From the human T2T-CHM13v2.0 reference genome, Homo sapiens: a stretch of 64,000 nucleotides of DNA. The number at the start of each line of letters is the position of its first letter. Position 1 is the first letter of the stretch. This document shows, piece by piece, positions 1 to 64,000 of this stretch. The notes beneath the pieces are model-generated. The model did no database searches and was not told the origin of the DNA. It saw only the letters and a program-made list of their open reading frames with translations. Made by a program: the position numbers and the translations under genes. The stretch lies in NCBI RefSeq assembly GCF_009914755.1, contig NC_060929.1; one strand, written 5' to 3'.

Positions 1-1074
1 GTAAATCAAAGCATCTACTTGCTAACTTCATGTGTAGCCACACTCTATCTATGTGATTCAGAGTAAGGGGAAAATACCAAGGAAAAGGCATTCTGAAAAG
101 TAGGGGAGCTTCCCGGAAGAGGAAGCACCTAAGCAGGCCCTTGAAGGAAACAGGTTTGATGAGATGAGAGTGAAGGGAAGTCCAGGCTGATGTGACAGTG
201 AATGAGGAGCAGAAAGCCTCATGCTGGAATGAGTACCTTGAACTTTGGAGTCATCAAACCTGCTATTATTAAAAAAAACAACCCATTGATGAAATATGGT
301 CACAAAAGTATTTGAGTATCTGCTGTGGGCCAGGTGCCAAAGGAAACGGACTCTGTCCTCCAGGAGCCAGGAATTTCAGAGGAGCTAAGACTCAGACAGG
401 AGTGGGAAGTAGTCCTTCAACTACTAAAATCATAGAATCTGTGATGAAAGCTCGGAGCCCTGCGTCAACCCTACTTCTGAGGAAGGAGCAGTGCATAACG
501 GGCACTTGAAGTCTTAGAGAAGCCAATGAGGGTTAGCAAATGTAATGAGCTTAATTAAGCTAAAACAGTTAAAAGAGACTTCCTGAGGGCTCATAGCCAC
601 TAGCAAGATTGGCCTTTGTTAAGTGAGCAGTGGGAGGTTACCTGTGCCCAACCAGAGCCTCTCCTGCCTAAGTGATGGGGGATGCAGGAGTGGACCAGGC
701 TTCAAAGGGAGCCATCCAGTCAGCTGGGCTGGGACAGGTTCAGCAGAGCTCAGACTCAGCCACGCGCACTAGCAACTGCCAGAAGGTGAAGCTGTATCTA
801 ATGAAACTTACTGAAGCCCAAAGAATGAGGACTGAGGGAATCAATTACTCACAAGACCGCAGCCTGCCTACTGGGGTTTATCTAAACTAGATGAAGTTGA
901 ACTTGGCTGAGTCAATTTAAACAGTTCCAAGGGGGCTCCTTCATCTTCAGCGAAGGGTGTTCTATCTCTGGTGGCTAATATAGTTTTCAAATGTATGCTA
1001 TTCGTATTTCTATCAAGGAATATTTCCAAAGCTGGATATGAAAAGATGGTCAGGATGGCCCAGCTGCAGAAATA

Positions 1075-1275
1075 TAGCTATTATTTGTTAAGCACCGACT
1101 GGGAAGTAGACACTGTGCTAGGGTCTTTGTATATGGTCCTAATCCTCACACAGACCTGCAAAGAAGCTATTATCATTGCTAGTTTTCAGATGGGAAAACT
1201 ACAGCTTGGAGAAGTCAGGTGACTCACCCAGGGTCTCACAGTGAACTGGGATTTGAGCCTATGTCAATCTGACTC
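1075..1275 (-). mobile_element. MIR
   Basis: TAATCCTCACA...CAGATGGGAAAACT...GTGACTCACCCAGGGTCTCACAG...GGATTTGAGCC MIR core. Many other MIR fragments in the window are not listed. Confidence 0.6.
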
Positions 1276-1810
1276 CCCTGTGCACCATGCAACCTACACC
1301 ACAGAATGAAGTGGAATATTGACCATGCTGGGAAGATGGAAGAGTGGTAAAAGCTGTTGGAAGAACTCAGGATCCCAGCAACCTGGGTTATTTAGTGCAG
1401 GGGGAAACTGCCCTCTGTGTTCCATTAGCCCTGTGTAGTAGTGGCAGAAATATTCTGAGTTACTAGGAGAGGACTGTGTTTGTTCAGTGGCTTCTATTCA
1501 AAGGAACAGGAAAAAAAAGTGTGGCGCATTTCAGATTTCACATAGTAAGGAAACACAGATCCCTGTCCCTAAGGCATATTTAGGTAAGAAGGCCTCAGAG
1601 ATCTTGGGTTACAAAACCCCAGCGTCCCTCAGGAGTTAGGCTCACACCCAGGACTCCTGGTTTTGTGAACTTGCTGAGTCCCTTCTCTACGCCCCTGAAT
1701 TGCCAGAGGAAGTTAAAGAAAGGGAGTCCTGGGGCTCCGGGCTCACCTTGCAAGGAGGAGTCTGGGATCCTGTCTGGTTTCTCTGCGCTGAGAGTGCAGA
1801 AGAGGGAGTA

Positions 1811-1829
1811 TGGCCACCAGGTGGCGCCC
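1811..1829 (+). promoter_or_regulatory. Candidate CTCF site
   Basis: TGGCCACCAGGTGGCGCCC closely matches the CTCF core consensus (TGGCCACCAGGGGGCGC). Confidence 0.65.
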
Positions 1830-2364
1830 TCCCCTCAATCGGTGGCAGCCTCAGGCCACAGGGGAAGGCCCTAGGAGTATTTTCTGTCCCTCATAGAGAT
1901 GCTGTATTTGGTGAATACTTCGATTCACACCGTTGTAAAAATCCTAGAGAGTCCATGCAGAAAGGGACTTAGATCTGGTCCCCCTTCCTTGTTTTACAGA
2001 GTCCAGCTGGGGCAAGGAAGTACCGAAGGTCACACAGCAAACTGAACCCCCTTCTCTTGCCTTCTGGGGCTAGTGCTTTTCCTGCCACACTAGCTGTTCT
2101 TGCACTTCCAGCCACACCTCCCACGCCTCACCGTCGGACAGCCTGCGCTCTACCCTCAGCCAAGAGCCTGGTCTCAGGGTGCCCTGAAGGGCCACGCTGT
2201 CTTCGCCTTTCCTGCCACACTCTGTCGCTTCCCAAGCAGGCCCAGCAGCTCAACCTCAACCACAACAGCAGCAAGAACAGCTCGTGTTTACCACCGGCCT
2301 GCTCCAGGCCAGGCTAAGAGCTTCCCAGGTCCTCAAAACGCTTCTAGACGCTACTCTGCCTTCC

Positions 2365-2681
<317 letters not shown>

Positions 2682-2842
2682 TCTGCCTTCCCTTTTACAG
2701 AAGTGAGCTGTGGGTCTCAGAAAGGTTAAAAAACCTGCCCATTGCCATGCAGCTCATTTCACCAACTCACCTAGTTTTGAGTACAGGCCTGGGGGGCCAG
2801 TCTAGACCTCCCTGTTGACCTTGGCCAGGCCTCTTGTGCTAA

Positions 2843-3196
<354 letters not shown>

Positions 3197-3480
3197 TGAC
3201 AGGAGTTCTGTTGCGGGGAGGAAAGATATTGTTAGCCCATCTTAGAGATTAGAAAACTGGGGCACAAGGAGATGACTGGACCAAGGTCACCTGACTCATA
3301 GTAGACTTGGAACTGGAACTAGGTGGGACACTCCAAAAGGCACTCCACATCTTACTGCCCAGCTATAGTCCCCCTACTGTCTCTGGGAGTCACGGAACTG
3401 AGTGGCTGAAAGGGCAGGTTTTCGAGTCAAATGCATCTGGGTCTGCAGCCCAGCCCTGCCACTTAATAGTTATGTGCCTG

Positions 3481-3772
3481 GACCAGGCACGGTGGCTCTC
3501 GCCTGTAATCCCAGCACTTTGGGAGGCTAAGGTGGGAGGATCATTTGAGCTCGAGACCAGCCAGCTGACAAGCTGAAACCCCATCTCTACTAAAAATACA
3601 AAAAGTTAGCCAGGTATATTGGTCAGCACCTGTAATCCCAGCTACTCGGGAGGCTGAGGCAGGAGTATCGCTTGAACCTGAGAGACGGAGGTTTCAGTGA
3701 GCCGAGACGGCACCACTGCACTATAGCCTGGGCAAAAAGAATGAAACTCCAACTTAAAAAAAAAAAAAAAAA
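3481..3772 (+). mobile_element. Alu
   Basis: Alu dimer with A tail. Confidence 0.9.
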
Positions 3773-3779
3773 GCCCCTG

Positions 3780-4008
3780 GTTTTGAAGGCTTAGTATGAA
3801 AAAAAAAGAATGTAAAATATCTTACTAATAATTTTTAGATGGATTCATGTTGAAATTCTATTTTGGATATATTAAGTTAAACAAAATACATTATTAAAAT
3901 AATTTCACCTGTTTCTCTTCTCATTTTTATTGTGGCTACTAGAAAATGTTTAATCACCTATGTGACTCGCACTTATAGCTTGCATGATAGTTGTACTGTA
4001 CAGTGCTG
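3780..4008. mobile_element. MER33/MER3-like hAT-Charlie DNA transposon fragment
   Basis: ATTTTGGATATATT..TTAAAATAATTTCACCTGTTTC..GTGGCTACTAGAAAAT..ACAGTGCTG signature. Confidence 0.65.
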
Positions 4009-4355
4009 CCTGAAACAGTTTCAGAAATTCAACGGCTACAGGCTGCCTTCCCCCTGTGTTACCTTAATGATGTGGACTATAAGGGCTTTGAAGCAGGAAT
4101 TTGCTCACTGGGTGTGTGTCCTTGAGAAAGTCACTGAAATCTTCTGCATCTGTTGGAAGTATGCCCTGAGTCTCCAAAGCCAGCAAACAAACCAAAAGAA
4201 ACCCTCAATGCTTCACAAGACTGTTATGAGGATTAAATAAAATAATAAAAATAGCTCTACCATGGGCAACGCGCTAAGTGCTTTGCATGCCTTATCTCTT
4301 TCCATCCTCACAGACCCAAGGATGTTGGGGGAATGATTGCTCTCATTTTGTAGAT

Positions 4356-4429
4356 AAGAAAACTGAGGTTGAGAAATGTTCAGTAACTTGTGAAGAAAAC
4401 TGAGATTGGGAAATGTTCAGTAACTTGTG
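4356..4429. repeat. 37-bp tandem duplication within a MIR
   Basis: AAGAAAACTGAG(G/A)TTG(A/G)GAAATGTTCAGTAACTTGTG x2. Confidence 0.9.
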
Positions 4430-5590
4430 CAGGGACTCCTGGCCCTTGTATTGTTCTGTTCCCTGCACTAAAAGTAGAAGGTATTAAATAAACAAAGGGA
4501 AGAGAAGGGCACAACTTCCCTGAGATGCTGGGCAAGTCCCTCTCCTTTGTGAGCCTCAGTTTCTCCTTCTGTAAATGAGGGACATGCTTGGATGGTGGGT
4601 AAAGACCTTTGAGGTCTCAGTGTTATGGGGTGTGTTCACATTTCAGTGAACATAAGCCTTTCAGGACTCCTCTAAAGTCCGATGCTTTCCATTGTCTATT
4701 TTGTGGGGATAAATGTGCATTTCTGTTTGTTTTAATAACATTTGTAGGAGCTTTATATAGTGTCTACGTCTGCTTACATTAGATGCTGTGTATTATAGTT
4801 AAGAGTCTTTCACGATTTCCCATATAAACCTAGTTTTTTATGAGTTTGGGAGAGCTCAGCTGTAAAAACTCTCTCAGCTGAAAAAATTTTGTTTCTAACA
4901 AATCAGGTTTAAATCAGGAGGCTGGTTTCAGACACTTCAGAACGTGCATATTTTTTCTCTTCAGTCACTCTTCATTTAAAAATGAGATTGGCTGATTTCT
5001 TAGTTTCGTTTCTTTTGTGAAGATTTAGCAAGACTATAAGGTTAACCGATGGTTGCATAGACAGAAGGTATCCAGTGCCTTTTCCGTAAGAACCCTGGGT
5101 TTGAGGCGCACCTTCTAATCCGGGCTCAGCCTTTGACTGGCTGTGTGACCCTGAACTGGTCACATCAACTCTCTTGGGTTTGCCTTTCCCACATCTGTCC
5201 ATGGGGAGCATCATTCCTGCCTTGGCTGTCTTCCAGATTATGGGGAGGAAAATGCACTTATAAAAGTGGAAGTACCCGGGTAAGGTAAATGTGCCAGGCA
5301 AACACCAGAGACTACTGCAAAGAATAACGTGCTGAATTCCTCACCAGGAGAAAGTAGATTCCTGGAATCAGAATGTTACTAACAGGAAACCACCTTGGAG
5401 CCTACCCTTTTCCTCATTTTCTAGATGGGATCCACTCAGAGCCCTGACAGGGGAAGAGGGTTCCAGGAGAATGCTGGAATTTGAATCCCAGATCCTTTCA
5501 CGTAACTCCTTCCTTCTTTTTTTCTCTACCTTACTTTGGGGACTAAGGAAGATCAGACTGAGAGAAACTGTATTTGGGCACATATGTATG

Positions 5591-5593
<3 letters not shown>

Positions 5594-5623
<30 letters not shown>
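5594..5623. repeat. (CA)n microsatellite
   Basis: About 15 AC units. Confidence 0.95.
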
Positions 5624-5625
<2 letters not shown>

Positions 5626-6069
5626 GGAGGTGCTCCGAGATGTGGGGGAAACAGGTCTCTGGAGGTAGCCATGTTTGCACTTTGATACAAGTCCTATCTG
5701 CCATCCATGTGACCTTGGACAAAATCCTTCACCTCTCTACGCCTCAGCTCCCTCAATATTGACCTCACGGAACCCTGTGAGGCTTATATGAAATAATGCA
5801 TGCTGAGTTTAAATACTTTTCTTTATAAATGTTAGCTGTTACTATTTCATTCATCAATAGACTTTAAATGTAAGAAAAAAAGACTATTTGCTGTGTACGA
5901 GGAATAATAAACTCTTCAGGACAAATATTTTCTGTTGTATGTTAATTGATCGTTATTAGGATCTTTTCATTATATTTATGCCCACAGTGCCTAGCACATG
6001 GTGGGCACACAATAAATGTATGTTAAATAAATGGTGTATTGAAAGTATGCTGGCAACAGAGGAAATTGC

Positions 6070-6500
6070 AGCTTAATTTTTATTGCAAAAGTAATACTTA
6101 TTCATTATAAGACATTTAAGAAAAATATGGCTAAGCAAGAGGAAAAGTCAAAATTACCCTTATTCCCACAAGTCAGAGGTAAAGGTGTGAAAGTTTTGAT
6201 GTATATTCTTCCAATTTTTCTCCACGAATAATATTTTTTTATTTTTACATGAAAAGGGTCACAATGGACAGTGTTTGGTGTAATATGGGAGGAGGTTTTC
6301 TCACTTAATATATCGTGAACAATTTCCATGTCAATTCCCACATTTTTTCTAATGGCTGAATAGTAACCCACTTGTACTGATGGCTTTATTGAGCCAGTTC
6401 TGTAATTATAGGACATCAGGTTCTTTCTCGTGTTTCACTCTTTAATAGAATAGTCCTATAGTTAACGTTTTGTAACATCAATATTTCCTTGCAGTAAACT
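6070..6500 (-). mobile_element. Old L1M fragment
   Basis: TTTTCTCACTTAATATATCGTGAACAATTTCCATGTC...AATGGCTGAATAGTA resembles an antisense L1ME 3' region. Confidence 0.5.
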
Positions 6501-6779
6501 CCTGGAATTTACTTTTAAGTTGGTAACCATTCCATTTTTCCCATTTTTTAAAAAAGATGTATTTAATTCAAAAATAATAAATAATGACCCTGCTTCTGCC
6601 ACAGCTGATTTGAGGTGTCTGACAAACCTCGTTGAAACCTGGGCAGAGAAGAAGAAACTAAACGTTAGACTCTAAAGATGTTTTCAAAGAAGGGAGGGCT
6701 AAGGAGGGGTGGGAGCCTGGAGAGCCAGGGTGGCAGCGAGAAGGGCTGGACCCCTAGTCTGCAGACCCTCAGCACAGAA

Positions 6780-8000
6780 TGGTTTGTGAAACCTGGGGCA
6801 GCTCCGAGCCGTTCTCTGTGCTCGGCTTTTTCAGCTGTGCGGTGGGAGCTGGGGATGTGGCGTGGGCGTGGGAGGCCGCTGGAGTCAGGCGTGGGGAGAG
6901 TGGGGGACTATCCAGTGACCCTCTCAATGGGCGCCGGCTCCGTCTCGGCTCCCGGGTTCAGGGACTGCACGTTTCTGAGACCGAGTTTAGGGCTCCAAGG
7001 CTCTCTTCCCAAAGAGGGTTTGGGGCCAGCAGGATTGGGTTTTCTGAAGAGGCCTGGTTATGCCAGACTTGGCTTTGGCGGCCGCTGGCGGGTCTCCCTC
7101 AGCACCCCCTCTTCTTTCCCCGGCTATAAGAAAGCTAGACCAGGGTGCGCATTCTTCCCGTGCCTAGGATACTTCACGGTGCTAAAAATAGTCCTGGGAG
7201 CTGGGACCTGTGTATAGCCAGAGGTTTGTGTGTGAGCGAAGTTGGAGTCCTGGGTTCGAATCTAGATAAGCTTCCCTCCGTGCTGTGGGGCTTAGATCAC
7301 CTCCCTCCCTGAGTCTGTTTCTCCATGCGCGCCGGAATTTCTAAACGGACTCCCAGAAAGAAACGGAAAGAAAGAAGGTAAAGAAAAGAAAAACAAAACA
7401 ACAAGAAAGAAACTTTGATTTTTCTCTCTGCTCCTCCCCAAGGGCCCTGGGGCCTCGGGCCGGGTACTGAGGCCGAGGAAGGGGTGCGTCGGACGGGCTC
7501 ATTACCGCCAAGTGTTGCCCTAGTTAAATCGCGGGCCTGTTTGATCTGGCGGCGGGTGGCGAGAGGGAAAAAAGAAAAAAGTAGGGGGGCGAGAGTAGAG
7601 AGAGAAGCTCACACCTCCCCCACTGTTTCCTAGCGCCCATAAAACACCTTTTATTAACTCCTTCGCGTCCGGAAAGGCCCGCGTGGCCTCTCAGCCCCTG
7701 CTACGGTGTTTACAGCCAAGACTAATGGGGTCCCATATTCACCCCGACGCTGGGACAAGGCGCCTGGGGCACGCCTGGTGCCCCACGAGGCCCTGCCCCG
7801 GAGCTGCCTGAGGTCTCCTTTCTTGTTCCCAAGCCGAGCGCTCAGGCTCCAGGTGCGCAGAGCGAAAGTTCCAAGACAGCCTCACGGGTCTCCCCTCCTC
7901 CTTCGCAGTGAGCGCCGCAGACCCTCAGGCGCTGCAGAGCGTGCGCTCCGTGGGGCAACCATGGGAGCTGTTGGGAGACACAGAAGTGCTTAGCGCAGTG
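6780..8000. promoter_or_regulatory. Downstream CpG-rich region / candidate regulatory element
   Basis: CG-dense unique sequence 1-2 kb beyond the HAND1 poly(A) site, with CCATAAAA/TTTTATTA CDX/HOX-type motifs at ~7637-7657. Confidence 0.6.
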
Positions 8001-8929
8001 CCTAGCACACAGTTGCACGCAACCAAAGTATTCGTACATTATTATTCCTGGAAGTATAAACCACTGCGTTTGCCCGCCCCAGTTTAGCCCAATACGCATC
8101 CAAGATCCTTGGCAAATGCACCGAATTTATACCCACCACACCTAGTCATGGGTGCGCATGAGAGAACACAAAGACTGGCTCTCCTGCACAAGTGCCCGAA
8201 TGAGCACGCATACACACATACACCCCATCCCTTTGCACAAATCCATATGCTCTCACAACCTTCTGTCGAGTGCTTCGTTGCTAAAGAGAAACCTAAATAC
8301 CTCAATTTAACATATAAGCACTCACAAGCTTATTTTACTCAGGTATAAAATAATAATAGCTGCTGTGACTTGTCAAGTCCTTACTGTGTGCTTGGAGCTG
8401 TACTAAGCAGACCCTTGTTGGCCCCTGCACAGCCTCAGGCTCCGTATGAGTTGCTGCACTGTCACATGTACATCTATATGTTGAGAATTTCACATACATG
8501 AACATATTCCCCACCAACACCCCCTCTCCTGAGCTACCCTGCCCCAGGGATAGGATTCACCTGTGTGCTAGGCCCCCTTCCCTCCCAATAAACACTCCAA
8601 ACCACTCTTTGCAGACACCAGTGGGCATACTAACCTCCAGACAAGCACGAATACTCAACGCACAAAAACCCGAGCCCAGGCCCTCTGAGACTAATTCGTT
8701 TCCGTTTTTGTTCTTCCCCGTTCCCATAAGTTACCCCCACCTCCCGTTCTAGTCTAAAGAGAACTTTGCTCTTGTTCTTGAAATACATTCTTTATCTGCC
8801 GGCTTCCCTTGATTTCAAGTTTGGTTTCGTGTTTATCAAAAGAAGAGGAGCAGGAACAGAGGCTTTCCACCTAGCAGAAGCCATGGGAGTCGGTGAGGGA
8901 CCCCGGTTGAGACATGACACAGGCTTCAG

Positions 8930-9764
8930 ATGATTTCAGAAAATGTTTTATTAATCAAGAGCATAGACACTGCTTTGGCGAAGGGAGGGGGGCTGTGAGT
9001 GGTCACACAGACTTGAGGTAGAAAAGGGTTGGGGATGGCAGGATGAACAAACACCTGAGCACAACAGGCATGGTAGGTAGTTTAAATACATAAAAACTTT
9101 CCAACACAGGGAAAGCTTTTATTTAGATAGAAACAAAAAGGAAGGAAAAGAAGGAAGAAAAGAGAGAGACAGAGAAAGAGAGAAAGTGTTTCCCTTGGAA
9201 CTAAACAGGAAGTGCAGCGACAAAAAGAAAAATAAAATAAAACCACCACGATTCGAAGAACAAAGGGCAGCCTTTCATCTTCCTGCGTCTGGTTCTCTTT
9301 CTCAGGCAGAAAAGAATTGATTCCTTATTGCATTTTAATTAGAGAAGACGGCGTCGGGGCGGATCATATGGAGGGACAAGAGAGAAAGAGCCAGATAGGG
9401 AAATGGAGATAGGGCTGAGGTTCTAAATTCGCTCCAAAAGGGTGGAAGAGTGCGTCTTTGAGCCCTTGGGTTCGACAGTCCCTCCTTCTTGCATGTTGCC
9501 GCCAAGGGCCGCCCTCGGTTGGGCTGGGGGTGGATATATATATATTTCTCTTTCTCTTAATGTATTAAAAAAAATCAAAGGACATTGCACGTGCGATCCA
9601 AGTGTGTGGTTGCAGCCGACGACCTGCCGGCGCTCAGCAGAAGCTCCGCGGGATGCGTAGCACCAGTCGCCGGAGCCCAGAGCCTGGCGTTCGCCGCTGC
9701 CTTCCTCTCCTCCCGGGGCTTCAGGAGTGGCTGGCCTGGCCAGGTCCTCGGCGCGGGCCTCGGC
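8930..9764 (-). other. HAND1: HAND1 3' UTR with poly(A) signals AATAAA at 9123-9118 and 8952-8947
   Basis: TTTATT on + at 8947-8952 and 9118-9123; CU-rich tract (GA-rich on +, ~9135-9185); miRNA seed matches. Exact cleavage site estimated. Confidence 0.85.
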
Positions 9765-9869
9765 TCACTGGTTTAACTCCAGCGCCCAGACTTGCTGCGG
9801 CCAGCCGGTGCGTCCTTTAATCCTCTTCTCGACTGGGCCCAGGGCAGGAGGAAAACCTTCGTGCTGCTG
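9765..9869 (-). CDS. HAND1: HAND1 exon 2 coding part (aa 182-215 + stop)
   Basis: Encodes [34 protein letters not shown], the HAND C-terminal motif. Preceded by a pyrimidine tract and CAG acceptor (9872-9870). 181+34 = 215 aa. Confidence 0.97.
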
Positions 9870-11424
9870 CTGCCAAAGGACACACAGAAGAAAAGAGGCG
9901 GGAGAGACAGGTTTTAATTTTTCTGCTCCGATCGCCCGGCATGGGGTAAGATGAGGAGGAGGGGAAGGTGTCGGGAGCAGTAACTGGGAGTCTTTAAATA
10001 AGTGACGGATTTCTGTTTGCGAAATAGGCAAACAGGCTCGTAAATTTGCCTTTATGCGCGGAGTTCCTGGGACCCGGGATGGGCTGGGCAGCTTCGGGAG
10101 GTTTGGTAAGGAAAATGTTCTGCGTCTGGTGAAACTGACGCGCGTTGATTTGGCTTTAGGACACCTAAGGGAGATCCCAGGATATTGGAAGGGAGGGGTG
10201 GAAATCCACGGTTCTCCCGCTCTCGCTGCACCCCACACACTTCCGCCAGCCTCCCAACCTGGTTTAAACATCAGGGCTTGGATGCAGGCTTGGGGCCCCC
10301 TAAGCCGGAGCTGGGAGCCTCAGATACGGAGGTAAAAGAGCGGGGAGTCGAGCTGGCCTAGCGTCCTCCTTCCCGCTCTTTCAGCAGGAACCAAGCGGTG
10401 CTACTTGAAGGAGGCGGCGACGCGTGGGGGCCGGGATCCGCCCAATAACAACTTCTTTCGAGGCGCCGCACCTCGAAAGAAGCCGGCCTGCACCATCCCC
10501 AGTCCGGGGCAGCCGTTTAGAGACTCGATGCCTATTTATCTTTCCCTCGTCCCTGGATGAGCTTTCGTCAGTTTACCACAGGCCCCCGCAGGTTGGATAA
10601 ACCAGGTGGGGCGCTTCAGCTGGCTCCACTCCGCTACGGCCTTAAGCCCCCCAACCTAGAGAAACTGATTGGCCAGCCTGAAAACCCAGCGCTCAGAAGC
10701 CCCCAGCCCCGGACAGCCAGACCGAGTGCCAGGAAGTGTCACCCTAACCGGAGAGGATCAAGAAGGCCAAGACGAGACTGCGCTCTCCAAAGCTAAAAGA
10801 AGTGGCTCTTATTTACATGCAAAGCCACTGAAGTCGTCCTCAGAACCAGTCCATGGGGAGAACCAGAACTGGCCCTGGACTGAGTAGAAGACCCGATCTG
10901 TTTTACCTCACCTCCACCCTGGACTCCTCAGATAGGTGCTTTTCCTGCCCCGACCCACTCTGGGCCCTCAGTTTCCCTATTTATACAATGATGGAAGTAG
11001 ACTAGCCGGTCCAGCAAAGGCCCTTTGAAAACAGGAACCGAGCCCGGGCACATAAATTCAAACTCAAAGTAAAGAACTTTAACACATATTCTTAACCTGG
11101 CTTCCAGGAGAGCCCAGGAATGAATCAGGACTTCTCCAAATTGGAAGCAAAACCTGTGGTGTGTGCATTTTTGGAGGGTCCGAGGCTCCAAACAGATTAT
11201 TCACTCAGTATTACAAACACTCTCCCGTATTACAAATGAATTCTATGACGAATCTGCCTCCCTCCATGCACAGGATCGCACGCTGTGACCAACCATCTCA
11301 GAACTCTTCCCAACCTTTCCAAATCGGACACAGGACAACACAGCCTCCTTCGACTACCTGCATGGCCTGAGGCTGCTCACCGCTCCTGCACCCTTGGCTG
11401 GAGCATGCAAGCCCCAGGACTCAC

Positions 11425-11967
11425 CAGCTCCCTTTTCCGCTTGCTCTCACGGCCGCCATCCGCCTTCTTGAGTTCAGCCTTGAAGGCCTCGGGATCGCCA
11501 GACTGTGCATCCTTGGCCAGCACGTCCATCAGGTAGGCGATGTAGCTGGTGGCTAGGCGCAGAGTCTTGATCTTGGAGAGCTTGGTGTCGGCCGGCACGT
11601 TGGGGATGCACTCGCGCAACTCCGCGAATGCGCTGTTAATGCTCTCAGTGCGTCTCCGCTCCTTCTTGGGTCCTGAGCCTTTCCGCCGGCCAAGACGGCC
11701 GCCAAGCGCCTCCAGCCGCCCGGGGCTCTGCCCAGGCCTGGCGTCAGGACCATAGGCGGTGGCGGCTGCAGCGGCCGCGGGCGGCGGCCCGCCCGCAGGG
11801 AAGTCCGGGGCAGCGTCAGCCGGGCTCAGCAGCCAGCTCTGGAAGTAGGGCCTTTCCTGATGACAGCGCGAGGCCGGACCGAAGAGGAAGGGTTCGTGGA
11901 GCATGGGGTGCGCAGGGTGCGGGTGGTGATGGTGGTGATGGTGTGCGTAGCTGCCCACGAGGTTCAT
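11425..11967 (-). CDS. HAND1: HAND1 exon 1 coding part (aa 1-181: poly-His, poly-Ala, bHLH domain)
   Basis: ORF 11377..12501(-) contains [21 protein letters not shown]...[46 protein letters not shown], the HAND1 bHLH. ATG at 11967 (context AACATG). GTGAGT donor begins at 11424 after ...KRKREL. 543 nt = 181 codons. Confidence 0.98.
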
Positions 11968-12184
11968 GTTGGAGCGGCTACTGGCCTGCGCCGCCAGCCC
12001 TATTAACGCCGCTCCATGCGCCCCAGAGACTGCCGGGGGCCACCTGTGGGCTCTGGAGCCACTACTGGGCGCCGGCTTTGGGAGAGTCCGGGCAAGGCTG
12101 AAAATGAGACGCGCAGCCCACTGTCTTCTTACCGGTTTCTGCCGCGGGCGAGGTCGCCGAAGCCCAAGGACCTGTTTAACCCTT

Positions 12185-12300
12185 CTGCGGACTCCCCTGC
12201 GGATCTGGCTTATATAAGACCGCGGCTTTGATGTCAACCTCTCCCGGGAGCCAATGGCAGGGGGGCGGGGATAAGGAAAAGGGGGAGTGGCTATCCCAGG
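12185..12300 (-). promoter_or_regulatory. HAND1: HAND1 core/proximal promoter
   Basis: TATA palindrome CTTATATAAG 12209-12218, TCF/LEF CTTTGAT 12226-12232, CCAAT 12251-12255, GC box GGGGCGGGG 12262-12270, GATAAG 12270-12275, ~245 nt upstream of the ATG. TSS inferred near 12185. Confidence 0.85.
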
Positions 12301-15300
12301 TTTTACGCTCAGCCCGCGCCACTCTAGTCCGCCAGCAGGGACTGGGAACCGGCCCCGCCTCTGCCCCTCCCACTCAGCTCCCTGCTCTGCGGGCTTAGGG
12401 GGGCGGGCTGCTGGGGGTGTTGAGGGGGCGGGCACGGGGACTACGTACTTGAGGCACAGGACGGCCAACGCCCTGGACTGTTGCTGCCACCCCCTCCCCA
12501 CGGATCCAAGGAAAGGAATCCAGAATCACCAAGCGAAAAGAAGGCCTACACCTAGAGCCCGCCTTTTGATTTTACAGACAAGGAAACTGAGGCCCAGGGA
12601 AAGAAAGGTTCTTGTTTCTAGACTGTCTAGAAGTCTAAATAGGAATTCCAGCAGTTCCCAGTCCCGAGCTCCAACTGCTCTGCTCGGCGTCAGAGCTAGA
12701 AGATGAGAGGGCGCTGCTGAAGACAGGATAGGCCGCTAACGTTCTTCCCTAACACCTTCCAGCCCTCCGCCCCCACCCCCACCCCTTAGTCATCGGCCCT
12801 TTCTGGAGAGACTGGGAGCCGCTTGTGCACGGGGTCGTTACCAGCCCGCCAATTCTGACCCAGCCTCAGGCAGACGGGCACGCAGCTACTGACCAGCGAA
12901 GAAGCCTTTCGGAGGCAGGGGTAGGGGTGGGGCGGGAAGGAGGAGGCGGACTCCAGGCCCACGGGCATCGACGGGTTTGTTCCCGGCTTGAGGGTCTGAG
13001 ATCCACTCCGGCCTCCCGGGTGCCTGATCCATTCCGAAGGCCAGCCCGGCTGGCGCAGAGACAGTCTGGCGTCCGCCTTGGGCCCGGGGCATCTGGCCAG
13101 CAGGTCTCCTCTGGTCTGTCCGCAGGACTCGCACCGAGACCTGGGAGCGCGGCTACGTCGGGCCGCTCTACCCAGATCATCACTCCTTAAGAATCTTTGG
13201 TTCTTTAAAGACACCGGCCCCGAAGCTCACACCTCGAGACACCAGCATTCGGCGTTAGACACACGCAGAGGGGACCAAGACTGCACAGCATCCGCGAGGC
13301 TCGCACAGGCAAACGCGACGTCCGGCATCTCTCACGCATCAGCGCAGAGGCGCGACTCGGCTGCACGACCCTCCGAGATTTCACCCCGGGGGTAGGGCCA
13401 TTCCCTGCCAGCCGGACTCTCTCCACTGTGGGCTTTCCCCAGGCTCGCGTTGGAATCTGGGAATCCCGGAGTGGTGACGCTTCAAGCTGGGGACTCTCGG
13501 TCTTACCTCCCGCTGTGGTTCCTTTCTTGGCCGATGTCCACCTACCTGGGTCCCTCATTCTCTCAACCTTTCTCAGCTCAACGCCCCCTCCCTCGGTGTG
13601 GTAGAGGGAGTGTGCCTCTCTTCAAAGCAAAGTCGAGGGGAGGGGGAAAGGAGAAGTTAATGTGAGTGCTCTTTTTAGAAGGCAAATCATTCACCCATTC
13701 ATTCAACAATTATTTATTGATGCCTACTATGTGCCTATCATAGTTACTAGTCCAAAGACAGAGGGAGAAAGGCCCATTCTCTCCTTGAACAGATATGGAA
13801 CGTGAAGCCCAGAGAAGAAGAGCGATTTTCTCGAGGTCCGGTAGGGAGTGGATGAGTGGAATTCCACTCCTGGACAAGAGAGTGAATGAAGGGTGGGGGG
13901 TTACATACAGGAGTGACGGAGACAAAAGCCTGGGCCTGCTGGTTCCACCTGTGGGAGCTCAGCAGGGCTGTGGGCCCTGGAGGTGCATGGGGGGGTGGTG
14001 CAGGGAGGTCCTGGTTTCCTGCCCGAGGCGGGCTGGAAACCCCCCGCTCTCCCCGGCGCCTGGCGCCAGCAGCGCTGGGGTAGGGCAGAGCGCGGAGCCG
14101 GAGGCACGCGGGGAGGGAGCGCTGGGGGCCCGCTGCTGCGGCGGCTCTGCGGGGTCCCAAGCCTCCCTGGCCTGGAGGCATTCTAGAAAGAGCGCAGGTA
14201 GAGAGTAATTACGCTGTGGAGAGAAGGACCTCAACACACAATCCTCAACACACGCCCAGTCTTTGTCCTAATCCAAGTACAATCTGCAACAGTGCCTCTC
14301 AGAGCGGCACACTAGGCCCTCAGATTATACATTCACAGGTACATGCACAAGGGCTCACAAAACCTTGCCGCCGTACACAAAAGCCCGTATCTTCATAAGA
14401 CGCCCAAAAGTATGTGTATTCTCACAGTAATACGCACAGCCACGGTACACACAGCATTCATGCATTCCTAGGATTTTACACATTGTCTCTCTGTCACCCA
14501 CAGGGTACATACTCATCACGCTTCAGATGTGTTACACCTGGGAGCCGCTCCCAATCCTCCATTCAGGCATGCACAGAGACCAAAGTCATATGGTAGAAAC
14601 ACATAAATTCTGAATACTACACAAATGCAGGGTTTCACACATAATCTCATTGCCACAATTTAAACCAGCTTGTATCTTCCTAAGATTCTCCACAATTGTA
14701 TTCGCAACACAAACTTCCAAAATCCCATCATACATTTTGTATATTCTCAGTGTCACCGCTAAGCCTTCAGTGCACAAGTACACAGTCACAATATCTACTA
14801 CATATGCACAGGTGCTCACAAATAGAGGTTCTCACATGCTCACACATAACACACATACAAATGTGTGGCCCACGCGCCTGCCCATATGAGTCCTAGTTGC
14901 TTTTATGATGTTACACAGATCACTCAAGGTTGTATACATCCCCCATATATCTGGCCTGGTTAGTGTGGTGGGGAATGCATTATCAGTACTGGGTGAGGAG
15001 TCCCAGTCCTATGACACCCCTTGAGGGCCCCTGAGACTACCTGGCAGCCCCCCATGGGTCTTAAAGAGCAGGGTGTCTCCAGCTGCCAGTGATGTGGAAA
15101 GCACTGTTCCCCAACCTAGAGAAGGTATTCAGTGTCATTTTTCAAGCGGTGCCCCCACCAGAAACTCAGCCCTAAGGGATCTCCTGAGGCTTGGGGCTGG
15201 GGCAACCCCCAGCAGGATGACGTCGGGGGAGACTGCAGTACAACTAGGCTCTAGACTGCCTTCTCAGAGACCCCAAAATGCTTTACTGTAGTCCGTGGAG

Positions 15301-16519
15301 AGCAGCAGAACTCCCGGGATGGTGGGGACCTTGTAAGGTTGTTCTCTATCTCTGCCCAAGCTATATTGTAGGAGGAGGTCTGAGACCTAGGATTTTGGCT
15401 AAAATTGCTTTAGGCTGGCAGGCAAGAGATGTGACAGGCAAGAGTCCTGGCTTTCCCTATCTAGCACCTCTTTGTTCCTTTCCAGTCCGAGCCTCAGTTT
15501 CCCCAGTTGCAGAAGAAGGGAATAGGATTGATAGTCTGGAATTCTGGAATTCCCAGCTCCTCACTATTGCAGGGACCCTGCCCTGGTTCCTCCTGGGACT
15601 TAGTGCTCAGCTCAGGGATCCCTACAGAAGGACTCCGCTTTCCTCTTGCCTACCTCAACAGACCAAGGACTAGAACTCCCAGGGTCCTAGCCCACACTGC
15701 CCCTGCAGCCTCCTCTTAACGAACCTTGCTCACCTAAAGAGTGCCTTCAGGGGGGTTGGCCTTCTTAGTATTTTCAAATGCAGGCTTCTCGTTTCTTCCC
15801 CCAGTTGTAGTGGTGAGACCCGGCAGGAACTCTTCTTTACCCTGTTTTACAAAGTAGAGGGCTTATGCACATAAAACACATTCCACCTTGCTATGGAATC
15901 GGGCCCATCTGAGTTAAAACTGTGCACATCATTCCTCCCTGTGTGAAGCTTCTACACCTCAGTTTTCTCTTCTGTAAATTGGAGGACAATAATAACCTCT
16001 GTGGAGGGCTGGCGTAAGAGTAAGCACAAGGCGAGGCTCTTAGCACAGTGACAGTAAACCTGGATAAATGGTGGCTCTGTTTTTAGGAATATTAATTTCA
16101 TAGGGGCGGAAATGGAATTACATGCCGCCACATGACTACAAAGCTCTGGATGGGGAGAAGGACCAGGACACTGAATCCTCCTTGCAGGGCTCTGTTCTGA
16201 CCTGACCTAGCTGCTTCTGACTGCCTTAGGTTCCTTCCCATTCCCTACTGACCCTACACAACCCAGCCATCATAAGACTGGAGATACAGAGACATCGCCA
16301 GGTGTAGGAATTATGTTGCCAGAGACCCGAATTCCAGTTCCAGATTCCACCCTCCACCCCCATGTCCCTCCCTAAATGACTTGGTGGGGGGTGCAGTCTT
16401 GTCACCTACGGGACTCAGTTCCCCCAACCATAACAGTAGGACAGCTGTACCCGGGCAATGCGAAGGTCCCTCAAGCCTGGACGTTCTGCAGTGGTGGGGT
16501 CTCGCTCTTGCCCTAGCCC

Positions 16520-18350
16520 CTCTCCTACCCTCACCCCTATCCGCGCCCCCCGGACTGGCAGGCCTCTGGAAGCCCAGGCCGCGGCGCCTACCGCAAAACC
16601 TTCTCCCGCCGCAGTCCCGTGACCTTGACGCCACGGGCAATCCCCGCACCGGACCCCTTATCTAAATAGGGCAGTAAATCAAGGACCTGTCAGGGCCCGG
16701 GTAATTACAGGAACTCCATAAAAAGGACCCGGCCGGCCGCCTGTTTATATTAGCGCGGTGTAAAATATTCTCGCTGTCTTGGGGAATCGCGTCGCGCAGT
16801 AACGCGCCATAAATCAGCCCGCGGACCATTTACCCCGCAGCTTGAGCGCGCAAATCCCTTAAACATTTCTCTGCCATGTCTGAAGAGGACCTAGGACTTT
16901 CCAATCTGGCCCAGCCTGCTCCCAGGGATGGGGGACAGTCGGGGCAGGGAAGAGATAGGCACGGAGTAGATTGCTCCTGGGAGCTCCAAGGTTCTGTTTG
17001 CAGACGGGAAACTAGCCCAGAGAGGGGAAGGAACTTTCCTAAGGGCACACGGCCGATGAGTGGCAGACGCGCGGCTAAAGCCCAGATCTCCAGAGGGGAC
17101 CTGGGGTGAACAGCAGCCTCTGTCTCCCCTTATTACCTTCTTTCCTGAGACGAGGGTGGTCAGGCCAGAAAGGGTCCAAGCAGGAAGTGACGTTCTTTAC
17201 ATTTTGGCCAGGAGGTTCTTGCCATTGTGCACAGAATTATGTGTCAATGCTTTTCTGCGCAACGGTAGCCCCTGATTACGGGCAAAACACAGGCCCAGAG
17301 GATGGGGAGAGACTTGCCCAAGGGCACACAGATAGAAATCGACGACCCTCCCCTGCTAAAATAATTCATTTTGGTTTATCTCCTCCACGCTCTTTCTTAA
17401 AGAAAAACTAGGAGAGAGTGCCTATGCATATATGTGTGTGGCTGTGTGTGTGTACGAGGGGGGGGGGTCATTTGTGCTCATTCTCAGGCCTGTAACAGGC
17501 CTCAAAAATACAAAATCTATTTAAGGTAAACCTGCTGCTGCCTATTGTCCAATGAGTAACATAAATCAAGCTTATGGAAAAAGAATATTACATTTTCTAA
17601 CCTCCCTCTGGGCTAGGACCTGAGGATTCGAGGGAGAATTAAACATGTATGTGTTTCCCCCAACTTTTTCTGTCTTCCTCCCCTCATTCTCTTTCTCTTC
17701 CGAAGCCCGTAAATGACAATGTGTTTACATAAGTTTTTATGTCGTCTGAGCTTCGTCCCGGCTCCGTTTCCTCCTCTGTGTATTTTCCGCACAGAGAGAT
17801 GTCTGCTTCGGGACGCGTTCAACCTAAACAGAACCCGGTCTGATTGGAAAATGTATTTATTTGAAAAATCGTAACTCACGGTTTTGGTGAAAACGGCCCC
17901 CAAATTTATGGGATCGCTTGGGGCGCAGCGATTGTAAATCAAAAGGCACTGGACACCTCCCTCCCCCATCCCCGAAGCAGCTCGGTCAGGTTCTCCAGAA
18001 CACCAGGAGTCCTGTCTCCTCCCGGTCCACCCTGCGGCCCTCCGAGACCCTCCCTTCTCCCATCCCTCGCAGTGGTTAGTTGCACACTAGCAGGCAGGTG
18101 GATTTTACTCCGGTTTCTTTTACCCAGTCCCGTTGCTTTCAGGGCAATTTCATTCTGGTCAGCTTCACAGCACTCAGCTCCAGGCCGCCTGTTAACGAAG
18201 TTTTGCTGTGCACCAGGCTGTTTTCGGCATATTGGGAGATTTTTTTTGTTCCTCACATGCTGGTTAGTTTCCTGGTGCTCGGTTGCTCCCCGGGTCGGGT
18301 CGGGCCACTTGTAGCCAATCCCTAGACCACTGATCATTGCCTGCCGAGCT
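16520..18350. promoter_or_regulatory. Upstream CpG-rich candidate enhancer blocks with PBX-HOX/MEIS/CDX/FOX/GATA motifs
   Basis: GTAAATCA 16674, CTGTCA 16687, CCATAAAA 16716, CCATAAATCA 16807, CATAAATCA 17560, TGTTTAC 17722, TGTAAATCA 17933, in unique sequence. Confidence 0.55.
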
Positions 18351-21300
18351 GTTTCATGCCAAGAGGCTTATCTCGGCTCATTGTCACGAAGGTCATTCTC
18401 ACTGCCTGACTGTTGCATCCCTGGTCAGGAGAATTTTTTCCTTTCCCAGTCTAATCTGAATTCCACAGCAAGGACTGAATCAACCCACTTTACCTATCTC
18501 CTGGGTCCTCCTGCCAGCGAAAGCCAGCTGATTACTGGGGAAAAGCTAGAGCCGGGATGGTGTATCCAAGGACAGATGCTGCTGGCTACATAGGTGGGGA
18601 GTCTTCGCCAGGGACACGACCAGCAGAGCTGGACGCAGGGACATTTCATGAGCAAACATTGAGTCTACTTTCTCCTGGAATACAGGACTGAGCCATATCT
18701 CTGTCTTAAGGATCATGCGCTTCTCTGGCAGAGTCCCCATGGGGCACAATGCAAGCTGTCCACTCCAGGCTTGTCCATCTAAGCCTTGCTATCTCAGGGA
18801 CAGGGTCTGGAGATTCATTCAAAACTTCTGTGCTCTTTTCTCCAAAAGAGCATGCAGGAGCCAAGAGGTTCCGAAGTCTGCCGGAGCATAAGTGTTATAG
18901 CTAGCAATGGGTCGTGGGGATGATCGGCAGCTGGCTACACTTAAGTTGAAAACACTGGGCTCCTCAACCCTTTCCTTCTGCTCACAGGCTTTCAGAAAGA
19001 GTCCGTATGCACGAAACAACTGTATCATTATTAGCCTTATTATTTTAAACGGGGCCAGGCCACATCCATCATCTTTCCCATAATGGTCAATTGTAAACAC
19101 ACTTTAAAAGAGAAAAACAAAAAAGGGATTTAATGTTGACACTGGGAAAATGCTTAGCTCTGGCATTGCTGGGGAATTGGCAGGCTCTCTGGTCCTTTGG
19201 GAGAGAAGTTAAGTGCTCTGAGAGTTTTTTTGTTTTGTTTTTTTTTGCTTTTTCCATTGAATTTCTAAATCCCTCAGGAGTCTCCTTTGTCTCTTCAGTT
19301 TAATGAGGGAAGTCCTTTGTTAAAAAGTCAACGATGGATAGAAGAGCCTTGGCATCAGAAAGGAGACGGGAGTGGAGTAAGAACACTGCAAACACGGTAA
19401 ACTGTGCTGATCCTCTTCATTACCATGGTCAATCTTACCAGCACCCTTCTGGATTTCAGCCTCTTTCTGCCTTACTATTTCCACGCTGCAGCTGAGTTTT
19501 GCCCTGGAAGGGAGAGGTGTAAAGAGAAGTGAACGACAGAAAAAACAGAAATTAGGGAAAAAAAAAAGTGGCGATTCATGAATGGTGACTGAAGAAACGG
19601 GAGCACACTTTGGTTTTCACTTCATTATCAACTATTAGAGCAAGTTCCCTTCCAGAAAGCCTGGGTTTGAGCACCTCTTCCCAGTGTGAACATTGCTCCC
19701 TAGCCACATGGACACCCCCAACATCTCACCCACACACACCAGAGGATACAAGATTGTCCACATTAGCTTCCTAAAACTCACCCAGAGCACGGCTCAAAGA
19801 ACAAGAAGTCACAGTGGAACCCAGCCTCAAACTCAAACCAACTGTTGGCAGTTATTAAATTCATTTTCATCCATACAAGCAAGGTCCCAAAAAAGTCTAC
19901 TTAAAAAAAAAAAGTGGCAGGAGAAGAGAGAACAGAAGGGAAAGCCCCAGAAACCAGACCAGAAATTAATGTAATTACCTCTTCTCCCCTGCCATAAATT
20001 CCGCAGAGGAAATCAAATCTTTCTGTGCATGTGTATAAAAACCTATCAGTCTATGGAGCTCGCCAAAACCCATTATGTCTCAAACTGGGTGTTCTAATTG
20101 AGTGAATCTGAATGTACCAGTCGACCAGGCATCAATGGATCCAGGTTTTTCCAAGGGCGTTTGCCACAGAGCCAGAGAGGATAAACATTGGTTGGAACCA
20201 CACACTAATCAGCTTGCTTGCCGAAGAGACCCTCTCTGAGCCTGGAGGAGATCTATGGAGCCTGGGTGCTGGCAGATGCATCCTAACATTTTGCGTCAGA
20301 TTGTAATGGAATATTTCTCATAAACAGCCAAGTGTCTCTCCCAGCCATTCAACTGACATGTTTTTTGTTGTTTAACTTCAGATCTGACAGATGATGATAA
20401 CCTGGAAAAAAGAGAGGTTACAAAATGCTGAGGGCTGTGGGGCTGGGCAGTGTAAAGGGCGCCTGCTCAAGAATTAGGACAGGGCTGTGATTTGTAGGGC
20501 CCGGAAAAGACTGTTATGCAACCCACAGCAAGCGGGGTGGCTGGGAGAGGGGCCTGGAAATCAAGCAGGAGGGGAGAAGTGCTCAGCCACAAGAGCTCTG
20601 GGCTGCTTGCTTCACGGAAATATGCCACTTGTATTGCATTTCATTTTGTGAGATGGAGAATGCTCCCTCCCCCTCACCACTCTCCCCAGGCTCTCAGTGC
20701 TCTCCTCTCTCATGAGCACTCTGATTTATAGCACCTGTTAAAAACACATAATGAATGCAATTAGCTGTGGCACTGGAGAGAAAAAAGGTAGGAGTTGGCT
20801 TTATTCTAATAAAAGATAAATGTGTTTGTTTTCATTAACTTCGTTCATTAATTTAAATTTCTGGGGCCAGTTTTAAATCGTTGCTGCTTTCTTTGCCATT
20901 AGCCTAATAGGTGCTAGTTCTCCAACTTTAGTGGGTGTCACAATCCCTTTGGGGAATATGTTTCAAATGCAGGGAACCCTTGTAGGTGAGGAGTGAGCAT
21001 GAGATCTGCATTTTCAAGAAAACTCAATAGCAGATTCTGATGCAGGAACCATGCCTCTGAGAATGTGATTTATATAGATATAGTAGGTACTCAAGAGTGA
21101 TCTATTCACCAAAGAAAATTATTTTCCTTGTTAGCTGTGGGATTCTATCCAAGTTAATATACATATATAGTTAAATATGATACATGTCTATTGTGGAAAA
21201 ATCAGAAAATATAGAGAAACATAGGAAGGAAATAAACATTTCCTTGATCTTTACAAGCTATTTACATTCTTTGGGCTGTAGTTTTCTAGTTTTCTCTGCC

Positions 21301-22063
21301 AAAGCCTAGGGATTCTTAGAAGGAGCAGCTCTATCTTCACTGTCCTCTCTACCACCCAGCACCTATCTGGCATGTAGTAGGGCATACAAAAGTATTTGAT
21401 GAAAGAAACAATTGTTAAGTGACACTGAGATTAGATGACCTCTAAAGTCGCCATCAACCCTAATACTCTATTTTTCATTCTCTGCTCTAAGAAAAAATAT
21501 ATAATTGCACAAACTCAGATATATTTGTCACTTGGACTCCTGACATTCAAACATGTATATGTTTTTTCTCTATGTCTTGTCACTTGATCTGACAGCTTTC
21601 TGCCTGCTCTATCTGATAACAGTTTAGGGTTGTCCTTGCCCGAGGCAGCTCAGCTGTCAGCATGGGCTGAAACTGAGTGGGGCAGTCCCCACCTTGTACC
21701 AAACAGAACAGTCTGAGTCAGTTTTTTCAGTCTCCAGCAAAATTGCACAGAACCAGAAACCGAATAGTTGGGTTTTTCAGTTCACAAATGTGTAATTCTT
21801 TCCTGAAACCTTGAAGCAGACCACTCCCCACCATCCCACCCTGCCTCACAGGGCACTAAAAAATGATCACTGGTTAAGGTCTTCCTATGTGTGACACACT
21901 TTACACACATTTCTCATTTAATCATCACAGTAGCACTTTTACCTCCGTTTTACAAATATAGAGTTAATGCTCAAGTTTCCTCAAGTAAGACATTGGAGAA
22001 ACAGGATTCAAACCCAAGTCTCCCTGACTTTAAAGTCCTTGCTTTCAACCACTACAATTAAAG

Positions 22064-22065
<2 letters not shown>

Positions 22066-22099
<34 letters not shown>
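22066..22099. repeat. (TG)n microsatellite
   Basis: About 17 GT units. Confidence 0.95.
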
Positions 22100-22102
<3 letters not shown>

Positions 22103-22180
22103 GTGGGGGTAAGTAAAATGCTAAAAATATTTTAAATTATCCAACAATATCACAACAATAATTAATTACAATACATAACG

Positions 22181-22476
<296 letters not shown>

Positions 22477-22656
22477 AATAACAATTATTTATTATATTAT
22501 ATTATTATTTATTGTATTTATTCACAATAATTTATCATAAATGTTATTATAAATAGCAATAATAATTAAGGAAGAATATGAACCCACCACCCAAACAATG
22601 TGCTCTGTTTCATTCCTTCACCACAAACACTGTATCCTAAGAATTATTTCTGCAGC

Positions 22657-22807
22657 TGGCACGGTGGCTCACGCCTGTGATCCCAGCACTTTGGGAGGCT
22701 GAGGTAAGAGGACAGGTTGAGCCCAGGAGGTCAAGGCTGCAGTGAGCTATGATCACACGTGACAGAGTAAGGCTCTGTCTCAAAAAAAAAAAAAAAAAAA
22801 AAAAAAA
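22657..22807 (+). mobile_element. Monomeric/internally deleted old Alu (FRAM/AluJ-like)
   Basis: Single Alu arm with long A tail. Confidence 0.8.
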
Positions 22808-24619
22808 CACCTCTCTGTTACATGAGCTCATGTTTATCAGTTTTAATAGTAGCATCAGGTGCTCATCAGGTTACATCTAATTTGACTTGTCACAATAAGG
22901 TTATAAATCCCATAAAGAGAGGAGCCGAATCTGTTCTATTCACTGATGTATACCCAGCACCTAGCACAGTACTTGCACAAAGAAATCATTCAATAAATGT
23001 TTGTTGAATGTATGAATGAATGGTAACTTGCTTGATACAAACAATTCTGGGGAGATGCTACTGGCAACATGGTCACCCAGGTGTCAATCATACAATACAA
23101 CCCTGCCACTCGGTGGGTGCTTAGGAAGATGTGGAAGGAATAATCTTTTAGGAGGAGATGGGACATAATAGATGTTTAATACACATACTCACCGTTTGAT
23201 CATTGTAAATACATTTTTGGTAATGGTTTCATTGAGATACAATTTACATCAAATCCATACATTTCCAATAAACTTTTTATTTTGCAATAATTCTATACAG
23301 AAGAGTTGTAAAGATAACACAGAGAGTTTCTGTATAAACTTCACCCTTCAGTTTCTCCTAAGGTCACCTTCTTACACAAACAAGGTATGTTTATCGTAAC
23401 TAAGACACTAACATTAATACATTATTATTAAACTAAATTTTAAACCTTATTCAGATGTCACCAGATTTTTCTTTTATGTCCCTTTTCTGTGCAAGGAAGC
23501 AATCCAGTAGACCATTTCACATTGAGCACAATTATGTTTGCCAAGCTGATTCTACCATGATTTACCTTTGACCAGCTGAATTTTTTTTTTCAGTTATCAG
23601 CTTCAGGAATTTAAAAAAAAAAAAAAGTCTCACCCAAATTAGCAAAATGGAACCAAAACAGATTCTCCACTTTAGTTAAGTTCCTTGCTGCCTCCTTCAT
23701 AAGGAAGGCCATGCTTTCTTTTCTCAGCTTTGTGCACCCTCATTATATGACCCATGTTACGCCCCAGGGACCCAATGTTTTACGGGTTTGTGCAAACCTA
23801 AGTCATCTGTAGGGTCCTAAGTCACGTGCCTACTGCCAGTGCTAACACTGTGCAGAGTTAGACCTCAGCCAAGTTTTTTGGGATGATTTGAGGTTTGCAT
23901 CCAGTCTTGGATTCCAGAAATCATACTTTGCACCTATTTCCATGTGTATTTTTAGAGTGAACTTGTTGGGAGAAAATGAATATGATCTAATGATAAGTAA
24001 AAGAGCAGGACACAAAATTCAACACGCTGGGCTGTTACAGCTCTGTCAAAATACACGTAGGAAAGAAAGAAGATACCCAAAGCAATTGTTGTCATATTAG
24101 GGTGGCAGGATTATGGATAATATTTTTGTCTTTCCTACATTTTCCAAACTTATTGCCATATTGTATTTTGCTTTTTATGATGATAATTTCTATAATTAAA
24201 AAATAAATGTATACTCAAACTAAATATACAACTTAAAATATAACTCCTTTGAAAGGAGACAGTCAGTGAGGAAAAGTGCCTAGGACAAGGAAATAAGTGC
24301 TGGCAACAACAGCATTTATTTGGTAATAAATATTCAATAAATGTTTGTTGAATGAATGCGTTAAGTAATTTACAGGGATCATCTCATTCAATTCTCAAAA
24401 GTACTTCAGGAGAAAGTGCAGTTATTACCCCCATTTTGCAGGTAAAGTAACTGAGGCACAGAGAATTTAAATAACTTGTTCAAGCTTCCCCAGCTGGTAG
24501 GCGACAGAGCTGCAACTTGAACCCACTGAGTCTCCAAACACAGTTACAGAAGGATGGAAAAAGAGGGAGAGAGAAAAGAAGGAAAGACACGAGAAAAAAT
24601 GGTTTCATCGGTGAGAACA

Positions 24620-24770
24620 GTTAGACCAGTGAAATGAATATCTGAGATGCTTCACCTAGGGGACTAGTCAAAGATGCAGAATCTTGGCCCCATCTCACAC
24701 CTAATGAATCAGAATCTGCATTTTTAAAAACATCCCAAGGGACTCATATGCACATTCAAGTTTGAGAAGC
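24620..24770. mobile_element. MER5-type DNA transposon
   Basis: GAATCAGAATCTGCATTTTTAA...TATGCACATTCAAGTTTGAGAAGC signature. Confidence 0.6.
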
Positions 24771-25104
24771 CAAGACAGTTAATATGAAATCTGTTTGGGA
24801 AAAATAATTTACACATACACATGCACACACACACACATATGTAATATATATATATATTTACTTGTATTTGTCTTGGCTGGGACTACCTTGCTAAGAAATT
24901 GGGGCATAGCTGTATAAATCAGTGTTCTTCAAAGTGCAAGTGATGGCTGTTTTGTGGATTGTGAAAACATCTTAATGAATTGCAATCAGAAACTAAAAAA
25001 ATAAATAAAAATTATCAGAGTGCATCTTATGAAGAAAGGGTGTGTTATTGCATGAAACTTTTATTTCAAGTGTGTGTGGGGGTGGTGAGTGTACTGGCTC
25101 TTGA

Positions 25105-25804
<700 letters not shown>

Positions 25805-25849
25805 AAGCCATGAGATTCTGAGCTGACATTTAGAAGTGTGGTGGATCTC

Positions 25850-26550
25850 CTTCCTATATCTGATAGATTTAGAAACTCTGAATGAAATCAGAATTGGGTG
25901 GGGAAGGAGGGTGAATGTCTCAGAAATTATCCATCCCAGCCACTTCCCTGTCCAGGTGCAGAAACACAGTCCCAGAGAGGAGAGGGATTTGCCCAAGGGC
26001 ACACAGCAAAACTGGGACTTTGGAGAGAGGAGTGTAACAATGTCAAGTCTTTCATTCCTTTTTTGTCTCAACCATGAAAGTCTTGGGGGCTGGGGGGACC
26101 TGGCCTGGAGGCCAGGCAGCCAGGGGGACATGACTCTGGAATGTGTTGGGGAAACAAGATGCCTTCTCCTCCAGACCTGACAAGCCAACAGGACTAGGTG
26201 TGGCAAGAAAGGGCTCTGGTTATCCGCCTCCCCGCTCTGTTTCGTTTGGTCTGTCAACTCCAGCAACAAAGTGCCCCAAACGTGTGAGGCTTGATAAAGA
26301 TGGGAAGGTAAGAGGGTGAAGGTAGTGGGACAACAGGGACCAGAGCTTGAGAGGTGTCCCAGGACCTCTGTCTCTGCTTTCTCCAAGAGTCTGGGAAGCC
26401 AGCAGGATACCCCTCTCTCCTTCACAGCCTCCCCCTACTCTGTGATTGTGGCCAAAACCCTTAACTTCTCTGGGTGGTTGTGTCTTCTTCATTTCAAGAT
26501 GGGACAGGATAAACCCTTAATACTTAGATCCTAAATCAGAGGATTTTGAC
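25850..26550. promoter_or_regulatory. Candidate cardiac (GATA + T-box) enhancer
   Basis: Unique sequence between Alus with TGATAG 25861, TTATC 26220, TGATAA 26292, AGGTGTGG 26196, AGGTGT 26352 and TGACA/TGTCA sites. Confidence 0.45.
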
Positions 26551-26617
26551 TTTGAAAAAGAAATCTACCATCTTATTCTTCCCTTTGTATTATTTTTTTA
26601 ATTCAAAAAGTAATATG

Positions 26618-27042
<425 letters not shown>

Positions 27043-27230
27043 CTATTCTGTTTTCCTTTTCTCACTTAGCAATGGGTGGCCGGCTTTTTTTTTTCAGGGG
27101 TGGGGGTGTCAATGAATATTATTTACTTCATATTACGTGGCTATTTGATAATTATTGATTATTGTTAGGTTTTCTAAAGGTGTGATAATGACATTGTACC
27201 TATGCTTTTTTAAAAGAGTCCTTTTAGAGA

Positions 27231-30662
<3,432 letters not shown>

Positions 30663-31199
30663 GAGCCTCTTTAGAGATATATCCTGAGCTGTTTCTAAGT
30701 AAAATGATATCTGGGATTCCCTTCAAAATAATACAGGAGGAGGAATTGGGTGGGAGTAGAGATAAACAAGATTGACCATGAATTGGTAATGGTTGATGCT
30801 CTTTCATGTACGTTTTTAAATATAAGGTTTTTTCAATATTCTTCTCTAATAGTAGTTTTTAGCCTATTTTGGTCACATATCCCTTTGAAAATCTTAAGTC
30901 AGCTATAGATCCACTTCCGTACAAATCCACCTTTCACAATTTTAGGAGGTTCTGTCTCCTGAAACCCATTGCTGTATCACAGGTTAAGACCTCCTAACCT
31001 ATAACATAATCTCCTTTTCTAAAGTTTGTATAGTATTTTTCAAGTAGATACATCATAATTCCCTTGACTAATCCCCTTATTGCTGGGAATTTTTATTAAA
31101 TTATTATTAATAACATCATATTACATGTCTTTGCATATATATTCTTTAGGGCAAATTCCTAATAGTACCAAAAGATATGTTCATTTTAAACACTTTTTT

Positions 31200-31695
<496 letters not shown>

Positions 31696-32235
31696 TAACA
31701 TATTAATATTTTAAAATCAATTCCCATCCCTGGAGTCCTGTCATCAGGATTCAAGCCTGGACAAGCAGCTTGTCCCTGGGCACAATTCGTCTTGCTTTTC
31801 TGAGCGTCGATGTCCTCACCTATAAACATGAGGCGCTAAATGAGCGGATTCTTTGATTGTGTCATTTTTTCCGATCCAGAAAATCCTGGCAAACTCTGTG
31901 GCCCTCAGAGTTCTGCCTTGGTTATCGGAGGAGTCTCCACAGGCTCCTAGCCATTCTTCCTGCCCCAGATCTCCATCTGTGATGGTGCACCTTTGACCAC
32001 CAGGGTGCTCTTCCTACAACATTCACAGGTGGTGGGGCAGAGCTTTAGTGTGGTGGGCTCTTGAGGCAGACTTTGGGGACTGGAATCCTGACTCCAACCA
32101 ACGGGCAACTTTAGGCAAATGATTTAACCTCTCTCTCTGCCTCAGTCATCTGTTAAATGGGTGTTTTAGATCAGAACCCACTTCACGGGCTTGAGTGAAG
32201 ATTAATTGAAATAATACACATTAAAGTGTTTATAG

Positions 32236-32549
32236 GGCCGGGCACAGTGGCTCACGCCTGTAATCCCAGCACTTTGGGAGGCCAAGGTGGAAGGATAGCT
32301 CAAGATCAGGAGTTTTGAGACCAGCCTGGGCAACATAGCAAGACCCTGTGTCTACAAAAAATTTAAAAATTAGCCAGACATAGTGGTGCACGTCTATAGT
32401 CCCAGCTACTAGGGAGGCTGAGGTGCGAGGATTGCTTGAGCTCAGGAGGTCAAGGTTGCAGTGAGCCATGATCAGAACACTGCAATCCCAGCCTGGTGAC
32501 AAAGCAAGACCATCTCTCTAAAACTAAAAATAAAAAAAAATAAAACAAA
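32236..32549 (+). mobile_element. Alu (J-type) within a MIR
   Basis: Alu dimer with A-rich tail; MIR sequence on both sides. Confidence 0.9.
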
Positions 32550-34369
32550 GGGCTTAAAACAGTGCCTAGCATAGTATAAACACTCATCAAACACTTGCTG
32601 TTATTATTACATCTCTCTGTCACCCTGCCCCTTCTGAGGACTTTCCTTTGCCTGCAGAGTAACGTGGGACTCCTCAGCATGGGAGCCAACCTTCTTCATC
32701 ACAGCTCCTCAGACACCTTCCTGAGGGCCTTATCTGCCCTGCACACACCCTACTGTGAAAGCCAAAGAGAACAATGCCTATCCTTAACCCTGCCCTGTGC
32801 CCTCCTAAACTGTCCTTCCTTGGTTCCTTGATGGGAACATTTCCCTCTGCCCCAAAGGCATCTCCTAAATGCACTTCCAGAGGAAGGGCCAGGGCTAAAA
32901 TCTACTCATGCCTGAGCCTAGACTGAGTCCCTGTGTGTGCCAGGCCCTACGTGCACCACAGTTTCCCTGTCTGTAAAATGTGGTGAAGAGACTAGACAAC
33001 TCTAAGGAAACTTCCAGCTCTGGATAGTTCACTGGTTCCAGAATGAGATTCTCACTTCATTTATACACACTTTGTGACTATCCTTGGGAAGCCTAGTGTG
33101 TCATCCCCAGCACCCTGCCCCAGCTGTGAGAAACCCACAGGCCTCCCTCACAGCCTATTACATCAGAGCAACCACACTGGGAGCCATCATGTCACAGCCA
33201 GAATGAGAGAATCCAGGTTCAGGAGCCCAGGGAGCCAAAAAACCCCTTCGATCCAACCTGGAGACCTTGAATACATCATTTTCCTATGCAGACACCTCCC
33301 CTTCTCTCACCTGGGGAGTGTGACATGTGTCAAATGCACAAACCCTTTGGAGGTGGCATTATGCAGATTTAGGACTGTTGGGCCCAAGCTGGAGTCTAAG
33401 TCTCATAACTCAGTGTGACCTTGGGCTCAGGCTCACCAAATCCCAAATGGCCGGGCCTAGTTTTCCTAAGAGACCTTCAGACCTAGCACTCACTTAGGCC
33501 CCAATCTGCCAAGGTCATATATTTAAAATGTGGTTCCAAATGTCTTTCCTCAAATAGCCATTATTTGAACACAAAGAACATATAGGCTACAGTGTGAAAG
33601 AAACTTGAATTTTGCCTCCTTTTTTCTCTTTTTGCACTTCCTATGAGTCTAGTTATCCTGCCCATGTATGCAAATGTGGACAGAGTCACCAATTTCCTGG
33701 TCACTTTAGGTAATAAAAAGTCCTACAACCACTGCCAGTCACTAACTATAGTCTCAGTTCATCGCTCTGCCCAAATTATCAAACCTTCCAACTTGACTTA
33801 AAGTTGAGCCTTCTCCCTGCTAGCCCTTGACTCCCCAGCTTGCACTTTTTGCAGGTAAGTTATGAAGCCTGTCAGGGAGGGGCACACTAGGCTTCTTCCC
33901 CTGCATGCATCCTTCCCTGAAGAATCTGACAGCCTTGATCTCTGATTCTCTAGCTTCGGAGCTCTGGAGTGAGAGACGGGTTAGAGAAGCTGCTCGCCTG
34001 CAGTCCTTTTGCAAGGTGAATATATTTCTATGCTGGCTAGTGGTTTTCTCCTTCCTTAGCCCCTAGGCATCTGTCTAGCAAGACCTCCAGCTCCTTTTGG
34101 CTGTCTGCTTGCCCCTCCAGGAGTCCCTTGTGGACAAACCCTAAGATAACCCCCTGCTGGCACCCTCTCTAGCTGTCCCACATGAGTTCACAAAAAATCC
34201 AAAGATCTGGCTCTAGTAAGCTCTGGGGGTGAGCACCAGTGCAGCCACTTCACCTCTGCGCCATTGTCACAGCAGTTGACCAGCACAAAGGCTGCCCTCT
34301 AAAAGGAACAGGCAGGGTCAAATAGCAACCTGTTGTGTCCACCAAAACACAGGAGACACACCTCGAGCT

Positions 34370-34749
34370 TGTCTTAGGCCATTCCTGCTGCTATAACAAA
34401 ATACCTGAGACTGGGTAATTTATAAAGAACAGACATTTCTTTGTCACGGTTCTGGAGGCTGGAAGTCCAAGATCAAGGTAACAGCAGGTTCAATGTCTGG
34501 TGGTGGCCTGGTCTCTGCTTCTAAGGTGGCATCTTGTTGCTGCTTCCTCCAGAGGGGACAAATACTGTGTCCTCACTTGGTGGAAGGCAGATGGGCAAAA
34601 AGCTACTAGCTAGTTCCCTCCAGACTTTTTATAAGGCACTGATCTCATACTAATCACCTCCTAAAGGCCCCACCTCATAAGACCATCACCTTGGGGCTTC
34701 AGTTCCAACATACGAATTTTGGATGGACACGTACATTTGAACCATAGCA
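34370..34749 (-). mobile_element. ERVL-MaLR solo LTR (MST/MLT1A-like)
   Basis: TGTCTTAG...GCTGCTATAACAAAATACC...CCATAGCA with perfect 5-bp TSD GAGCT (34365-34369, 34750-34754). Confidence 0.88.
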
Positions 34750-34881
34750 GAGCTCTGAGTGGTCACTTTAAAGCACTGTTCTCCTTTCTTGAGATGAAGG
34801 GGGACATATTCTTCATTGCTCATTTTTGAGAGAAGGTGTAACTCACAACACATCAACTGCTACTTCAGATATTTCTCCCTT

Positions 34882-35204
34882 GGCTGGGCACAGTGGCTCA
34901 TGCTTGTAATCCCAGCACTGGGAGGCCGAGGTGGGCAGATCACCTGAGGTCAGGAGTTCAAGACCAGCCTGACCAACATGGTGAAACCCTGTCTCTACTA
35001 AAAATACAAAAGAAAAAAAAAATTAGCCAGGCATGGTGGCATGTGCCTGTAATCCCAGCCACTCAGGAGACTGTCGCAGAAGAATCGCTTGAACCTGGGA
35101 GGCAGAGGTTGTGGTGAGCCGAGGTGGCGCCACTGCACTACAGCCTGGGTGATAGAGTGAGACTCTGTCTCAAAACAAAACAAAACAAAACAAAACAGAA
35201 ACAA
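34882..35204 (+). mobile_element. Alu (S-type)
   Basis: Full Alu, (CAAAA)n tail, TSD ATATTTCTCCCT. Confidence 0.93.
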
Positions 35205-35594
35205 ATATTTCTCCCTCATCCCCAACTACTTCCAACCCTTTAAAACCCACACACAATACCATAAGGGGTTGAGAGCAGCCAATCTTTGTCAGCTTTGTAA
35301 ATTTTGCACCATGGTCTTGTTCTTTACTCTGGAATGTGGCATCTCTTCTATGTTGACCTCTCAGCTGGACATTTCAATTTTAATATGTTGTTACACTTAT
35401 AATAATAGCCACCATTAATTTAATGTTTGCTCTACACGGGGCAGGCTCAGGGCTAATCATGTGTAGTGAATATTTGCTTTTTTTTCCAGCTCTCTGTATC
35501 CATCTCTTCCTCTTCTGCAAAGCACCCTGATTTCTTTTTAGATGATTACCTCTCCTTCATTTTGTGTGGCTGGCTGGGACACTCAGTAATGGGT

Positions 35595-36010
35595 AGTGTA
35601 GCAGATGGCTTTGGTGGCCTGCCCAGACACCCTTTATGCTGCAAGTGTTGGATGCTAATGGCTCACAGCTGCCCCCTTCCTTGGAGAATTGCCTGAGGTG
35701 ATTTACCTGGGGCTACCTGAAAGGTTACACCGCTTCCCCTGGGAGTGGCCTGGGGTCAATGACTAACTAATGTGGAGTAAACCCAGCCCCCTTGCCTCTA
35801 GGTGGGACAAATTCACCGGTGCAATTCATACTCCCCCAGCATCAGGCTGAGAGACTAGACTCACCCTAAAACCACATCTTGACCAGCTTCTTCTTCCTTT
35901 GCCCAGTACTGCTCTGCTACCTCCTCTTCCCCTGACAGCACTCTCAACAGAATATTGCATGAGAATCCTTGTCTCAGGCTCTGCTTCCAGAGAAACTGAC
36001 ATAACCCAGG
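35595..36010 (+). mobile_element. LTR16-like ERVL LTR
   Basis: TGTAGCAGATGG...GGGTCAATGACT...CCCCTTGCCTC..GGTGGGACAA...GAGAATCCTTGTCTCAGGCTCTGCTTC signature. Confidence 0.6.
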
Positions 36011-37261
36011 TGGGAATGTGACCCAAAAGAGGCCCATCTCCCAGGAAACTGCATCAAAGATAGGAGGAAAAAGAGGTTGAAACCTTACTGTTCTGGTGGT
36101 AGCTCCCAACAAGATTATTCCTTATTCCTGTTATCTTGATTCCTGGAGCATCCCTGGTTCTTTCAGTTTTTCTTGGGATTCTCTGTGTATTCCACATCTT
36201 GCTCTCTGACAATATCCCTTTTTGCTGACCTTGTAGCCAAACTGTTTCTGATGGCTGCCACCAAAGAACTGTACAAATATAGGATTTAAATGCAATATCT
36301 CAACGCTCCAATTGCCCTCCAAAAGCAACAGGTGTTATTATCCCTTCCATTTCTCAGAAGAGGAAGCTGAGCCTTAGAGAGGTTTAGTCACTTGCTTTAG
36401 GTAGCACAGCTAGTAAATGGTATTACTAGGAGTTGGGCTCTGAGCTCAGGTCTATCTAATACCAAAACTGTGCTCTTAACAACTCCAATGTGCTATCTCC
36501 AAGTGGGAAGAGCAAGCTGCTGTGGCCCACAGCTCTCTACTCCCCACTCTTTGTTAGGTTAATATGCCCATGAGCAGATCGCCATTGCTCCTGAGGCAGT
36601 GAGCCTGGAAGGCTAAGTACCTGGGCTTTAGAGTTTCGTTGGCACTCAAGCTCCATCACTTGCTAGTGGTGTCAACTGGGCAAGTTACCTAAGTTCTCTG
36701 AGCCTCAGTTTCTTAATCAGTTCAATGGAGACAATAGTGCCTAAACAGGATTGTTGAAAGGATTAAAGGAGGTCTTGAAAGTAAATTGCTTAGCTTGGTG
36801 CCCAGCATCTGGTAAGTACTCAATACATTGTAGTTGTTATTCATTATTGTTGTGTTACTTCCTGTCACACAGGGATGGCTTGGAACATATTTCAGCCAAT
36901 GACATAGCCAGGGGAAGCCCATGGCAAGGACTGTCCCGTGCTCTCTGTCTTTCCTCCAGGTGGCCCACAAGAGATTCCCCACAAGGGCCTGCTTCCGCAT
37001 TGTTAGGGGCAGGCCTGCAGAGGCCAGGCAGGTGCAGTAATTGACTGGAACAGGTCAAGCTGGAAGGCAGTACTAGCCACAGCCAGTTGTGGCCATTTGG
37101 AAAAGTGGACTCAGAGCTGCCAAATCCTGTGAGTTTTCAGGAAAAGCCAGGAATCTAGATTATTACATCAAACTCCCAGTTTTCAAATGTTTTAACTTAA
37201 AACACATTTTTTAATGCTGATTTGGCCAAACTAAACCCATATGTAGCTGAATGTGGTCTCA

Positions 37262-37564
<303 letters not shown>

Positions 37565-37960
37565 TCACCTCCAGGTCCTTAGATGGGGTTGGTTCTGGGG
37601 GGACTTCTGCCTTTGACTGCTCATGTTTTTAGATGCTCATTTAGAAAGCAGGGCCTGAGTTCATAGTGTGAGTTGAGCCCTGTGCTGCCAAGAGGATCTA
37701 AGGTGACTGAGACCTATGCCCTGCTCTTGACCAGAAGTAAGGGTTCATGGGGTGAGACTTCATGTTCACCAACAATGCAAGGAGAGGAAAGAAGGCACAT
37801 GTGTGTATATGTGTGTATACGCCTATGGGCATGGGTGTGTGTGTGTGTACGTGTGCATGTGTGTTGGAGGGGGATAAATATGAATGATCTAGCTCAAAGT
37901 TCCAAACTGGAATGCTGAAGTTACTGAGTAGCTTTTATTTTCATTTCTTTCCATTTGTAG

Positions 37961-38404
<444 letters not shown>

Positions 38405-38660
38405 TGATTTCAGTAAAAACAGCAGCAATAACAAGGGCCAAACCGACCATACAAGAAGATGTCAATCTTGTGTGTGAGCAAGAGAAATGGTGTGGAATGA
38501 TCCCCACTGGGCTGTTAACAATGGTCACTTCAGGGGTAGGGATGGGTGGGGGGTGAGATCAGAACTTGGCATGTGCACACATTTATGCTTTATTGTTTTA
38601 CTTGTTTTAGTAAGCTTGCAATACTGTTGTAGTCTGGAAGTTGTACAATTAAAACAGCAA

Positions 38661-38963
38661 TTTATTTTTATTTTTATTATTTTTTGAAACAGAGTCTCAC
38701 TCTGTCACCCAAGCTGGAGTGCAGTAGCATGATCTCCACTCACTGCAACCTTGCCTACCAGGCTCAAGCGATTTTCCCACTTTAGCCTCCTGAGTAGCTG
38801 GGACTACAGGCACACGCCACCATGCCTGACTACTTTTTCAATTTGCTTTTTGTAGAGACAGAGTTTTACCATGGCTGGTCTTAAAACTCCTGGGCTCAAG
38901 CAATCTGCTCGCCCTGGCCTCTCAAAGTGTTGGGATTACAGGCATGAACCACCGCACCCGGCC
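38661..38963 (-). mobile_element. Alu (J-type)
   Basis: Antisense Alu dimer. Confidence 0.9.
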
Positions 38964-41326
38964 TACAATTAAGACAACAATTTAAATACATATTACATGA
39001 ACATCTACCAAGGCTATCATGAAAACTGTGGAGCCATCTCATTTTTCCCCACAATTATTTTTGTCAATTGCACTGCTATACATGTTCACTGTAGAAAATT
39101 AGCAAGTGCTCATAAATAAAAAAGAAAAAAAAAAGGAAAAAATATGCACTGTGAATATTTTGGTGCATATTCTTTTGACTTTCTGCTCCTAGGAACAGCT
39201 AACACTTCCTGTGAGCCAGACCCTGTGCTGAATGCTTGGGAATGGCAGGGCCAGCTCTCACTCCTCGATGTAGGTCCTGCCAAGACACACTCAGGATGTG
39301 GTAGCAGATTCATGAGCCCCTTTCTTCAGAGATTCTGGGTCAGAGGAGCTGGACGGGGCCTGGGAATCTGCATTCAGTAAGTTCCCTGGGAAATTCTGAT
39401 GAGCGTACTCTTTGGACCACACTTCGAGTCAGCTAGCTGTGCGTCCAACCTACTCATTGCTGGAGCCCACAGAAAACAGCTGGAGCTCAGATTGGAGCCC
39501 ACAGAAAAGAGACCTGCCCAGGGATACCCAGCCAGTGTGGCAGGGCCTGGTCCACAGACTCCCCTCTCCGCCTCGCTAAGGGCTCTCCCTGCCGTGCTCC
39601 TGCAGCTCTCCTCATGCCGACAGATGTTATTGTTTTCTTATGCCTCCAATTAAACAAAAAATCCTGTCAACGGGCGACAGGCCTAATGCACAGAGGCATT
39701 AACCAGACTTGCAACCCGACCCGGGCCTGCTCCTGTGGGTAAAGCACACTCCCTCTGCAGGCCACTGTGGCAGTCTCTCTCTGGATAAAGGGCCCTGCTG
39801 AGGCACCATCACCCTACCTGGTGCACACTGTGACCCCGGCAGATGCCTCTGGGAGCAGGACCTGGTTAGCCTGTCACCATGGCAACCCTGCTGCTGCCTT
39901 GAGACCCACTGAGGCAGCCTTTCCTAGACACCAGGTAGGTGAGAGCTGGAGACACAGAGGCCCAGAGAGGTGAAGGGTCTGCCTGAAGTTACCCATTAGG
40001 TCAGGGGCAGAACCTTCCACTAGCTTCCTTCCAGCTTCAGGCTGCTAAAGAAAGCAGGAGAAAATTGGCGACCCTGGCAGAAGGTTCCCCAGGAACAGGG
40101 TCTGCAGGATACAGAGCCACTGCTAACCTCAGAGCTGGAGTCCTGCCTGCAACCCTGCTTCTGGTCTCAGAGGCAGAGGCATTAGGGTGTGGGAGGCAGC
40201 AGCGACCTCCCCAGTCCTCCTGCTGCCTGCCTCCCAGAGTCCTGCTTGGAGCCAGGCCTCTGAGCAGGGAGGCATGGACACACATCTCAGGCCTGGGAAG
40301 CCCTCAGGGAGCAAGTTCCAACTCCTTCATTTTGCAGGTGGGGAAACTGAGGCCCTGAGAACATGACATACCCATCCAAGGTCTCACAGACTTAAACCTT
40401 GTCGTCTGAATCCTTGACAAGCGCTCTTTCCGCAAGGAAACCAGTTCCACGTGAGCACAGATTGCAGCATGGGGAACCACTTCCCCAGCATTGCCCACCC
40501 AGTCCCAGGGGCGGAGCCTGAACCCAGCCATGGTTGCTCTGCAGATGAGCAGAAAGCAGGGCTGTGGGACCCACTTAGGAGAGTGACACATTTTGGAGAG
40601 CTGCCTTCAGGCACTTGGTAGGCTGGCACTTGAGAGAGGGGAAGGCTTGTTCTGTGACGGCCATGAAGACCAAGCCAGGGCTCTCGGGGGTAAAGATTCA
40701 AGCTCCACCTGCAGAAGTCGATTCTATCATTCTGGCCAAGGAAACCTGACAGGCCCTGGACTCCTGCCTGCCCCACACTCATCTCTACACCATTCCCCCG
40801 ACTCACACCTCAACTCTGCTTGCTTGGCTCCCCGACACGCCATGCGCATTCCCGCCTTGTAGCCTTTGCACTTGTAGTTCCCTCTGCCTGGAATGCTTTT
40901 TCACAGCTCCAGTCTGGCTTTTTCTTGTCATTCACATTTCAGCTGGACGTATCACCTCTTCCGAGAGGCCTTCCCAACTCACCCTAACAACGCTATCCCG
41001 TCATCAGCCTGAGTAATTCAGCTTAGGGTTTACCGCTGTCATCTTTACTTCTTATTGGCCTCTGACTACTCCTGCTTTCTAGAATGTAAGTTCCATGAGA
41101 GCAGATATCTTGTGCGTCCCTTATCCCCAGTGGCAAACAGTTCCTTCACATAGTGCTGCTGAATAAATATTCCCTAACTGGATGAATAAATGGAAGAATG
41201 AGCTGCCATGTAGGGAGATCCCTGACAAAAGTGGGATGCAAGCAGAGGCTGGATGTTTATCTGTGGGTGATGCTGTGGAGGTGGCATGCCTTAGTCATTG
41301 AGAGAAATTAAGAATCTCTGTTTTGA

Positions 41327-41905
41327 GGTCAAGCGCAGTGGCTTGTGCCTGTAATCCCAGCACTTTGGGAGGCCAAGGCAGGGAGATTACTTGAGGCCAG
41401 GAGTTCGAGAACAGCCTGACCAACATGGTGAAATCCCATTGTTACACGTGTCCGTATAAGAAACCACCTGAGCAGGCTTAGTGTGAGCAACAACGCTGTT
41501 TATTCACTTGGGTGCAAGTGGGCTGAGTCCGAGAAAGGAGTCAGTGAAGGCTGGTGGGATTATCATTGGTTCTTATAGGTTTGGGATAGGCGGTGGAGTT
41601 AGGACTCCTTTCTCGGACTCAGCCCACTTGCACCCAAATGAATAAACAGCCTTGTTGCTCACACTAAGCCTGCTCACGTGGTCTTTTATACGGACGTGCG
41701 TAAAATTCATCTCCACCGAAAATACAAAAATTAGCTGTGCGTGGTGACGCATGCCTGTAGTCCCAGCTACTTGGGAAGCTGAGGCAGAAGAATCACTTGA
41801 ACTGGGAGATGGAGGTAGCAGTGACACGAGATTGTGCCACTGCACTCCAGCCTGGGTGACAGAGTGAGACTCTGTCTCAAAAATAAAAAATAAAAATAAA
41901 TAAAA
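41327..41905 (+). mobile_element. Alu (S-type) interrupted at 41439/41706 by the LTR fold-back
   Basis: Alu left arm up to GGTGAAATCCCAT resumes as CTCCACCGAAAATACAAAAATTAGC, then right arm and A tail. Confidence 0.9.
41440..41705. mobile_element. Fold-back LTR7-family (HERV-H-type) R-U5/R-U5 element inserted in an Alu
   Basis: 103-bp inverted arms (41440-41542, 41603-41705) with the GACTCC..TCGGACTCAGCCC..TGCACCC..AATAAACAGC..GCTCACAC..CGGACG LTR7-type R-U5 signature. The 60-bp spacer is LTR U3 end with CCTATAAG. Confidence 0.85.
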
Positions 41906-42583
41906 ATTATACATATATATATATATCCTTTGATATTTGCTCGATGTGTGACCCAGGGTAGGTTACTATACCTCTCTGAACCTCACTTTCCCCATGTGTA
42001 AAATGAGGGCCCTAATAGTACATTCCACATAAGACAATTGTAATGATCACATGAGATGCTGTTGTAAAGAGTTTAGCCAGGGCCTGGCAGACAGTGCGTG
42101 CTCCATAGTCATTAGTAATAGTCCTTAAAGATCTATTCTGACTGTAATCCCTTCTGACTCTCAGACACATGAAGTCTTGGATGACACGTGCACTTGGCTT
42201 GAGCATCCTCAAATGCATCTCCCAAGTGCTGTATCTGCCCTCAGCCCCTTCCTGTGTTCTCCCTGTGGCCAGAGCCTCTGAGGTGGTATAACCACATTGC
42301 TTCTTTCAAGTTGCTGCAGTGTGAAAGGGGAGACAGAACATGCTTGGGCCCAATTCTCAAGGGCCCAAGGGCCCATGGGGTGCAGATGGGAGAGAATTGA
42401 ATTTCTGCTAGAGTCATCAGGGAAGGCTTCTCAGAGGAGGTAGGACTTGAACTGCACCTGACAGAGCTGGCAGGATTGGGAAACAGGGAAAGGAGGAGGG
42501 AGGCACTGCAGGCAGGAAGAATGGCACGAGCAACAGCTTGGAAGAAAGGATACATGCATTCATTCATCTATTTGTTGACTGAA

Positions 42584-42977
42584 TTCTATGAACTGAATGT
42601 GACGCCCAAAGCTCATGTGTTGCGAACTTAATCCCTAATGCAACAATGTTAGGAGTGGGGTCCCATAAGAGGTGATTAGGTGATGAAGCTTTACCCTTGT
42701 GGATGGATTAATGTCATTATTATGGGAGTGTGTTTGTGATCTATCTTGAGAGTAGGTTATAAAATTGAATTTGGCCCCTCTTGCTCTCTGGCACACATGT
42801 TCTCTTGCCCTTCCCCTTCCATCATGGGATGATGCAGCAAGAAAGTCCTCGCCAGATGCCGGCACCATGCCCTTGGCCTCCCCAGCCTGCATAAGCACTA
42901 GCCAAATAAATGTATTTTCTCTGTAAATTAGCCATTCTGTGGTATTGTGTTATAGCAACCCAAAACAGACTAAGACA
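42584..42977 (+). mobile_element. ERVL-MaLR solo LTR (MSTC/MSTD-like)
   Basis: CTATG.ACTGAATGT...AAAGCTCATGTGTTG..AACTTAATCCC...TTATAGCAAC.CAAAACAGACTAAGACA. Confidence 0.85.
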
Positions 42978-42999
42978 GCACCTAATATACACCAGAAAC

Positions 43000-44060
43000 T
43001 GGCTGGGCCCTGTGCTGAACAAAACCCCTATTCGACAGAGCATTTAGCCTACTGGGGGGACAGACAAGTAAACAGACAAATACAGTACAAAAAGACAAAC
43101 ACGGATGCACAGGGCCCCCAGGGCATAACTGAGTCCACTGGGAGTCAGGGAAAGTTTCCTGGAGAAAGCGACACTTAAACTGAGCCTGAAGGCAGAGTGG
43201 GGCAGGACAAGTGTTCCAAGCAGAGGGAACAGAGTGTGCAGATAGCAAAAGCAAGAGGGTCTCTTTTAGTTCAAAGACCTACAAGGTGTTCAGTGTGCCT
43301 GGAACTCAGTAAATGAGAGGAGCACGTGAAGATGACAGTGGAGGGGGCCAGGACACGAAGGGCCTCAACATTGGGCTGAGACGTTTTTAGCCTTTGCCCT
43401 GAGAGTAGTGGAAAGTCACTGAAGGGTTTCAAGAAGGGACTATGCCAATAGGAGCTGCATTTGCCAAAAGGTCATTCTATCTGCTGTGTGGAAAGAGGAG
43501 AAGGCCAGGTGTGGCAGAGGCAGGAGAGAGAGAGGTTAGGTCGCCTATTGCAGTCATCAAGGTGAGAGATGCAGTGGGCAGGTGTAGAAATGGGAGGAAG
43601 GCACAGAGTCTCTCAGGAGACTTTCCTTGCTGCAACTAGGCCGGCTGGGAGTGGGTGGCAAGGAATGAGAGGGAGGGGGCAGACGGATTATGAAGGAAGA
43701 TGTGCTATAAAATTTTGGTTCAGAGATGCCTGAAAGGCATAATTTTTCAGGGACCCCCAGGTAGGGTACAACTGCTGGGGAAGTTTGATAAGTGATCAGA
43801 GTGGGTAATGACTTCAACACCTGTTTACTGAATACCTACTGCACATCAAGCATTGTACTAGGCCCTGTGGACTCAATGGTGAGCAAGACAGATGAGTTTG
43901 CTGCTTGTCTTACCACAGTGGAGGAGCAAGACAATAAACAAAACCGTAGATAACATGGCAAGTGGTGATAGATGGGTTAGAGAAGAATAAGGCCCAATGA
44001 AGGGGCGTGTGAAGGGCAGAGAGGGACTGCAGTTTCAAATACAGTTGGCAAGAGCTTCAT
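43000..44060 (-). mobile_element. L2 fragments
   Basis: AGAGGGAACAG...GGAAAGTCACTGAAGGGTTTCAAG, ATTGCAGTCATCAAGGTGAGAGATG and GAATACCTACTG motifs typical of antisense L2. Confidence 0.5.
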
Positions 44061-44094
44061 CAAGAAAACCAATTCATTTCTATTTTCCTTTTTT

Positions 44095-44407
44095 TTAAAA
44101 ATCTTTATTGTGATACAATTTGCATACCATACAATTCAAATCTACAACTCAATGGTTTTTAGTACATTCACAGGGTTGTGTAACCATTACCACGATCTAA
44201 TTCCAGAACATTTTTATCACCCCCAAAAGAAACTCTCTACCCATCAGCAGTCACTCTCCACTCCCCCTTTGCTCCAGCCCCTGGCAACCACTGACCTACT
44301 TTCTGTTGCTATGGATTTGCCTATTCCGGACATCTCATAGAAGTGGAATCATGCAATGTGTCATCTTTGGTGACTGGCCTCTTTCACTCAGCATCAAGTT
44401 TTCAAGG
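44095..44407 (-). mobile_element. L1MB 3' end
   Basis: CTTTATTGTGATACAATT...ATTCCAGAACATTTTTATCACCCCC...CCCTGGCAACCACT...TTTCACTCAGCAT. Confidence 0.8.
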
Positions 44408-44832
44408 TGCAGAATAAGGTAACTTTTGAGCAGACACCTGGAGCTGAGCAAGGTGGCTGTGCAGATGTTGGGGGCGGCACTCAGGGGAGAGAGGAACTCC
44501 AAACTGCCCAACCACAGAAAGTGAAGCACTTGCTCCAGCCAAGCTGCCCTGGGTCCCCCTGGGGAAATGCCTTGCCTAGCAGACAGTGAGGAAGGGTAAG
44601 TTAGGGTAGCTGGCATTGAGGGAACCTAGACAGCCTGCTTTCTAGCTTGGGTAGGTGGGTTGCAAAGATAGCCTCTGACACCCTAGGAGACTTTGGAATG
44701 CTCCTTGGGATCTCAAAGCTGGGAGAGTCTTTGGCTCCTCCAGCCCCAGGGAATTGGAATGCTATTCCAATGGATGTGAGCCTGTACAGCTCAAAAGCCC
44801 AGGAAGGGTGGGAGGGGCTGGTGTTGCTGTGA

Positions 44833-45309
<477 letters not shown>

Positions 45310-45865
45310 AATGATTGGCTTTTTGATGGGACTTTTGTAAAGCCAGAGGGTGAAGACTGGAAGATATTTCTCGGGGCTCATTGAAAATTCTGGATTTTTC
45401 TAGTCCACGGCAGAGTGGGGCTTGAGAAGGAGAGGCGATGACCAGAGCCAGCGAGGTCTCCTGCTCTCAGCAGGGTGGAGGGCTGGAAAGCAGAGGTGTC
45501 TGCAGTCCTGGGCAGGAGTCCCAGCTCAGGGTAGCCTTGGTGAAGCCTTTTACCTCTATGGTCCACAGACTCCCCAGACGGGCACATGGGACACCATAGT
45601 CCACAGTGTCCCTCCCAACTTTGACACTCTAGGATTCCAGACCCCTAGGATCAGAATCACTGTGGGAGAGGTGCCAAGTGCCTCAGGGACACAGAGACTT
45701 TAGTAAACTCAAGGCACGATACAGGGCTTGACATGTGGTCTGACAATGGGGAACAATTTTTCTTTTAAAATTATTAATTTTTTTCATTTTGTAAGTATTT
45801 TCATGTATATTTCTAAAATGTAGGAGCTCTTTTTAAAGCAAACTATAATACCATTATCATAACCT

Positions 45866-46290
45866 GTATCAGTCAACTATTGCCACAATGATGCTGAGCA
45901 ACAAACTCAGTGGCATTCAATGACAAGAATTTGGTTCTCTCTAAGATTTCTGTGGGGCAGCTGGGTTTGGCTGAAGTAGGTGGGGCGTGGCTCCAGGTTG
46001 CCATTGGGGTCAGGTTGGCTTCATGTGTCTTACTATTTTGGGGCCAGCAGGCTTCCCTGGCATATGTTCTCTTGATGAGGGCAGGAACTCAAGAACAAGC
46101 CCAACCCTGCAAGCTCATTTCAACCTTTCACTGGGTCATGTTCACCAGCAACCACTGGCTAATGCAAGTTACAAGGCCAAGCCCAGAGTCAAAAGGTGGG
46201 GAAATGGATTTCACTTCCTGATGGGAGGAGCTGCCGAATTCCCTATAGATTCAGGGAAGAGGGAAAAATGGGGTCCATTTTTACAATCAG
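45866..46290. mobile_element. Old MLT1-type MaLR LTR
   Basis: TGTATCAGTCA.CTATTGCCACAAT.ATGCTG...AGTTACAAGGCCAAGCCCAGAGTCAA signature. Confidence 0.6.
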
Positions 46291-46543
46291 CCAAACCCAG
46301 CATCCTCCAATGGTGACCAATGAGGGAGGTGTATATGTATCTATTTTTGTTTCTTTATGAACTGTAGATTTATTGCACTTATTTATTCTTGTTAACACTC
46401 CTTTGACCTTTTCAGTTTAGCATTGCCCTAGGAGTCTCTGGGAACTTCCTGCTCTTTATTAATTATAAGAAGTTCCAGGCTCATCTTGTACATTTCCTGC
46501 CCCAGACCTAGAATTAGCACCTTTTTAAAAAGCTATGCATTTG

Positions 46544-46840
<297 letters not shown>

Positions 46841-47759
46841 TGAAAAGCTATACATCTGTAAAGCTTAAAGTCAAGCAATTTTAAAGCATGAAATGTAGAG
46901 CAAACTCCCTTCCCCTACCCCGCCCCCAGCCCTTCATTTCCTTCCATATAGGCAGCCACTGCTATCAATATCTCATAAATCTTTCTAGAGATATTGTGAG
47001 GCTAATGAAGCATAAATATAAGATATGCATTTTAAATGCAAAAAAAGTTCATTTTTGTTTTACATTTTACAGTGTGTAATGGTTTTATTTTATAGTATAT
47101 AGTAATAACAGCTAACACTAATATAGCATTTATCACGTGCTGGGAGAGCTGACATCCTAATGGAAATCTGCCCCAAACCAAAGGCCAGGTATTAGCCACA
47201 CCTTTACTGCCTTCTTTAGGGCATCAAACCTACCCTACATTTAATGAGGTCAGCATTTCCCAAAGCATGGTAGGTGCAATGATTTTACATGGTACAGAGT
47301 GAACATTTGTTATTTGAGTAGTTAAAAACATATTTTAATATATAAGAAAAATAAAACAAGGGTAACATGAAAGCCTGTGGTGTCCCATGATTTCCAAGTT
47401 GCTTCCGTTACTGAAGCTGAGTTTGTTGGGGGTCTGCTCATGGCTGTCTCTGAACAGAAGGTAACCGGGAACTCTCACTTCTGATCCCATCTCTATTGTT
47501 GTCTTTCCTCCAGGTAGCTATGGGCACCTCCTTCCATAGACCCTCCAGGAGCATCTGCTTCCAGTCCTGCCTGGGCACTGAACATACTCCTTCCTCAGAT
47601 GGACTGGGTTCCTCTTCTCCTCGAAGTCCCTTCTGAATTTCCATTTTCCCAGTTGTGAAGGGTGTGATTCCTAGAGCAAAGCCCTTACTTGAGAAATAAT
47701 AGTGGTTTTGTTTCCCTACGGGAACTCTGACTGTTTCACCCCATGTTCTGCCTCTTCCT

Positions 47760-48210
47760 TTTTTAAAAATAATTGTGGTTAAATACAAATAGCATGAAAT
47801 GTAGTGTGTTAACCACTTTGACGTGTATAATTTAGTGGCATTAAGTACAACTCATCTTGTGCAACCAATCTGCAGAACTATTTTCATCCTGCAAAACTGA
47901 AACTCTGTACCCATTAACAAGAAATCTCCACTCCTCCCAGCCCCCCACTCTTCCACTTTCCTCTCTCTATGAGTTTGACTACTTCAGGTGCCTCGCATAC
48001 CTGGAATCAGGCAGTATTTGTCTTTTTGTGACTGGCTTGTTTCACTTAGCTTAACGTCCTCAAGGCTCGTCCACAGTAACATGTGTCAGAATTCTCTTTC
48101 TTTTTAGGGTTCAATAATATTCCATTGTGTGTATTTGCTACATTTTGTTTATCCATTCATCCACGGATGGACACAAGTTGTGTTCGCCTCTTGGCTGTTG
48201 TGAGTAGTGC
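47760..48210 (-). mobile_element. L1MA/MB 3' end
   Basis: TTTTCATCCTGCAAAACTGAAACTCTGTACCCATTAA...TTTGTTTATCCATTCATCC. Confidence 0.8.
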
Positions 48211-49233
48211 TGCTCCTCTGTCCTTTTTAAAGGCTGCATGGTGTTCCACGGATAGAGTAGCATGCTTAGGAGCACAAGCTCTTCAGCCAGAGGGACGCAG
48301 GTTTGAATACTGCCTCCACCCTGAGAACACATTGTGGGATCTTGGGCACACAGTTAAGTGTTCAATGGAGAACTGTCAATGGAGAATGTTCACCCTCACC
48401 ATGTGTTCAAACTCACAATGGAGAACTGTCACCCTCACCACAGTCATCTCTAGAAGAGTCCCTCCTCTCACAACCATGGCCACAGCTCTCCCTTTGAGCC
48501 ATCCTACTCTCAACAACCCTAGGTCTCCTCTCTCTCCTCCACCTGGTGCTCCAGGGCTATCCCAATCTGGGTTAGTCTCTGTCAGCCTTCCCAGCCTGCA
48601 ACATCATGCTGCCACCACACTGAGCCATAAAAGACCCTTCCCCGTTGCTTGGCCCTCAGCACAAACTGCCATGTATATGCACATCCCTCTCTACACCGAG
48701 GGCTCCATGGGGCCAAGTTACCAGTGAAGTCCCTTGCCTCCTGAACATTCCAGGCATCATCTAAAGGCAACACGCTGGGTGGCAGCTCTGCCAAGTCCCT
48801 GGAGCCTCCAACTGCAAAAGCAAGAGTTTTGTCAGCGAAGTTGTTCTCTCATTTGCCTTTTCACCTTCCTGGGTTCAGAGCACTGGTCTGGAGCCAATGT
48901 ATCCAGACCTTCATCTCACTCTGCACCAGTTGGTTCTGGGAGTGCAGATAAGCCCCTCCCTCTGTGAGTCCCCCTTTCCTCTTCTGTAAAATGCAGAAAT
49001 TGGCTCACAGTGTTCTCCCAGAAAGTGGCTCAAAATATTCTCCCAGAATGCCCTGGCTTTGATTTCCATCTGGCTACTTCAACTGATATTCATTTATCCA
49101 GCCACCCATCCTTCCACCATCCAATAATTTTTCTTTTTTTTTTTTTTGTATGTATTCTTTTCTTTTATTTCAATGTAACGTGCTTGCATGTGGCAAAATT
49201 TTCAGCGTAGGGGTTAGAAAGTGAACACCTCTC

Positions 49234-49543
49234 GGCTGGGTGCAGTGGCTCATGCCTGTAATCCCAGCACTCTGGAAGGCCCAGGCGGGTGGATCACGAG
49301 GTTGTGAGTTCGAGACCAGCCTGGCCAAGATGGTGAAACCCCGTCTCTACTAAAAACACAACAATTAGCCGGGCGTGGCGGTGGGCACCTGTAATCCCAG
49401 CTACTCAGGAGGCTGAGGCAGAGAATTGCTTGAACCTGGGAGGCAGAGGTTGCGGTGAGCCAAGATTACGCCACTGCACTCTAGCCTGGGTGACAGAGCA
49501 AGACTCTGTCACAGAAAAAAAAAAGAAAAGAAAAAAAAAAAGA
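49234..49543 (+). mobile_element. Alu (Sg-like)
   Basis: Full Alu; TSD AGAAAGTGAA(C/T)ACC. Confidence 0.92.
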
Positions 49544-49599
49544 AAGTGAATACCCCTCTTAGTCACAGCCTCTAGGTTAGTGATTTCTAAACAGGGTTT

Positions 49600-50496
<897 letters not shown>

Positions 50497-50787
50497 TAGA
50501 TGTATGGCCTAATCCCTCCATACCTCCATGTCTTCATCTGCAGAGTGGGGATGATTACAGTACTTACCACATGGCATCACATGGGATTAGTTATTTATTA
50601 TGTGCGTTCCTTTGTATCTGGCTGGAGGTGGCAGCAGATCACTGTGCTCACTGCAGAGATGAGGACACTGAGACTCAGAGTCAGGCAGTGACTTGACACA
50701 GCCTGTCCAGTAAGTCAGTGGCACTTGGTGCTAGCTCAGGGCTCTCTCCAGTGTAAGCAGCACTTCTGATAAAGGTATGTTTTTTTT

Positions 50788-51078
50788 GGCCCGGTGTGGT
50801 GGTTCATGCCTGTAGTCCCAGCACTTTGGGAGGCTGAGGCAGGAGGATCGCTTGAGCCCAGGAGTTTGAGACCAGCCTGGGCAACATGGCAAAATCCTGT
50901 CTCTACAAAAAATTTAAGAATTAGCCAGGCGTGGTAACCCATGCCTGTAGTCCTAGCTGGTCAGGAAGTTGCGGCAGGAGGGTTGCTTGAGCCAGGAAGG
51001 TTGAGACTGCAGTGAGCCATGATGGTGCCACTGCGCTCCAGCCCAGTTGACGGAGCGAAAGCCTGCCTCAAAAAAAAA
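50788..51078 (+). mobile_element. Alu (J-type)
   Basis: Alu dimer with A tail. Confidence 0.9.
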
Positions 51079-52871
51079 GTATATTTTTTGCTTATTTGTT
51101 TGCTTTATTCTGTTTTGTTTTGGGGAAAGATCCAGAAGACAGCAGGCCATCAGCTCTGTGCTACAGGGTAGCAGAGAGTTCTGCGTCAGGCCTCAGGGCA
51201 TCTTGGCAGACACCTCCCTGTCCCCAGTTCCCAGTCTCCCTCCCCACTGTGGCTCAGCCTGGCTCTCCACTAGGCCGGGAGCAGGCTCTGCCTTATCTCC
51301 AGACGCCTGTTATCTGCACACCCATCTGTGGACAAATGGCCAGCCGGCTGGCTCCTGGGCACCCCTGCCTAGAGGGGAGTCCGCCTCTCAGGCCTGTGTC
51401 TGGCAATTTGGGCTGGAGCCCAAGGTGGGGGGTCTCCCAATGGAGGAGGCCCCGCTCAGCCCTACCCCTGGGGCTTTAAGCCCTAAAATGATGCTGCTTA
51501 GACATTCCATTCATGGGACAGGAATCCGGGCCAGGAAAACCATCCCATCCCACCATCCTTCCCTCACTTCGTTTCACATCAGGCTCTGTAAGGTGGGTAA
51601 GGGCCGCAATTGTCATTCCCATTGAGCAAATGGAGAAACTGAAGCTAAGTGAGGAGCTGTGTTGTGTTGCAGGTCACAGAGCAAAACAGCAGCCTTTCAG
51701 GGACTAGAACCTAGGCCCCTTAGCTCCCATCCTAGCCTCCAAGAAGGAGAACTCGCAGACCTCATGCTCCAGGCCCCACCCTGCCATAGATGCCAGGGGC
51801 AGGGGCACAGTCATGTCCATTCTTTGGGCCTTAGTTTCTTCACCTCTCAAGCAGAGATAAAAGTGGGTGACAGGGAGGAGCCTGTCCTTAGCTCCAGAAG
51901 GCCAGGGAAGCAGCAGGCAGAGTCGGGCAGGGCGTGAAGCACGTGGGGCTCTGGGCTCACCCTGCTGGGGCTCAAGTCCCACTTTCCCCGCTTATCTCAG
52001 TGTGACTTTGAGCAATCACTTGACCTCCCTCTCTGTGCATTGGTTTCCCCATATGAAAAAAACAGGGGAAGAACAACACGAGTCAACCTCCATGAAGTGC
52101 ATAGCACGTAATGAGTGCTCATAAGTGTGAGTTACTGTTGTTTTTGTTCGCAGGAGAATATGGCGTAGTAATTACAGTATTGGGGTTGACGAACTGGCTG
52201 TGCTGTGTGACCTTGGGCAACTGACTTAACATCTCTGAGCCTCTGTTTTCTCATCTGTAAAACAGGGGCAGTGTGTCTTTGAGGCTCTAGTGAGGGTCTT
52301 GGCACAGATTGTGGCCCCATTGGCTGGGGTGAAGCTGGGAGCTGCCAGTGACCTGCAGGGAGGGGTGCCTGCCTGAAAGATGGAGACAGCCTGCAGGCCT
52401 TTGTTTACAGAGCCCATCTCTCCTCTGATGGATGCGGCCAGCAGAAGTCTGTTTGCAAGTTTCTCCTGGAAACATGAATCAAGGTCTGTTTGGAGAACAC
52501 GTGCGCTCCTCTGTCAAACATTCCACCCGTGCTGGGGCCACAGAGCCTTGAGAGCAGAGTGGGTCCCAGATTGTCCCCAGAGATAGGGGATAGGCCAGGA
52601 TACCCAGCCCCTCTGGCCAGGCTTCAGAGGGGACAGCCTGGGCTCCGAGACAGATGCCCTCCCTGGCCTCAAGGAGCTCTCTAGAAAGCAAGATAAGACC
52701 CGGACTCGACCAGAAAACAGGGAGAGATAAGGACCCATCTGCTTCCACTCTTGTCCCCTCTGATCCTCCACAGCAGCCCTGAGTGATCTTTTTAAAATGT
52801 AAATTTCATGGCTCACTCCTGCTCACAACCCTCTGTGACTTCTTTAGTAGTTGAATCAAAATCTGATTCCA

Positions 52872-53166
<295 letters not shown>

Positions 53167-54084
53167 TCAGATTCCTTAAACATGGTCTTGGAGGTCAAGT
53201 GGGATCTCACCCCTGCCTGCCAGTGGGACGCCAGCTCCCAGCCCCTCTCCCCTTGCCACACTGGTTTTCTTCCAGCTCCTCAAGCAAGCCTACCTCATGC
53301 CCTTCCCAGCCCTTCCCACAGGTGCTCCCTTCTCCCTGCCCCATCCAGGTGGCCCTTCTCACACTCAAGCTGAGCTTGGCCTCCCTGACCACCCCTTGTC
53401 ACAGCACCTTACTCTTGCCTGGGTGGCCAACATCAAATTTGTAATGATGTGTGTATCTGTGTGTGTACACGCTCAGTCTCTGGGTGGGGCCAGGGTCACA
53501 CATCAGTGCATGCTCAGCCCCTGGCACAATGCCTGCCACATAGAAGGCTCTGTACAAATATTTATTTAATGAATGAGTAACTGACCAGGAGGAGGACTGA
53601 TCTTATTCTTGAGGTCAGTCTTATTATCTTATTATTCGGCTCACTGCAATTTCTTGAGGTCAGAAAATGGACAGTCATATCCAGTAGAGAGGAAATCAGA
53701 GAAGATGTTTTGGGGAAATTGGCACTAAAGCTGGGTTGTGATACTCGGGAAGACTTTGACTGGTGGAGAGGAGAAAAGGAGAGTGTAGTGTTTAGGCTAT
53801 GGGTAGGCACTGAGTTGAGGAAAGGCAGCAATGTGAGGTGCTGAGACCCTAGGCTGCAAATGCAGCCACCTGGGGCAAGTCTCTTCAATCTTTTGAACCT
53901 CAGTTTCTCTATCTGAAATATGGGGATGATGATATCAACTTCCTAGACAGAGCATATGAGGAGGAAATAAAGCTTTTCATCAGGGCTCAAATTGCAAGTA
54001 TCATGATTACACATTTTTATTTCACCACCATGCCAATCTGAAGATAGGGGTATTATTGTCTGCATTTTCCCCTGATACTAAATT

Positions 54085-54750
54085 TATTTTATTTATTTAT
54101 TGGAGATGGTGTCTCACTATGTCACTCCGGCTGGAGTGCAGTCACTCTTCTCAGGTACAATCACAGCGCACTGCGGCCTGGAACTGCTGGGCTCAAGCTA
54201 TCTTCTTGTCTCAGCCTCCCAAGCAGCTTGGACCGCTTGGGTATGTAGTGGTGCACTTGACCTCCAGATGTACACCGCTGACCTCGGCTATATTTATTTT
54301 TAATGCTACATATTTTTTAAACATTGAAACTATCTCAAATTTATAGACAAGCTGCAAGCATGGTACATAGAAGTGCTTTTCCCCCAAATGCTTTGAGAAT
54401 AAGTTGCGGATATGATGCCCCAACTCACCTGAACATCTTTGTGTTTATTTTCAATAAACAAGGACAATCTCTTACAAACCGTAATACAGCCATCACCATC
54501 AGGAAATTAATATCGACACATTCCTACCATCGAATCCTCAGATCCCCTACAAGATTCTCACTGGGTTAGAACAACGTGCTGTGTTTAGTTGCCACATTCT
54601 TTGGTTTCCTTCAAACAAGTCCTCAAACTTTCTCTGAATTTTGTGATCTTGACATTTTGGAGCTCACTGGCCAACTAGCTTGAAGAATGGGCCTTAATTG
54701 GGTTTCGTTTGATGATTAGGGCCAGGCTACGCATCTTTGGCAGGAACACC
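54085..54750 (-). mobile_element. Old Alu monomer (~54085-54290) and L1MC fragment (~54300-54750)
   Basis: GGAGATGGTGTCTCACTATGTCAC..GGCTGGAGTGCAGT; TTTGAGAATAAGTTGC...AACAAGGACA.TCTCTTACA.AACC signature. Confidence 0.65.
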
Positions 54751-55059
54751 ACGGTCATTTCTTCTGTCTGCATTGTTTCCAGGTAAGGAAACCAAGAAGG
54801 TGGGAAAGGAAATGTGAAATGGCCTCTGAAAAATCCTGAGGTGGGAAAGTATGTGGCATATCCTACTTTAAGTCCTTTCTGCTGCAAGGATGTCCTCATT
54901 TGCTAGATTTTCACTGCAGCTGATCCTGGCCAGAACCCTCCTGACATCAGGGAAGAGGCTAGAAGGGGTTAGGGGCTTTTTAGAAGTTGTGGGCGGTGGG
55001 TGGGGGAGTGGAGAGGGGTGCCGCACTTTCCCCAAGAGACGAGGGCGCTGAGCTCCCGG

Positions 55060-55078
55060 TATCCTCTAGGTGGCGCAC
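55060..55078 (+). promoter_or_regulatory. Candidate CTCF site
   Basis: TCCTCTAGGTGGCGCAC matches the CTCF core CC(A/T)CTAGGTGGCGC within a small CpG-containing patch. Confidence 0.5.
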
Positions 55079-55432
55079 AATTCTCTGGGGAAAAGGAGAA
55101 TTCCAGGTGAACTAATTCCACGGGAAGAAGGGTTGGTTTGGGAGGGGCTAAGCCCTGCCTACGGGCTCCTGTAGGGGAATCAGCTCCCCATCCCCCTGCT
55201 CCCTCCAGAGCAGCGCCCAGCATTCAATCATTCGCTCGCATTTATTTGTCTCCCGCCTGCCTGTGGCCAAGACTTGCCATTTGTAGGTCACAGCACAAAG
55301 CGGAGGAGGGCAGGGTTGTCTGACTTGGAGCTCAGGAAACCTCGGCTTGGGGCTGGTTTTGCATCTGAGTTGCTGTAAGACTTAGCACCTTTCTGGGTCT
55401 CAGTCGTTCCAACAGTTCAAAAAAGTGAGGAT

Positions 55433-55722
55433 GGCCGGGCGCGGTGGCTTACGCCTGTAATCGCAGCAGTTTAGGAGGCCAAAGCGGGCGGATCTCGAGG
55501 TCAGGAGTTCAAGACCAGCCTGGCAAAGAGGGTGAAATCCCATCTCTACTAAAAATACAAAAAATTCGCCGGGCGTGGTCGCAGGCGCCTGTAATCCCAG
55601 CTACTCGGGAGGCCGAGGCAGAGAATTGCTTGAACCCGGGAGGCAGAGCTTGCAGTGAGCCGAGATCGCGCCACTGCACTCCAGCCTGGGCGACAGAGTA
55701 AGACTCCGTCTCAAAAAAAAAA
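55433..55722 (+). mobile_element. Alu (Sg-like, CpG-rich)
   Basis: Full Alu; TSD AAAAAAGTGAGGAT. Confidence 0.93.
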
Positions 55723-58447
55723 GTGAGGATGTCAGCTTGGCTAGATTATAGTCCTGCTTCATCACCCAACCCCCAACCCCTATCTGTCTCCATCTTGAGC
55801 CCACCCTGGCCCCAGACTCCTCCTCTGTCCCATAAGAAAGGATTAAACTCTCACAAACTGATGAGAATGAAGTGTGAAAGGGCCTACAGGGTTTGAATGA
55901 GGGGGGAGGGGCTGACGCTTCAGAGCTAGCTCTACCCCCACAAAGGGGAGGTGGGGGGAGGGAGCTGGAAGGCTTGGAGGGACCTATCTTCCTCCACCCA
56001 ACTCCCAGAGCTAAGCAGTACCGTGGCCCCCCACTCTTCCAGTGCTGCTGGCCTATGGCTTGCTTATCAGGGGTGGCACCCCCACTAATGCAGCACGGGG
56101 TGTCCAGGGACTGAGATCGGCTCTCGAGTTCCCCTGTGGCCACAAACTGTCCTCTGGGACAGTTGACTTGCTTGGCGGTGCCTCATTTTCTTCATCTGTA
56201 AAACGGGCCAAAACCACTTTTGTCACAGAGTGACATCCTTGCAACAGCCATACTGCTGTTTAAAATCTTCCATCTGCTTCTCCTTCCTGCAGGGCAGGTG
56301 TAAAGAAGGCCTGGGGTGACCCAGCATCCTGACTTGGAGAAGATCCTATGGGGGAAGAGGGCCATGGAGTGGTCATCGCAGATAAGGGGCCCTTTGGTGC
56401 TTTCTGTCCCATGTGCGCTAATAATTCTTCAGCCACAGACAGCATCTTTCGACATCCAAAGTACTCTCATATCCATGACTTTATGTGACCCTCACATTCT
56501 ACCTTGATTGGTGGGAAACTGAGGCTGGTAAAAGGAGTTGTGACTTGCCCAAGATCACACATCCAGCCAGCAGCCAAGTCAAGCTGTAGAGTGCAGTGGA
56601 TAAGAGGATGGTATCAGGCCATCCTGGCTCTGCTGTGCTTAAGCCGTGTGGCCTTAGGCACGTCATTTCACCTCCCTGAGCCTCGGCTTCTTCATTTATC
56701 AGTAGGAATAGTGCAGAATTGTTCTGAGGGTTAAATAAAACAAACAGAGTGACATACTGGGTGCCATCCTGGTTTTGGTAACATTCAGAGCCAAAACACA
56801 CCTTTCTTGGTTCTAAGTGACTATATCTGGGGAGTGGGGACTTGTCTTTTTTTCCTCCTACATCTTGCATCTCGCTGGTATGATTTCCATGTCCCATCAC
56901 ATCAGTCTCTTCCCCAGGTCTTCCAGGCTCCACTGTCAGCACTAAGAAGTCAGGGATTGGGTGTGGCTTGCTCCCCGCTGTAAGCCCAGCACATAGCACA
57001 GCACCTTACACTGAGTGAGAATAATGGCTCATATTTTAAGTGCTCGCTGTGTGCCACTCCTGTGCTAAGCACTTTCTCTGCCTCTTTTCATTTAATCCTC
57101 ACAATTCTACAATGTAGGAGGTATGATTCTCATCCCCATCACAGCAGTGATGGAACTGGTATCAGAAAGGGAAAGCAACCAGCTCAGCAGAGCCAGGCAT
57201 GTCTGTGCGACTCCAACACTCAACCGCACGGCAGGCTCAGCAGCTGTTCTCTGCTTATAAAGCACATGGCGCCTGGCACATTGGTCACCCTCAATCCATG
57301 GCATTGGATCTTTGTCACCTGACTGTCATCATCCCTTCTGACTCTCAGTCCCTCCTCTGAACAACAGCTGTGTGTTGGCCCCATTCATGTCCCACCAATG
57401 CCCAGTCCTTTAGGGGGCTCCCCAGCTAGCCAAGGTGACCCCATGCTAACATTTCCCAAGCTCTTTCCTCAAATTTTATCTCCATCATCAATGACCAACT
57501 CCTCTGTGTCAGAGGCAAACAGCTCCCACCCGTATTTATTTCACCCCAGCTTTGTCTATTTATAGGAAGCTGGCTTGTCCTGATGCTGTTTCTGTTAACA
57601 AGGCAGGCATCTCAGCCAACTGGGCAGAAAAGCAGCAGAAACCTTCAGTCCTGCCCATAAAGGCCCCAGAAATGTCTCTGCCTCCAGAGGTTTTTGAGAA
57701 ACTGCTGCAAGGGGAATTATGAGTGTAAACTTGCCCCCTCCCTCTGCCCGCCCCCCAGCCCTCTCATCTGGACAATAACAGCTCCCATCTCATCTCTGAG
57801 AAACCATTCCCGAAGGTTCCAGCTGAGTGCAGGATTAGGCCTCAGGGTGGCAATTAGCTGATAAGGCGATGACTTCACCCAGAGCAGAGAGAGCCTGGCT
57901 AGCTGGAGCCTGTCCCTGCAGGACACCCTGCCCTGGGCCTCTCTCCCTGGACTTAGAGACAGGAACCCTGGCCCAAGGCTTGGGGAAGTCTCTTCCCCTC
58001 TCTGGACCTCTGATTGCCCCTGTGTGAAATGGAGCATGTTCTGACCTTCACAGGCTTGTGGGAAGCTCCAGTAAAATAAGAAATAAGATCTTGCTCAGAA
58101 AGAATCCCTGGCAGCAGTGCATTGCTGACCATAGACAACCATAGAACTGGAGCCTTTTCTGGAATATTCCTGAAGGAACAAAGAAAAGAGGCACTGGCCA
58201 GGGAATCAGGTGGACCTGAGTTTCTGAGCACAGGCCCTGTGTTCACCAGCTGTGTGCTCTCAAGCAGGCTGCCTCCCTTTCCTCTCTGTAAAATGGGACA
58301 GTGTTTGTGCCTTGTCTTCCTCGCACATGGTTTTGAGATGCAGAGATAACTGAGGAAGGAGAGCTGAGCGGATAAGATCACAGGTTTCAGAGCATGTGGG
58401 CCTGGCTTCGAGTGCCTGTTTGACCCCTTACTAACTGTGTGCCTTTA

Positions 58448-59280
58448 TGTTGATGGCTTGTATAAGACCTCGGTTCTTGTCTTCTTAGTTTAAAAGAATT
58501 TAAACAAGAGACACCCAGCAAAGGAGGTGAATCATAGAGTAATTTGTCGAAAAATAAAAAGATATTTTGCAGGTGGATCACTTGAGATCGGGAGGTCAAG
58601 ACCAGCCTGGCCAACATGGTGAAACCCCATCTCTACTAAAAATCAAAAATTAGCTGGGTGTGATGGCACGTGCCAGCTCCTCAGGAGGCTGAGGCAGAAG
58701 AATTGCTTAAACCCGGGAAGTGGAGGTTGCAGTAAGCCAAGATCATGCCACTACACTGCAGGCTGGGCGACAGAGCAAAACTCTGTCTAAAAAAAAAAAG
58801 CAGATTCCTTAAAAATGACCTTGGAGATAAAGTGGGATCTTGCCCCTGCCTGCCACTGGGACCCCAGCTCCCAACCCCTCTCCCCTTGCCACACTGGTTT
58901 TCTTCTCTGTCTGAAAAAAGAGAAAAGAAAAAAAGAAAAAGAATATTTTGAAAGGTCAGGGTGGGCTGCTCACGAGGATGAGTCAGCCAAGACTGGCACT
59001 AGGGAAGCTCCCTTTACAGGAATCTTCCAGCATTATTCATAAGGAGGTAGGAAGAGGTGTTACTATTATAGTAAGCATGTTCTGGGTGGTCTCTGGGTGC
59101 ACATGCTCAGTAGCCACACATACTTTTTCATACGTAGCATGTACAGTTCATTAGCATCTTAAATCTCCACCCAGGGGTGTGTTTTTACTATTATAATGAG
59201 CAAAGGGTCAGTCTGAGGACAGGTAAAATCAAAATGTGCATGCTGTCTGGAGGAGAAAGTCCCTACTGAATATAGCTTCA
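58448..59280 (-). mobile_element. ERV1-class LTR fragment, interrupted at 58570-58950
   Basis: GGTTCTTGTCTTCTTAGTTTAAAAGAATTTAAACAAGAGACAC...CATTAGCATCTTAAATCTCCACCCAGGGGTGTGTTTTTACTATTATAATGAGCAAAGGGTCAG resembles MER4-group LTRs; subfamily not assigned. Confidence 0.65.
58570..58935 (+). mobile_element. Composite insertion: 5'-truncated Alu + 105-bp copy of 53168-53272 + A-rich tail
   Basis: TSD AAAAAGATATTTTG (58556-58569) / AAAAAGAATATTTTG (58936-58950); 58801-58905 aligns ungapped to 53168-53272. Confidence 0.85.
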
Positions 59281-59424
59281 GTAGCCCAGCTAATTTTTGT
59301 ATTTTTAGTAGAGACAGGGATTCATCATGTTGTTCAGGATGGTCTTGATCTCTTGACCTCGTGATCCGCCCGCCTCAGCCTCCCAAAGTGCTGGGATTAC
59401 AGGCATGAGCCACCGCTCCCAGCT
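59281..59424 (-). mobile_element. Alu left-arm fragment
   Basis: CCCAGCTAATTTTTGTATTTTTAGTAGAGAC...CCACCGCTCCCAGC. Confidence 0.85.
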
Positions 59425-59613
59425 GAAGAAAGGTGTCTTTCTATCCACGGCCCTCTGCCCCTTCTTTGCCTAATGTTGAGGTGGAATGTTGGTCATGAAG
59501 GCAGCTTACCAGCTGTGTGATCCTGGTCAAGTTAGTTAACCTCTCTGTGCCGTGCTTTTTCTTTATCTGGAAAATGAAATGATAATATGCACATCTACCT
59601 CATAGTTATCTGA

Positions 59614-60061
<448 letters not shown>

Positions 60062-60822
60062 TAGACAGTGCATGGCTGCTTCCTGGAAACCTGTGGAGAA
60101 GCTGCAGAGGGGTCGATGACAATCCTGAGCCTGGCCCTGCCACTTGCACATTCAATGTCTCTGGCAAGTCCTCCCCCTTCAAAGCCCATTTCCCCATTGG
60201 TAGAATGAGAAGGATCAGGAATATTCCAGAACTCTAGGTCCCAGGGTGGCTTAGTCCCACTGAGGACTCCTGATGGCCCCCTTTGCTTGCTGACCTCCAG
60301 GAGATCTGATGGGGCTGAAGTGCCCACCTTGGTGGCCCGCCTTGTCTCTCTCACTCAACAGCTCTGGCCCTGAGAGAAAGCAGGCCCCAACCCAGGGCTG
60401 TCACATGAGCTGACCCCGCACTGGGCGGGGAAGGAAGGGCTGTGGTGGGAGCCCAGGGGAAAGGGCCCGTATGCCAGTGTGTTCACACAATCACATAAAC
60501 TCTCACACAGACAGACACACAGACATCAACCTTGACACACTCAACAGATAGGCATGCTCTGACACAGACACATAGTCAGACACTGTAGCCCCCAACACCT
60601 TCTCAAGACGATCACAGGCCTGGCCCCCTCCTGCCCCACCGTGTTGTGGAAGGGTGTGGCCTGGTGCTTTGCACATCATGGTTTTAAACAGATATTTGTT
60701 GACCGAACCAATGACAGCTTCATGGAGGGGTGCCCGACCTCAACCACCCCCAGATCGGGGTTTCCAAACACAGAAACTTGAGAGGATTTGAAATAGTTCC
60801 CAGGTGAGCCATTCTCAAATGT

Positions 60823-61197
60823 TGATATGGTTTGGGTCTGTGTCCCCACCCAAATCTCATCTTGAATTGTAATCCCCAGGTGTTTAGGGAGAGACCTAGT
60901 GGGAAGTGATTGGATTAAGGAGGCGGTTCCCCCTGCTGCTCTGGTGATAGATAGTGAGTGAATTCTCATGAGATCCGATAGTTTTATAAGGCAGTTTTCC
61001 CTGCTCTTGCTCACTCTTCTCTCTACTGCCGCCTTGTGAAGAAGGTGACTGCTTCCCCTTCCTCCATGATTGTAGATTTCCTGAGGCCTCCCCAGCCATG
61101 TGGAACCGTGACTCAGTTAAACCTCTTTTTTTTTTTTTTAAATAAATTACCCAGTCTTGGGCAGTTCTTTATAGCAGTGTGAGAACAAACTAACACA
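60823..61197 (+). mobile_element. THE1/MSTA-type MaLR solo LTR
   Basis: TGATATGGTTTGG.TCTGTGTCCCCACCCAAATCTCATCTTGAATTGTA...CTAACACA; TSD AATGT/AATAT. Confidence 0.9.
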
Positions 61198-62694
61198 AAT
61201 ATGTCTTAGATAAAAATGCAACTGACCAGGGGTGGTTACAATAGAATGACAGAAGTAATACAAGTTTTCTTCATTTTTAGAAGCTTCTTTTCAAAAAATA
61301 AATTAAAAGATAAAGGTAATAAAGGTTTTTTTTCCCCTAGGAGGCCTTTAAATAAAAATTTTAAGTAACTAGTAATACAGATGGAACTCAGATATGGCAA
61401 AGCCTAGGGTGCCTGAGGCTTGTGAAACACCGTTGACACCATCCCATCCAAACCCCTCTTCACCATCTCATAAATGGGGAAACCCAACCAGGGAACAGGT
61501 TCTTTCAAGATGAGCACTGATGTAGGGGCCTGGAGGGCAGGGCTCTGGGCTCTGATTCTGACTGACTGTGTGACCTCCGGCAAGTCACTTCATCCCTAGC
61601 CTCTTTCTGATTCCTCAACTGTGAAATCAGAGGGAAATGTATCCCTTCACCGATTGCCTCCCAGGGTGTTTGTGAGACTCACTAGAGGCACTTGGAGACC
61701 AGATTTAGGGAACTGCCTCAATTACAGGCAGAGCTGAGCCTAGAACCCAGGTCTTCTAAGGTCCCATGCAGGGCTTGCTCCAGAGCAGTACACAGCATGA
61801 TGAAGGGAAGAGAATAGATTTGGGAACAGAGAGACAGGTGCCTGAATTCAGTCTCTACCTGCTTATTCACTCCTTCAAATTTTTTGGAGTACCTACCATG
61901 GGTGTGACACAGTGCTAATTACTGGGAGGGCAATGGGGAGCTGAAGGAGGCAGGCATTGGTCAAAATATTATACAGATAAATGTAATGTAAGTGCAGTAA
62001 GTGCAACACATTGGTTCCCAATGTAGGGACAGAGAATTGTTCTGGTCAGGGAGGTCAGCATAGCCATCATCCCCCAGGAATGATGATCAAGCTGATGTTG
62101 AAGAAAGAGGGGAGGTTAACTTGGCAAAGGGAAAGTAAAAGCATCCCAGGCAGAGGAAACAGCCTATGCAAAGGTCCTGGGGCTGGATGGAGCGGGAGCA
62201 CTTGAGAAACATCAGCGTGGCTGCAGTACAGAGTACCAGGTGAGGCGTGCTCAGCCAAGAGAAGCTGGAGAGCTGGGCAGGACCAAGCAGGCAGAGCTCA
62301 CGGGCCCATTAGAATTTGGGCCATAATTGTTAGAGCAATGGGAATCCATTAAAGGCTTTTAAGCAGGGAGTGATATCCATTTTGATAAGCTCACTGGCTG
62401 CAAGTCAAGTGTGAAAGAAAGGAACATGAGGGGGGACTTCCTTTACAGAAACCAGAACATGCAATGAAGTCACTAAAATCAGATCGTTGTGATATTAGAA
62501 AGGCATAGACAAATAGATCTGTGGAACAGGATAAATAATCCAGAATTAGATCTCAGGATATAGATGTTAGCATTTGACAAAAGAAGTATCTCATCACAGT
62601 GGAAAAAGGATAGTTTATTTCACAAATGGTGCTGGCCTGATAATGTAACCCTCTGGAATAAATAAAATGAACCCTCATCTTAAACCACAAAATC

Positions 62695-62911
62695 GGGTGG
62701 TGGGAGGGGGGAAGGATAGCATTAGGAGATACACCTAATGTAAATGACGAGTTAACAGGTGCAGCACACCAACATGGCACATGTATACCTATGTAACAAA
62801 CCTGCACGTTGTGCACATGTACCCTAGAACTTAAAGTATATTAAAAAAAAAACTTGGAAAAATAAATAAATAAAGCTTGCCTACCATGAGTCATTAAAAT
62901 GTCAAAAAAAA
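62695..62911 (+). mobile_element. 5'-truncated L1PA 3' end (62695-62852) with extra 3' segment and second A tail, inserted in an older L1M ORF2 remnant (~62450-62990)
   Basis: GGATAGCATTAGGAGATA.ACCTAATGTAAATGACGAGTTAA...TACCCTAGAACTTAAAGTATA; TSD AAACCACAAAATC / ACCCCACAAAATC. Confidence 0.88.
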
Positions 62912-63079
62912 CCCCACAAAATCCAAAATTTCAGATAGATCAAAAATGTAAATGTAAGAATTAAAATAATACAAAATAATGTAAGATATTCTAGGACACT
63001 GTATGTTTAACATAGAGCAGGGGCCAGCAAACTACAGCACATGGGCCCCATCCAGCTGGCTGGCTGACTTAAAAAAAAA

Positions 63080-63625
63080 ACAGTTTTATTAAAATATAAT
63101 GCACATACCATATAATTCACTCACTTGAAGTATACAGGTCAATGATTTTTAGTATATTCTTAGATACATGCAACCATCACCAAAGTCAATTGTAGAACAT
63201 TTTCATCACTTCAGAAAGAAACTCCATACCTCTTAGCTATCAACCCCCATTCCCTATCCTCCCCAGCCCTAGGCAACCACTAATCTACTTTCTGTTTCTA
63301 TAGATCTGCCAATCCTGGACATTTCATATGAACAGAGTCATATTATAAGTGATCATCTGCAACTGTTCTTTTTTCTCTTAGCATGTTTTCAAGATTCATC
63401 CATGTTGTAGCAAGTATCAGAACTTCACTCCTTTTCATGGATGAATAATATTCCATTTTATGGATATCCCACATTTTGCGTATCCATTCATCCATTGATG
63501 GACATTTAGTTTGTTTCCTCCTTTTGGCTATTATGATTAGTGCTGCTATGAACATTCAGGTACCAGTATTTGTGTGAACTATGCTGCCATTTTTCTTGGG
63601 CATTTACCTAGAAGTAGAATTGCTG
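63080..63625 (-). mobile_element. L1MB 3' region
   Basis: CCCTAGGCAACCACTAATCTACTTTCTG...ATCCATTCATCCATTGATGGACATTT...TGCTGCTATGAACATTC. Confidence 0.85.
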
Positions 63626-63632
63626 CTGCCTA

Positions 63633-63944
63633 TTTTTTTTTTTTTTTTTTTTTTTTTTGAGACAGAATCTCGCACTGTTGCCTGTGCTGGAGGGCGGTGG
63701 CACGATCTCGGCTCACTGCAACCTCCGCCTCCCAGGTTCAAGAGATTCTCCTGCCCCAGCCTCCTGAGTAGCTGCGATTACAGGTACCCGCCACCACACC
63801 CAGCTAATTTTTTTGTTTGTATTTTTAGTAGAGATGGGTTTTCACCATGTTGGCCAGGCTGGTCTCAAACTCCTGACCTCTTGACCTGCCTGCCTCAGCC
63901 TCCCAAAGTGGTGGGATTAAAGGCATGAGCTACCACGCCCGGCC
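63633..63944 (-). mobile_element. Alu (S-type)
   Basis: Full antisense Alu. Confidence 0.92.
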
Positions 63945-64000
63945 TTCTGCCTGCCTATTTTTATAAACAATGTTTTATTCAAGCACATTCGTTGGCATAT

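What the first reader, a model, noticed from the sequence alone, without database searches (positions are those of the whole stretch)
53168..58950. Alu insertion carrying the 3' flank of a neighbouring Alu 5.6 kb away: local Alu 3' transduction or templated capture
Seen: 58801-58905 is an ungapped copy of 53168-53272 (10 mismatches in 105 bp). In both places it directly follows an Alu A-tail. The 52872 Alu has its own TSD and continuous flanks, so it is the donor. The copy (58570-58935) is a 5'-truncated Alu + flank + TCTGTCTG + A-rich tail, bounded by a new ~14-bp TSD and splitting an ERV1 LTR. Homology ends 4 nt after the first T4 run downstream of the donor (53265-53268), where a Pol III Alu transcript would terminate. 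The TCTGTCTG-AAAA that follows looks like another Alu 3' end. Established: Alu cDNA normally primes on the internal A-tail, so the unique 3' trailer is rarely copied. Inference: either the full Pol III transcript was joined to an Alu tail (analogous to U6/L1 chimeras) and retrotransposed, or a nascent Alu cDNA switched template onto nearby DNA. The close proximity favours a cis/local mechanism.
Basis: partly seen in the sequence, partly recalled or inferred. Interest (0 to 1): 0.75.

Follow-up and report, generated by a model that had tools for sequence, protein, structure and literature searches.

The report
Alu carrying a neighbour Alu's flank
A truncated Alu inserted in an old retroviral LTR carries, just before its own tail, a copy of the A-run and 105 bp of unique DNA that lie behind another Alu 5.6 kb away, a rare local copying event whose mechanism (DNA repair or reverse transcriptase jump) is still open.

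Summary
58801-58905 copies 53168-53272 without gaps (95/105). The whole T2T genome holds this 105-bp stretch at only these two places. In both it directly follows an Alu A-run. The copy sits inside a 366-bp block (58570-58935) bounded by a real 15-20 bp target-site duplication: 18 of 18 inspected paralogs of the surrounding LTR-like repeat carry the motif once. The block ends in an 8-9 nt Alu 3' end plus an A-rich tail.

The two Alu bodies share no private mutations and are no closer to each other than to other Alus in the window. Their estimated distance is 0.19 against 0.10 for the flank (p 0.07-0.18). So the flank came from the 52872 locus, but the Alu body need not have.

Two other loci found genome-wide show local copies placed just before an Alu's last 11-13 nt. 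One of them is clearly far younger than its host Alu.

My odds:
- DNA-level template switch from an ordinary truncated Alu into the neighbouring Alu and out into its flank: 0.40.
- ORF2p jump onto the donor's read-through transcript: 0.30.
- cDNA switch to nearby DNA during insertion: 0.15.

Primate orthologs would decide. Interest is moderate.

The parts
52858..52870 (+). left target-site duplication of the donor Alu (AAAATCTGATTCC)
   Evidence: read; matches 53161-53175 with 1 mismatch and a 2-nt indel
52872..53164 (+). donor Alu (AluS-like body 52872-53155, A9 run 53156-53164)
   Evidence: Non-CpG divergence from the window majority is 21/236 and 13/19 CpGs have decayed (18/232 and 15/21 with the wider CpG list). 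It now holds an internal T4 at 52911-52914.
53161..53175 (+). right target-site duplication of the donor Alu, overlapping the start of the copied flank
   Evidence: CAGATTCC recurs in the copy at 58801-58808, which fixes the direction donor to copy
53168..53272 (+). unique 3' flank of the donor Alu, the template of the copy
   Evidence: 95/105 identical to 58801-58905, only 2 places in the genome
53265..53268 (+). first and only run of four or more T within 500 nt behind the donor tail; homology ends 4 nt after it
   Evidence: an arbitrary endpoint falls in or within 4 nt after it with probability 0.012-0.02
58446..58569 (+). left part of the multi-copy LTR-like repeat that was split; its last 14-20 nt (58550/58556-58569) are the left TSD copy
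   Evidence: 40 scored of 217 candidates, paralog matches start at query 193-218..
58570..58788 (+). 5'-truncated AluS-like body, starting about 45 nt into the Alu (my estimate against a recalled consensus) with a 9-bp internal deletion, ending CTCTGTCT at 58781-58788
   Evidence: Non-CpG divergence 15/184 and 15/17 CpGs decayed (14/180 and 16/19). 75% identical to the donor Alu, 80% to the Alu at 55433.
58789..58799 (+). A11 run corresponding to the donor's A9 tail
58800..58905 (+). copy of the donor's 3' flank (58801-58905 ungapped), including the donor's TSD remnant and TTTTCTT(C) at its end
58905..58913 (+). second Alu 3' end, CTCTGTCTG (8 of 9 nt as in Alu ends; the first C could equally be donor flank)
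   Evidence: of the five other window matches, four are ends of standard Alus and one is the end of an internally deleted Alu. CTCTGTCT also stands at 58781-58788.
58914..58935 (+). A-rich tail (AAAAAAGAGAAAAGAAAAAAAG), the tail on which insertion was primed
   Evidence: directly abuts the right TSD copy
58936..58950 (+). right TSD copy AAAAAGAATATTTTG (may reach back to 58931)
   Evidence: 18 of 18 inspected paralogs hold the motif once
58951..59278 (+). right part of the split LTR-like repeat; about 36-40 bp present in paralogs are missing between 58956 and 58957

Best explanation
Two steps, the second at DNA level.

Step 1 (shown): an ordinary 5'-truncated AluS-type element entered the LTR-like repeat by L1-type target-primed reverse transcription. 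It made a 15-20 bp target-site duplication and ended in ...CTCTGTCTG plus an A-rich tail.

Step 2 (inferred): a break or stalled fork at the junction of this Alu's 3' end and its tail let the growing sense strand pair with the homologous 3' end of the same-orientation Alu 5.6 kb upstream. The strand copied that Alu's A-run and 105 bp of its unique flank. It then returned to its own template 8-9 nt before its own tail with 0-2 nt of microhomology. The result is a duplicated CTCTGTCT and a patch of about 125 bp. This could have happened well after insertion or during second-strand synthesis of the insertion itself.

It is not a mobilisation of the donor Alu.

The wider statement, that this is a local templated copy rather than a classical trans 3' transduction, I hold at about 0.85.
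For: - The outer block has all L1 hallmarks.
- The flank exists only at the two places. It begins exactly at the Alu/A-run junction in both, which Alu homology would guide.
- The patch lies between two copies of CTCTGTCT (58781-58788 and 58905-58912). Exit and re-entry at nearly the same point of the recipient Alu would give this.
- The Alu bodies show no sign of common descent after insertion. One shared non-CpG variant is present in 6 of the 16 window Alus with a base at that column. Of 10 jointly decayed CpGs, 3 went the same way and 7 differently.
- The donor is among the three window Alus least similar to the copy's body region: 75.3% over that region, against 75.3-83.7% for all window Alus, two of which score no higher. 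The copy is 79.7% identical to the Alu at 55433.
- Estimated distance of the Alu pair is 0.19 against 0.10 for the flank pair. The likelihood-ratio p is 0.07 with the CpG rate factor calibrated on 22 other window Alus, and 0.18 from non-CpG sites alone.
- A donor only 5.6 kb away is expected for DNA template switching. It is very unlikely (about 2e-5 per event for a 64-kb neighbourhood in 3.1 Gb; my arithmetic) for a trans RNA copy.
- An analog was found with a genome-wide pattern. At C2:70.155 Mb a TSD-bounded old Alu has non-CpG divergence 16/220, 14/19 CpGs decayed, and a best other Alu of 86% among the 40 scored of 4779 candidates. It holds a 163-bp patch between its body and its last 13 nt. 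The patch is 157/159 identical to an inverted copy about 1 kb away, so it was added long after the Alu.
- At C5:70.0 Mb a unit made of an Alu's last 11 nt, its A-run and about 92 nt of flank stands twice in tandem.
Against: - The copied flank ends 4 nt after the only T-run of four or more within 500 nt. The chance is 0.012-0.02 for an arbitrary endpoint, judged post hoc. A DNA-level switch gives no reason for this, whereas an RNA polymerase III product or a 3'-end acceptor does.
- The difference between body and flank distances is not significant (p 0.07-0.18, and 0.15-0.39 if CpG sites decay 10-15 times faster). A body copied from a then-young donor Alu is therefore not excluded.
- No stretch of donor-like sequence is visible inside the copy's Alu 3' end, so the homology-guided entry point is inferred, not seen.
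- The second junction has at most 1-2 nt of microhomology.
- The two analogs were found with a pattern that demanded TTTT before the Alu end. Their T-runs therefore say nothing, and only 20 distinct places among the 153 matches were inspected.
- An allele with the Alu but without the patch has not been seen; no primate orthologs were available.
Confidence: 0.4

Rival explanations
1. One-step RNA chimera. During insertion at the LTR, L1 ORF2p primed on an Alu A-tail and copied 8-9 nt. It then jumped to the 3' end region of the donor Alu's polymerase III read-through transcript (Alu, A-run, 105-nt trailer), either another RNA or the dangling trailer of the same molecule. It copied back through the trailer and A-run into Alu sequence and stopped, or transferred back to the first Alu RNA, about 45 nt from the Alu 5' end. 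This would be a true Alu 3' transduction by template jump, using a transcript made 5.6 kb away.
For: - One TSD pair, one A-rich tail and an EN-like site enclose everything, and both parts are in sense orientation. The same holds for the 452 TSD-bounded Alu/LINE-1 chimeras, mostly AluJ/AluS-era, reported in PMC13174262 (section 12 read).
- The flank ends next to the only T-run of four or more in 500 nt, where a polymerase III transcript should end or pause.
- The short second Alu end plus tail is what a primer-proximal jump would leave.
- No shared private mutations are needed if the donor Alu was young and active at that time.
Against: - At least 3 nt beyond the T4 (CTT) are donor sequence. 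The template was therefore not a transcript terminated in the T4, and the next T4 is 440 nt further on.
- A trans RNA has no reason to land 5.6 kb from its gene. A cis preference for local nascent RNA is not documented to my knowledge (recalled; not searched).
- No other copy of the flank exists in the genome, so the donor left no other such offspring.
- The Alu bodies look older than the flank pair (weak).
- A screen of 118,489 full-length AluY in this same assembly confirmed no Alu transduction (bioRxiv 10.1101/2024.04.29.591526, parts 1-2 of 3 read). That screen covered neither AluS nor truncated copies.
Confidence: 0.3
2. One-step DNA capture. Insertion of an Alu aborted after the tail and 8-9 nt. 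The cDNA 3' end then switched to the nearby genomic DNA at 53272 and copied 340 nt leftwards: flank, A-run and donor Alu back to about 45 nt from the Alu 5' end. It was then joined to the upstream target end. On this reading the Alu body too is a DNA copy of the donor.
For: Locality, a single TSD pair and the short second Alu end. Chimeric L1 insertions that engage nearby endogenous copies during insertion are described in cell culture (recalled: Gilbert et al. 2005; not read here).
Against: - The cDNA end would have had 1 nt of homology at 53272, while a perfectly homologous Alu end lay 116 nt to the left.
- This reading requires the body to descend from the donor. There is no positive sign of that, and there is weak evidence against it.
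- It does not explain the T-run endpoint either.
Confidence: 0.15
3. Ordinary segmental duplication or end-joining capture of a 336-bp DNA piece, or a low-copy repeat family, with the TSD and tail being pre-existing LTR sequence.
For: None beyond the bare repeat.
Against: - Similarity stops at 52932/58576 and 53272/58905, and nothing else lies on the diagonal.
- Only two genomic places hold the stretch.
- 18 of 18 inspected paralogs have the TSD motif once and no A-rich tail there.
Confidence: 0.03

Closest known systems
L1/SVA 3' transduction, and the sought-for Alu 3' transduction
   Same: A retroelement copy carries unique DNA that lies directly 3' of a source element. The whole is TSD-bounded and A-tailed.
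   Different: - The flank is not followed directly by its own poly(A). An 8-9 nt Alu end lies between them.
- There is no polyadenylation signal.
- The source is only 5.6 kb away.
- Descent of the element body from the source is not shown.
- For Alu, none was confirmed among 118,489 full-length AluY in T2T-CHM13. According to that preprint the only cases in print are an Alu monomer (Kojima) and AluSx3+WaluSat (Hoyt et al.) (10.1101/2024.04.29.591526).
Chimeric retrocopies made by ORF2p template switching or RNA ligation (U6/L1, Alu/L1)
   Same: Two sense-oriented RNA-derived parts inside one TSD pair, the 3' part supplying the A-tail. PMC13174262 reports 253 snRNA-type and 452 Alu/L1 chimeras.
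   Different: The 3' partner here would be only 8-9 nt of Alu. The 5' partner would be an Alu with its genomic trailer, a feature that paper does not discuss: a term search in it for 'trailer', 'Pol III' and 'Alu RNA' found 0. The partners are neighbours in the genome.
Alu/Alu-mediated rearrangement by template switching (AAMR; FoSTeS/MMBIR) and non-allelic Alu gene conversion
   Same: Two same-orientation, roughly 80% identical Alus a few kb apart serve as substrates, with a local donor and little or no microhomology at the non-Alu junction. AAMR is documented as a source of copy-number variants (PMC6071635; search listing only).
   Different: Known AAMRs delete or duplicate the whole interval between the Alus. 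Here the interval is untouched and only about 125 bp (A-run plus flank) were written into the recipient, by two switches. Known Alu conversions stay within the Alu.
Templated insertions and local dispersed duplications at breaks
   Same: A short stretch is copied from nearby DNA into a break. The C2:70.155 Mb analog is of this kind.
   Different: Here the entry point coincides with an Alu/A-run junction in both donor and recipient. This points to homology guidance or to a reverse-transcriptase step.

Membership tests
L1-mediated (target-primed) Alu insertion | target-site duplication flanking the insert, absent from the empty site | tested here: met
   58556-58569 against 58936-58950. 18 of 18 inspected paralogs carry the motif once. 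These 18 were chosen from the 45 loci with both flanks, out of 58 paralog loci fetched, some of them the same place fetched twice. The true empty ortholog was not available.
L1-mediated (target-primed) Alu insertion | A-rich 3' tail abutting the 3' TSD, and a T/AAAA-like nick site | tested here: met
   The tail is 58914-58935. The left flank reads ...AAT|AAAAAG.
3' transduction | the offspring carries unique sequence that directly follows the source element | tested here: met
   95/105 identical, two places in the genome, the source's TSD remnant included
3' transduction | the offspring element body descends from the source element (shared private changes) | tested here: not met
   No private shared non-CpG change. 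CpG decays in the same direction: 3 of 10. Body distance 0.19 against flank 0.10, p 0.07-0.18. A source that was unmutated at the time would also give this result.
3' transduction | the transduced stretch ends at the transcript's natural 3' end (for polymerase III: within a run of four or more T) and is followed directly by the tail | tested here: not met
   Homology runs 3-4 nt past the T4, and 8-9 nt of Alu end stand before the tail.
ORF2p template-switch chimera | two sense-oriented parts within one TSD pair, the 3' part being the 3' end of a polyadenylated template | tested here: met
ORF2p template-switch chimera | both parts arrive on the same branch of the primate tree | not testable with these tools
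   No primate genomes are held; only the window's own assembly could be searched.
Alu/Alu-guided template switch (AAMR/MMBIR-type) or conversion with flank read-out | two homologous Alus in the same orientation, with a local donor | tested here: met
   Both are on the + strand, 5.6 kb apart, 75% identical today.
Alu/Alu-guided template switch (AAMR/MMBIR-type) or conversion with flank read-out | the patch is younger than the recipient Alu | tested here: inconclusive
   The likelihood-ratio test has p 0.07 (k=7.66) to 0.39 (k=15). It is met clearly only in the analog at C2:70.155 Mb.
Alu/Alu-guided template switch (AAMR/MMBIR-type) or conversion with flank read-out | a chimeric Alu junction (recipient-like upstream, donor-like downstream) | tested here: inconclusive
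   The last 60 nt of the copy's Alu are as unlike the donor as the rest. The switch would have to lie at the very end of the Alu or in the A-run.
   Only the multi-copy nature was seen: 217 and 364 first-look candidates, with the 40 scored in each search 78-88% identical. No repeat library was available.

The most novel reading that the evidence does not exclude
The block is a one-step fossil of an Alu primary transcript with its 3' trailer. ORF2p primed on an Alu A-tail, copied 8-9 nt, then jumped to the end of the donor Alu's polymerase III read-through RNA at the T-rich stretch TTTTCTT and copied the trailer, the A-run and Alu sequence. That would be a true AluS-era Alu 3' transduction made by template jump, using RNA transcribed 5.6 kb away. 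It would imply that insertion complexes can capture local nascent polymerase III transcripts.
Probability: 0.3. Interest if true: 0.75.

Novelty: new variant of a known kind. Interest (0 to 1): 0.45.

Why it matters
Alu elements are transcribed past their A-tail to the next T-run, yet their copies almost never carry that trailer. The one systematic screen found no case among 118,489 full-length AluY. A TSD-bounded Alu with another Alu's trailer is therefore either a rare direct trace of how ORF2p handles the trailer, or a look-alike made by DNA repair between neighbouring Alus.

Telling the two apart matters for anyone screening for Alu transductions. Local Alu-to-Alu template switches would be a systematic source of false positives, and the two further loci found here suggest that the 3' end of Alu is a recurrent site for such local patches.

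If the RNA reading holds, it would show capture of local nascent RNA during insertion.

Tried and rejected
- **Repeat family or chance:** rejected.
- **Wider segmental duplication:** rejected. The Alu-like match 54083-54232 / 59693-59831 at a similar offset is only 72% identical and also matches other Alus.
- **Pre-existing double motif in the LTR:** rejected.
- **Tail borrowed from the next sense Alu (55433-55731) on one long transcript:** no support. Its end and tail read differently, and no other window match to the tail motif exists apart from ordinary Alu ends.
- **Canonical polyadenylation at 53272:** rejected. No AATAAA or ATTAAA lies upstream (read).
- **Splice-donor junction at 53272:** rejected. 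The site looks like an acceptor (TTTTCTTCCAG), not a donor.
- **Reverse direction, 58801 as source:** rejected, because the flank starts with the donor's own TSD half.
- **Subfamily diagnostics to separate the two Alus:** led nowhere. Both look AluSx/Sz-like by recalled diagnostics, the copy lacks one informative site because of its 9-bp deletion, and no repeat library was available.
- **Ranking window Alus by identity:** uninformative by itself, because parent and offspring that split early look like any same-age pair.
- **Orphan Alu end at 22774:** an internally deleted Alu, not an analog.
- **L074 (C1:43.9 Mb):** looked like an analog, but it is a separate mini-insert about 200 nt behind an Alu that has its own TSD.
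- **Survey of all 153 pattern hits:** could not be completed.

Full report
**What is there**

The window holds a sense-strand Alu at 52872-53164. It has an aged TSD, 52858-52870 against 53161-53175.

5.6 kb downstream lies a 366-bp block, 58570-58935. It is made of:
- a 5'-truncated Alu, 58570-58788;
- an A11 run;
- an ungapped copy of the 105 bp behind the first Alu, 58801-58905 against 53168-53272, with 10 mismatches;
- CTCTGTCTG, 58905-58913;
- an A-rich tail.

The 105 bp occur only at these two places in the 3.1-Gb assembly. The copy begins with the right half of the first Alu's TSD, so the 52872 locus is the source of the flank.

Nothing else outside Alus matches on this diagonal. In a self-comparison of the whole window, only two other pairs survived a filter that dropped pairs lying mostly in Alu intervals. 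One (78% identical) is unrelated non-Alu sequence; the other (83%) has one arm in the Alu at 50788-51043.

**The outer block is an L1-type insertion**

Its flanks belong to a dispersed LTR-like family. The searches returned 217 and 364 first-look candidates, with 40 scored in each.

In 45 of 58 fetched paralog loci both flanks lie within 600 nt of each other. Some of these loci are the same place fetched twice. I printed the junctions for the 18 loci whose alignments reach the junction. All 18 carry the motif AAAAAGAATATTTTG, or a close variant, once, with no A-rich tail.

In the window the motif stands on both sides of the block, at 58556-58569 and 58936-58950, and possibly extends to 20 nt. 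The left copy follows ...AAT.

The window's LTR copy also lacks about 36-40 bp that the paralogs have, 6 nt beyond the TSD. Whether that deletion came with the insertion is unknown.

**Is the Alu body also a copy of the donor?**

I aligned 24 window Alus.

- Over 174 shared non-CpG columns the two Alus differ at 26 (14.9%). The flank differs at 9/103 to 10/105 (Fisher p 0.19-0.20).
- The only shared non-majority non-CpG base is carried by 6 of the 16 window Alus with a base at that column.
- Of the CpGs that decayed in both, 3 went the same way and 7 went different ways (plus the 58/59 pair read).
- The donor is among the three window Alus least like the copy's body region (75.3%, range 75.3-83.7%). 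The copy is closer to the Alu at 55433 (79.7%).
- I calibrated the CpG decay factor on the other 22 Alus (k=7.7). With it, the Alu pair's distance is 0.19 against 0.10 for the flank pair. The likelihood-ratio p is 0.07, or 0.18 from non-CpG sites alone, and 0.15-0.39 for k=10-15.

The bodies are thus either unrelated insertions or parent and child that split when the parent was still unmutated. The data lean to the former but do not decide.

**The endpoint**

Homology ends 4 nt after the T4 at 53265-53268. This is the only run of four or more T in the first 500 nt behind the donor tail, and the next one is at 53708. An arbitrary endpoint falls there with probability 0.012-0.02, judged post hoc.

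At least CTT beyond the T4 is donor sequence, so a transcript terminated inside the T4 is not the exact template. Termination within the whole T-rich stretch TTTTCTT is conceivable; non-canonical polymerase III terminators are recalled, not read here.

**Locality**

A trans RNA copy would land within a 64-kb neighbourhood of its source about 2e-5 of the time (my arithmetic). The flank also has no other copies. The mechanism was therefore local: either DNA as template, or RNA used where it was made.

**Analogs**

A genome-wide pattern (TTTT, 0-6 nt, Alu end, A6) gave 153 matches against 10 for the reversed control. I read 20 distinct places.

Most are a T-run directly before the last 13 nt of Alu, the near-palindrome GAGAC..GTCTC:
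- 7 are sense Alus with an inner stretch replaced by a T-run.
- 3 are joined to antisense Alu sequence.
- 3 are mini-inserts in other sequence.
- 1 is a tandem duplication in the tail.
- 4 are short ends in unique DNA.

Two resemble the finding.

At C2:70.155 Mb a TSD-bounded Alu carries a 163-bp patch between its body and its last 13 nt. The patch is 157/159 identical to an inverted copy about 1 kb upstream. The host Alu is old: non-CpG divergence 16/220, 14/19 CpGs decayed, and a best other Alu of 86% among 40 scored of 4779 candidates. That patch was therefore written into an old Alu by a local DNA-level event, or has been kept alike by conversion.

At C5:70.0 Mb the unit [last 11 nt of Alu + A-run + about 92 nt of flank ending in TTTT] stands twice in tandem.

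Both were found with a pattern that demands the T-run, so their T-runs carry no weight. What they show is that local copies placed just before an Alu's last 8-13 nt recur.

**Weighing the readings**

All readings explain the TSD, the tail and the unique flank.

- *DNA-level Alu-to-Alu switch.* This explains locality, the exact start at the Alu/A-run junction, the duplicated CTCTGTCT and the unrelated bodies. It has a clear analog. It leaves the T-run endpoint to chance.
- *RNA jump.* This explains the endpoint approximately and the short second Alu end. It belongs to a documented class: 452 Alu/L1 chimeras (PMC13174262, section 12 read). It needs an undocumented cis use of local RNA and a then-unmutated donor.
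- *cDNA switch to nearby DNA.* This shares the weaknesses of both.

I put them at 0.40, 0.30 and 0.15.

**Relation to what is known**

Alu 3' transduction is regarded as absent or very rare. There were 0 confirmed cases among 118,489 full-length AluY in this same assembly. According to bioRxiv 10.1101/2024.04.29.591526 (parts 1-2 of 3 read), the only anecdotes are an Alu monomer and AluSx3+WaluSat. That screen excluded AluS and truncated copies, so this locus was outside it.

My searches for 'Alu transduction' phrases found only that preprint and one L1 paper. I found no description of this locus or of Alu-tail patches, but the library lacks most subscription journals.

The event is best filed as a new variant of known kinds (template-switch chimera or Alu/Alu template switch), not a new category.

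**Verdict**

Interest is moderate.

Noticed in passing
window 58956-58957: The split LTR-like repeat lacks about 36-40 bp that its paralogs carry, only 6 nt downstream of the TSD. This may be an independent slippage deletion or part of a messy insertion event.
   Followed up: partly
genome-wide; e.g. L070, L081, L085, L074, L087: A T-run directly followed by the last 13 nt of Alu (near-palindrome GAGAC-TCY-GTCTC) and an A-run is recurrent: 153 pattern matches against 10 for the reversed control. It occurs inside otherwise normal Alus, where it replaces an inner stretch, next to antisense Alu pieces, and as mini-inserts. T-run, 13-mer and A-run together form a perfect hairpin, which suggests snap-back or template-switch products at the Alu 3' end.
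   Followed up: partly
L088:1338-1505 (G000 C2:70155882-70156044) and C2:70154822-70154980: An old TSD-bounded Alu holds a 163-bp patch before its last 13 nt. The patch is 157/159 identical to an inverted copy about 1 kb upstream. In the source the copied stretch lies exactly between two TTTT runs on that strand.
   Followed up: partly
L098 (G000 C5:70001890-70002490, minus strand): An AluY-like element is followed by a tandem repeat of [last 11 nt of Alu + A-run + about 92 nt of flank ending in TTTT]. The two flank copies differ at 4 positions.
   Followed up: partly
window 58570-58788: On the copy's branch, 7 of 11 non-CpG changes are G to A on the Alu sense strand and none is C to T. This strand-asymmetric pattern could reflect cytidine deamination of first-strand cDNA. 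The sequence contexts are mixed.
   Followed up: no
window 53168-53272 / 58801-58905: All 10 mismatches lie in the first 74 nt. The last 31 nt before the junction are identical.
   Followed up: no
window 52911-52914: The donor Alu now has a T4 inside its left arm (CACTTTTGG). Today this would stop polymerase III before the body is transcribed. It lies upstream of the part shared with the copy.
   Followed up: no
window 22650-22810: A sense Alu with a large internal deletion (left-arm start joined to right-arm end) and a long pure A-run.
   Followed up: no
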